From: Podarcis filfolensis
Taxonomy: Eukaryota
NCBI GenBank assembly: GCA_964270895.1
Contig: OZ185437.1
Reading direction: 5' to 3' (one strand)
DNA: 64,000 nucleotides
Under the pieces are notes generated by a model that saw only the letters and a program-made list of their open reading frames with translations, had not been told where the DNA came from and searched no databases. How positions within the stretch are numbered: position 1 is the first letter of the stretch; every line of letters begins with the position of its first letter. The position numbers were made by a program, and so were the translations under genes. Shown in pieces: positions 1-64,000 of the stretch.

Positions 1-1119
1 AGCATAAGAATGTATAATTTAATGAACAATAAAATATATTTTTGATTTTCCTCAAAATGATGATTAGCTGATCTGCTGATTAAAACCTTTTAAAGCTTAA
101 CCCAGTTGATGTCAGACAATGAAGTGTATGTGTTTCAGTGTTGCATGCATAGTCAAATAGTTGAACAGATCTTGATGCATTTGGAAGTGTATGACTTTAA
201 GATTGTTGCAATTTTAACTGGCACAGCTTTCATTTGGGAGTCAGCTATGTTCAATTTATTTTGAAAAGTTAACTCAAATTATGAATGTGCTCCTCCAGAG
301 ATAATGATAGGTTCAAATCAGGATATAAAGAATATGGTGTGCATAAAGGAGAGAATATTTGTGATGCATGCAAGTTGCAGATAGTCAGCTCCTAATTTCA
401 CTACAAATCAAGTTTTTGTGTGTGTAAATCATTGCTTAGTTCTGCTTGATAATTTGAATCATTCTTTTTTACACTGTTCATTGTTTTAGCACATGCTGGT
501 TTTTCTCTGTCTCCATTTCAGTATTGGATTTTCTTTGCAAGTTATATTCTGTAGGAGGTTATGAATGAATATTTGTACAGTCATGAAAAGGGAGAGGTGG
601 TTTGAGTACCTTGTAGCTAAATGTTAATGACTATTGCTGTATATATGGAACATGGAGAGGACCATATTTGTTATTAATAATGTCATAAGAGTGAAGGGAC
701 AATGTGCATAAATACTGGTCTTGATTATTCCTCTTTATAAATTGCTAGGTTGACTTCCCAAATGTGATGTTAAAGTAATGGAAGTGTTTTGTTTTGTGAG
801 TCTGCCACTAAACCTCCCCATGCTTTTTATGCTAAGAGTGGTTCTCTGTTTCATTGTAAATTTACATTGGTTCTATGTTAACTGCCACTTACTTTAGAAG
901 TATGGAGTCAACCTCAGAAATAGTTGCTTGTTCTTCCTCCTTAATCCCTCTTCCCTCAAGCCTTTACAGCACTGATACTAAAAATGATTAAGGTTAACCG
1001 GGGTTCTAGTTTAACCAAGGTCTGAAACTGCATTTGCAAATGGTTTCAGAGACTCACAAATCATAAGTCACATGCTCAGAGGCATGAGTACAGTCAACAA
1101 GACTAGTAGCCATTGATAG

Positions 1120-1870
1120 CATTTTGTCCATGCAATTCTCTTTTAAAGATTTCAAGTTGTTGGCTATCACTGTATCTTGTCAAGGGGAGAACGCCATAGT
1201 GCTACTATGTGTTGTGTGAAGACTTCTTTTTGTCTGTTCTGAATTTTCCAATGTTAAGCTTCATTGTCCTGAGATTTAATACCATCTTCACACCAATATT
1301 TTATCCACCTTTTCAATGTTCTCCCCCTTACTGCTTTTCTGAGCTTTAAACCCCGCAAATATTACTTATAGGGCAATTTATCTAGCCCATTTCTGAACTT
1401 TGCCCTTTCTGAACCTTTTCCAGCTCTACAATAATGTTTTTTTCAGGTGAGGCAACCAGAGCCACACAGCATATTCCACATGTGGTTCCACCTTAGATTT
1501 ATATAAAAGCATTATGTTATTGACAGTTTTATTTCCCATCCCTTTCCTAGAGTTTGCAATTTTCACAACTGTTGCACACTGGGTGAACACTTTTATTAAG
1601 CTATCCACCATGATTGATTTTTTGGTTGTTCACAATTCACACCTTATTTGTGTATATGTGAAATGAGGATTTAATTGGGTTTTGCCTTAATCTGCATCAG
1701 TGCACACGTAGCATCTGCCCATTCAGCTACCTTGCAGAAATAATTTTGACGCTTATTGCAGTTTCTTTTTGTTTTAACCACCTTAAACAATTTAGTGTAA
1801 TCAGCAAACATAACCACCTCACTGCTGACATATACCTCTAGATCATTAATGAATAGAACAGACACACAAC
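1120..1870 (-). mobile_element. CR1 LINE 3' fragment (degenerate RT and C-terminal region)
   Basis: Minus-strand translations LFINDLEVYVSSEVVMFADYTKLFKVV (RT FADD-like motif) and LLYKSKVEPHVEYAVWLWLPHLKK (CR1 LYxxLVRPHLEYCVQFWSP-like); frameshifted and decayed; boundaries approximate. Confidence 0.85.
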
Positions 1871-4379
1871 ATTGCATGGCTTTTGGAGGTCACTGAGCAT
1901 CATCAGTTCTAGCTGGACTGCTGGTGAAGGGGTTACTCCCTCTTGGGTTTTTAACGTTGTCGTGGGTTTTTTTTTTTTTGCATACCTTAGGTTTTGCTCA
2001 AATATGCTGATACTTCCTTCTTATTTCTCAACAGCTTTGCTTTGTCTCCAGTCGTGTAGTTTACTATTAGAGGAATAATAAACTATTCACAATAGTTAAT
2101 GCAGTTTAGGCAGATCAAACATCTGGTTTCTTGGACAGTTTTTACATGGACAGCAATTTGTTAATTTTGTAGGCTTTACATTTTTTCCTAAGATCTCATG
2201 ACATCCTGTGATTATATTGTCAAATTTTATTCTATCCTTTTTGTGGTAGATGGGGCCCCCAGGAATGGGTTCACCTGGAATACCATGGGTTCCGCTTAGG
2301 TGGTGAATGCCTCACAAATGGTTTAGGTGTAGGTAATGTGCTGCTAATCCCACCACACTTCTAAGAGTTGTTTCAGAACAGAAAATAATTTAAAGTGGCA
2401 TGGTTTGAATAAACAGAACTATGGCTCTAGCCATAGTTTTGGTTACTATAACATAGCTTAATCTGTATCCACCAACAGTTAAACTCAACTTAACAATAAT
2501 TTCACTTAACAATTTCACTTAACAATAATTCAGTCCAGTCACCCTAGGGAATAGTTGAAATATCCACTGTTGCAAGGAGAATATTTAAATCTTTAGCTCA
2601 TAAAATGGTAGGGGTCTAGGGATACTTAACACGTTGAATTTAGATTTAGAAGATCCTGATTGCTTCTCTTAAAGTTAAGTATCAATGCCAGCGAATCAGA
2701 GTTCCCAAATGCATTCTAAAAGATGGAGATAAGGCCATTTCTTCTGTCAGGAATGTACTCACCTTTCTGCCTATAGCAGAAGCAGGTTTTGTTCAGCATA
2801 AATATTTTTTTAACCTTGGACTATTGTACTTGGACTGAAGTATGCATTACAATCAGAGTGCTGGTTTGTTAGGCCCCTTATTACTGGCCTCTAGTTGATA
2901 CACCTCTCAGCCACCACAAGACCTCAGACCTGATTTGATGCCAGTATTTTGCTGTTTTTTTTAATGTAGTACTTGGCTGCTCTGCTTGGTTTTACTTTTG
3001 CCAGTTCAGGCAGTCAAAACTTTATAGTATAATGTCAGATGTAGTTGTGGCTCATAAATGCAGGTGAAATCAAAGAACTTGCTTCTCAGTTAATGATGGG
3101 AACAGAGATTGGAGAACTGTAAATTATGTTTTACTTCTGCATTCCTTTTAATAATTGAATTGGCTGTTATAATAGATCCATCTTACATTTAGGAATTTTT
3201 TTTTACTATCAGGTGGTTCTACAATCTCTTATTTGGCTTCTGGTCAAATGAGATTCGCAGAACCTGGCAACATGCTCTGTAAGTTGCATCAGCTTAATTT
3301 GCAGAAGTTCACTTGAACTATGTGAGTAGTGAGGGCCTGCAATAAAATAGTGTTGTGCCAACCAGGCTGAGTATCTGTAAGAAGTGGTAGAATTAAAGGA
3401 AACTGCTTTAATATTTAAGGAGCATAAGAACATGGTTCCTTCTTATAACAAGCAAGCCGTAGTTCTCTTTCACGCCAGTGTGTTCTGTGACAGTTCTAAT
3501 ATGTTAATTTAAAGCAGAAGTAAAAAGCTTCTCTGATTTTCTTTCTTCTTTTTGAACTAAATTTACTTTTGTAATCTGCTAGACATTTTGACCAGATTAC
3601 TGAATGAGGCTGAAAATAAGATTTACTAGTACAGTGGTCTTATTTTAACAGGACATCTCTAGTAGTGACCGAACCTAATTGCAAATTACGAAGTCATAAA
3701 TCTGCTACAGCAACTTTCTGAACTATGTTAATAACATACTCATTTGTAATAGTGAATTTTCTACAATGGCAGGAATCGGACTAGATGAGGTTGATCCAGC
3801 TCTGATTCCACGCAGTCTTAAAGTTGGCAGTGGTGTTTGCATTTTAAATGATGCTGCTCATCTGTTTTCTGATGTTGCTGCACTTGAGCAGAGGTGGCAC
3901 AAAGAACTTGGAGGTAGTGTAGGATCATATTTGCAAATGTAAAGCATAATACATAGGAGTTTTGTGCATCTGCTTCACATGCTTTCTGTTTTCAGTGATG
4001 GTGAAGCTGCCATAACTCCAGACTTTTGCAGACACTACCACAAAGTATTCTGTGTCCAGTTGTTCTGGCATTTTATCTCTTTCCATAGAACTAAATAATG
4101 GCATAATGACCAAAGCTTTGAATATCTATATGGGAAACTCAGGTTTGATATTTGCTTACCTGTGTAGCTCATTAGTTAGTCCTGATCATCAAATTACCTT
4201 GCAAAATTGTTATTTATTAAAATAAAGCCACAGAATAACTAGCTTCCTATCAGATAATTATACAGGGGTCATAACTTGTATCCTGAGTAGCATATGCAGG
4301 GAGACATATTTTCTCCTGAGTTCTTGATAACACTGTTCTCTAGAGCCATTGCAAACCTGTAGGCCTCCGTCTTTCAAAC

Positions 4380-4780
4380 TGCACAATTTAAAAGACTTGC
4401 CTATCTACTAGTAGTGATTTGGTTAACACACCTGGTCATACTGTTTTCATCTTTCTTTTGCCTGTGATCCGGACCCTATGCCATCTGAATGAGAAATGGA
4501 GGTTGCTTCCCTGTAAACGGAGTTCTTCCCAAGTGCCATTGTCTAGTCAGGTATCCCTACCACTTCCCTCTTTTGGGAAATATTTTTTTATTTACTAAAA
4601 GATAGAGAAGCAGAGGGACTGAACAGTAGCTCTGCTTTAAAGACTTTATCTCCATGTGTTGGATGGTATACTTCCTGTGCATTGGTAGTTAAAAGGTTCC
4701 AGTGCTCCCACCTATTACTTGGCTAGACAGGGTCACTTAGGAAGAATTCTCCTAACAGGTAAGGAACTTCCCCTTTCTAA
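4380..4780. mobile_element. possible degenerate DIRS-like terminal fragment
   Basis: Ends in aggaagaattctcctaacaggtaaggaacttcccctttct, reminiscent of vertebrate DIRS termini; recalled similarity only. Confidence 0.2.
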
Positions 4781-6325
4781 CTCCAGTTTTTGTGTCATGT
4801 TCCAGGTCTTCCAAAGGTTGATAAGCCCCTCCCAGAAAAAGTAAGTTGGGTTGTGATTTTTCTGATTTATAGAGAGAAATTTAGTGGTCATTCTGCCTCT
4901 TCATGATTTTATAAAGGGTTGGCTGTGTACAGTTGTAGTTGCTTTATTTTCCAAGTCATCTTAACTTGTGCAGTTGCAACTTGGTAAAACTGACTTATGA
5001 TACTATATATTCCACTAAAATGGTAAAAATTTGATATTTTTGTGGATTTATTCTGAGCACTTACATTGTAAATGGGAGAAGCTAATATTTGAAGATAATA
5101 GTGGTTAAGTTAATAAAATTTAAAAATGCCAAGGACTAGTAGATGGAATCCTAAATGGAATATATTTGTGAATTTAAAAGGTTCTAATTATGACAATGTC
5201 ATCTTCAAACAATGCCAGGCTGTCTGGCTTGATTGATCTGTCTGTTGTGCTGAACATTTGCGTGCCATTTCATGTTCAGGCATTTACTGATATAAATAGT
5301 AAGGACTCTTTTCTCTAGGATAAGGCCCTCTTTCACAATGAGAAGTACATTAATCATACTTCTATTTTTAAAATCCATGCACTTTAGGACTATTATAAAG
5401 TATGCAGTTTGGAATAGAATGTTGTCATGTCAGACACATAGTTTGTACCAACAAATTTTAAGATTTAAAAAGAGAATGGGATGGCTAGCAAACCACACCA
5501 ATGGCTGATGTGGAAATGAACAAAAATTAGTTAGCTCTGGGCTAAACTGTAGGGTGATACCATTGCAGCATAGAACATTATTGAGGGTTTGCTCCCAAAA
5601 TAGATGTTAGGAAACCACTTCTGCAATAAGTGGGTGGCAGCAATCTGTTGGCACTGACTGCATAGCATTGGGTTATTTTAACCAATGAACTGTACTCTGG
5701 AGTATTATGTAAAATCTTTTGAGCTTCAGCTATATTTGTGGCAGATATTTGCATATTAAAACATAGAGCAATGGATGAAGGATGGTAAAAAGTACTAGTT
5801 GAAGCAAAGGGCAGTGGAAAATAACTTACAGATTTATCCATTTAATGGAGATTGTGACAATTTGCTACAGAGCCGGATGACCACTGGTGTATAGATCAAT
5901 CTGTCAATGATAGCTTCCACCTCCTAAATTTCATTATAGACTTGTATGGAGGAGGTGCTATTGGGAATCTTAAGTGAGAATCAGGGGAAGGAGCACTTGG
6001 CTGATATTCCGTTACCTCCAAAATACATACTAAGCCCATCTTCTCCACACCCACCCTTTATCTAAGCATGCATTGTGCATTCTGATATGTGGGGGCTGGG
6101 TTAGATTGTCAAATTACTCAGTCAACATCACTCGGTTAAATTAAGAAACTTCATTTAGAATCAGGAAAGAACAATATTGCAAAATATAAGCAAAATTTTG
6201 AATAAGCTAAACTAGAGAACATCTAAAAAGTATTCCAGACTTTCATAGTCATGGGTAACTATTATTCAAAGATGAGTTTTCCTTATCGAAACACTGAGTC
6301 CTGTGAGCTTGGGGAAATGTGGATA

Positions 6326-6570
6326 CAGTGGTACCTTGGGTTACATACGCTTCAGGTTACATACGCTTCAGGTTACAGACTCCGCTAACCCAGAAATATT
6401 ACTTCGGGTTAAGAACTTTGCTTCAGGATGAGAACAGAAATTGCACGGCAGCGGTGTAGCAGCCTCAGCAGTGGGAGGCCTCATTAGCTAAAGTGCTCCA
6501 GGTTAAGAACAGTTCCAGGTTAAGAAGGGACTTCCAGAACAAATTAAGTACGTAACCAGAGGTACCACTG
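6326..6570. mobile_element. Tc1/mariner (Tigger/pogo-like) MITE
   Basis: TIRs CAGTGGTACCT...AGGTACCACTG, TA on both sides (6324-25, 6571-72); internal 16-bp tandem ggttacatacgcttca. Confidence 0.9.
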
Positions 6571-7131
6571 TAAAGGGATCTGAACTCGCTAGTCTGGAGT
6601 AAGAAGAAGGCCAAGGGGCTTTTAGTCCACATACCATGGGTGAAAATCTTTCCACAGTCCGATGGGACAGAGTACTGACACCTGCAGTTGTATGCTTCAC
6701 ATGTGGGAGGTAGGCAGCATTTCAAAAGTAAAGTGTAATTTGATGTAGCGACCTGTTCAAATAATAAAGCAGTCCTGTGTTGGGTGAAGCAGCTCTTACG
6801 GACCTAATTACATGTAGCATGAAAATATACCAAACTGAATCCTGATACTCTGCCCCTTCTAGGAAAAGCTGCTTAAGGTAGGGGTAGTTTGGAGGTTAGA
6901 ATGAGAGGAAAGGAATGCTTAATGTTTTGCCTTCTTACGACTTGTCTGTTCTAAATCTTTCTGCTTACCATTTGGTTCACATATGACAGTGATTTGAGAG
7001 TGTTCTGGACTTTTTTTTCTTGGAACACTGGGATCTGTTGTTGAATCACAACTGGCTTTTTCAAAAATGGTTTTCAGAACACTGCAGGAATGGCTGTTTG
7101 AGAAATCCAGTCCTTGTTGAATATGCAAAAC

Positions 7132-7175
<44 letters not shown>
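7132..7175. repeat. (TTA)n microsatellite
   Basis: About 14 ATT units; explains the poly-Ile/poly-Leu ORFs 6919..7203 and 7020..7223. Confidence 0.95.
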
Positions 7176-7176
<1 letters not shown>

Positions 7177-7604
7177 ATTTGTTAGTTGCTTTATCTTGCC
7201 CATGGCAACCCAAAGCGATTTAAACCAAAAGCCAAATACCCCATGCCCAAATATACATTAAAATTAAGGGGAGAAATACATGAAAAACACTCCACCCGCT
7301 TCTAAAAGGCCACAGATAGTTCAAATGCCTGGTTATAGAGGAAATATTTTGCCTAAAGATATATAGTTGCATGTTCTTTGAATACTCAGTTAATTGCTTT
7401 GATTTTTTTCAGAAATAAGCAGGCAGATAAGTGTGCGTACATGCGATGTACAGTAAAGATCTATGTTTGATATCTAGACATCAGTACTTCTTGGAGAATT
7501 GAGCTCATTGAATATATCAGATAGGTAGAAGGCACAAAAGTGTGTGAAAGCATTCAGGTTTACTCAGAGAATAAACCTAGTAAAATGAGGGATGGGAGGG
7601 CTAA

Positions 7605-7870
7605 GATTTATTTATTTTATTTAGCAGAATTTGTATAGCACTTAATTATCAAAGCCTCTAAGCGGATTAACTTACAAATACTCATAAAATTAGATGTTGA
7701 AAGCCAAGTCAGATTCACACATCTGGGTAAACAATTTTTTTATCAGGTGCCAAAAACAATACAATAGATGTTCCTACGTAATATGAATAGGTGGGGAGTA
7801 TAGGTGCTGCCACACTGAAAGATTGATTCCTTGCATGTGCAGAATGAATATTATGTGGCCCTTAGAGAAA
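7605..7870 (-). mobile_element. degenerate L2-type LINE 3' tail
   Basis: atttatttatttt...atttgtatagcac...ctctaagcggatt tail pattern, shared with other L2 tails in the window. Confidence 0.4.
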
Positions 7871-10800
7871 TAGCAGTTTCACAGATCGAGTGGGCAGCTC
7901 TGCAATGTTCGACAGAGATCACATCGGAGTTCAGCATTCAAATTTATGTCCGAGGGTTAATACCTTTAAACCATAGAATTGTCATGATGTATATATAAGC
8001 TACCAAATCTTTTCTTCCCCAAACAGCAATAAGATAAGATTACCAATCTTAATCATAGCAAAAGCGGATGTATAGAAGACTGGGGACGATCATCATAATC
8101 TTATCCCTAACCATTTGTAGAACTTAATTTGCTACCAGCCTAGTTTAATCATCTTAAAACTGAGGCATGCGTCTTTAATCCTAATTCGAAAGCTTGCCCT
8201 AACTTTAGTATCCCATAATCTGTTGTAGATACCATAAATTCCTTTGATCCATAAAATGATGTATAGAAGAGGCCTGTTTTAAAAAACTTAAATGGAAAAT
8301 ACACCAAGATCTTTTCATAATTAAATTAACTATCGTGTTTTTTACATTGCTTGTCTTTCTATTCTATGTATCTCTTATAGCAACCATAATTGAAGATTAA
8401 GACAAAACCAATTTAAAACAGATTGAAGTGTTCTTTGTCCCTGATCCCCTTCTTACAATGTACTGTACAATTATCCTGAATAACTCCTTAGGTGTTGTGA
8501 AAACAAGGAAATGTTTGTTTGCTAGCTTATTTACATCTTTTAAAATCTGTTTCTTCAATTATTATTTTCTCTAAAGTAATGGTAGTTGAGCACATGTGCC
8601 ACATGTCAGCAAGATTTAAGTGTAATATAGTAGAGCTATTGTCCAGTACATGTGTAGCATATCCTTTTAAAGTGTTGGCTCGGGTATTGCCTTTGTTATA
8701 GCGAGCTGTAGAATTATGACCAAGTTTTCATCCTGTCCTGCTCATGTCCAGGAATACTGCAACTCCCTGCTGCCCCTGCCACTTGTAGTGTTACACCTCC
8801 TGTCCCAGTACTCATGTCTGACTTAGAGTGATACATGCTTGACTTGACTAAATACTTCAATTTTTCATTCATGTCCTCTGAGGCATTTCTGTTAAAGAAG
8901 ATCACAGTGTTGCTTTGTAACTAATGTTCTAAACTGCATGACAGCATAACCTAAAATTTACCTTTCATATTTTGATTCTGAAATTCAGAGTCTACCAGTA
9001 AGATTTTCTAGTGCAAGCATTTGGGGTAACTGACTTGAAAAAGCAGTTTTTAATATGGGGTATGTATGTGGTAACTCTTAATTGATGCAGTTAGCAATAA
9101 GCTGTAGTTAATCAAATGATGCTAGGTGTGCTGTGTTTATATTTTTGCAGTATGACATAGTAAAGCAAGAAACATCAAGTTCTGCTGAGCTCCTGAATAA
9201 ACTTTGGTGTATGTTTAAATCTATTAGAGAACTCTGTTGGCATAGAACAAGAAGTCATGGAAATATTTCAAATGTTTCACTGCGTAAGCATTGACCTGAT
9301 ATGACAATAAATTTGTGCTGGGGTGTTGGTGGTAGAATCCTGTCATAAAGCCTAAACTGAGAACCTGAATAATTAACTTATGGCTGACAGTCTGCTTGGG
9401 AGACTTTATTTGTACTATCTTAAATGTTTTAAATATAAGAGTTTTGAAAAGTATAGTTAGAGTAGCATGGGTAATTTAGTCAATTGCAAATGTGTTGTTG
9501 CAATATGGGGTGTAAAAATTATGTGTGGTATTCAACCAAGTTTCCTCAAAGTAGACCCATTAAAGTTAATGAACATTGTTAAGTTAGGTCCATTCATTTT
9601 AATGGCTCTACTCTGAGTAAAACTTAGTTGGTTACCACCCAGTGTGTGGATTAATGCTTGGAAAATACTGCCTGGCCAGATGTCCCATAAATTAATGAAA
9701 ATGCTCATCCATATAAATCGCTGTGCCTACTTGAACTTGAAATTCAAATGTACTTTTCCTTCTGTGCCAAGCCAGGCATGATGATAGTATATGAATGCAT
9801 CTTTGCCACTGATTTTTTGGAAAGTAGCATCCAGTTTGGGACTAAAGGTGGAAGTCCCCTCCCCCTTTTTCTGCAGTGGCTATTTGCCATAGTAGTAAAA
9901 GTATGGGTGCCAGCAATTGTACCTGGATCTTTCCCTCCCCCGCTGCTTTGGAGATGATTCACCCACCTCCCTTATACACAGTTTGAACCTCAGTGGCTTC
10001 TGAACTTCGGTTGGGTTCTTGAAGAGAAATTTCAGAATGAAATAATTAGCTTTATATAATTATAAAACAACAAATTGTACACATAAACCTTTAATCGATG
10101 AAAAGAATGTATGCAAATTTCTTAATTGATTTGAATGTGACAAACTTTACTTTCAAGAATAAAATGCCTATTCCTAATCACTCTACTAAAATTAGAAGGA
10201 TACTCATTGTTTATATGTGGATCTATTTTTTTCTGCTATTACTATAGATTGCATTTCCAGCCTCCACATTTTCGTTTTCTTTTTCAAATGATAATTGATA
10301 TAGAATTTTGTGTTTAAAAAATATTTTTATTGATTTCAATAAAACAAAATAAAGCCGCTTCAAGTAAACATATAATCTGTTACAGATACAGATTATAAAA
10401 TACCTAATACAACAAATGATTAAATTATTTTAGAAGAGTTGCAAATATTGGCCAGCATTCTACATTCTTCAATTTCTCTCTTCACCCAAAATATGAGCTA
10501 TTTTCTTCTGTAAGTAGAATTAGACAATGTCCTCTTAAGAAGTGCAATAGACAGGTTTTATTAACTGTTGTAATTTTCACTGCTGATCCCTTATTCAGTT
10601 TTCAAATATTAATAAAACTTAACATTATAACGATAGTGATGACAAATGTGACTTTCTCTTATGAATCCATAATCTTTTCTGCAGCTGATCTACTTTTATT
10701 GTCTTGTGACACAACTCAATTCTTGGTTGCTGAACTTATTTATTTATTCAACAGGATGTATAGACCACTTAATCATCCATAACATCTAAGATTTGCATAG

Positions 10801-12267
10801 AATATAAAATGCTCATTTAGAGATACAAGTAACTTGTTTTTAACATTTGACTTTAAGCTACATTTTATCACAATATAAGTAAAAGCAGCAGTTACTAAAA
10901 TATGTGTAGGCTGGTGTAAACAAAGACCTTGCTACATATGGTGAAGGGATCTGCCTATTAATAGCAGTTAGGGAGTTCCAAACAGTAGGTTGATTCCTTG
11001 CAAGTGGAAAATGAACATGACATGACATTGTAAAACTTCCAGTTGGGCATATATGGGGAAAGCTGATCTTTCCAACTAGACTGGTCCAAAGCACATTGTA
11101 CTCGTAGTATTCTATTTAGAAAACATGGTTTTAATCTTTTAGTTGAAGGTATATCTTGACTTAGTAATAATATAACCTTTCTAGTAGGAAGCTATGCTGT
11201 GAGAGTGCATCTTCCCACCCCCACCCCAATGTGCAGAAAGGTGTTGCTACTCTTTCCAACCATGCAGGGCCATTTTAATCTGAATAGAAAATCTGTCTCA
11301 GGGCTGAAGTACAGTAATTAGCTGTCTCTTCAGAGTGTCAGAGCAAAATTACCATTGTAATGGTTTAGCTGGAGGATAAAAGGATTGAATTTGGGTCCCT
11401 TTGCCTGCCAAACTAAGTTGCCATGGGAATTTTCAAACGTAAGAGGCGTTTACTTAGAGCAATTTGAAGGGTTTGAATAAACTCATAAATTATGGTTTTT
11501 AGAGCAGCAGCAATCTCTGCTTTCTCTGGCATAGGCTGAGCAGCAACATGAAGGCTGTTAGAAACTGCTTATGCTTAATGAGAACGAGTTGATCCATGCT
11601 CCCGTGCAGACTATCAGCTTATTAAAGCTAAACTGTTTCTGCTAAATACTGTACAGTAAGCACATTTCAAGAGAGACAGTTTGTAACAAATCCCCAGAGT
11701 AAAAAACAAAATCTGATTGCTGTGGATGTAAATTGAATTTCCCTTGCTGGATTAGATCTCTTTTCAAGTAATACTATTAAAAATGGTTCTTTATTTTGTT
11801 TCAGTAAACATTAACTTGATTTTAACTTTCCTCCCTGCATGTAATATCTATTACAATACTTGTCAAATCTGACTATGGAGGGGATAAAGGGACACTGAAG
11901 ACTTCATTTGAAAGCAAATAAGATGTCTGGACACTTTGATCTGGTTCTTTTGGGTCATGTGTAAACATTTGCAGAGACCATGCTCATTCTCACTAAAGAA
12001 GTTGGGCTTTGACCTATTGACTTTGCTAGTCAACTTTGACACTGTTTAAATGTGAGCAGGTAGATTCTCTTTCTGTAAATAACTTAAGTAATGAACATTG
12101 CTCATGCTTGTTTATCCTTCAGTTGTTCTTGATGAGTCAGCTGTAGATGTAACAGTAACGTGTGTTCTGTTCTGGGCTTTAAGAGCATGGTTTTAATTGA
12201 AGCCTTTGTCTTTTATTTTTGTTGATACCAAATTGGATGTGACAGAGCTACCACTCCTATCTATACT

Positions 12268-12345
12268 GTGTGTGTGTGTAAGAGTAAGAGAGAGAGAGAA
12301 CTATTTTAGGAGAGGAGAGAGAGAGAGAACTATTTTAGGAGGGTG
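12268..12345. repeat. compound (TG)n/(GA)n repeat with duplicated gagagagagagaactattttaggag
   Basis: Direct reading. Confidence 0.85.
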
Positions 12346-12706
12346 TGTGAAAGGGGCAGAACTGTACCTCACATAAGCTAGCTGTGCTGTCTCTCTTGAG
12401 GTACATTTGTCCCAACTTGGCTGACACAATATCAACTAGGCTAGGAGAAAAGTGCCTGGGATTGACAAGTATTTGGGGAGGATTCAGCTGTCCTCATTCA
12501 TGTGCTGATTTTGAGCCCCAAAACCTGTGTTGTGCAAATAAAAGATATTTGGCCAGACATCTGGAGGCAATCCCGTATTGGGAAGTTTTGTTATCTGATG
12601 GAAGTTATTGGACGTTTCATTGTCTTTTTTAAATATTCTGTTGGAAGCAGCCCAGAATGGCTGGGGCAACCCAGTCAGATGGGTGAAGTACAAGTAATAA
12701 ATGACT

Positions 12707-12729
12707 ATCATCATCATCATCATCATCAT
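12707..12729. repeat. (CAT)n microsatellite at the end of a retroposon 3' tail
   Basis: Direct reading; preceded by gcagcccagaatggctggggcaacccagtcagatgggtg...aataa, typical of a LINE/SINE tail. Confidence 0.85.
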
Positions 12730-12742
12730 TTTTGATAGTGTT

Positions 12743-12914
12743 GGAAGGGTTGTAGCTCAGTGGCAGAGCATTTGCCTTGTATGCAAAAGGTCCTATGTTT
12801 TTCCCCCTGCATCTCCAGGGAGGGCTGGAAGAGATTCTCTGTCTGAAACCCTGGAGAGCTGCTGCTGATTATTGTAGGTGGAGTCTGACTCAGATAAGGC
12901 AGCTTCCTATTCCT
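12743..12914 (+). mobile_element. squamate tRNA-derived SINE (Squam-type)
   Basis: A-box-like tagctcagtggcagagc head, body catctccagg...ctgaaaccctggagagctgctg, tail gactcagataaggcagcttcctat; related copies elsewhere in the window. Confidence 0.85.
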
Positions 12915-13805
12915 GTGTTGTGTGATAAGTTTAAGGACTGTCAACTGATTAAAGATTCTTGCTCCATGGCTGTTAGTCCCAAGGTATGTCCAAGGCACTT
13001 AGGAAAAAGTCAGCTTAGAATAAAACTGCAAGCTTAGCTTTCAGATCAAGCCCAGTATATGTCTCAGTTTATATGTTGCCCTTTAAAACCTAAAACAAAG
13101 TTTGAGATTCAAGTTTCAGCTTTCAGCTCAAGTTAGAACTAGCTAAAAACTCACTCAGTTTTGAAAATGAAAGCAAGTGAAAACTAGAGGGTAACTTACA
13201 CCTTAAACATAAGTTCATGCTCGGTATAGACTTTATTTAAGGTGTGCTTCATATAAATTTCAAGTGTTAGAGATGCAGTGAATGTTAAGCTCAGTATTTG
13301 GTTGAATTTCAAAACCAGCCGCACCTTCTTCAGTTTTAAAACTTATACAGGGAGTATGAGTCTTACATTTTCTGAAGGGCTTCAAGGGCACACCCTTATC
13401 TTAATTCCATCCATTGCCTCCTAGCCTAAAAAAAAAATCACATCCCTAGAGGGCTAAATGGACCTACACTCCATATTTCAAATTTCTGTTCCCTGGAATT
13501 TGGTGCAGCCCAGCAGTTTGAGCCACACATCCTTATATTCTTCAAACAATGACCTCTTGATCTGCTTGGCTGCAGGAAGAGGTGAGGGAAGGTAGCCAAA
13601 GCTATATATTTAGGGCAATCTACTGATGGAGACTGCCCTGTGAGCAGGATTAGAAGCACCCACTGACAAAGCATTTCAGCCCTAGTGATAAAGCATTATT
13701 GTAGCACGCTAGTCTGGCAGATGTACAAGCTCAGCAGCAGGACAAGGAGCCCAGGGCAAACTACTCTCCTCACCTAAGAAATGCCAAGCAACAAAGTAAA
13801 AGTTA

Positions 13806-14030
13806 TGTTTCAACGGTTGCACATCACCTCGGTCTCTGCTGAGCGATGGCAAGATTCCAGGGGGTTCCAGGGTCATGTTTCCGTTGTAAATTCAGGCACG
13901 TCATAGACTGTAGAGTTCAAATATAAATGGTTTATTTTACACTTACATACACCTAAGAGCAAGGTTTACCTCACCTGGGCCGGTTCACTCCAGTGTAGAT
14001 CCCTCCGTGGGTTGGACTGTGCCTGTGTGT
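13806..14030 (-). mobile_element. LTR-like fragment (R/U5)
   Basis: Minus strand reads ...aaaataaaccatttatatttgaactctacagtc...ttgaaaCA: polyA signal then a CA terminus; CpG-richer than flanks. Confidence 0.35.
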
Positions 14031-14231
14031 GAGCACACGTACCCATGATTTCCGGCTTCTGCGCAAACTTGATTTCCGGCACCACGGAAGCAAGGCACCG
14101 CACTGCACCAGTTTAGCACAGTGCACAGAGACTGGCCAAGCGGGCTGCTCGGTTCGGGGACGGCTCGTGGGCCAGTTAAATGACCCCTGTGGGCCACTTG
14201 TGGCCCATGGGCCTTAGGTTGCCTACCCCTG
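14030..14231. mobile_element. hAT MITE, one terminal half
   Basis: Ends ...gggccacttgtggcccatgggccttaggttgcctacccctg (reverse complement CAGGGGTAGGCAACCT, hAT-type TIR); matching other end not seen. Confidence 0.65.
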
Positions 14232-15064
14232 CCTAAGAGTTTTCAACAGAAAGGGTGCATGCAGGCCCCACTGATGCAAAACTTAGGTTGCTAGTTAGGA
14301 GGTTGAAAGCTAGAATCTTCAAAGTAGCTTTATCTGAAAAGCTACCTATACCATTCATAGGGCCGGCTGGACAGGCACAGCTCAGGGGGGACTTCAGCAA
14401 GTGAATGAGACAGTAATGTTTGTATGAGGGTGGTGGTGGATTTGTTTGGTACTGCTGGGGGGCGCATATGGGTATAAACCAGCCCCGTAGAACTGGGAGG
14501 GCTCTACTTAAACCAGACTAGAACAAAAATGTTGCTGTTTAAAAACAAAAAGGTCGAAGAGCAGTTTTTAATTGATAACTGGGAGAAGGCTGATGAATGT
14601 TCAAGATATATCATTCTGAAGGGTTGAGGGTGAAAACGATTGAATGTTCAAATGGAAGAGGGCAGAACTAGACAATGCAAGTGCAGGTGGGCATAATAGC
14701 CATTCAGAGAATCCAGGTTGCTTTAGATCAAAACATATGTGCCAAAGACATTTGCAGAGATGCACTGTATACCAATGTTTAAATGCTAATGCTAGCGGTA
14801 TCCAGATCAAGATGGGTGGGCTGGGGTGCTTGGTTTTAAAGAAAAGCATAGATAGGTATTGTGCTCATAGCAGAAACATGGTGAAAATAAGTGAATTAAT
14901 GGGACACTGGTGTCTGTGGATATAAACTCCACAGAATACACACATACACTAGTAGCTTTTGAATTGGTGTTGGTAACCTAGTGTGTAGCAGCTGTGTAGA
15001 AAAGCTAATTCCATTTTAGAAATCATTATGAAAGGGATGGAAAAATAAAACTGCCTGCCCCATG

Positions 15065-15154
15065 ATGCTTTCCCAGCCTACCTGGAGTTGCTAGGGATTG
15101 AACCTCTGAGGCCTTTTGTATGCAAATCATATGCTTGACCACTGAGCTTTAGCC
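15065..15154 (-). mobile_element. tRNA-derived SINE head fragment
   Basis: Reverse complement resembles the head of the 12743 SINE (ggctaaagctcagtggtcaagcatatgatttgcatacaaaaggcc...ggttcaatccc). Confidence 0.7.
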
Positions 15155-16324
15155 ATTTTCTCAAAGCTTACATTGTGTTAAATCAGCATTGTTTTCCCCA
15201 TACTACTCCCTGTTTTTGACCTCTTAGTACAGTGATTCCCATTGCGGGTCAGGGCATCCCTGGGGGTCTGCGGAACAAACCATCCCCTTGTCAGGGACTC
15301 ACTTACCTTGTTAATTGCACGGTGAAAGCCTTACATGGACCATCCAGCGTCTGCTCCCAACCAGCACTTGATTGAGTGCCCACAATGCAGTTTACTGAGC
15401 AGTGCGCTAAGAAATTATTAATCCTGAGAGTTGTAATTTCCTTTCCTGATGTTAGTAAATAATACTAGACTTTAAGGCTAGCTTCAAAGATAACTTCCCT
15501 ATTGCCTGGAGCCAGTTTCAGAAGTTGCAACAAGTGAAAAAATTAACTCAAAAATTAAGGTATGCTAGACGACAAAACAAGCAAAGTTCATTTTCAACTA
15601 TGTGATAAAACATTTTCAAGGAAAAATATGACTAAAATGGTCACATTAGTGCATGTCGTTTTTTTCAAGAAGTTATCATAGTAGAATATTTCTACTTTCA
15701 GAAACAAAAATGTAAACGCAAAGCTAGATAATTTTAAAATCTCTGGCAGCATACTCTGCCAGTCGAGCAGTCAAGTCTTTCAAATGTAAGGTCATGTGAC
15801 TGACACATTTGTCCTCTAAAGAGAGGACATGCAATTCTTTCTTTAGTACTCTGTATTTTTAACTGGCTGAATGCAAGTCTTAGCCAGAAGTAAGATGAGC
15901 TGTAGCTACCCAACAGAAATAGCATTATCAGCATTCTGGAATTTATATGCTGGTAACAACAAAACACTAGTGGAAAATAACTTGACTTGGGTTTATAATG
16001 TGTCTTGTTTAAGCTGAGTAACTTTATTTGTTGTGAATGTACCTTTTTATAACGAAGTTCTTTCTGCACGGGGTGCACACTGGTCTGTAATATGTATTAT
16101 CTCTGGCGGTTTAGAGGATGCATACGTTTGAGTAATGGCATAAGAAGAGCCCTGCTGAATCAGATTAAAGCCTATCCTTTTACTAGATGCTAGTGAAAAT
16201 TCCACAAACAGGAAATGAGCACAATAGACCTTTCCCCTGTTCAGAGTAGTACTGTTTCTGATCCTGGAGGTAGTATGTAGCCATCACCACCACTACCACT
16301 ACTAGTTGTTGTTGTCGTCGTCAT

Positions 16325-17245
16325 CGTTATTATATCACCCATCATCAGTAGATCTTAGGATGGTTCACAACGTCAAAATACAATATGAAAAACACAAAAT
16401 ACGTAATAAAAATAATAACAAAAAAAATCAAAAATAACTCCTCCCACAACACATTCAAAAGGGTATTGGGTGTTAATCAGCCAAAGGCCTGGTTGAAGAG
16501 AAATGTTTTTGCCTGGTGCCTAAAGGAGTATAATGCCAGACAAACCTCACTGGGAAGAACATTTCACAAACAGGGAGCCACTGCAAAAAAGGCCCGTTCT
16601 CATGTTGCACCCTCCAGATCTCTTGTGGAGGAGGTCCATGAAGAAGGACCTCAGAAGATGATCTCAGTAACCAGGTTGGTTCATATGGAGATAGGAAGTC
16701 CTTGAGGCATTGCGGTCCTGAGCCATTTAAGGCTTTATAGGTCAAAACGCCTAGGGATGCGGGTGGCGCTGTGGGTTAAACCACAGAGCCTAGGACTTGC
16801 TGATCAGATGGTCGGTGGTTCGAATCCCCGCGATGGGGTGAGCTCCCTTTGTTCGGTCCCTGCTCCTGCCAACCTAGCAGTTCAAAAGCATGCCAGTGCA
16901 AGTAGATAAATAGGTACCGCTCCGGCGGGAAGGTAAATGGCGCTTCCGTGCGCTGCTCTGGTTCACCAGAAGCGTCTTAGTCATGCTGGCCACATGGCCT
17001 GGAAGCCGTACGCCAGCTCCCTCAGCCAATAAAGCGAGATGAGCGCCGCAACCCCAGAGTCGGTCACGACTGGACCTAATGGTCAGGGGTCCCTTTACCT
17101 TTACTAGGTCAGAACCAGCACTTGAATTGGCCCTGGAAGCTAGTTGACAGCCAGTGCAGTTTGGGCCAGCATCAGTGTAATAGGCTCAAAATGTCTTGCT
17201 CTAGTGAACAACCTGGCCACCGAATTCTGCACCAGGTGAAGTTAA
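16325..17245 (-). mobile_element. L2 LINE 3' fragment interrupted by a Sauria SINE
   Basis: ORF 16473..16745 TYKALNGSGPQCLKDFLSPYEPTWLLRSS matches the L2 ORF2 C-terminal pattern (FKALHGLAPxYL...PxRxLRS); sequence resumes after the SINE at 17105. Confidence 0.8.
16754..17104 (+). mobile_element. Sauria SINE (Squam1), full length
   Basis: gggatgcgggtggcgctgtgggttaaacc head, B-box ggttcgaatcc, tail ggtcaggggtccctttacctttac; near-TSD taggtcaaaac/taggtcagaac. Confidence 0.95.
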
Positions 17246-18470
17246 TAGCCTTATTTCCCATGAGTTGGCCCAATCTCCTTTTAAAGCTGTCTTAAATTGG
17301 AGGTTATCACTGTGGAATCCAATTCCATAGATTAATTAGTGAACTGTATTAGATTACGTAGGTGTATTCTGCAAGAGAAGCATTTATTTGTAGGACCACA
17401 CATCCAAATAAGCAATCTCTAAATTTTGTACCTTAGAAATTCCAAATATGGGCACCCTTTTTCTTAAAAAACAAAAACAAGCAAACAGATAAGACGCACC
17501 TGTATCCTTGCCGGCCAGGGGCAAACTTTTAAAGGAAAGATGGCACCTCATATGAAATGGCAAACAAAACGCCATACCTCCAATTTACTACCTGCCTTTC
17601 TGTCAAAGAACTGCAAACTGTCTAAAGTACTTGGATCTGAGTAGGGTCAACTTGGTAACTTCCTTTCATGGGTATCTCAGCTTCCATCACCAGGGTTCCC
17701 ATGGCGGGGCTTGGTATTCAGTTGCTGTGCAAATAGTGTGGTGAGCTTAAATCTTTATACATTTTTTTGTATAAACAGCTCACATTAACTCGTGTTCATG
17801 CCCAAAGAATATGGTTTTTAGCCCCTCTTATGTAGAGCAGTGTTACCAAAAACTAAGTCAATATTTAGAATTATATAAGTTCCATGGTAGTGACTCTGAA
17901 CCTGGACATATACAAATGTATTCACTCCTGGCACTTTATCTTGTTGCATGTTAAATAACTAGAAAAAGGAATCATGGGGAAAGTTGCAATTAGAGCAAGT
18001 ATCATTAAATACAAAATGTCCAAGTGAAGAGAAATGTAAGGAGATAATGCTAGCTCCCCCCACCCTCGGTGTGTCTTTAACATTGTGACCATTAAATTTG
18101 TCAGTGAAATAGTCTTTGCATATCATTTGAACTGATAGCTTACTTTGAAAAAGATAAGGCAGTAGCGTTGGCTAAAAAATAATGATGTCAATTTACTTTT
18201 GCTTGGCCTAAGCACTGTAATGTGCATCACAGATTTATTCCAAAGAAAGTATGCCATATCATATTAGTTTGGTGCCGCATATCCTGCTGAGGTATTTGCA
18301 GGGATCCAAACTTGACTTTCATATTTATTTTTTAGTTACCAAGTTGTATCAGAAAAGTACAACGGGGTTGACAGTTTGAGTGTCCACAAATATTTAAGTC
18401 AGAAATAGTATGTCTTCTTTTCATTTGGTATCCATTCTTAGCTGTTAGTAGTAATTTTTGTTTACTTTCG

Positions 18471-18640
18471 GGAAGGATCACAGCTCAGTGGTAGAGCTTA
18501 TTGCATTGCATTGGAAGGTTGCAGGTTCAACCCCTGGCAATGTCTCCTGCTTGAAACCCTAGACAGGCCCTGCCACTCAGTGTAGGCAATACAGAGCTAT
18601 ATAAAACAGTGGTCTGACTCAGTAAAAGATACCTTCTTAT
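18471..18640 (+). mobile_element. squamate tRNA-derived SINE
   Basis: cagctcagtggtagagc...ggttcaacccctggca...ttgaaacccta...cagtgtaggcaatacagagcta...ggtctgactcagtaaaag; same family as 12743. Confidence 0.8.
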
Positions 18641-18864
18641 CTACTATTCTTCTGCAAGTGCACTTAGTTGAACATAATCCATGCTCATTCCCTATCACAA
18701 TTCCTTTTTCTTATTGGGGGTTATTTCTGTAAATCCTGTTGTTTCCTAAAATGGCTACATTTCTTTCAGAACTTTCTTCATAAATTCATTTCTTGAATGA
18801 ATCTTTCCCATCTTTAATGGTACCAGTCAGTTGTTCCCAAAGTTGCTTTGGTGCATCCCATCTG

Positions 18865-18925
18865 GGCTGCAAGAATCATAGAATCGTACTCTAGTCCAAC
18901 CTCCTGCAATGCAGGAATCTCAACA
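18865..18925 (-). mobile_element. CR1-tailed SINE fragment
   Basis: aatcatagaatcgta...tagtccaacctcctgcaatgcaggaatct is the reverse complement of the tail at 58539-58680. Confidence 0.55.
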
Positions 18926-19177
18926 GTAAGTAGGAGTGGGTGGCAGGAACTACCAGAGAGTAAGACCCATTGGCAGCACTGCAGAACTGTTGTGTTGCAA
19001 TTGGGCAAGGAAACGAGTGGGAAAAGCCTCTCCCAAGCATCCTTCCTTTGTCGCAGCCTGTTTTAAGAGTACTGGTAACTATAAAACCACATGATAATTT
19101 TTTGTCTTATACCAATGTTCCATTTTCACAGTTTTCTCACAGTGTTTTTGTGGGTCCTCGCAAGTTAAATGCCAGTA

Positions 19178-19385
19178 CAGTGGTACCTCTACTTACACAC
19201 ACACCTGGTTACGTATCCTTCGGGATACGCACGTGGCAAAACGTGAAGTATATTTTCAGGTTTCTCCGCATGCGCAGAAGCGCTCTACTGCGTGCATGCA
19301 CAGAACAGGCACCTCCGGTTGCAAAAACCTCGGGATCCAACCGGAGCTGTGGAACGGATCCCGTCTGCAACTGGAGGTACCACTG
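19178..19385. mobile_element. Tc1/mariner MITE (same TIR family as 6326)
   Basis: TA-CAGTGGTACCTC ... GAGGTACCACTG-TA. Confidence 0.9.
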
Positions 19386-19541
19386 TATTTTGATCTTAAT
19401 GATGTGTAACATTTTTGTCTCAAAGTTAGAACATAATACTGGATTCGCAACAAAATGTTGTAGTGTGGAGTGCTGCTGTTTCGACTTCTAGCCCCTCTAG
19501 CAGTCAGCATACTGTGACAACTGAGAACACTATGACCTCTT

Positions 19542-19801
19542 TAGAACTGGGTGATATATTGCCCAAATTCACTTTCGAGTCTATATCATGATACACATTT
19601 CATAGTTTTTGACCTGGCAATATATTGCAATTCATGGTGTGTGCATGCTATGCAAAAATCACAATGTGGGAAAAACCTCAAAGACAACCAGTGGCTCGAC
19701 AAAGCTCCATCCTAAATTCAGACATTGTGATATATCAGTATATTGTGATATTTAGCTGGTGATAATAGTGCATTGTTGAAACCAGGTATCACCCAGCCCT
19801 A
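19542..19801. mobile_element. old hAT-like MITE
   Basis: TIRs tagaactgggtgatat / gtatcacccagcccta; decayed 8-bp TSD gacctctt / gagctcgt. Confidence 0.6.
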
Positions 19802-20022
19802 GAGCTCGTGGGCTGTTTTTGGAATCACCCCGCTTTCCTAACTATTTTTTGTATTTCTGCAGATGGTTAGTGTCCACCAAAGCTTGGTGGTACCTCCCTC
19901 TTGCACACGAGTGGTGCCTTTTTGACTACATAAACAACAGCACTCATAGTCTGGGCATTGTAGACAGAGGGAATGACAGTGTACTCTTGAAGCTCCAGTG
20001 CATATGTGGAAAAGTCGCTTTA

Positions 20023-20147
20023 GAGATAGCACATTCAGTAGAGCGGGTTCGTGGGTTTGAGCCCTACTTCAGGCAAAAAAGATTCTTGCATTGCAGGTGG
20101 TTGAACTAGATGACCTCTTGGCCCTTTCCAACTCTACAATTCTATGA
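20023..20147 (+). mobile_element. tRNA-head/CR1-tail SINE
   Basis: gggtttgagccc head remnant, then ttcttgcattgcaggtggttgaactagatgacc...ttccaactctacaattctatga (CR1 3' end). Confidence 0.7.
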
Positions 20148-20364
20148 ATGTTATATGGAAGCTGTTTGATTGTTGTTATTTGTGCTGGGCAACTGTGGGT
20201 GATTAGCTTGTGATTAATCACTTTTATGTGCTCAAGATTCTTGCTCTTGTTGTCTGGTGGAAAAAAATCTCTTACATGGAATTCTCCCATACTTGCATGT
20301 GAAGTTCAAAAATGATTTCAACTAGGTTTTACTGTATGAAATATATATAAATATATAGTAGATC

Positions 20365-20367
<3 letters not shown>

Positions 20368-20399
<32 letters not shown>

Positions 20400-20410
20400 T
20401 ATAGTAGATC

Positions 20411-20449
<39 letters not shown>
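20368..20449. repeat. two (TG)n tracts, each preceded by tatagtagatc
   Basis: Direct reading: 20368-20395 and 20413-20449. Confidence 0.95.
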
Positions 20450-20452
<3 letters not shown>

Positions 20453-21256
20453 GATTCACTGTAGTTTCAGTAAAACCTAGCTTTTATCTAACATTTATAG
20501 CATAGTAAAAAGTATCAGAAAATCCAGTGCAAAATCTTAACAGCATATAATATGGTCTTCAATGTTACTAGAGACTAGAATTCAACAATTTCTTTGCCCG
20601 CCCCCTCCAATTATTAACAAGAACACTAAACTTTTCAATTATGTGAGTGTTTAGTGTGTTAGAGAAGAAAAGCTAGTTAGACAATAAAAGGTTTGCCAAC
20701 TATATTAAACTAATAAAAACCATGCTTTGTCAGACTTTCCAGAAGTCTACTTACAGCAGCACCTTAGCAGTATAAATTACGGTACTTTATTCATTGATAC
20801 AGACTTACATGTAGTCTGGTTTCCGTTGAAGATTCTTCATCTCCCTTTTGCACCCTCAGTTTCACCCTCTTTGAAGGAGAATGCTTACAGAAATTTCTGA
20901 CATTGGGAAACATGCTTTTTAGTAAATTGAGAGGAGAGGTATTGGCCAAAGAAAACAATTAAAAAATTGTGGTGTGCTTTTACACCATAAATTGTTTTAA
21001 CTTGTGTTTCTGGATCACAAAAAAGAATTATACAATTTTCAGCATTTGAAAAGAAAAGACTGTGGAACAATTATTATTGTCCTTGAACATTAATGAAACA
21101 TTTAATTAAAAACACCACCTAATTTTAAATGATGGCATAATAAACAAAAACTACATTGTGGGCCATGCAGCCATCTTTATAGAGAGAGTTTTGTAAACCA
21201 AATATATGGGTAAGTATCATTTCAAAATGATACAATATCCACAGCCATGGTAGAAG

Positions 21257-21403
21257 CAGTGGTGTAGCATGGGTTGTCAGCACCCAGGGCAAGGCAAGTA
21301 ATTTGTGCCCCCTAACCCGTGGATTTGCGCCCCCTAACCCTAACCCCCAGATGTTGCGCCCGGTGCGGCCGGCCCCCCCTGCACCCACCACGCTACGCCA
21401 CTG
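21257..21403. mobile_element. hAT MITE with perfect 8-bp TSD and internal CCCTAA hexamers
   Basis: TSD GGTAGAAG at 21249-21256 and 21404-21411; TIRs CAGTGGTGTAGCATGG / CCACGCTACGCCACTG. Confidence 0.9.
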
Positions 21404-22314
21404 GGTAGAAGCAAAATTATCAGGTGATATAGGCAACCCCACCTTCTGACAAGATAGAAGTGGGAGGTGGGGGTGTTGCAGTATTTGCTGCATTTCCTGT
21501 ACATAAGATTATCTTTCATAAGTTTATACTTACTATCCATTAAAGCTGCAAAATAAATCCAAATACAGAATTAAACACCTTGCTATTTGTAGCTTTGTGA
21601 TCTGTCAGCACAAGACTGCTGTAATTGTAGAAATTGTGTCTGTTAAAGTTTTAGCAACTGAACTATGGACTTTGAATCCAGATGGAAAACAGCATTTGTG
21701 TGCATGGATAGTAACTTTGGAAATATGTCGTCTGCAGATGTCCCTGGCAGAAACAATATCTAAATGGTTTCCCCAATCTACCGTCAATAACTCTGTAACT
21801 GCTTGCAACTGCCAATTGTTATTTTTCTTTTGGGATTTAAAGAGATACTTACTTTATAAGACTTGATGGAAGCCCAAGATAACCTCATGTGCAGCTTCCA
21901 CTATACAACCATGTTTCATGCAAATAAAGTTTTCCGTTGCAGACTGCCTATAGCTCTGCATGTGTGCCTTTCATGCAGTTCTGTTTGATAAAGTCTATGG
22001 TATCCAAAATGTTGTGTGAAAGAGAGCAGCCTCCAATTCTGCTATGCTGTCCTTCTAAAAAGCTCAGTGCTGTTTAGAAGTTATGAATATTGGCTTCCTT
22101 CCAGTGTTCTTAGAATGTAGGAGGAGGTCCAAGAAGAGTAGTGTTTTAGATTTAGGACTGAAAAAATAGGGACCTCATGTAGGTAGAGTAGCATCTGAGG
22201 GAGTTTCTCTATTTTGCAAACATGTTTCCACTTCATATATTGAAATGTGATAAGCTTTTGCAAGTGCATTGATACTGTAAAATACTCTACTAATAGTCTA
22301 CTTTATTTGTTCAG

Positions 22315-22402
22315 GCAGAAGGAGAAGATAGCCTTAAAAAGATGCAGTTGATGGAACTTGCAATTCTCAATGGCACCTACAGAGACGCCAATATCAAATC
22401 AC
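22315..22402 (+). CDS. QKI: QKI exon 5 (88 nt; end of KH/QUA2 region)
   Basis: ttcAG|GCAGAA...TCAC|GTAAGT; translates [29 protein letters not shown](P), the vertebrate QKI QUA2 sequence; missed by the ORF track; exon number follows the human gene. Confidence 0.97.
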
Positions 22403-23952
22403 GTAAGTACAACAGAAATGTGGGGGTTTTATATGGGAGGATGCTTTTAAGTTGTGTTTGTTCGCACTAGATTGGAAGACAAAATATTGCCTGTGTTACA
22501 TATGTAGCCCACTGACCCCTTATAGATCTTGCCATTTCCATAATCTTGACTCCTACACAGAAAACATCTCATGAATGTGCTTCACATGCCCTATCTTGCT
22601 TTTCCAGAATGTGCACACTCTCAGTTTGTGTAGTAATATGATACTGCTGTACTTATAATGTCATGGCATCATACAAAGTGAGCAAAGCATGCTGCTGAGA
22701 GGATTGGGATTAGGCACATTTCTTTCACATCTTAACTCTCCTTAAGAGTATCTTTAAATATTGATCTAGCTGTGTAAGACCCACTTTTCTTAGAAGGGCT
22801 TCTGCATGACTGGGGTTAACTTAGATCTAGCCATGTGAGCAGAGGCGGATTGTATGGTTGCTGGCAAAAGAATTGGCACCTGCAAGGAAGGGTATATATG
22901 CCAGTGCTGTAGGAAAAACCCACTGAATAAGCTACCCTCTCTTAGTTCCAAGAAGGACCAGTTTAAAAATAAAATAAATGTTTTGAAGATATTTAATATA
23001 TAGTTAGTGCTTTCTGTGTAATTATTGGCATGTTTTCCCTTTTTTCAACTCTTCAGCTATGAGTTCAGTCATATATTTTTTGCAATGGTTCTTAGTTTCA
23101 TTCAGCATGTTTTCAGAAACTGCATATTCAAGGTTATCTTAAAACTAAATGTCTTGCACTAATTGGGTTAGATTTCAGTCATGTTTGAAACATAATTAAC
23201 GGGCAAATCATTGCACTTTGAGGGTAAGAGTAGTCAGCCTAATCACTAATTGATATGGGCAATAATTTTTCCTGTCACTGCCTTCTTTCACTTAATGAAC
23301 CACAGTCTCGCATAACAAACCCAACAGAGACTTACATAATGCAACTAAGTTAGCTCATTCTGTTAGCTTTAACACAGAGCTTGTCCAGAGAAAAATGGAT
23401 TTCTGGTGTGTTAAGGGGACCTAAAATTATTCTTAGGCTTTGATCAGTGTGTTGGAGGCTCCAGATGCATGCATTTAGGAAAACCGCTTTCATTGAAAAG
23501 AGGTGAAATGTTAACAAAAAATTATCTTCCTGCTGTTCTAGTGTCTCTTGATATCATCTGTATATGTTTAAACTGTGCTTAAATTGGTTAAAAGAACTTA
23601 ACACTGAAATCCTGTCTATACTTGGGAGTAATTTCTAAGTAAATATGTATTGGTTAAAACCTACAAGTCTAATTGATGCATATGGGACCTTGCAATCCAA
23701 TTAAAGCTCAGCTGATTTTCAGTGATTTTTGTGGAGTGTCTTACAGGTAGATTTCCCAGTAGCTGAATTTTTCTTACATTTTAGGCGTGTATCTTGAAGC
23801 TTGCTTGGAACATTAGCAGTCCCTGGATTATTTGCTTTCTTTAAGTGGATGTAGTAGTGGTGGTGATGGGAGGTTCTAGCTGCTGTAGTTCTAGATATAG
23901 TGGAAATGTGCAAGCAATATTATGTTGATGTTTTCAGTAAAGTCTGATTTAT

Positions 23953-24088
23953 TCCCAGGCACCTCTGGGTACGGCTGGAAAAGACTCCTGTCTGAAACCG
24001 GGAGAGTTGCTTTAAGTCAGTATAGACAATACTAAGCTAGATAGATCAGTGTTCTGACTAAATAAGGTAGCTTCATTCATATGTTCAT
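23953..24088 (+). mobile_element. 5'-truncated squamate tRNA-derived SINE
   Basis: ggctggaaaagactcctgtctgaaacc...gtcagtatagacaatactaagctagat...ataaggtagcttc...tatgttc. Confidence 0.75.
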
Positions 24089-24329
24089 ATAATTTGAGGG
24101 TCTGTACTGTGGCGTGTAGGGAGATACTCTTAACTAAAGGTAGGGTTAGCAGCTTTTTTCTCTACCAAATATTTGGCACATAGTGTTATGTGCCTCTGAG
24201 CATATGCAGAATGCATTTCCTTGGTTAAGGGAGCTCTTCCTTGTTTACCCAGGTTTTTTTCAGAATCTAATTTCCTTCGATCTGTCTGCCTTCTTTAGGA
24301 TAGCAGTGGCCCTAAATGTGCTACACTGC

Positions 24330-25480
24330 CACATTTCTTTTCTTTTTTTTTATTTCTAGCCCGCTCTTCCTCCCAAAATCCAGGGCAGCAGTACAATAAA
24401 GTTGATACTGAGGGGTAAGCTCCCAGGGGTTAAGGAACTTAGGTCCCAGGGTTTTGAGGGCTTTGTATGCTAGTAACAACACTTTGAATTGGGCAAAGAA
24501 GCATACTTGCAGCCCGTGTGGTGCTTTTAGGACCAGTAATACATGGTCCTGTTGGGTTGCCCCACTCAATAACCACACAGTGAGCACATTACAGTAGTCC
24601 AGGCAGGATGTCACTAGAGAATAGACAACTGAGGCCAGACCTTCCCAGTCCAGGAACATCTATAGCAGGCAAACCAGCCTAAGCTGGGCACAATCACGTC
24701 TAGCCACAGAAGCCACTTTGGACTCCATTGACAGGTTGGAATCCAGCAATACTCCCAGAGTGTAAACATGTTCCTTCATGTGGAGTGCAGGCATCCTCCC
24801 CCCACAAAAAAGGTTGTCTGTCTAATAATTCCTGGACACGGGTACTACCCAGCCACAGTACTTCTGTTTGGTTAGAATTCAACCTCAGTTTATTAGCCCG
24901 TCACTGCTTCAAGCACTAATCCAACACCTGCACAGTGTCTGCTGATTCAGGTGGAAGAGAGAGATCTGCATGGTATCAGCATGCTGAGGACATAATGATC
25001 AAAATCCCCACATGACAGTTCTGGATGATTTCATATAGCTGCTGGATAATGTTGGAGACAGAGTGGTACCTTGCAGGTCCCACAGTTCAAAAGCCATTGG
25101 CTGAGCAACCGTGTCCTAGTGCTACTTTTTGGTTGGAGCAGAGCCATTGTAATACAGTGCCTTGTAACTTTCACCTCCCTGCATCATTCCAGAAGCACAC
25201 CATGGATCATGGCATAAAAAACAATGGAGAGTTCAAGGAGACCAGCAGAGTTACACTGCTCTGTCTCTCTTCAAATAGAGGTCATTAGTCAGAGTGTACT
25301 TGGCTTTTTCAGTGCTAAAACAAGCCTGGCATGGGTCTAGATAGTTTGAACCTGGGCCACCTAGTTTAAGAGTAGAGAGCAAGTTTTCCCTTCTCCACAG
25401 AGGAGAGGCTTCTCTTCCATTCTCTTCTATAGAAACTAAGTAGACTCGCAAAATAGGCCTTTCTCTGCTAGCCCTTCTTA
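24330..25480 (-). mobile_element. degenerate L2 LINE (RT to C-terminal part)
   Basis: ORF 24321..24659 VVYSLVTSCLDYCN...QFKVLLLAYKALKTLGP matches L2 ORF2 (SRLDYCNSLL...FKVLLLTFKAL); upstream pieces decayed; boundaries approximate. Confidence 0.8.
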
Positions 25481-26132
25481 TGAGTAAAAAGCAGGCTAGC
25501 AAACATTTTGTAGACTACCAACTTTTTGGCTAATTTACCAGGCTGATCTTCGAGTCCGACCTGCCTAGGCTGTTAAAGTAAACAATACTAGGGTAGATGA
25601 ACGAGTGTCATAATTCATTAGTCTGCTGCATGTTTTCATAGTTGTGCCAGTCACCTTAGGGCCTATTCCTTCACTATGAGTGAGCACAGTGTTTGTGTGT
25701 TTGTGTGTTTGCATTTGCTTCACAGCATGCACATGCCCAACTGTACTACAAATGCAGCCACCACTACCGTGTGGCATTTAGAAAAGCAAGTATGTGCTGT
25801 AACAGCATACATATATGACTAACAGCAAGAATGATTCAGCTGTATTTTACAGCCCCCCCCCCCACTTTTCATGGTTCCATTCTGGCAACTGGCCACAAGG
25901 ATAAAATTCAGACCAGGCACCCTTAAACGAGAGGTATTGTATAAAATTGATGCAGGTGTTAATGTTTATTTAGTAAAGGCAAACCTTGCAAGGTGCTTGT
26001 TGTCTGGTTGGTTCTAGCATAGGGTAATTTAGATATGAATATAGATATAGATACAGATCTAGAGACACCCCAACAGCACTGTAGCTAATCTGTTCTTATC
26101 CTATTTACTGTTTCATACCACTATGCCTAGCA

Positions 26133-26263
26133 CAGGGAAGGGGAACACATAAGCCTCCAAATGTTGCTAGACTCAAGCTCCCAACATCTCTAGCCAGCAT
26201 GGGCAATGGTCATGGGAACTGTAGTCTTGCAATATCTGGAGGGCAACAGGTTTCCTAGCCCTT
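26133..26263. mobile_element. palindromic hAT MITE (family of 45856)
   Basis: cagggaaggggaac...cctccaaatgttgctagactcaagctccc...gggaactgtagtc...atctggaggg...tttcctagccct. Confidence 0.7.
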
Positions 26264-26675
26264 GTCTAGTATATAAACTAACTATATCAAGATCAGTCCT
26301 GCATCTGAGGTAGGTCCTCCTAACAGAAGTGAATGGAATTAAAACAACAACAGCAGGATAGCTCTTGTAAACTCCCATCTAGTCATATATCTTTTACGGG
26401 CTTTGGTTGACCATGGCACCTAACTTTGAACCAATTTAGTCTAGCCTAGCAAGGCCTGGTTATTTGGTTCTCTAAATAACACCATGATAATTCTCTCAGA
26501 ATTACAACTTAAGAATTCTCTTTAGGGCTTTCCTTTCATTATTAGGTAACTTCTTGCTGTGAATGACCAGAAGTCAGGTGAGCATGTTTCAAGCTCTCAC
26601 TTTTCATAGGCCCAGCTGGGTCATAAGTAGCATACACTCCTTATGATCTGGCCAGGCTTCATTCATACTTGTATT

Positions 26676-27029
26676 GGTAAAGGTAAAGGTACCCCTGACC
26701 GTTAGGTCCAGTCGTGACCGACTCTGGGGTTGCAACGCTCATCTGGCTTTACTGGCCGAGGGAGCCGGCATACAGCTTCTGGGTCATGTGGCCAGCATAA
26801 CTAAGCTGCTTCTGGCGAACCAGAGCAGCACACGGAAATGCCGTTTACCTTCCCACCGGAGCAGTACCTATTTATCTACTTGCACTTTGACGTGCTTTCA
26901 AACTGCTAGGTGGGCAGGAGCAGGGACCGAGCAACGGGAGCTTACCCCATCGCGGGTATTCGAACCGCCGACCTTCTGATCGGCAAGCCCTAGGCTCAGT
27001 GGTTTAGACCACAGCGCCACCTTCATCCC
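26676..27029 (-). mobile_element. Sauria SINE (Squam1), full length
   Basis: ggtaaaggtaaaggtacccctgacc...cagcgccaccttcatccc is the reverse complement of the 16754 copy; candidate TSD tgtattggt. Confidence 0.95.
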
Positions 27030-27385
27030 TTATGTGTATTGGTTGCATGTGTCAATCCTATTCAATGCCACAGGATGTGTTCCCTCATTCAGATACTTGG
27101 GGAGACAACGACAGCAGAATCTGTGTGCAGAGTGGCATGGCTGCCTAGCTCATGTCTCAATGGATTTTTTAAATACCCCTGTTGGCAAAAACATTGTAAA
27201 ACAAACACATAAACATCTAATAATACAAAGCTTCATTGTTCAACAATGGCTTATACTTCTGCCTACTGGACCCTAAAGCTTGGTTTCTTTCATTCAAGTT
27301 CAAGTTTCTGATCTCTCTCATCTTCAAGTAAAACAAGAAATTATTATTGGGACTTTGCTGCATGAAAAGGAAACATCCTCTAGAG

Positions 27386-27513
27386 CAGATATGGGGAACC
27401 TGTTGTCCTCCATATGTTATTGGATTACATAATCCCTGACCATTAGCTATGCTGGCTGGCTCTGATGGGAACTGGAATACAAGATCTTGAGGTCCACAAG
27501 TTCCTCATATGCT
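27386..27513. mobile_element. degenerate palindromic hAT MITE
   Basis: cagatatggggaacctgttgtcctccatatgtt...gatgggaactgga...ggtccacaagttcctcatatgct. Confidence 0.55.
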
Positions 27514-27684
27514 ATGACAATCTCTGAGGCAGGAATCACCTTAGTTTGGTAGGATTCTTTCACCTTTAACAATTATCTGACATGCAGAAATTGGTGAAGC
27601 TTTTCTCACCATGCCCAAAGTCATGCTGAATATGTTCCAAGTCTAGCAGCTGATACATACAAAAGCCTTGTCAGAAAGAAAGTA

Positions 27685-27850
27685 CCGTATTTTTCCATGT
27701 ATAACACACCCCCATGTATAAGACTCTTTTTGGGGACAAAATTGAGAAAATGGGGGAAGATTGCCCCGTGTATAAGACGGGCCCAAATTTTTAGCATAAC
27801 TTTTTAATTTTAAAAAACAACAGCCTAGTCTTATACACAGAAAAATACGG
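27685..27850. mobile_element. Tc1/mariner MITE (CCGTATTTTTC TIR)
   Basis: TA-CCGTATTTTTC ... GAAAAATACGG-TA. Confidence 0.85.
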
Positions 27851-27970
27851 TAGTTCTCTTTAGTATAACTTTTTAATTAAAAAAAACAACAGCCTAGTCT
27901 TATACACAGAAAAATACGGTAGTTCTCTCAGTCTGGTCAATTATGCTGTCAGTCTGGTCAAATTATACTG
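27791..27970. repeat. 69-bp tandem duplication followed by a 21-bp tandem duplication
   Basis: 27791-27859 approximately equals 27860-27928; cagtctggtcaattatgctgt / cagtctggtcaattatactgg at 27929-27970. Confidence 0.9.
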
Positions 27971-28847
27971 GCCCTCACTTAGTGAGCCAAGTCAACATAC
28001 ATGATGACTTTGGCTAGGTTATTGTGGATCACTCTTTCTCACAGAGGATTTGTCCACTGAGTGAGGGTTCTTCATGGTCCTTCCAGATGAATCTGCTGCA
28101 CTTTAGTTTCTCACATTCTGATTTGCACTGGCATCTGCAGCTTGTTTTAATTGTTCCTCCATACAAAAGATTAAGCATAAGAAACTTTTAAAACGTTGAT
28201 ACAAGAAAAAAAAATATTTGTACATCTTTCTCTGAATCTCTGAGGTGATATTTATAAGGTATATTGCATATGTGGTACTGGGAAACTGACCATGGAACCT
28301 GACAATTTTAGAGTTTTGTTTTGTGGTACTACTGTTTTTTGTATTGTGACCTAGGATGTGAGCAACTAAAGCCAAGAAGGTGCTAATAAGTTCAGTTACT
28401 ACCCACCCAATCTGTAGCTGCTGTGTTCTAAAGAGTTAGAAAGGGAAATTTAAAACCTAAATCCAAGATAACTATTTTGATGTATCAATGACTTACTCCC
28501 AAGTAAGCAGACACAGGATTTCAGTCTAAATATTCTGCTGAGTCAAGGCTGTTCCTGTCTTTTCTAACCAAACTTAGGTTTTCCATACTAAAAATGGGAT
28601 GTTTTGGGAATTGTGTACTAACACTAAAGGTTCAAGGTCTGAGAGAAAAGCAAAGAGCTTCCCCCACATAACTGATTTTTTTACCATCACATAACTGTGT
28701 TTTATTAGAAAAGTCGAACCAGGAACAGTAACCTGCCACTTCTGTCCTAAGTATGCTCTCCTGTGCTCTTAGCAGACTGAATTTCAGGTCACTCTTCCAT
28801 GACATGAGCAAATAGTTGGGTATTTTTCATTGGTCCTTTCCTAACTT

Positions 28848-29140
28848 TTATTTATTTAAAAGATTTATACCCATTTCCCCTTCCACAAAGGAGTCACTTA
28901 AAGCTGCTTACAAATGAAGAGCAAACACAAAAGCATTAAATACAATCACTAAAACATAAATTAACAAAACTAAAAACAGCAAAAACACTTAAGAGTCTCA
29001 TTGACAATACATTGAGCAGCAACAGAATCAAAAGTAGATTTTAAAAAGCAAGTGTTTATGTGCTGGTGGACAAGAAAGAGGAAGGTAACGTAACCTCTTG
29101 GGACAAGGAGGCACCACCACAGAAAAAGCTCTCTTATGTC
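28848..29140 (-). mobile_element. L2-type LINE 3' tail
   Basis: tttatttatttaaaagatttatacccattt...gctgcttacaa...gaggcaccaccacagaaaaagctct pattern. Confidence 0.5.
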
Positions 29141-30228
29141 TTGGTTACCTACACATACAAGACAAAAGCAACAGTTGATCTTAACAGATGGACAGATTCA
29201 CACAAGAATAGCTTGATTTCAAGTTACTTTGAACTTTATTGGTAAAAACCAGCTCCTTGAATTGCATTTGAAAACAATTGCATTTGAAAACAAGCCAGTG
29301 CAGCTGATACAATAATGAAGTCACATGATCATAGAGCACTTTGCCCTGTTAAGATTTTAGCAGCAGCATTCTGCACCAATTTGAGAGTGCTTTTAAACTG
29401 CAGCCTCTCAGAAGCATGTTGTTACCAGGTCCAAAAGGCTCTCCAAAAAGTGAATTGTAGTCTAAATCTGATTAACAATACTTAATCACTGGACATTATG
29501 TTTGATGAATCAGTAAAGCTACGCTTAAACACTAATTGATTTTAAAACCAGTGACAGCATTATGTATTAACAGCACATTTACACATCTTAACTTACTTGT
29601 TTTTTTAAATACTACCTGAGTGTATTTTTCTAGCGTTCATACTGGCATTTAAGAAAAATAGAGTAAGAGAGATTTTTTTGTAGCTAACTATACCAGAAAG
29701 GCAAAAGTGTTGATGCTGAAAGTAGATAAATGTTATAAATAAATGCTGATGTTTGTATACTAAATAGAATGTTTTTATGATGAGTTGCAATTTAAACATG
29801 TTACATTGTATGATATCTAAGCTTAACTGAAGTTCTGTGGACTCTGTAATCTCACTTTTTAAAATATTCCATATGCAATTACAACAGTATTTTCTTTGTT
29901 TCCTGCATGCCTCTCAGTCTCATGCAGTCTTGAAGGCATAGGTATGAAAAAATATGTGGTCTAAATTGAGCTTTTGTGCTGTGTAACCTGTTTTAGAAAT
30001 CTCCTCTACCATTTTAAATTGGCTTTTGTTTTGCATGTTCATACTTAATCACACTGGGAAATGAAAAGCTGTTTGCTTTTGAATGGTGTGCTTTGCCACT
30101 GTGTGATCAATGCATGTACTAATGATTTCCTTTTATTTTTCTTCTTTCCTATTTTCCTACTTTCTCATCTTTCCATGTTTTGCACTGCTGTCTCCATACT
30201 TTCTTCTAAATTTCTTTGCTTACTGTAG

Positions 30229-30525
30229 CAGCCCTTGCCTTTTCTCTTGCAGCAACAGCCCAGGCTCCAAGGATTATTACGGGGCCTGCGCCTGTTCTCC
30301 CACCAGCTGCCCTGCGTACCCCTACGCCAGGTGGCCCTACCTTAATGCCTTTGATCAGACAAATACAGACCGCTGTCATGCCAAATGGAACTCCTCACCC
30401 AACTGCTGCAATAGTTCCCCCAGGACCTGAAGCTGGTTTAATTTACACACCGTATGAGTATCCCTACACACTGGCTCCTGCTACATCAATTCTTGAGTAT
30501 CCTATTGAACCCAGTGGTGTATTAG
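30229..30525 (+). CDS. QKI: QKI exon 6 (297 nt; Pro/Tyr-rich C-terminal region)
   Basis: tgtAG|CAGCCC...GTATTAG|GTAAGT; (P)[98 protein letters not shown](G); phase 1 matches exon 5. Confidence 0.98.
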
Positions 30526-30593
30526 GTAAGTTCTTCCTAGATAATTATTTGAATATTAATTTATCAGGTGGCGAGTTTCTTATACTAAGATAA
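30526..30593 (+). CDS. QKI: read-through of the exon 6 donor (QKI-7B-like tail [22 protein letters not shown])
   Basis: In-frame continuation into the intron to TAA; mammalian QKI-7B (recalled GKFF...) arises the same way; no expression evidence here. Confidence 0.4.
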
Positions 30594-30810
30594 ATATAGT
30601 ATGAGGAAACATACTATATTGTACAAGTACCTTTTTGCTATAGAACTCGCCCCTGATGATGTTATCAGAGCATATTGGGCAACTTGGTGAATTTTTCATT
30701 GGCATCTGTTTCGTTTCACCATGTCCCCTTTTCAGATTTTGAAAATATCATCAGTTTAAACATAGTTCAACTCTTTCTTACAAACAACTAGATTTAGTTG
30801 AAAAAGATAG

Positions 30811-31110
30811 TTGGCATCCATCTGTCCCAAGAGACAATGGAGTGCGCCTCCAGAGATGAAGTCAAACCTCTGGAGAATCACAGAGCATGCTGTGGCTGAA
30901 GAAGCTGGTAACTCGTAACTACTGCCTCCCACGTTGTTTTTGCTGCATTAGCAGTACCAAAGTGACCTTTCTGGGGCACAAGCCTGGACAGGGTGTATGG
31001 AGGTCCTGGTCTGCCCAAATGACAAGCCCCGCACTCTACCTTGCTGATGTGGTCCAAAGGAAAGCACAGCAATGTGTTTGGCACCAAATTGGCTTCAGAA
31101 GTTGCTGGAT
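30811..31110. mobile_element. interspersed repeat, tentatively Vingi/RTE-like 5' region
   Basis: ggcatccatctgtcccaagagacaatggagtgcgcctcc...gtcaaacc shared with 55520-55600. Confidence 0.5.
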
Positions 31111-31509
31111 GGAGGCATACAAGATAGAATTATAGAATTTTAGAGTTGGAAGTAACAAGGCACACTGAAATGTGAAAATTTTTAGATATATACTGAAAGA
31201 GAGGGTTGAAGGATATTTTAGAATTCTCTGACACAGCCTGTGCTGCATATCTCTTAATTATTGAAAAAGGCACAGTCTCATTTTTGAGACTGGGCGCAGA
31301 GGAGGGTGGGAAACCACAAGTTAATATTAAATGGGCTGCCCCAGAGGTGCAAGTAAAATAACTTGTCCTGCTTTTCTAGGGACTCGGAAAAATATGTATC
31401 TCTTTTTTCTGTGCCACCAATTTTAAAGTAATTAAAATCACTGAAGTTAGGTGAGAACATAACTTAAAAGAAGTTGCAATTTAAAACATTACTGCCTCCT
31501 TTTTTACAG

Positions 31510-31565
31510 AGGAGATTGAAATGTCTCACATTCCTGATACTTTGGTCTGTTCATTTGCTGGATGA
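31510..31565 (+). CDS. QKI: QKI-7-type alternative terminal exon, diverged (EEIEMSHIPDTLVCSFAG*)
   Basis: cctcctttttttacAG|AGGAGATTGAAATG; phase 1 fits exon 6; ExIEM..xPD aligns with mammalian EWIEMPVMPDISAH; lies between exon 6 and the QKI-6 exon as in mammals. Confidence 0.8.
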
Positions 31566-31777
31566 AGGCCAGACTATAGCAGCAATTAATTAAGAAATGG
31601 TCAACGCAGGCATTGCAGGGCAGTTTGTGTCCTTCCCATAATTTTGAATATATTTTTCTGCCTATATTTTTGTGTGAAATATGTATGGCCTTGGCATTGC
31701 TGATCTTGTTGATTTATGGGACTTTGGTTGTTAAATTTGGGTCAGCAACAATGTTTTTCACATTCTAAGAACATAAT

Positions 31778-31889
31778 CCAGCCAAAGTTATGCACATTTT
31801 AAGTCTGCTTGATTTGAATCTCTATTTAAATCTCTGTTAAACACTTGTGTTGGAATCAATGAGACTTATAAGTGCTTAACTTTGGCTGG
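31778..31889. mobile_element. short inverted-repeat (MITE-like) element in the QKI-7 3' UTR
   Basis: Arms ccagccaaagttatgcac and gtgcttaactttggctgg are reverse complements at 17 of 18 positions. Confidence 0.7.
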
Positions 31890-32994
31890 TTCATATCTAA
31901 ACAGTTACTATGTTGAAAGTAGTGCTCGTTTACAGAAGAATAGACCTTGTGTGTCTGTATGCACAAGCTCACATCTTCTTGGTCATAGGAAGAGAACATT
32001 AAGCACTCAAGTTTTTGCTTTTCATTGTTTGCTACTACTTTTGTAGAACCAATTCAGCTCTTCACAGTGCTTTGCCTTTTATCTTAGCCCTGATTTTGAA
32101 TTAATGACATCTACAATGTGGTGCTTTGGGGCCATGGGTACACTAACTTTTCCTATATTCTTTTCTCTTCCTTTGCAAGTCTTTTTTATTTCAGATGCAG
32201 ACCGTCTTTTCAGGAGCAATATTAGTAGTTTAGCCCCACATTCTGTCACCGGTAGCAAATCTCTTTACATGACTTCATCCAATCCTAACACCTCTGTGGT
32301 ATGGATTACTGGAAGTCATGCATAACAAATTGTAAATGTAGCAGTTCCATAGGCAATAATCTAGCCTAATCCATAATCCATTATTAGCTTAGTTTTGGGG
32401 AGCAGACTATTGGTAATCATAATAATTGCAGTCTATAGTAAAAGATAAAGCATTGTAAAGTATTATTGTATGGAAATAGGTGAATTACTTTTAGCTGACC
32501 TCAACCCCTCCCCTCCATAGACTATTTCAATTTAACTACTAGAATTGTGTGGAAGTACTAATTTTACCTATGTGGTGAATTCAGAGTAATCAACCAAACT
32601 CAAAGCTTTGTAGGTGCCATAACACCTCCAATTTTCTTGCTGGGGATGGGCACAGAATTAGAGCCATGTTTGTGATTGGAGAGATTATGTGAAGAACTGA
32701 CAGCAACATTGAGACAATTGGAAAAAGAAAGTTGCCCCTGGCCTGGGACAAATGTATACAGTGCTACTAGGTGAAAATGCAAAATGGCAGTGTTGAAAAA
32801 TGAAGTTAGCCTCATTGATTTGAGTGGCACATAATAGATCCACATGCGATTTGCAGTAAAATGGTGACATATTGAGATAATATAAAGTTCTGAAAAGATT
32901 GATTTAGGAAAAATATGTGATAGAGGAAAGGAAGATTGGCAATAGTATCAAATCTTAGTTGACTAATGTTTCATTCCCTTCCTTTTATCTTTAG

Positions 32995-33020
32995 GTATGG
33001 CTTTCCCAACGAAAGGCTAA
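32995..33020 (+). CDS. QKI: QKI-6 terminal exon coding part (GMAFPTKG*)
   Basis: ccttttatctttAG|GTATGGCTTTCCCAACGAAAGGCTAA; identical to the known QKI-6 C-terminal octapeptide. Confidence 0.97.
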
Positions 33021-33251
33021 GAATTCAAGAATGGTCTTAACTGAACCCTCGTCAGAGCTGACTTTAACAAATGCTTAGTTTTCAGCAGCCTTGAAAAAAC
33101 ATAGCCTAGCAGTCAGTGACTTACTTGCACTTTTTTGCACATAGAAATAAAAATGCTATTAATTTGGTATAGCCTGTACTATGACAAACTAGCTGTGATT
33201 TATGAGTGTATGGTAGTATACTGACTGCTATGTATTCTGTACTATTTGCTT

Positions 33252-33266
33252 TACTAATCACCTAAT
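33252..33266 (+). promoter_or_regulatory. bipartite Quaking response element (NACUAAY-N-UAAY) in the QKI-6 3' UTR
   Basis: TACTAAT (33252-58) followed 4 nt later by TAAT (33263-66). Confidence 0.6.
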
Positions 33267-33714
33267 TCATTGCAGTTCACAGTTATTGACTTAGTTTTAA
33301 ACCACAGTCTGTAGGCTTGAGGAATTGCTTTAAAACTTTTTAAAATGGTAAAAACTGGAAGTTGCTTTAAAATTAGCAAAGAATCTTCAGTATTAAAAAT
33401 GGCATTATTTAAGGTAGTCCTGCTGCAAGGAAGGCACTTCAGTGAATATGTGACTAGTAAAGCTCAAATGTGCTTGGGTCTAGTAGATTTCATGAAACTG
33501 TAATCTTGAGTTTGTAAATGAATGGATAATGCAGGTTAAGGCCCGGATGTTTAAAAAAAAATGCAATATTAATCTGCACAGGTATACTTCATATATTAAG
33601 ATTAAAATTTGAAACTACTGTGCCTTAACTTGTTGCTTTCTTAAAATGAATTTTTTTTTAGAAAGTGATCATTTTAAATCCATTTTGATAAGCCTGCTGT
33701 TAATGTTTTATCAA

Positions 33715-33862
33715 NNNNNNNNNNNNNNNNNNNNNNNNNNNNNNNNNNNNNNNNNNNNNNNNNNNNNNNNNNNNNNNNNNNNNNNNNNNNNNNNNNNNNN
33801 NNNNNNNNNNNNNNNNNNNNNNNNNNNNNNNNNNNNNNNNNNNNNNNNNNNNNNNNNNNNNN
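33715..33862 (+). other. QKI: 148-nt N-run; inferred to contain QKI-5 exon 7c ([25 protein letters not shown])
   Basis: About 0.7 kb downstream of the QKI-6 acceptor, where this exon lies in mammals; the peptide was not found elsewhere in the window; sequence unreadable. Confidence 0.65.
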
Positions 33863-36800
33863 TGCTTTGAGTGTACATGAAATTTGCAACACCACAGCTG
33901 GTTAACCAAATACTATTTTGACCATTATATTGATGTTTTACATTAAATTGAAGTGCTAGTAATATTTGTTCCAGAGGTTTAAAATTGTTAACTACTGTAC
34001 TCTTTTCATCTAAATGATTTTTTCTTTAAAAAAAAAAACACCTTCAGCGTATTCAATATAAAATGCTATAACCTGTTCCTTTTGTAAGCACTATGTATGA
34101 TTTAAATTCAAGCAGGACTGAAGTCTTAGTATTGCATTAATAGTTGACCCTCCCATGTGACTATTATTAATTGGAGATATCAGATTGGTGTTGCAAAATA
34201 AAATGAATAGATGGGCGCTTAATGAGATAGAAGTAAATGCTTTCTTATTATTACAGGAGAAAGCTGAAGATTTAGTTTCCTCTCTTCTGATAAATGGTTT
34301 GTGCCACTGTACTGTAACTTGAGCAGATATCTGAGAACAAAACCCGTCTCTAAATTTAGCAAAACAAAACAAAAAAACAACAACAGTAAAATTGATATAT
34401 CAGAAGTTGGTTAGGGTTTGTGCTGATAAAGAATATTTCACTTCTGTTAAAAAATATAAATTTTTAGTTATATCATTTGATGCTAAAATTTATTTCTTGA
34501 ACTTGTTACAATTTTGACATTCTGGTTAGCAAAGACAACTGCTTTTGGACTCTGTTTGGCTTAGCTAACGGATGGAAAATAAATCTTCATTTTCTCCTTT
34601 TACATGAAATGTAATTCATGTTCCTCGAACTCTTGGACCCGTGAATGGTTTAATCCTCCTGTGAAAAGTGAGCTCTCGGTTTATTGACATTGAGTGTGCT
34701 ACTGGCAGTAGTGTGACTGTGTATTCTCAGGAGCATTTATCCCACATGTAGTATCAGCTTGGTTTGTGGATTTGATAAGTAGCAGTACTGCCTGTTTCCG
34801 TAGAAATCCTCCTTCCCTACCTCACAGGGGTGTTGTGGGGCTTAATGTGTGTTGTACAGTTCAGAAATACAAACTAGAATGGAAGTGTTGAATTGCAGTG
34901 CTTGAGGTATGAGAGTTTTCTGTAGGTTTGATACATTTGATAGCATTCAGGTAATGGCTCTTTTATCTACTTGCAAGACTTAGAAGGTTGTATAACACCC
35001 CATGAGCCTTTTCATACATTTAACCTGTTCTTGGGCTCATACCAAAGCAACTCAGTGTTACTACAGACATTCCAAACCAGAGTAGTAGTTGAATAAACAG
35101 AATTAATATAGTTTCCCTCAATACATTACTTAGTTATGACAAGCTTCTTTTGAACAATCTTTCCCCCTACCCTACTTTCTCATTACATACAGATAGTGTG
35201 CCTTTCCAGTTCTATCTTTGTTAGATTGCCCAAATGTGAGTATAATATTTGAACAGGGTTTACATGCAGGGGAAGAAAAAGAATGCACATAGGCCCAGTT
35301 CACTTGGTTCACATATTTGAGGAATGGGGTAAATTACATGATTCTGCTTAATGCAATTATGTGGATTTTACATGCTTGTACACTATTAAAGTGTTATTAA
35401 CATATAGGGATGTGAAAGGATGCTGGAAGCAGGACAGCTTTGTCCGGTGAATAGGGTGGGAAGAAATAATTTCACACTCAGTTGCTGGTAAGGAAAAAAG
35501 GTAGCGGAAAGTATTGCTGAACTCAGCCACAGACTGTCCCTGTTTCTGTTTTTGCAGCTGGAAAGTTTGAGCATTTGGGTACTAATACAGGCAGCCACTT
35601 ACTTTTGCTTCTAACTAGATGTGGCTGTTGGAAAATATTTTGTAAGTTTTTTTGGTCAGATTTTGGCTTCAAGTAACTTGAGGATGTAGCATCAAGGTTT
35701 TTAGTTTTATTAACTATAGTCTTGGAATTGGAATTCCTTTTAGTAGCAAGGGCTCCCAAAGTGCCTTCTCAATTATAACTACTATTGTATATAATATAAG
35801 GAGGTGAAGCTGACCTCCGTAACGTTTTTCCTTCAGTGCTTATTTGCTAATGGTGCTATATGATTCAAAAATAAGTGTAATTAGTGAACACTGTAGGTAA
35901 TTTAAGATTTCATAAAACTAATATAGTATTTGTGTTCATTTTAAGTTGCAGTAGATTTGAGTGCTACACCTGTTTCTCTCAATAGGATTGTTGTGTGCAT
36001 ATATTGGTATTTTGTTTAGATTTTATTTAACTACTTCCATACAACCAACTTCTAAGTTAAAAGAAATTTCACTTTTTGAACATTTCCATTATGCTAAAAT
36101 TAGTGGGCACTTTCTATTTACACTTGCTGTAGATTTATAATACTTTGATTACCTGTCCAATATTGATGGTAGTTAAAATACAATGTCAGTAAACCGAATT
36201 GCTTTCTCTTCATAAGGAAAAGCTGCAAGAAGATGAGAGGCAGAATGTACATTCACTGGGTCTATGATTAAACTTTTTTCCAAATTATGTATGCTACTAT
36301 TATATTCTCTCATTAAGCAAGCTGTTATTCTTAATGCTAGCTTACATGTAAGCATTGCATTCAAAGCAAGAGCCCACAATTTGTCAGCATTCTTTTAAGA
36401 ATTAAGTTTAGAATGGAAGAATTCAGCAGTACTTAATTAATTTCCGCCAAGGTTAAGGCCCCGCTATATAAATAATACAAAACTGAATTTGATTCATGTA
36501 ACGAGAGTGACTGACTGATCTAATTGTAATAAACTGTAAATGGTGTGTGTTGCACAGTTGACAAACCTGTGTGTACTGTAGAAGGCCAGGGACTTGGCAG
36601 AGGATGTATCACAGGTGTACTGGTATCTTAAGATAGCTTGCATTGATTTTATAAACCACAAAAAATGGCAGTGCTAAGGCCATAACTGAATGTTTTCAAA
36701 GCCAATTGTCACATAATTTATGTCTAAAATTTGTAATACCATTTTAATCAAAATTGTAGTAAGTACCAAGAATGCTTTAAGATTCCGGATATCTAGTATA

Positions 36801-37382
36801 CATTTTAAGGTGGCAAGATGGTGCCACACTAAATATTTATTTTTTAATTTTGTTTTTGTTTTTATTTTTTGACAACATTTTTAGCTTAAACCCCACTTCT
36901 CAGCATTTTTTTTTTCAAAAAAAATCAATAAATCAGGGAACATGAGGTCTCATTTAAGTTACAGCAATAATGTTTAGTGTTCATGAACTGTAGCCTAAAT
37001 GATAGGCCATAGAAACAATGTAACATGTGAAGATGAATCCAACCCATGATGTCTGTCATTAAATAGTGTGCTATCTGTGAACATTGCACCTACTGAATTT
37101 CATTTTACAAAATGGCACAAATCTGACTTTGCACTGAATACCTTTCTCACTTCCATCTCCTCTGCTTTAGTCAATGGCAACAGTACAAATATTTTTTCAA
37201 ACCTCAATTTATTAGAGATGATAAAGCTGTTGAATGAGTCTTAAAATTTGTACTACTGTAAAGTGGACCAAGTTGTTGAAGGAGAATGTGAGAGAGTCAT
37301 TAAAGAAGGAACAGCTCAAGAACATTGGGAATGATAACTTTCCACTTGAGAACTTTTTTTATGTTTTACTGTAATTTTTGTG

Positions 37383-37514
37383 NNNNNNNNNNNNNNNNNN
37401 NNNNNNNNNNNNNNNNNNNNNNNNNNNNNNNNNNNNNNNNNNNNNNNNNNNNNNNNNNNNNNNNNNNNNNNNNNNNNNNNNNNNNNNNNNNNNNNNNNNN
37501 NNNNNNNNNNNNNN
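37383..37514. other. 132-nt N-run in the QKI 3' region
   Basis: Direct reading. Confidence 0.95.
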
Positions 37515-38322
37515 TAGTTTTTAAAATGCCTTATTAGTATCAATTAGATTTCCTCTATTTTTGATGTAACTAGAGCATTTTAAGTATAGAATTTAAAATG
37601 GCAGGACTTTTACAGTGTTTACATACAAGTGCATTTTCTTAGTGTCCTATCTGTGTAAAATAGCATTTTCAGCAGGAAAAGCTGGCTAGAACATTTGGCC
37701 TTTTCCTGGTCCCTATGATGATGCCTACACTTCTAGACTTCAATTTAGTATTGCTTTGTATCATGAAGCCAAGAAATTCAATGTTGTTTGTAAATAGAAT
37801 CATTGAAAAGCAATAAAATATATTGAACAAAAAAACTTGTTTGGCCCATAGTTTATGTGAAACCAAATTGTTCATGACAAATCAAATTCCTTAGATTCAT
37901 TTCTTTTAACAATCAGTTTTTAATAATCACATTCATCATTACTACTTGCTTTGATGCTTGCACATGGGAGAATACTAATGCTTAATAGCAGTCAGATACT
38001 GATATGGTGCACTGACTGTTCTAAATTCTTTTACCAAGTTCCAGAAACTGTTCATTGTTTTTTTTCCCCTTTCATCGACTGCTACTAACCATTAGATATA
38101 TTTTATTTCTATTTTTCCTTGTTAACCAGTTTTGTGGGAGTGGGCTTCTCCTTCATATGTTCAAATCATGATAGAAGGCTGTCATGATTTTTATTGCATT
38201 CTGTAGATGGTGTCAAGCAGTATGTCAGAATTAAACATGCTTGTTTTTATTAGTTGTGATTAGTTTTCATGTTGTCATTAAGCCGTCACTAGCTGAAACT
38301 AATCTCTTCTCTATCTTTCTTT

Positions 38323-38601
38323 NNNNNNNNNNNNNNNNNNNNNNNNNNNNNNNNNNNNNNNNNNNNNNNNNNNNNNNNNNNNNNNNNNNNNNNNNNNNNN
38401 NNNNNNNNNNNNNNNNNNNNNNNNNNNNNNNNNNNNNNNNNNNNNNNNNNNNNNNNNNNNNNNNNNNNNNNNNNNNNNNNNNNNNNNNNNNNNNNNNNNN
38501 NNNNNNNNNNNNNNNNNNNNNNNNNNNNNNNNNNNNNNNNNNNNNNNNNNNNNNNNNNNNNNNNNNNNNNNNNNNNNNNNNNNNNNNNNNNNNNNNNNNN
38601 N
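38323..38601 (+). other. QKI: 279-nt N-run; inferred to contain the QKI-5 last-exon acceptor, the AATGN* codons and the proximal 3' UTR
   Basis: Left flank is ACTAAT plus a pyrimidine tract (aactaatctcttctctatctttcttt) cut before any AG; right flank gtagtaaagcaataagg.ccaattcatccc...gcactgatcatctttta matches my recollection of the mammalian QKI-5 3' UTR. Confidence 0.75.
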
Positions 38602-39171
38602 GTAGTAAAGCAATAAGGTCCAATTCATCCCTCCGCACTGATCATCTTTTAGTGTCCCACCCTAAATGAATGGTAAGAACGGCCTCACTTGAGAGATGGA
38701 GGCAGATGTCCCTTAACTCCCTGATGACAGAGGCAGTTACTGTGAGACTTCTAGGAATCTTTTTCTTCTCATAAAGAAGTCAAAGTTCTCTTTGAATGTA
38801 CTGTGTGATGATGCATCATGCATGAACCTTTGGTCAGGGATGTCATTGGTGAAGGGATTCCTAAAAGTATTCAAAATTTGACATGCAGTGTAGTCACTAC
38901 CAATGCCCTCAAAGGGCAGAAGATGCAGCCTTTTTTATATTACCTGCCAAATTGGGTGTTTTTAAGAAGAAAAAAGTGCCATGAAAGATAGGTTACTGAA
39001 TTTTTGAACTACATCAATGCATAAACTAAACAGCAACACTATTGAAGCTAATCCTGAGATACTTTCTTTTACTATACATCAACTTCCTTAAAAGATTACA
39101 TGAGTACAAGGTACATGCATTATGTGTCACATTACTGGGCAAACTGTTCAAATATTTTTTTAAACCTCCCT

Positions 39172-39502
39172 NNNNNNNNNNNNNNNNNNNNNNNNNNNNN
39201 NNNNNNNNNNNNNNNNNNNNNNNNNNNNNNNNNNNNNNNNNNNNNNNNNNNNNNNNNNNNNNNNNNNNNNNNNNNNNNNNNNNNNNNNNNNNNNNNNNNN
39301 NNNNNNNNNNNNNNNNNNNNNNNNNNNNNNNNNNNNNNNNNNNNNNNNNNNNNNNNNNNNNNNNNNNNNNNNNNNNNNNNNNNNNNNNNNNNNNNNNNNN
39401 NNNNNNNNNNNNNNNNNNNNNNNNNNNNNNNNNNNNNNNNNNNNNNNNNNNNNNNNNNNNNNNNNNNNNNNNNNNNNNNNNNNNNNNNNNNNNNNNNNNN
39501 NN
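39172..39502. other. 331-nt N-run inside the QKI-5 3' UTR
   Basis: Direct reading. Confidence 0.95.
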
Positions 39503-40649
39503 GTGCCTTATTTTCTTCATGGTCATTTAGTCAGACGTCTCGTATAATCCGCTCCTCCCTCAGACAGCAAGTTAATGCATGCCACTCTGTCGCCCAGTAT
39601 GTGAAAAGAAGCTGTGAGGAAAGACAAATGAGTTGACCATTTAAATTACCTGGTTTTTGCCATAGCATAATGCAACTTTGTCAGATCTGAAACTGTGAAA
39701 TGGAATTGTTCCACCAACAGCCAACCGCAATATTTTTGTAACATGTTCCCTCTTCAATTGTAGACAATATATTTTTATAGTACTTGCTCAGCCTTAAACC
39801 AAAGGGTTCTAAGATGCAGTCTCATTCTAAATCAAAGTATTAGATTACACTATTTATACAGTAGCAAGTGTTATACCCCCCCCCGCCCCCGGAATAGGTT
39901 GCATTGTCCCTATTTGAAATAGATAAGGGAAAACACAGCAGAACGTGAACTTGCCTACAGGATGACTTTGTCCATGACTAAACTGAGCATTCAGACAGTC
40001 TGTCTTTGAGCATGTTTTAGGTTTTTGTGTGCTTCATCTACAATGCCAAATAGTGTGTACTCCTCATCAAACTCCTACTTGATGAATGTTAACTGTCGGT
40101 TGCGCTTTACTGAAAAGGAAAAGAAGTATCAGTTAACTATCTGGAAGTTCAGCTATGCTTCAGTTTGAGTCAGTAAACATTTGCATAGCTGGGCTAGTGG
40201 TGATAAAACACTTTACGCACAAAGGTGAAGTAAAAATATATATGAGCAAGTAGTGATACGTTAATTGCTTTGAGCAGATTTGGCAAAGATCAGGTGATAA
40301 CCCCCCTCCGTTGTGTCAACTTATTATCCTAAAAATCTTCACAGCTTCCAAATCAAAGGTCAATAGTAAGTTAGGTAAGAGGGCTTACTTTTTAAGCACC
40401 TGCATGGTGACTTGGTCTAACCATTGTGTCTCACCTGGAAACAAGTATCAATTTATTTACTATGCAATAAACATACATCCTTTTGTATTCAGCTAGCTTT
40501 TATTTTATCTTGCCACTGGCTTTGTCTTCCTGTTACACATAGGTTTTTTGGTTTGACTTTCAGTATATGCTGTGCCATTTTGATTTTTGTTTGGTTGAAT
40601 AAACTTGCAACACTCAAAAATTTTGGAGAGAGAATTGCTAAAACATAAC

Positions 40650-40912
40650 CAGTATTTGATCCAGTTTCATCTCAACTATGATAAACCTGGACATTTTTAG
40701 ATGCTGATCAAAGGTCTCTTCTTGGGAGAAGTGTGACTTATAAAAGTAATGTTTGTTCTGAAAAAGTTTGAAGACTTAGTTGACAACATTTTGGATCAAC
40801 TTAAAGCATGACATTTGAAATCTCTGAATGCCTTGGTTCTCAGTATTATCATTCTTTATTGAATTTTTCTTTATTAAAATATGTAGTCTAAGACTTTTTT
40901 CTGACAGTATTA
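40650..40912 (+). promoter_or_regulatory. cluster of miR-200b/c/429 seed sites
   Basis: CAGTATT at 40650; CAGTATTA 8mers at 40841 and 40905. Confidence 0.7.
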
Positions 40913-40986
40913 TGTAATTTTTTTTAGAGTGGGTATACATACATCGCTTGTATGTTACCATACAGACATGTATTTGTCTATTCCTT

Positions 40987-41142
40987 NNNNNNNNNNNNNN
41001 NNNNNNNNNNNNNNNNNNNNNNNNNNNNNNNNNNNNNNNNNNNNNNNNNNNNNNNNNNNNNNNNNNNNNNNNNNNNNNNNNNNNNNNNNNNNNNNNNNNN
41101 NNNNNNNNNNNNNNNNNNNNNNNNNNNNNNNNNNNNNNNNNN
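40987..41142. other. 156-nt N-run inside the QKI-5 3' UTR
   Basis: Direct reading. Confidence 0.95.
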
Positions 41143-44100
41143 CTGATTGAGAAAAGGATACAAAAATGCAAAACCCACAATTTTGATAACTGAAAATTGC
41201 CAATTGTTTTGCAGTACTTTATTATTATATTGGGAGTGTTGTCTTTGGGCTTTTAGTTAGCTACTGGATTGAATACATTAGACATATCTGGGTTTTAGTT
41301 GGGTTTTTACATAGCTTGCATTTTAATTCTTTGGTTCTTTGCTGTTTCTATTAACCCATAGCATTATTTTAATAAATGTTATAATACCAACCTACTAACT
41401 CTGGACTATGTCAGTTTATTAACCATTACATGTTTAATTAAAATAAACAAGGAAAGACGGAAGAATGTAAAGTCTTGAGTTATTGGACTAACCCTGAAGA
41501 ACGTGACCACCGATAACACAACGTGACTTGTTTTATGTTGTTTGTTTGGCTGACATTCTGCACACTACTATTAAATTGGCTTTGGTCATTCTGGCCTCTT
41601 ACCTTGGGGGTAGGTGCCAATAGAGTTGGGAACAAGTAGCATTATTGGAGGCATTCTTGTAGAGTCTTGCCACTTGCCTTTCAGCATCTGCATTACTAAT
41701 TCCACACTTTCCTTCTCTGAAATAATCACTGTCAGCTCACAGCAAAAGGGCAAAGATACCAATCTATTGGTAAATTATGTTATGTGCCCAGAGGAACCAG
41801 TTTGATTCTTTGTTGAGCCATTTTGAAGCTACACAAATTCAGTGTGATTTGAAGCACTGATTAAAAGGACAATTCAGCAGACATCTCAATATGTAACTCT
41901 CCTGTGTTGTTCATGCTTCTGAATGTATTTGAAGCAAGAAACGTTTCACCCCTTACTCTAGCAGAATCTGCCTCTCCCTTGTACATGAATCTAAATTACT
42001 TTCACTGTGACCCTGAAGGGGTTTAAGTTGCAATCCTCAAACTACATAATTCTCAGGTAATTGTACTGACTTCAAGCAGGTTGCTTCACAGTAAACAGCT
42101 TGAACACTGTAGCTTAACTACTTTTAGGATTGCGGGTTTTTAAATCTACTGTAGTGTTTGAACACCACTTAGCTCAGGGCAGTACAAAGCTGTACAAAGT
42201 CGAATAGGTCATTTTGTAACAACTGCAAAAAGTAAATAAACTCTTTAGTAGTAGCCATTTTCAAAAAGGAGGTCTAAAGTTGACTGTTACCAAGGGATAA
42301 CTTTAGCAATCAGAGTTCAGAGAAGCAAGCTGTAGTAAGTTACTTTCAATCAACTTCATTCTACTAGGAAACAATTGTTAAGAACTTGGGGTTATATCCC
42401 CAAATTCATCCTATTTACACAAGGACTACAGCTTGTGCAACCGAATTTCTCTGTCTTGTCCCATGTGCACCTCTTCTGGGAGGTTTCCCTGTCTCTCCAA
42501 AGCATGCTGTGGGGGTGCATGAAGAGAGGAAAGGGGGAGTTCCATTGCACAAACAGTGTCCTTGTGTGAAAATGGGGTGACTGTTCAATACAACCCATGC
42601 TTTCTGTGGCCTATTCATAGCTGCTATGTTAATTACATTTGTTTAAAATTTACTCATTTGTAAACAAAAATGATTTTGTATAGACAATGACACCTGAGTA
42701 AATAAATCAGTTTTAAATATACCCATTAAAATATATATAACTGAAGCATTATACTTCAGTTCCACCACATAATAAAAACAAAATCCCATCTATTAGATAG
42801 AGGCTATGTTAGGACAGATTGATACATTTTAAACATAATCAAGGATTCTTTATGAATAATATAATAAAGTAGAAAATACTGAAATCCAGAGTTTTAACTA
42901 GATAATACTCAATATTTGTGATAATATGAAAGTTTGCTCTTAAGTATAAAACAATAAAAGGGTGTTTTGTAATAAAGGTTGATAACCCACTTCAGTATTA
43001 CACCAATATACCTGTCATCAATATGCTTCAGTGGTCAACAAATGTTAGCCTTGCCCCATGAGTTGTATTCAACACTACATGAAAGGAACAGACTTTGCTT
43101 GTGCGGTTGGATGTCACCTTCATTTTCTACCCCATGCAACCTTCTACACACCCTAAAAATTGCTCCAGAGGGTTTGGGGAAGGCGAGAAGTCCTGCTGTG
43201 CAAGTGGATGTCTTCCCTTGCAGCACTGGTTGCATACCCACTTGTTTGAAGCCACAACCAACGTTGATTAATATTTGTATAATATAGAACAGTGAGACAC
43301 ATTTTTAAAATAAGAATAGTAATAATAACCATGGCTTGTTTTATGGTGAGAAACCAAACCTTCCTGTGAGCTGGAAGAAGGGATTTAATTTGTATGTAAA
43401 GGCAAAAGGCATGTCATTCCAATGACAGATGCTCATGCCTGTTGAGCCCTGCTGAGTGTGGATGGGCTTTTGAAAAAGCTGCTATTCAATGGAGTTGGGA
43501 AGCACCCATGCACAAGCACAGCACCTCATAAATCAGGATCCTTGCCATATAGTTCCTTGAGATGGCACCTTATGTATTTAATTTGAAATTGGAGTTAGAC
43601 ATTATTTCTAAATACTTAAGTCACATTTTAAACACTGCTGGTTACTTAGTAATAAAAATCTACTACCATGGGGGATGGGGGTACCCATTGTTAAGTCTCA
43701 TCGGAAAAGGCTCACTGAAATAAGGGTGAGTTACTTAAGTCTGCTTGTTGCTGTTACACTCTTTAGTATAGCTATCATTAAATTTATTATTTGCCCTTTA
43801 CCAGCAGGTCCCTGTGATTTTTCCTCTGAAGTGGGGAGAGTTTGTGGCTATTTTTCCTGGAATAAACAAGCTCATCTAAATACAAGACAATATGTAACTG
43901 GAAGAAATAAACTGGTCAAGACACCAAATTCATAGCCTGCTTACAAGTCCTATTAACCATGATGAAGCTGGCATCTGAGTAAACATGTTTAGAATTGTGC
44001 TATGATATCCTGTAGAAGTTAAAAATAGTCCTTAGGCCATAATTTTGTCCATTCAAGTAGAATTTATCTTTGTGCACCTAACCTATTTGGATTAAATAGT

Positions 44101-44981
44101 AGTTCTCCAATACCAGATCTTTAAGTGAACACTTAAAAGATGGCCACTCTTTTCTTAAAATAACCATTACTGTAGACCACCATTACCAATTGACAACTTT
44201 TAGTGTAGGTAGGGACCACTGAATTAATTTCATTAGGAAATGCCAGTGGAAGTGGATAGCCATACATAATAGGCACAACTGTGTACAATAAATATATGTT
44301 AACACAAGTTTCTGAAGTAGCATATTTCCTAGAATAAAGATAGGTCCACAGTCTAAAAACATTCCCAGGATGCAAATTGTGAATTGTGCTTGGAATTCCT
44401 ATCTTTATTTTTGATGTAGCATTAATAGATGAAGTGAACACAATCGCCAGTGAAATACTTTCTGCTAATCAATGTTGAATCAAACTGGTTAAAGAACAGT
44501 GCTCCTGATTCTTTTTATGCTGCCAGATCACTAACTGCAGGTGTAAAAATCCTGCCTTAGAAGTGGGTATTTGAGAAGCAGCAGGTGGCTTACTTGCAGT
44601 ATTCACTTCTGGATACCAGTTGTGCTAGTGGTTGACTACTAATTGCAACAGGAGAAATTACTCCCAGGACAAAGGTTTGCTTCTGAAGGACTAATGATTA
44701 AGGAGAATTTTTAATATATATATAAATAACCTATTGAGTTCTGTTGTGAGAATGCTTGAATCATTTACGTTTTTGTTTGTGCAACACAGTGTATTAGGAA
44801 AAAATGGGTGTTGCCCAAACACTTGTAAATAATAATAAGAAATACGCCTGTAAATGATGTGCAATAAAAACTGGAAAAAATTTATGTGCTTTATCCTCAA
44901 AAGCCAATTGACAGCTTGCAGGGCTGTCAATACTTTTATATTTTGAAAAGTCAAATTTTATTCTGTATCAATGTATGGCAG

Positions 44982-44987
44982 AATAAA
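44982..44987 (+). terminator. candidate distal polyadenylation signal of QKI
   Basis: AATAAA with upstream TGTA (tgtatc, tgtatg) and U-rich downstream sequence; repeats begin shortly after. Confidence 0.5.
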
Positions 44988-45128
44988 GAATGTACATTTT
45001 GCACTCTTTAACTGTCATTAATGTTTCTAATCTTAAGAGATTCCAGAGTTCTGCATCTAGTTCCCTAATTCATTCTCATTGTAAAATACATGTAAGATGG
45101 CCTGTATCAGTCAAAGGAGATCAGAATT

Positions 45129-45144
45129 GTGTGTGTGTGTGTGT
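45129..45144. repeat. (TG)n microsatellite
   Basis: Direct reading. Confidence 0.9.
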
Positions 45145-45855
45145 AATCGATGAGTTAATTTAGAAATAGTCCTTAAACAACCAGACAAGGATGAGTAAAG
45201 TCCAACGAAAAGTAGAATCCTTGTGTTTCATGTAGTTATTGAACAAGATAAATAAATGTTGTACTTGTCTTACAGGTAATTAAACTTCCATGACTAGGTG
45301 CTACATCCTAGGAGAGCAAATCTGCACATTTCCCTTGCTTTATGGCATGTTATTCCAGGAGTACTTAACCTTTTGCTTTAATGAAGGTCCCTGCCCTTAT
45401 TCTACTCTGTCTCTGAAGGTTTAAGGAAATGGCAGCTTTTGTTTTTGAAATGGTAGATTCTCTAGATGCCTTGGTGTTGCAGCTGTTGGTGGGGGTATTC
45501 TGGAAACCTGGTCAATATTTTCAGCGTCAAGAATAGGTGGGCACTCAACTGTGTTATTGGCACTCTGCCTCATGTAGGTTGCTGAGGCACAGGATGGTTG
45601 GAGCATTAAGCAAGTCAACCCTCCACAATGACCACCTATTTCTTTGCTTCCCTTCTCCCAAGTTGCATCCCTTCCCAATATTCACCGGTTTCCTGCCTGA
45701 GGAATCGTATAGACCACTAAGGGAACCAGCTTACCTCAGTCACACCATTTCAGTGCTCTCAAATATTTCTTTTGCTTTATTATTATTCATTTCATTTCTG
45801 TATCCCTTTATATTTTAAAGAAAAAAATCTGGAAATGGTTTACAACACATTAAAA

Positions 45856-45991
45856 CAGGCATAGGCAAACTTGGCCCTCCACATGTTTTGGGACTACAAC
45901 TCCCATCATCTCTGACCACTGGTCCTGTTAGCTAGGAATGATGGGAGTTGTAGTCCCAAAACATCTGGAGGGCCAAGTTTGCCTACGCCTG
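45856..45991. mobile_element. near-perfect palindromic hAT MITE
   Basis: caggcataggcaaacttggccctccacatgttttgggactacaactcccatcat ... atgatgggagttgtagtcccaaaacatctggagggccaagtttgcctacgcctg; sits in an L2-like tail; TSD not clean. Confidence 0.9.
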
Positions 45992-48900
45992 CAAAACATC
46001 AAATAAAGCAATCCATAGTAAAACATTACTGAAGAAAGTAAAAAAAAGCATACATCCAAAGCATAATGAACAGGAAACCAAAATATTAGAAGATTTCAAA
46101 ATAAAATGTTACAAAGGAGGTCAACTACAGAATGTACTTTTAACACAACAAAGTACATTTTTATTAAACATGTCAGAAGAAAACATTACTAAAGGAAGTG
46201 AAATTTAAAAGGCACATTTAAAACAGTATTATTAATGAGAATAAAATATTGTCAAACGCATAGAACACATCTGGTGCTGTTGCTGTCAATCTTGCCAATG
46301 GTAGATCATGGTGAGTGGCGGTTATGGAAGCTCAGACTTAATGACCTGGGTCTGCACTAAGAAACAGCCAAGATAGTCTCCACAGTAGCCTCAGCTTTTT
46401 ATGCCTCCCAGGCAAGGAGCAGGCCTTCCAGGACTCACAGCCAAGATGGCCTCTGGCTTCTTCAGAACTCTAGCTGAATGGTGCTGCTATGCTAATAAGA
46501 GGTACATTGTGATTGCATAAATTATACAGTATACTGTATATCCTGCACTGGGGTGGGGAACAGTATATCCAGTCTGCAGTTGCCTTGGGTCAGAGCATCA
46601 GTAATTGGGAGCATCACTTTCCCCTTGTCACTTGCTTACAGCAACAGCAAGAGGACAACATACAGTTAATATTCCTGGCATCAGTTCTGTTTGATCAGTA
46701 GCTTGAATTACTGGCAGTCCAGTTTGCAGTGAACTACATCTAAACAGCAAAAAGAGAGGTAACAGTTTTGCTGGGCTCTTTAAACCCAATATGGCCTGCC
46801 CAGGTGTGTAACCTGTGGACAAAGTGCCAGAGGGAAAACCATTTTCCAAGACTACTCAGTCAGTACAGCACAGGAGATCATATTCACCTCTCCTTTGGCT
46901 GGGCATTGTTTGTAGCCCAAGGCACACACCTTCTCCTTGCTTGTTTTTGTTCTCATAACCTCATCTAGGCACCATCATGTAACCCCAGTTGGTTCAGCTC
47001 TACTGCCTTTGATCTGCTTGTCCTGCACATTGTAAAAGTAAGTTACAATTAAAACAACCACCACCATCATATTCAAGGCTTCTCAGCCACGATCTGTTGA
47101 GCTACTGCTTTTAGTCAGTTGCTGACATGAATTTATTGAAATAGCCATTACTAAAGAAAGGAAGAGGTGGGATGAAACAGGCACAACAAGCAATGTTTCT
47201 TAGGTTCCACCTTGGAATGTTTATGTAGCTGGCTGCTGTCCTAATGGCTCCAGCCATGACTCATTTGCTCTATTTGCCTTTTTTTTACTATTACTTTGAT
47301 GTGTCCTCTGCTCTGAGCATGAGCCCTCCTGTGTAGGAACACGCCTTCTCATAAAGGGCTTAAGCACCTTCCAGAATATGCTACGTTATCCTTTTGCGTT
47401 TTAAGATTTTCCCATGTCCTGTTAACACCTGCATTCATCCGAATAAATATGCTCACAAGGATAATAATCCAGAAAAAGTTGCAAATGTAAACAAAGCTTT
47501 TGTTCTTTGCATGAAATTGCAGACGACATCACAAATGAATTGTGCAAAACAATGCTTCAGTTGTGCTGCTGAGAAACTTGAACTCCTTTCTGTGGCAAAA
47601 GGCTGAACGCTTGGTCTTCTGGTTAAAATGCACTATCGTATGGACTACAGATCATAAACTCATTCTTCATGAAAGCAAAGATCCATGCAATGCTTTTATG
47701 AACCTGGGATCCTGGTTGCCAGTAAATCCCTTTTCTCCTTTGTGGTTTGTGCTGAGATACCAAAAGCATGATAAATGGCAGGTGGATTGCTAAGTACTTC
47801 TGAGTTTCAAGTATAAGCTGATATTTACATATGCCAATTTAGAATACAGATATCACAGAAACAAATTAATTTCCAATCCACAAATTGCCCCCAATAAAGT
47901 CTTAATTTGCGCCCCACTCTAGATCACCCTCAATCATTCATTTGACCTCAATTAATTTCCCAACAGATCCTGTTCCAGATCTCTTCAAGTACCACCAATC
48001 TTACTAGATAGTCCTCTTAATTTATTTCCTTGAATTAATTACCTAGAAGCTCTTGAGGCACTCGGGGAAAAACGGGGAGCCTGTGCCCAAGGACCCATCC
48101 CTAGCAACACTCCTGGTGACTGTATCTTAAGAGCATGTTAAGAGTAGCTTTTCTCTTGCTGTTTGGGCCTCTTGAGAACTGATGAAACAGTTTGAACACA
48201 ACGTCCTCCCCACATCCAACACACAGCCCTTGCTATGTAATTGTAAGATATGGAATGTTTCAGGTTTGCTACATGCACACTTATGGTACTAGTAGCAAAG
48301 ATGTTGCATGTGTATATTAGGAGCGCTTTCACCTCTGAACTGAAACATTGGATTTACTGTGGTGATTATTCAGAAAGGAAATACTTTGTGGGAGAGATGT
48401 TATGTATCAACCAGCCTCTGAATCTCCCACATGGACCACCAGATATTTTAGTCCTTGAAAAGAGAAAGGAAATAAGAGTGGTAGGGATTATCTGCAGTCT
48501 ACACTTCTGAAATGTGTCAACTGTCCCAACAAACATGAGAACCTTTGCAATTTGAAAGCATCACAGAATGTGTTGCCTAGTCATAGATTAACTTTCTTAG
48601 TCTTAAAACTAAATAAATAACAGCTTGGTCATCCCAGATTTCTCCCCAGCTTCTGAGGCCAGTTGAAGTACTTGGAGGATGAAGACCCAACTGGCAAGTA
48701 TATGTCATCCGCCCGGATACTAAGCAAAGTGTTCAATGCACAGTGTAATTTTTACTCAGCATGAGAAGGGTAAAGGATTGGGCTGTTAATAAAAAAAAGC
48801 CAAAGTTAACTGAAAAATTAAATAGCTTTAGAATGAAAAACACAAATGACCACAAGTGGGAAAGTGCATTGGCAGAAATAGAAAAGGAAAAGGCTGTAAA

Positions 48901-51088
48901 AAAGACAACCCTGTCCAAAGGATTTCTGTTGCTTTAAGCAATGTGGCAAGGAGCTAGTAGGAAGGGGGAAAGGGAAAAGGAAAGGAAACATTCTTTTCTG
49001 AGTTATTTTAAAAAAATATTCTAAACTTCCTGCCTTGAGATCTATGCTGATATGTTTGGAGTTACAATTTTGAAAAAGAAAAGAAATTCAGGTTTTGAAG
49101 GGTTTGCTTTGCTTTAACATAGCGGCATCTTCGCTATGTGGCAGATTTAGTGCCTAGTTTCTGAACATTTTAAATGTCCAGCTTAAAAATTCTTGGGACT
49201 GTTCAAAATGTTAATTGACTACTCCCTACCCTTAGACTTGTGATCTTTTTTATATTTTTTAAAAATGCCACCCCCACCTATAATATAAAAAAGGTGGGAT
49301 CCTGTGCTCTTGATGGAAATACATGAACCAGAAATTCCCACATCCAAATTGAATACATGTTGGGATTCAGTCTATTTCACATACTTTATGTGTGCACAGT
49401 CCCATTTGTGGTCCTGTTCTTGGCTTTGTGATTCAAAGGCCAAGTGCTTTTTTCGCAGGGCTTTATGAAGGTGCAGATGGAGAGACGAGAAGCAGCCTCC
49501 AGGGCACAATCTCTCTTTTTTTTTGGCTGGGTAGCTTGCAGAGAAAAATTGGGGGAAGAGCTAAGAGGATCGCCTGAACTGATCAGAGCCAGCAGGCCAG
49601 GCAAATTAGATTGGACGACAAATATCAACCTTTGCTGCTAGATGTGAGGAGTCCCCTGTGCTAAGTGAGTGACAGGCACAACAGCTAATGTGTTTATTCT
49701 CCCTGCCCAGCAATCATAGTCAAGCAGCAAAATAACAATGCTTGTCAAAAGGAGTCAATGATTTTCATGGCAAAAACATAACCCTTGTGAGCAACTGTGT
49801 GTATGTTGTTAATAGTAGATCACGCTGGAACTCCCTAACAATAAATTTCAGGTGCTAATGTTAATAAAAATTGAGTATTGTAGATCTAGTTATCTTTGAC
49901 AGAGAAAAGCAACCCTGTAACAACTCGCATAGTTCTCCTATGGTATGTAAAAGGTAAAGAAACAGACAAAAAGAGATTCCATGTGATGCAAATGGAAGAC
50001 ATGGAATTGGGTTGTAAAGGGGAAATTAGTTTATCATATTATGTTTGTATGTGCAACATCTCTTGGGTCAAGCTGATCTGTTAAAATAAATACTCCCCTG
50101 TTTGAGGAGAGTTTGAACTTTGAGCTGAAAGCTGGTGTATCATCATAGCAGCGAAAAAAGAAAAAGAAAAATCTGTTGCACCAATCAGAATTACTCTGCT
50201 TCATTCCAATTCAGTTATATTTTACATTACAATGCGATTACTTGTTCAAATCCAGTATGACATTTTAAAAATGTTACCAGGCTGGAGCAAAACATTGTCC
50301 TATCAAAATGCAGCATTAGAACAAACTATTTTATTCATAAGTATGATTATTTGTGCCTGGCAACTATTATCCTGACTTAGTCCATTATCATAATTAAAGA
50401 ATGCTGCTTATAAAGGCCAATGCTCAACATGGTCAAAACAGTACAGTAGTTTCTATGTGGACAAGCAGCTACAGAGAATCCTGAACATTTATATCTCTAG
50501 GGATAGTTTGAGGAATATGATCGTTGTGAATATGATCATTGTGAATTTCTATATGGTTTTTTTTCTGATCTAAAATTTCTGCAGTATGAGAAGTAGAACT
50601 TAACTACCCCAGTATTCACATATCTCCAAATATTTTGAGGTAATACTCAGTAGGTTAAGGTAACAGTGTACAAATTACATGTTTGGAAGGGGGAAAGCAT
50701 TTAAATATATATTTTGAGATCATTTAAAAAAAAAAAAAGATCAGTGCAGAAATAGAACAGAATTACGGGAGAAACATGTAAAAGTGTCATGGAGCAGAAA
50801 TAGGTTTGTCTGCCCCTAGTTTTGACGAGAGGTGCCACATATTGAACCTAGGATTTTAGATGTATTGAGGAAGGGTTCTCGAAAAAACACAGGCACCAGC
50901 ATGCTGGCCAATACCCTCTGTGGCACTCACAAATGGTCTCGGTAATATCACTTCAGAAATCTACAAAGCACAAGAGCCTTCTCTTTCCTGCTCAGTTGGT
51001 CCACACTAGCTCAAACTGTTTGGCATCAAATGTGTACACTTAAACATGCACACAAATGGATGTCAGGGTTGGACGTGCACCCTCCCAT

Positions 51089-51347
51089 CTTTTCTCCTGC
51101 TCTGGAGGGTCGGACTCGAGGCAATGGCTTCAAGTTACAAGAAAGGAGATTCCGACTAAACTTTCAGGGGAAAACATTTCTGAGAGTAAGAGCTGTTCGG
51201 CAGTGGAACAGATTCCCACAAGAAGTAGTGGTCTCTCCTTCCTTGGAGGTTTTTTAGCAGAGGTTTTCTGTCATGGATGCTTTAGTTGGGATTCCCCCCA
51301 CCCCCCAAGGTCCTTTCCAACTCCTAGATTCTTTGATTCTATGTTCT
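51089..51347 (+). mobile_element. CR1 LINE 3' end
   Basis: LEGRTRGNGFKLQERRFRLN...FLRVRAVRQWNRFPQEVVVSPSLEVF (classic CR1 ORF2 C-terminus) and ttccaact...gattctttgattctatg tail. Confidence 0.93.
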
Positions 51348-53729
51348 GAATAGATCAGAGGCGCAAAATGTGGCAGTGACTAATGGCGGTGGCTCCCTCC
51401 TCCCTGACCATTTATGGGGCAGCTGATTGGAGGGGGTGTGCCTAAACCATTTTTCTCTCCTCTCTTCTAGCTCCAGCAGCCATTTTCTGTTATCCTACAC
51501 TGCCCATGGCTGCCATTTTGTGATTGGCACCCTTAGCACCTGCTCAAAATTCCAAATGAGCCTACTAGCCTTCCAGTGTCAGCAACCCCTGAATTAAGTT
51601 TAAGTCTTCAGGAGTCCTTCCATGGACAGAAAGCCTCTTCTATGCATGAGAGCCCTTGCCACAAATTAGCATAAGAGTCTTGTGTTGTACAATTACTTCT
51701 GCTAATTATTGTGCAGCAGTTCTTGGAACAGTGATACCGCCGGCACGTCTTCCACTAGTATATCTCTGGATACATCCCACAAAGAGCTCTACCACTTAGC
51801 TATGTCCTTGCCCGTATTTTCTGTTTCCTGGGAACAAGTACAAAAGATCTGAGGAAAGCCAGAAATTTAGTGCTTTGGCCCATATACAATGAAAGCCCTA
51901 TTACTTTTCAAATGTGTTCCTGGTCATCCAAGCTTCCTGGAATGGAGCCATCTGCCTTCTTCCTATTCATAAGGAATAGCTATTTTCTTTCTTGGCACCA
52001 TTTTGTGTAACCAACATAAAAGGCAGAGTATGGGGCTAAGATAGGGCCTCTTCACTACACATTCCTTGTCCTACAACTTTTGTTTTCTACCTCAGGCCTG
52101 CAAAACTTGTATGCCATGAAGCCTGACGCAGCCCACCAGATAGAAATCATAGCCTGAGACATCTTTTCTCACACAGGCAGGCCAGCGAAGGTGGGAAGTT
52201 TGTCAAGCCTGTTAAGTTTCCATGCCTGCCTGGTAGATCACACATTTTGCAGGCTTATCGTACACCCTTTCCTTTGCCCTGCATTTTTTGCAAATCCCAT
52301 TCCCCAGTGCTTCCCTTCCTTTAGGTTGCAAAGAGGATGATTATTAACACAACTTCTGAATGAGAAAAGATCCAAAAGGCACAAACGAGCAGCGACTAAT
52401 CCTCCTAAGTGGCTTTCTTAACTGTGATCTGGGTGTCACTTCCAATAAACCAGATGTCTTCTGCTTCTAGAAATGGTGACCTGCGCACCTCAGATTCTTG
52501 CCAAGCCACTGAGGGAACTTGCCGCACTGCTGAAAGTCTTTTTCGAGCCCCTCATTACAAAGACCTTTGTGGAAAAAGCACTGCTTTCTGCTGTGTAATG
52601 CCGAACATACTAATAAGATAAGTGTTTCATGTATAAAAGTCAACAAACATTCAAAAGCAAAATAGACACACACACACCCCTTTCGCTGGCCTCTTGTCTT
52701 TTTATTTGGTCTCTGCTGGGTCTTTTCATCAAAGAACACATTTGAATGAAAAACTCCCTCAGCTTTGGATTCTGTTCATCAAAGTGCATTTTGCTACAGG
52801 AAATTAGAATTTCTCAGGAAATTATAACTCTTATATAGCCTTAATATGAAGAGGACTGAGGACCCCCCTGAGGGGACAGTGGTCAGCTGTGCTCCTGATC
52901 CTTCTATTGACCATGTGTACTGAGGGGCTTTTCCTTTCCACTTCTGCATGTGGGGTTCCACATGTTATTTGTAGGATCAAGATGTGTTACTGAAGGGAGA
53001 GGGAAATTCCAAAATAAGGCTTCATTACTACACATTAGTAAGGACATGATAATTTGCACCCCCCCTTTAAGGACATACCTTGTGATGCTGCTGCAGTTGT
53101 TCAGAAACGTACTCTTGCCAAGGTCTGGACAGTTGACAAGGGATGTGCTTGGCAGGGCCATGGCATGGGTGACAGGATGATAAAACTGGCTCTTTGGAAA
53201 TGAGGTTGGCATTTAACTTCTTAGTGGTGCTTTAAACTATCTTTATAAACCAAATTCTCGCTAAATTCTAAAACACTGATACATTACGTCTCCATATTGT
53301 TTGAGGTAATTTATGTGGAACCTGCAAACTGAGGGGCTGATTTCGAGATTTAAGGACAGCAAAGGGTGGCTATTGCCGTCTGGCCCTGTCAGATGTTTAT
53401 CTATGCAAACACACTTTTAGAAATGAACTGAGAGTTAGGGCAGCTGTTTTTAAAACCGAGTATACTCATGACTAAGTAAATTTATAGTTGGTAGGAGTTA
53501 CTGAGGGCAGGATTCTTGCTCTCAAGCCATTGTTACAAGCATTCTGAATTACAGGGCTCATCTAGACTTCCTTTCGTGCCATGCTTTTGAGGCACAGGTC
53601 TGCGCTTTAAAGCTCTGTGTCCAAACAGTTGTTTTCGTGTCCTGGCACTTTCCCTGGGAAAACCCCCATTTTACTGCTGAATCAGAGCAAATGGAGAAAA
53701 CGCAGGCCAGTGCCTAGAAATGCAGCACA

Positions 53730-53832
53730 AAACAAAGTCTGGATGACCCACAGCCTCTGCCAACCTGATGGACTACAACTCCCAGTCAACACAGCTGTTA
53801 TAATCCAAAACATCTGGAGGGTGCCAGTTGGT
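53730..53832. mobile_element. degenerate palindromic hAT MITE
   Basis: ggactacaactcccag...aatccaaaacatctggagggtgccagttgg shared with the 45856 family. Confidence 0.6.
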
Positions 53833-55362
53833 AAAGGAAGATGACAGACACAACCTTGATCCCCGTTTGGAAGCTGTGAAACTACAGATGACTAAAGGAG
53901 AGAGTGCCTGCTTTACTGAGGCCCAAGGAATCTCAAGGGTCAGGCCTGAAATCTATTCCTGGCAATGCAATCTCTCCTTTCACAGCTCCCTTGCCACTCT
54001 GCTTCTGCTTCCTTCAGATACACGGAGGCTCACTGATCACATGGATTACCTTGGCTAAACGCTATGCTGCAAATAGTTTCTTGGGTCATTACATAAGCCC
54101 GTAACCCCCCTGCTGGTTAATATATTGTAAACAACAATTTGATGTGCTAAAAGTTTTGTAATTGGGACACCATCTACCGGAAATGACTAAAAGGTATTAG
54201 CATTAGCACCATTACTCTGTACGCAGTTGAGAATTAGCTTTTTCCTCATTCTGCCTGGAGATGAGTTCTCTGCCACTTGCAAGTGTGCATATTTTGGTCC
54301 TGAATGGAAATTAGTCCAATAAAAGTGTTCGGTTTACTCATTTTGAGTCGCTCACCTAAATGGAGCGAGTATAATGAGATCAGTAAGGACTCTTACTATT
54401 GATTTTTCTATACCTGAGGACACATGCATGTCTACTGACATAGGCAAAGCAACAGTGAGTGTCCCTCTTGCTGAATGAGGGATTAGCCAAGTACTGCACC
54501 TCTCCACTGGGTGCTACGTCTTTTTGGAGCCATGTTGGCCCAGTAATTGTAAACTACCCCAACCCGGAAATCCAGGCCCTATAGTTGACTACATCATTCA
54601 TGGGGACAGGGTGGGTCTACCTTCTGGCACTGGCCCAGTTGATGGTGCTGCTTCTCTCAGCATGAAAACACCTCCAGAGTGGGCAGAGCAGATTCTACAA
54701 GCCTTGATGCTCTTAGCCACTGGACACTGTTCTCACAGGAATGGTTGTATGTGGGGGAGTTGAGAGGACAATACCTTCACTCAAGAGCAGATGTTTTTCC
54801 TGCTGTGGTTGATGCTGATGTGTTGCTTCGTTCCAAGGCCAGCAGCAACCTTCCAGATAAGTTCCCAGAAAGTAGCTGTAACTCAGCCAAACTAAGATAA
54901 GGGCACAATAATCCATTGCACACCAGATACCAGCAAGAAAATAAGACTAAACAATTACCTTGGGAAATACATTCATCCTGCTTTTTTATAATGTTTTATT
55001 AGCACATTCCATTCAGTAGCAGCCAAGAAGGAGAATATAACCCATTATTAAGCCATCAACAAGACACCAAGCAGGGCAGATGTTCCAGACCTTGATGTTC
55101 TCCCACACCTGTGTTTCAACCTGGAAGAGGTGAGATGGCAATACTGGAGTCCCTTTTCCACAGACCAAGAGCACCTAGATGTTCCTACTGCTCCTGACTG
55201 TTTTGGGTTTCTGTTCTTGTCCACAATAAACATGAGAATTTACACAAACCATTAAAAGTTCCTATTAATTGAGGTCTATTTTGTTGCAGATTGATTTCCA
55301 GTGCAATCTCAATTATCCATATTCCGTTTTACCTTCCAGGTAACTCAGAAAAGCACAGAGCT

Positions 55363-55515
55363 TCCCCCTTTATCCTTATACAACAACCCTGCAGGGAGGG
55401 CCAGTTAGGCTGAAACCGAGTGTCTAGCTGAAGGTCCTGCAATACATTTTATGACTGAGAATGAGAATTTTAATCCATCTCTCTCTCTGGTTATCATGCC
55501 AACACTCCAGCCACT
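55363..55515 (-). mobile_element. MIR-like CORE-SINE
   Basis: ttatccttatacaacaaccctgcaggg...ttaggctga...aaggtc...atgactgag...ccaacactccagccact. Confidence 0.6.
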
Positions 55516-55519
55516 GTTG

Positions 55520-55740
55520 TTGGCATCTGGCTGTCTCAGGAGACAATGGAGGAGTGTGCCTTTGGGGGTGAGGTCAAGCTGTTGGACGGTTGCAGCACCT
55601 GCTGTGGCTGTAGAGACTGATGCGGGAGAAACATGTTTTGTTGCAGCTGTGGCAGATGCAGATGCCCAGTTGTGCTGCTGCAGATGCACCCTGGCGTTTC
55701 TAATCTCTGCGCTCCTCCCAGCCACTATCCACACTTAGCT
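55520..55740. mobile_element. interspersed repeat related to 30811 (Vingi/RTE-like, tentative)
   Basis: ggcatctggctgtctcaggagacaatggaggagtgtgcct...gtcaagc. Confidence 0.45.
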
Positions 55741-56371
55741 TTCCTCCATGCTTTGCAGGCATGGTCCATGCCTTAAAGCTCCATGTCTGAACATTCTGGA
55801 GCTTTCCTCACAAAAACCCACTCTTTATGGCAATCCTGGAAACACGGGGAAAAGTTTAGTGTGCATAAGCCCTATGTTGACTCTCTGTGGGTTCCTTCTC
55901 TTCATTTCAGTTCTCCAGGAGCTGAGAAGCATAAATCACTACTTTTCTCAAAATGCATCCTGCACGATTTGTTCATTCAAATTGTTTTCTTGAGAGAAGA
56001 ATGTTCACATGAATATGTAAACATTGATCTCTCCATGCAATCAGGCTGCCTTTTGATAGGGCAGCTTGTAGGCTAGATGGGGAGAACCCTGATTGCACAG
56101 GGGGGATTGCTGACTTGATTCTCTCCACTAATCCTGCACATGCATGCCAGGATCAGGGACCCTCCAGAAAGACTTGAGGTTGGCTACAGCAAGATGCAGC
56201 AGGAGGGAAAACAATTGAAATAGGAAGTGGGGGCTGTCTTGCATGGAATGGCCTAGGTCATTCATCAGGAGGCAAAAGACCTTGAGTCATCCCTGTACTT
56301 AGGTCAAACATGACATTCATTCCCCACATAGCTTAGATGTGTTGTGCTGGAAGCTATTTATGTATTAACTG

Positions 56372-56560
56372 AGAGTCAGTGTGGAGTAGTGGTTAGTGTT
56401 GGGCTAGGACCTGGGAGACCATGAAGGATGTTCTTTGAGTGACCTTGGGCCAATCACCGTCTCTTCAACCTAACCTACCATGGTTGCGAGGACACCATGT
56501 GGAGGAAGGGAACCAAGTATGCCACCTTAAGCACCACGGAGGAAAGCTGGGATATAAATA
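56372..56560 (+). mobile_element. MIR-like CORE-SINE
   Basis: gagtcagtgtggagtagtggttagtgttgggctaggacctgggagacc...gtgaccttgggccaatcac...cctaacctacc...gggatataaataaa. Confidence 0.7.
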
Positions 56561-57635
56561 AACGTGTGTATTGAAAGAAGGACCAAGAAGAAGACCCCTT
56601 TGTCCATCTCTCTAGTTTGGGAGAGTCAAATGTGCCAGATTTGGGGGAGAATTCAGTGAGCCAACTAGCAAGTGTTTCATTTTCACCTCCTCAATGAGAT
56701 CTAATTATGAAGGATTTAGTGTCTATTATTCCCCAAGAGGCTGTGTTCACACTTCAGCTAAGCACAGGTGGTGGCTCCACTCTAGCGTAAGCCACAAGTG
56801 CAAAAGACTTCACTAATAGAACTTCTGTTATGTCTGGCCATCAGGGAGAAGCTAACTATAGGGAAGGCACCATAAACTGTGAAATGAAAACGGCTCCTTT
56901 CCCTATGATAAGAGGAAGCTAGCATTGAACCTATTACTCAGATTATAGTGAATCTGAATTGCTTTCCCCTTGAGCTGCTACAGAGATAGATCAGTCGGAT
57001 TAAAATCCTCTCTCTTATGTAAAACAACTTAACTGGAATAGATAAAAACGTAATATATTTTTGAAGACTTGTATGTTTCCTCGAGTCTGGATAATAATAA
57101 GTCCTTGACTTACAAATGTCTCCTTGATTGTTTAATGAATTATTTTCTCCTCCTTAGATGGCTTCTGACTGGAATGTACTAATAAAACGTAAAAAAGTGG
57201 GATACATGTTTTTCCTGAAGTAATTCTAGAAGAATGATTTATTTGAATAATAAATTTATGGTATTATTTTCTTTCTGGTGTCTGGTGAGCAATTGATTAT
57301 TGTGTCCAATCTATATACTATTATTTTCTTTAGACCTCAATATCCTCCTGAACATTAAGATACATTGTCTGCACAGTTGTAAATCTAAAAGTATTTTTAG
57401 GTACTAGTAGAAATAATAATAGAAAATTTACTTTTATGATTGAAAAGAGAAAGAACGGCACCCAAAACCACAAGGTAGATCATGTAGAAGCCGGGTTTTG
57501 TGTGTGTAGCTGATGCAGATGCTCGTACAGATGTGTAATTGGAGATGCTCATCATCTGGAGTCCATTGAATTGGCTGGATGCCTCTTTAGATGTGAATGG
57601 GAATGTCAATCTATATTTAGGAATAAATTAAAAAA

Positions 57636-57766
57636 ATTGTCCAGTAGCACCTTAGAGACCAACTAGTTTGTTCTGGGTATAAGCTTTCATGTGCATGCAC
57701 ACTTATTCAGATTCATTCCCCCCCCCCCCTGACTGTGTCAGACCAACACGGCTACCTACCTGAATC
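57636..57766. mobile_element. Penelope-like element terminal (pLTR) fragment
   Basis: gtagcaccttagagaccaactagtttgttctgggtataagctttcatgtgcatgcacactt...cagaccaacacggctacctacctgaatc, recalled reptile Penelope terminus. Confidence 0.65.
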
Positions 57767-57899
57767 TATATTTAGGAGTTACTATAGTATCCTGAGGGCC
57801 CCCTTCCTGCCACTCACCACCTGGCCTAGGGCGGGGCCTGAGAGGCTCCATAAAGGACTGCTGCCACTGCTGCTGCTGGGCAGAGAGGGCTCCGTTTGT

Positions 57900-58138
57900 T
57901 GTTGTTGTTGTTTTAAAAAAAACACTGGTTTTTTTACCTATGTCATTTTAAACTGTGATATTAATGCTTTATCCTTCGTTTTAGATTTTGATTTATGTCG
58001 AAATTGTGTATTTTTTTTTGATGTGGTTCATTTATTGTTTATGACTTTTGTAATTATGTAAATCTTGTCATGTTGCAAGCCGCCTTGAGCATTGTTTTTA
58101 ACTGTGGAAAGGCGGCATAAAATAAAATGATGATGATG
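57900..58138 (+). mobile_element. L2-type LINE 3' UTR and tail
   Basis: T-rich UTR ending gcaagccgccttgagc...aggcggcataaaataaaatgatgatg. Confidence 0.6.
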
Positions 58139-58538
58139 GTGCTCCTAGAGTGCAATAGCTTTTTGTTTGTTTGGGGAAGATAATTAGGCTATTTCACAAA
58201 ACATTCTGAGAGGTCTAAATGGAACAATTCCACTCTGGGCCACCACATCAAATGAAAAGCCCGTGAAGAGTCTGGGAGATTCTATCTTTCATCATATTTC
58301 TGGCATGGAATTTAAATGATCCAGGCATGGACCCTGCTAGTGTTCTAGTTCAGCTTTCTAGTTCAATTGGCTGGGGCTGATGTAAGTTGTAATCTGAAAC
58401 AACTGGAGAGCACCAGGTTGGGGTAGGCTGGGTTATATTAAAATGACGTCAGTGTAGAATTAGGATGCTTCACCAGAAATGCTCTCCCAGATTGAATCCT
58501 GTGGTTTGTCTGTTGTTCTGGCAAAAAAGCAAGCAATT

Positions 58539-58680
58539 GCTAGTTGGTTATAGCATGGTGATGATAATGCTAAGGTTGCAGGTTTGATCTCCGTTTGAGA
58601 CAACGGCATCTTCCTGCATTGCAGCGGATTGGACTACATGATCCTCAGGGTCCCTTCCAACTCTACAATTGTATGATTCT
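58539..58680 (+). mobile_element. tRNA-head/CR1-tail SINE
   Basis: gctagttggttatagcatggtg...aaggttgcaggtttgatc head; ttcctgcattgcag...ggactacatgatcctcagggtcccttccaactctacaattgtatgattct tail. Confidence 0.8.
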
Positions 58681-59640
58681 AAGTGGGAAATTTCATCAAA
58701 AAATCACATTTGTCAACTATGGTGATGTTTGGTACATCTGAAGAGACCCTCGCCAAGCTCCAGTTAGATTTTGCTTCCTAGGTATCATCTTCAGACTGAA
58801 TTAGTAGAGCAGTGAGTCAATATGTGGCCATGCCCAAATATTCATCACCTGTAACCATTGCTATATGAATTAACTGCTTTCAGACAGCAAATTACTCTGA
58901 CAAAGATTATTGGATGGCATAGTTAGACTTGTATTACATTATGTATTATATGGAGCACCTTCACTGATAGACACTGGACCTCTTGACTACTTAAACAAAA
59001 TGCTGGCAAGATTTAGGCATTATCTTATGTATGCCCATTGCTCATTCTTTCAAGCAATTCCCCTACCTGTCAACTTCTATTATTTTGTGATGGTTGAATT
59101 TCAGCCAGTTCATTCCCATTTACGTCTCTGAGTCCATGGGAAATCAAAGAGGCTGCTAAGTCCAGGTGTGATTTAGTCTTGTGTATCTGCTGTCCATTCA
59201 CACTTCATTTCCTGTTGCCTTCCTATCTCCACTAGCATCCATGTATGTCTAGTAATGAGATGGAGTCCTGCAGGGCTCCAGAGCAAGAGGAAAGCGATTG
59301 CTAGGACTGAAAAAAAATTGGAGGGGGAAAATAATTCTGCTTTAGAATTTGACATTTTGGGGTGCAGAAGTTCAAATTCTGAAGTTCCGAATTCAAAATT
59401 TAGATTTGATTTAGATATTGTGCCAGTTCAGATCCATCTGTTCCCTAAATTTTATTTGTCAAGGCTGCTTCCCAACACCAACCCAAATTTGGTGTTTAGG
59501 CAAAAGAATCATTCTTCTTTGATGTATTTCACATCCTCAGCTCTTCCTCTGTGGGGCTCAGATTGGCCTACGTTTGGTTTTTAGGAGGGCTGTAATCCAA
59601 GCAACATACAGGACCAGAGCTGCTTAGCTTCACTGCTTCA

Positions 59641-59850
59641 TAGTGGTGTCCAAACTTTTTTCAAAGAGGGCCAGATTTACTGAAGTGAAGGGCTGTGAGG
59701 GCCAGCCAAAGGGCCACCCAAAGTTGTTAAACTTTTCTTAGGATTGAAGTTGTTGAGGATTTTACCCCAGGAAATAAACTGCCACAGGGGCCGGATTTAG
59801 CCGACTGGCAGGCTGGATTGGACCCCCAAGATGGACTTTGGACATGCCTG
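59641..59850. mobile_element. hAT (Charlie-like) MITE
   Basis: tagtggtgtccaaact ... actttggacatgcctg imperfect TIRs with internal gggcc motifs. Confidence 0.75.
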
Positions 59851-60106
59851 CTTCAAATGATTGTGGGAACTGGTTATTTTGAAAGAAAGGAGTGAATTCA
59901 CTGAAAGTCCTCCATTATCTGAAGTGTTCAGACTGCCACACACCAGGATTGCCATGACACTCATGTGCTATTGGTTCTTCTGTATTCAAGTATAGGGTTT
60001 CCATAATCTGACCTGCAGATGGAATTCTGGAGAAGGGATATATTTTGCCAATAAATCATCTGAAACTCTTTTGATTTAGCTGCCCTTTTCTTCCATCTCA
60101 CCACCA

Positions 60107-60230
60107 CATAGGAAGCTGCCTTAGAACTTTGCTCCATCTAGCTCAACACCTGCACTGACTGGCAGAAGCCCCTCTGGGTTTCCAGCATGAATCTTTCCCA
60201 GCTTTGCCTTGATATTTCAGCAGCTGAACA
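60107..60230 (-). mobile_element. squamate tRNA-derived SINE, degenerate
   Basis: cataggaagctgcctt...ccatctagctca...ctgactggcag...ttccag is the reverse complement of the 12743 family body. Confidence 0.7.
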
Positions 60231-63200
60231 TGGGCCGTCTGTTCTTACCCAGGGAGCTCTGAAGCAAGGCTTCTAAGCACCATCCTACATCCCAAGCATC
60301 TGCTCCTGTATTGCTGTCTCACATTCCCCAGAGGAATTTCTGATGTTTGCTTTTATATTTGTAAGCTGCTTCAGAAAACTTCTTTATGGAGAGGAAAGCA
60401 GGGTACGTTTTTTAAAAAAACCCAATAGCACCTGCTATTGGGGACTTAGTAGCTAGTATGGTTCAGTGTGTTAACTGTCGCCTTCTTTATCTGGGACCCC
60501 CCTGCTGTCTAATGAGAGAAATGTTATACTTTGTCACAATGACTCTGCCAGTGCATTGTCATTTTGTGTCGGGCAACTCTTGCCTGTATTATTTCCAAAT
60601 TCCTTTTAGCCCTGCGTGCCTATGATTTAAATTCAAAGGGCTCCTCAGGCAGCTGGTATGTTTGAATAAACAGAACGAATGCAGATGAGTTACTGAGCTG
60701 TAAGGTGAGATAGCAAACCCTGCTAGTCTGTTGTTTTGCACTAACTTCTAACCTAAACTACCTTAGCACACTGAAAATACAAGCCTAATCACACTTATTA
60801 GGGAGTAAGACCCACTGAGCTCAGTGGGGCTTATTTTTGAGTACATGTGTCTGAATCTGCACTATTAATCCTTGCAAATTACTGTTGCTTAAATTGTATC
60901 CCTAGACTTCGCTTTCATCACTATTTCCCACTCAGGTTCCAATCTACTAAATTTAATATTTGGTCACTGGAAAGAGCCTAGATTCTCTGTCTAATTTAGT
61001 AGAATGAGAATACTCTTTGTGGGCCATGATCCTTGCCTGAAGGGGGAGAGGACTCTGCTTGCTCTGAATTATGTGTTTCCTCCTTCCTCCCCAATCAATT
61101 GCCCTTTTGTGTTGTGCCTTTTTAAGATGTAAGCCTGAGGGCAGGGACTCTCTTGATTGTAGTAAACCAAGTTGGGAGATTTGCTCCCCCCCCCAAAGTA
61201 AGATGCACATTCTGCAAATAAATAAGATTCACAAAATCAGCTATCTGAGGCAGCTCCTTCGCTTTGCCTGAGGGCAGAGCCAGTCCTAATATTTCCACTT
61301 CTAGACATGCTCTGAGCTCTGCCTCTGGATTCAGAGGGCCTACTTCCAAGGCCCTACCCAGGGAGCATAATTTCTAAGTTTGTTCACATGTTACACTGAA
61401 CGCAGGTACAAACTACCTCTACACATAAGTGTTCGTGTGAAAGAGCGTACACTTGTTGGTTTATACTGCTCAACTATTGCGTACAGAGGTACATACGCTG
61501 TACACTTGTTGAACGGTACATGTCAGTAACCGTACAAGCTAAACTATTTGTGTATTCAGACTCAACACCCATTGAATGGAATGTGTGACCTCTCCTTTTT
61601 GGCTTTTAAAAAGATGGCAACCCTGTTTAGGTAACAAAGCTCTATTGGAAAGGCAGAGCTCACATAATATTCTTGGAATATTAAAGCTGCCAAACACTGG
61701 CTGACAAATCAAAACCAAATCTAGGTGTGAAAATCTAGTGATGATTGAATTTGATAATTCACCCCTCTAAAAATAATAATAATAATCCTTTTTTGGTTCC
61801 ATAAACACATTGACTACATAATCTATGTATATGTAATAATACATAGTTGTTATTTTGGTCTATAAAGTTAAGTGTATGTTCTCCCATTTGTACCCAGGGG
61901 AGGGAAGGGAGGGAAATCAATTCTGGTGTAATTAGAATTCAGACCACTGGTATAGTTTTACAAAGGTCATTTTAGACTGGAGTGAGATTGAGAGTGTTGT
62001 TGTTAATCGAACAGAGGATATTTAGTCAGTCTCTTTTACAATAAATGGAGAGAGCAAACAACATTAAGCCCGCTATCACTGCAGCCTCTCAGATGTGCCT
62101 TAAAAACCACCCTTACTTTGTTTAATATGACTTCAGTGGAGCAGATTGCCCTCTCCAGCATTACTTGATCTGTGTAATAGGAAGCAGTGTTACAATACAA
62201 ACCTGAGTGTATCTGTTCCATATAAATGCACTGCAGTTGATAGCCATGGAACTTCAGCTCCAAATATCTGGTTTGATTTCATTTTAATTTGTATGCCCCC
62301 TTTCTATATTACTGATTCAGTACAAAAAGTTTGTGATAAAAACATAACTTTCAGATAACAACAATATTCAATAATTCATTAGAATATTATAGTAGACAAT
62401 AAGATCAAATATCAGCAAATAAAGTGCTTAACCCAAGTTCCTAAGCTCCATGCACTTCTCTTATTCAGTGGCACAAGACTGTCTTTATAATACTCTTCTC
62501 TTCTCTTCTCCTGCAACTACTGTGCCACAACACTGCACATAAACTACTAAAAGTACAATCTTTCCTATATATGCCCACTCAGTCCCACTGATTTCAATGC
62601 CACATAATCCCAGGATTGTAGCCTTAAAGGCATACCAACTTCCTTTGCTAATGTTCACCATAAACCAATTTCCCTTGCCTCCCCACATTTTATTCATGCA
62701 TTCATGGTTTATATCCCTTGCCTTTTAAAGAAAACAATCTTGCAAGGCAATCTACAGGCATGCTGGTCATCGGATATTATTCTTCCCCATTCCGCTGAGA
62801 TACCTATATAGTTTATATAGGTATAAACTAGCACATACCAATTTTATGCAAGTCCCACCCTCCCCCCTGATTTTGGTGGTATATTTCATCTCTCTTTTTT
62901 GGTGAGATATAACTAGCTACTCAATTGCTATCCTTAGTTTGTATGGTTTTGCCATCTGAGAACTGTGGTTGGGACTATATTCAGTTAGGGTGCATTCAAA
63001 TATATGTAATAGGAGCTGCTTCACTATAGAAGCATATACATCATGTTTGTGTCACATATACCAAATCCTCTCTAGGATCAAGATCAATATCTGGCGGGTG
63101 ATTGATCAAACATGCATTTTTTTTAATGTTAAAAGGTAAGCATGGGGAAAGACAAGAGAAATGAGATGGAGGGAGGAGAAGCTGGGCTCATTCAATAGAA

Positions 63201-64000
63201 GGGAAAAGCAGCGACTGACTTCTATTAGTTACTCTGGGACTTCTGAGAAGAAACTTCAATGGAAGCAAGAACATAGCTGTTCTTTGGTAACGTATGACTA
63301 GCCTTGACCAAGCTAAAACTAGTCTTGATCTCTTATTTTAAATTATAAATCTTTTCTGTTTTAAACTCAGCTTCCTATTTCTTAACTGCTAACGTAATCT
63401 TCGAAACATTTTAAGAACAATTAATTGAGGTTGGTGGTTTTTTTTTTAAAAAAAGAAAAAAGAAAAGCTAGGAATCATCTCTCCACGTTAAGTTTATTTT
63501 CCTATTGTAATCTTATTATACCTTTCACTTGCTTGATGCGTTTAAGATTAACTTTCATTTATAAGAGGTTTATTTAGCATATTAATCCATCCCTTTCAAT
63601 TTGTAACCATTGTTCTTGCAAGCAAGCCATCCCATGTGATTTTGTAATGTTCATGCTTTGAAGACTGAGAAAACAACGTTATTCTTTTCAACTGGTCTGG
63701 TTTATGACTGATAACACACTTAGACCTTTGATCACTGGAAAGTAGGTACAGGCCTGAGGGCCAAACCGCACACAACACAGAGATCTGTGTCATTTCAACA
63801 ACACTCTTTAAAAACAAAGAGCAGCTAATGGGGGCTGTATGTCTGCGAATGGAGGAAAGGCACAACTTTTTGCCAACAATCGCCTTTCCTCCACTCCTTT
63901 TTATTTATTTATTTGAGTTTCTGATACAATTCCATATCAAAGAAATGAACGGAAACAATGCAAACGACACACAAAACTCCCCTCTGAAATAGAAATTAAA

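What the first reader, a model, noticed from the sequence alone, without database searches (positions are those of the whole stretch)
33715..41142. Five short N-runs sit on the most conserved parts of QKI and erase both QKI-5 coding exons
Seen: N-runs of 148, 132, 279, 331 and 156 nt occur only between 33.7 and 41.1 kb, in unique non-repetitive sequence, and nowhere else in 64 kb. Gap 3 starts inside a polypyrimidine tract just before the expected AG. Established: QKI-5, the nuclear isoform carrying the NLS, needs exon 7c and exon 8, and the QKI 3' region is very highly conserved in vertebrates. Inference: these are not true assembly gaps but masked segments, for example hits to human/mouse removed as contamination. 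The masking would mark the most constrained elements and make this species look QKI-5-less in annotation.
Basis: partly seen in the sequence, partly recalled or inferred. Interest (0 to 1): 0.72.

Follow-up and report, generated by a model that had tools for sequence, protein, structure and literature searches.

The report
Masked stretches in lizard QKI tail
The five short N-runs lie in the 3' end of a lizard's QKI (quaking) gene and are most likely deliberate blank-outs of stretches almost identical to human DNA. Two of them probably hide the exons for the nuclear QKI-5 form, so this is a data-handling effect over a known gene layout, not new biology.

Summary
The window has exactly five N-runs (148, 132, 279, 331 and 156 nt) at the stated coordinates and none elsewhere. 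All lie in unique, non-repetitive DNA.

The gene is QKI on the + strand, with these parts:
- exon 5 at 22315-22403
- exon 6 at 30229-30525
- a QKI-7B read-through tail
- exon 7a at 31510
- exon 7b (GMAFPTKG*) at 32995

No piece of the QKI-5 tail is encoded in any unmasked DNA. N-run 3 begins right after a 19/20 pyrimidine tract, with a branch-point-like ACTAAT 21 nt upstream. Published human UTR lengths place the QKI-5 exons 3' of the QKI-6/7 poly(A) site. That fits exon 7c under run 3 and the start of exon 8 under run 4.

Best reading (about 0.7): these are purposeful masks over human-like, deeply conserved sequence, not assembly gaps.

I could not prove this. The claim that the public annotation would look QKI-5-less is untested and unlikely if the mask belongs to the scan's own copy.

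The scan has noted the same kind of N-run on other pieces of this genome (IDE exons, a 7SK fragment, a TUBB retrocopy). Interest is low.

The parts
22315..22403 (+). QKI exon 5 ([29 protein letters not shown], ends in phase 1)
   Evidence: The 29-aa translation matches PDB 4jvh_A 'Protein quaking' residues 178-206, E 3.7e-13. It is flanked by ttcag| and |gtaagt.
30229..30525 (+). QKI exon 6, the last common exon; ends ...SGVL G|gtaagt in phase 1
   Evidence: It is not masked although its protein is almost invariant.
30525..30593 (+). QKI-7B-type read-through tail ([22 protein letters not shown] stop) when the exon 6 donor is not used
   Evidence: The distance from this stop to the QKI-7 stop is 972 nt, against 965 in human as derived from the UTR lengths in PMC9786888.
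31510..31565 (+). Exon 7a coding part (QKI-7-type tail, diverged: EEIEMSHIPDTLVCSFAG stop)
   Evidence: acceptor ttttttacag|. Also noted by scan note s1-279447.
32995..33020 (+). Exon 7b coding part (QKI-6 tail, G|GT ATG ... = GMAFPTKG stop)
   Evidence: Acceptor ctttag|, with ACTAAT 33 nt upstream.
33021..37835 (+). Shared QKI-6/7/7B 3'UTR. The end is uncertain: poly(A) signals at 36927, 37058, 37299 and 37812.
   Evidence: The human QKI-6 UTR of 4173 nt (PMC9786888) would end near 37193. No read evidence.
33715..33862 (.). N-run 1 (148 nt), inside the QKI-6/7 3'UTR, 695 nt after the QKI-6 stop
37383..37514 (.). N-run 2 (132 nt), at the distal end of the QKI-6/7 3'UTR, among its candidate poly(A) signals
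   Evidence: The tool states the filter also trips by chance and is no evidence of anything.
38298..38322 (+). 3' splice-site approach: ACTAAT (branch-point and QKI-motif-like; A at 38302), then a 19/20 pyrimidine, AG-free tract running into N-run 3
38323..38601 (.). N-run 3 (279 nt): inferred to hide the acceptor AG, exon 7c (about 74 nt if the peptide split in the finding is right) and about 200 nt of the next intron
   Evidence: Inference and from PMC9786888, PMC5548867 and PMC4699748. Letters not read.
38602..39171 (+). Unmasked 570 nt, inferred to be the middle of the intron between exon 7c and exon 8
   Evidence: GC is higher (0.45-0.47 at its first 100 nt and at the first 100 nt after run 4). 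No QKI-tail motif, no ACTAAY, no inverted repeats.
39172..39502 (.). N-run 4 (331 nt): inferred to hide the exon 8 acceptor, the last five codons, the stop, and the first ~300 nt of the QKI-5 3'UTR
   Evidence: Inference. The left flank is 75% pyrimidine. A stop near 39200 plus the poly(A) signal at 42235 gives a UTR of about 3.05 kb, against 3086 nt in human (PMC9786888).
39503..40986 (+). Unmasked part of the inferred QKI-5 3'UTR
40987..41142 (.). N-run 5 (156 nt), inside the inferred QKI-5 3'UTR
41143..42260 (+). Distal part of the inferred QKI-5 3'UTR. It has AATAAA at 41371, 41442 and 42235, and a bipartite QKI response element at 41394-41425. The end is uncertain.

Best explanation
The window holds the 3' half of a lizard QKI (quaking) gene. 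The five N-runs are deliberate masks that replace short stretches nearly identical to human DNA. They are not places the assembler failed. QKI's alternative 3' exons and long 3'UTRs are among the most conserved non-coding sequences in vertebrates, so a human-likeness mask falls here five times and nowhere else in 64 kb. It even spares coding exons 5 and 6, whose synonymous sites are free to drift. Runs 1 and 2 lie in the shared QKI-6/7/7B 3'UTR. Run 3 hides the acceptor, exon 7c (the nuclear-localisation tail) and the start of the following intron. Run 4 hides the exon 8 acceptor, the last five codons, the stop and the start of the QKI-5 3'UTR. Run 5 lies further along that UTR. Shown: the coordinates, gene identity, exon order, absence of the QKI-5 tail from unmasked DNA, and the splice-site anatomy at run 3. 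Inferred: what lies under the Ns, that the lengths are preserved, and who applied the mask.
For: Runs and their uniqueness. Gene identity: (PDB quaking, E 3.7e-13). Exon order 6, 7B read-through, 7a, 7b. This matches the mouse and human order 7a, 7b, 7c, 8 (PMC5548867, PMC9786888). No 4-5-residue piece of the QKI-5 tail lies between exon 6 and the end of the inferred QKI-5 3'UTR on the + strand; the only two hits in the window (PYQR at 63932, ATGN-stop at 52793) are isolated chance matches far downstream. Yet the 6-7c-8 form is conserved from zebrafish, gar and coelacanth to chicken and human (PMC4699748). [quoted passage not shown] Runs 3 and 4 are the first hidden stretches beyond the poly(A) signals at 36927-37812. 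Run 3 is preceded by ACTAAT plus a 19/20 pyrimidine, AG-free tract, stronger than the tracts of exons 5, 6, 7a and 7b. Stop-to-stop spacing of 972 against 965 nt in human shows how rigid this locus is.
Against: Nothing under the Ns was read, so exon 7c and exon 8 are placed by elimination and anatomy only. Length preservation is untested. The region is AT-rich (GC 0.35 against 0.395 elsewhere), which can cause real short-read gaps. With four candidate poly(A) signals per UTR, the length matches to human are weak. The supporting scan notes are unchecked AI notes.
Confidence: 0.7

Rival explanations
1. The runs are true scaffold gaps with estimated sizes. The assembler broke five times in an AT-rich stretch and the gap lengths come from paired-read or map distances.
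For: The lengths are unequal and not round, as estimated gaps are. The region has lower GC than the rest of the window. The scan's program itself labels them assembly gaps with estimated length.
Against: The flanks are unique, of ordinary complexity, free of tandem repeats and without contig-end overlap. An 82-nt (GT)n, a (TAT)14.7 and 13-nt homopolymers elsewhere are assembled through, and 33.7-kb and 22.9-kb stretches have no gap. Other equally AT-rich parts (10-12 kb, GC 0.33) have none. The placement coincides with the missing QKI-5 exons and a splice-site approach.
Confidence: 0.12
2. The masks are in the public assembly itself. A contamination or foreign-sequence screen hard-masked human- or mouse-like hits, so the species' annotation really lacks QKI-5.
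For: It has the same anatomy as the best explanation. Hard-masking after screening does occur in submitted assemblies (my own knowledge, not tested).
Against: Screens act on whole contigs or on adaptor and vector hits, not on 130-330-nt conserved elements inside a chromosome (my own knowledge).
Confidence: 0.1
3. The QKI-5 exons are not under runs 3 and 4. They lie under runs 1 and 2, or beyond the window, or were lost in this lineage.
For: No letter under any run was seen. One mouse RT-PCR description (PMC5548867: exon 6 to 7c primers also amplify a 'qkI-6 3'UTR' product) hints that 7c may lie within an extended QKI-6 UTR in mouse.
Against: The human QKI-5 UTR is stated to be completely distinct from the others (PMC9786888). 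Runs 1 and 2 have no splice-site approach, with 60-65% pyrimidine flanks. QKI-5 is conserved across vertebrates and is required for expression of the other isoforms in mouse cells, and the mouse mutant that appears to lack it is recessive lethal (PMC4699748, PMC5695090), so loss is very unlikely. The remaining 22.9 kb downstream carries only the two isolated chance matches (52793, 63932).
Confidence: 0.05

Closest known systems
Mammalian QKI/Qk 3' alternative-last-exon architecture (exons 6, 7a, 7b, 7c, 8; Kondo 1999 as cited in PMC9786888 and PMC5548867)
   Same: The order and phase of exon 6, the read-through 7B tail, the QKI-7 exon and the QKI-6 exon are the same. The QKI-6 tail GMAFPTKG is identical. 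Stop-to-stop spacing is 972 against 965 nt in human. Long UTRs carry several poly(A) signals and ACTAAY motifs.
   Different: The QKI-7 tail is diverged and four residues longer. The QKI-7 to QKI-6 stop distance is 1455 nt against 1261 in human. Exons 7c and 8 cannot be seen.
Ultraconserved and highly conserved elements in splicing-regulator genes (QKI is listed as UCE-rich in PMC13764104; QKI UTR conservation in PMC9786888)
   Same: The hidden stretches lie in the gene region these papers describe as exceptionally conserved. Their sizes (132-331 nt) are in the range of such elements.
   Different: Identity to human was not and may not be measured here, so membership is unproven.
Ordinary assembly gaps
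   Same: Both are written as N, and the scan's program labels these as gaps.
   Different: These runs have no conventional length, no repeat or low-complexity flank and no flank overlap. Five fall in 7.4 kb of unique DNA, while real hard sequence elsewhere is assembled.

Membership tests
QKI (quaking, STAR family) gene, 3' alternative-exon region | Coding exon matching the solved Quaking STAR domain | tested here: met
   Exon 5 peptide against PDB 4jvh_A 'Protein quaking' residues 178-206, E 3.7e-13, full query length
QKI (quaking, STAR family) gene, 3' alternative-exon region | Exon 6 ending in phase 1, followed in order by the read-through tail, the QKI-7 exon and the QKI-6 exon encoding GMAFPTKG-stop | tested here: met
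   Order as in PMC5548867 and PMC9786888.
QKI (quaking, STAR family) gene, 3' alternative-exon region | Exon 7c plus exon 8 encoding the QKI-5 nuclear-localisation tail | not testable with these tools
No part of the tail between exon 6 and the end of the inferred QKI-5 3'UTR; two isolated chance matches at 52793 and 63932.
QKI (quaking, STAR family) gene, 3' alternative-exon region | QKI-5 3'UTR distinct from, and downstream of, the QKI-6/7 UTR, about 3.1 kb long | tested here: inconclusive
   The poly(A) signal at 42235 gives 2.75-3.08 kb if the stop lies in run 4, but signals at 41371, 41442 and 42701 are alternatives. No reads.
Ordinary assembly gap | Conventional or fixed length | tested here: not met
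   Lengths are 148, 132, 279, 331 and 156. Estimated-size gaps are not excluded by this.
Ordinary assembly gap | Sits at repeats, low-complexity or duplicated contig ends | tested here: not met
Ordinary assembly gap | True length differs from the N-run length | not testable with these tools
   Only the literature on QKI UTR conservation (PMC9786888, PMC13764104) bears on it.
   Only unchecked scan notes: s1-302347, s1-325503, s1-323697, s1-329779, s1-329752

The most novel reading that the evidence does not exclude
The N-runs are present in the public lizard assembly itself. A screening step has blanked vertebrate ultraconserved elements genome-wide, so that QKI-5 and other deeply conserved exons (IDE 15a/b, 7SK) are missing from this species' annotation and from comparative datasets built on it.
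Probability: 0.08. Interest if true: 0.35.

Novelty: not a real feature. Interest (0 to 1): 0.1.

Why it matters
It matters mainly as a caution for the scan. In this genome, short N-runs in unique DNA should be read as blanked, very conserved sequence and not as missing genes. An apparent loss of QKI-5, the essential nuclear isoform, would be an artefact. As a by-product, the five runs roughly mark where the lizard QKI 3' region is most human-like: two places in the QKI-6/7 UTR, the QKI-5 exons, and one place in the QKI-5 UTR. The biology underneath is already described in mouse and human.

Tried and rejected
There is therefore no depth, junction or length evidence.
Rfam was run on 1-37960 and 38010-64000 only.
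3. Motif search for the QKI-5 tail in all + frames found nothing between exon 6 and the end of the inferred QKI-5 3'UTR; the two isolated hits at 52793 and 63932 are chance matches.
4. Pfam and NCBIfam on the exon 5 and exon 6 peptides gave no family. Identity rests on the PDB match and the recognisable tails.
5. Rfam gave nothing in the 3' region. Inverted-repeat search of the unmasked pieces gave nothing of note.
6. ACTAAY enrichment: 13 seen against 10.1 expected over 30-43 kb, so no overall excess. Three within 350 nt before run 3 gives P 0.0036 uncorrected and about 0.1 after allowing for scanning. I do not lean on it.
7. The long ORFs listed across the runs exist only because N translates as X.
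8. Not done on purpose: the big protein searches, because the protein is not in doubt and exon-sized queries cannot reach full-length QKI; a joined exon 5+6(+7) model, because exons were searched singly by reference; and any look-up of the hidden letters in this genome, in relatives or in human.
Full report
**Observation.** The window contains exactly five N-runs: 33715-33862 (148), 37383-37514 (132), 38323-38601 (279), 39172-39502 (331) and 40987-41142 (156). There is no other N in the 64,000 bases. No tandem repeat touches any run. All 20-mers in the 200-nt flanks are unique in the window. Left and right flanks share nothing but one A-run 12-mer at run 1. Flank complexity is ordinary. Elsewhere the assembly passes through an 82-nt (GT)n at 20368-20449, a (TAT)14.7 and 13-nt homopolymers, and it has gap-free stretches of 33.7 and 22.9 kb. 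Five points falling within 7.4 of 64 kb has P = 8e-4 under uniform placement.

**What the DNA is.** Six-frame motif search puts QKI on the + strand.
- Exon 5 is 22315-22403. Its 29-residue translation matches the solved structure of 'Protein quaking' (4jvh_A, residues 178-206, E 3.7e-13).
- Exon 6 is 30229-30525 and ends in phase 1 at a gtaagt donor.
- If that donor is not used, the frame reads on for 22 codons to a stop at 30591-30593. This is the QKI-7B type of tail.
- An acceptor at 31510 opens a diverged, 18-residue QKI-7-type tail.
- An acceptor at 32995 gives GMAFPTKG-stop, the QKI-6 tail.

This is the published order: exon 6, then the QKI-7 exon, the QKI-6 exon, and then 7c and 8 for QKI-5 (PMC5548867, PMC9786888). 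The spacing is rigid. The distance from the 7B stop to the QKI-7 stop is 972 nt, against 965 nt in human, derived from the UTR lengths in PMC9786888. The QKI-7 to QKI-6 stop distance is 1455 against 1261. Pfam and NCBIfam have no model for these exon pieces. I searched exons singly by reference and left out any joined model.

**Where the QKI-5 exons should be.** No 4-5-residue piece of the tail quoted in the finding occurs between exon 6 and the end of the inferred QKI-5 3'UTR in any + frame. The only two hits in the window, at 52793 and 63932, are isolated chance matches far downstream. Yet the 6-7c-8 transcript form and the tail itself are conserved from zebrafish, gar and coelacanth to chicken and human (PMC4699748). 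In mouse cells QKI-5 is required for expression of the other isoforms, and the mouse mutant that appears to lack QKI-5 is recessive lethal (PMC5695090). [quoted passage not shown] So 7c and 8 must lie beyond the QKI-6/7 poly(A) site.

In the lizard, a human-length QKI-6 UTR would end near 37193. Candidate signals lie at 36927, 37058, 37299 and 37812. The first hidden stretches beyond them are runs 3 and 4.

Run 3 is approached by ACTAAT (38298-38303, branch-point-like, A at 38302), followed by 20 bases of which 19 are pyrimidines, with no AG. This tract is stronger than those of exons 5, 6, 7a and 7b. Only 0.8% of 20-nt windows reach 85% pyrimidine. An acceptor AG is therefore expected within the first 20 or so hidden bases. 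Run 3 (279 nt) has room for a 74-nt exon plus about 200 nt of intron. The 570 unmasked bases between runs 3 and 4 have no coding or QKI motif and a higher GC, as an intron interior would.

If the exon 8 acceptor lies just inside run 4, the stop falls near 39200. The AATAAA at 42235 then gives a UTR of about 3.05 kb, close to the human 3086. With four candidate signals this match is only suggestive. Runs 1 and 2 then lie in the shared QKI-6/7/7B UTR and run 5 in the QKI-5 UTR.

**Continuity and frame.** Nothing coding abuts any edge. The longest open stretch reaching an edge is 47 codons, and the long 'ORFs' listed across the runs exist only because N is read as X. There is thus no reading frame to carry across any run. 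Whether the lengths are true could not be tested.

**What the runs are.** Several points argue against ordinary gaps:
- unique flanks
- unequal, unconventional lengths
- remnants of only 570 and 808 nt between runs
- placement on the region that the literature singles out as highly conserved between vertebrates (PMC9786888) and rich in ultraconserved elements (PMC13764104)
- the sparing of coding exons 5 and 6, which can drift at synonymous sites

Unchecked notes of this scan report, on other pieces of the same genome, N-runs over IDE exons 15a/b, one biting into a 7SK snRNA fragment, one cutting a TUBB retrocopy, and two windows where readers called the runs length-preserving masks. One note calls the genome a wall lizard. 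I take these as leads only, but they fit.

**What I could not do.**
The tool says this filter also trips by chance and is no evidence of anything.
Rfam was run on either side of them and found only a tRNA-like hit at 12746-12817.
- No contig was taken for human, and none was saved.
- The large protein searches were not used, because the protein is not in doubt.

**Rivals.**
- True estimated-size gaps in AT-rich DNA (0.12). This is favoured only by the lower GC (0.35 against 0.395) and the program's label.
I did not test it, and it is unnecessary given the scan's own filters.
- QKI-5 exons elsewhere or lost (0.05). Runs 1 and 2 lack any splice-site approach, and loss of an essential, universally conserved isoform is very unlikely.

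**Verdict.** It is a property of the data, not of the lizard, and the underlying gene layout is already known. Interest is low.

Noticed in passing
window 32139-32325 (+): Inside the QKI-7 3'UTR, between exons 7a and 7b, there is a near-consensus branch point (cACTAAC at 32142), a long pyrimidine tract and a tttcag acceptor (AG at 32193-32194). Joined to exon 6 in phase 1, it would add a 43-residue tail (D + ADRLFRSNISS...WITGSHA stop). It could be an extra alternative last exon or chance.
   Followed up: no
window 31510-31565 (+): The QKI-7-type tail is diverged and longer (EEIEMSHIPDTLVCSFAG) than the mammalian one, while the QKI-6 tail GMAFPTKG is unchanged. The scan also noted this as s1-279447.
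   Followed up: partly
window 41364-41446 (+): A bipartite QKI response element (ACTAAC, 19 nt, TAAC; 41394-41425) sits between two AATAAA signals (41371, 41442). It is framed by an AT-rich 22-nt inverted repeat. [quoted passage not shown]
   Followed up: no
window 37974, 38084, 38298 (+): Three ACTAAY motifs lie within 350 nt upstream of N-run 3, the last at branch-point distance. The excess is not significant after correction. The exon 7b acceptor also has ACTAAT 33 nt upstream (32962).
   Followed up: partly
window 12746-12817 (+): An Rfam tRNA hit (35.6 bits) in QKI intron 4 was not called by ARAGORN. It is probably a tRNA-derived SINE relic.
   Followed up: partly
window 20354-20449 and 27790-27928: An 82-nt (GT)n microsatellite and a 69-nt unit repeated twice, in introns 4 and 5, are both assembled without gaps.
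   Followed up: no
window 30525-30593 (+): The read-through of the exon 6 donor gives a 22-codon QKI-7B-type tail. Its stop lies 972 nt before the QKI-7 stop, against 965 nt in human (PMC9786888).
   Followed up: partly
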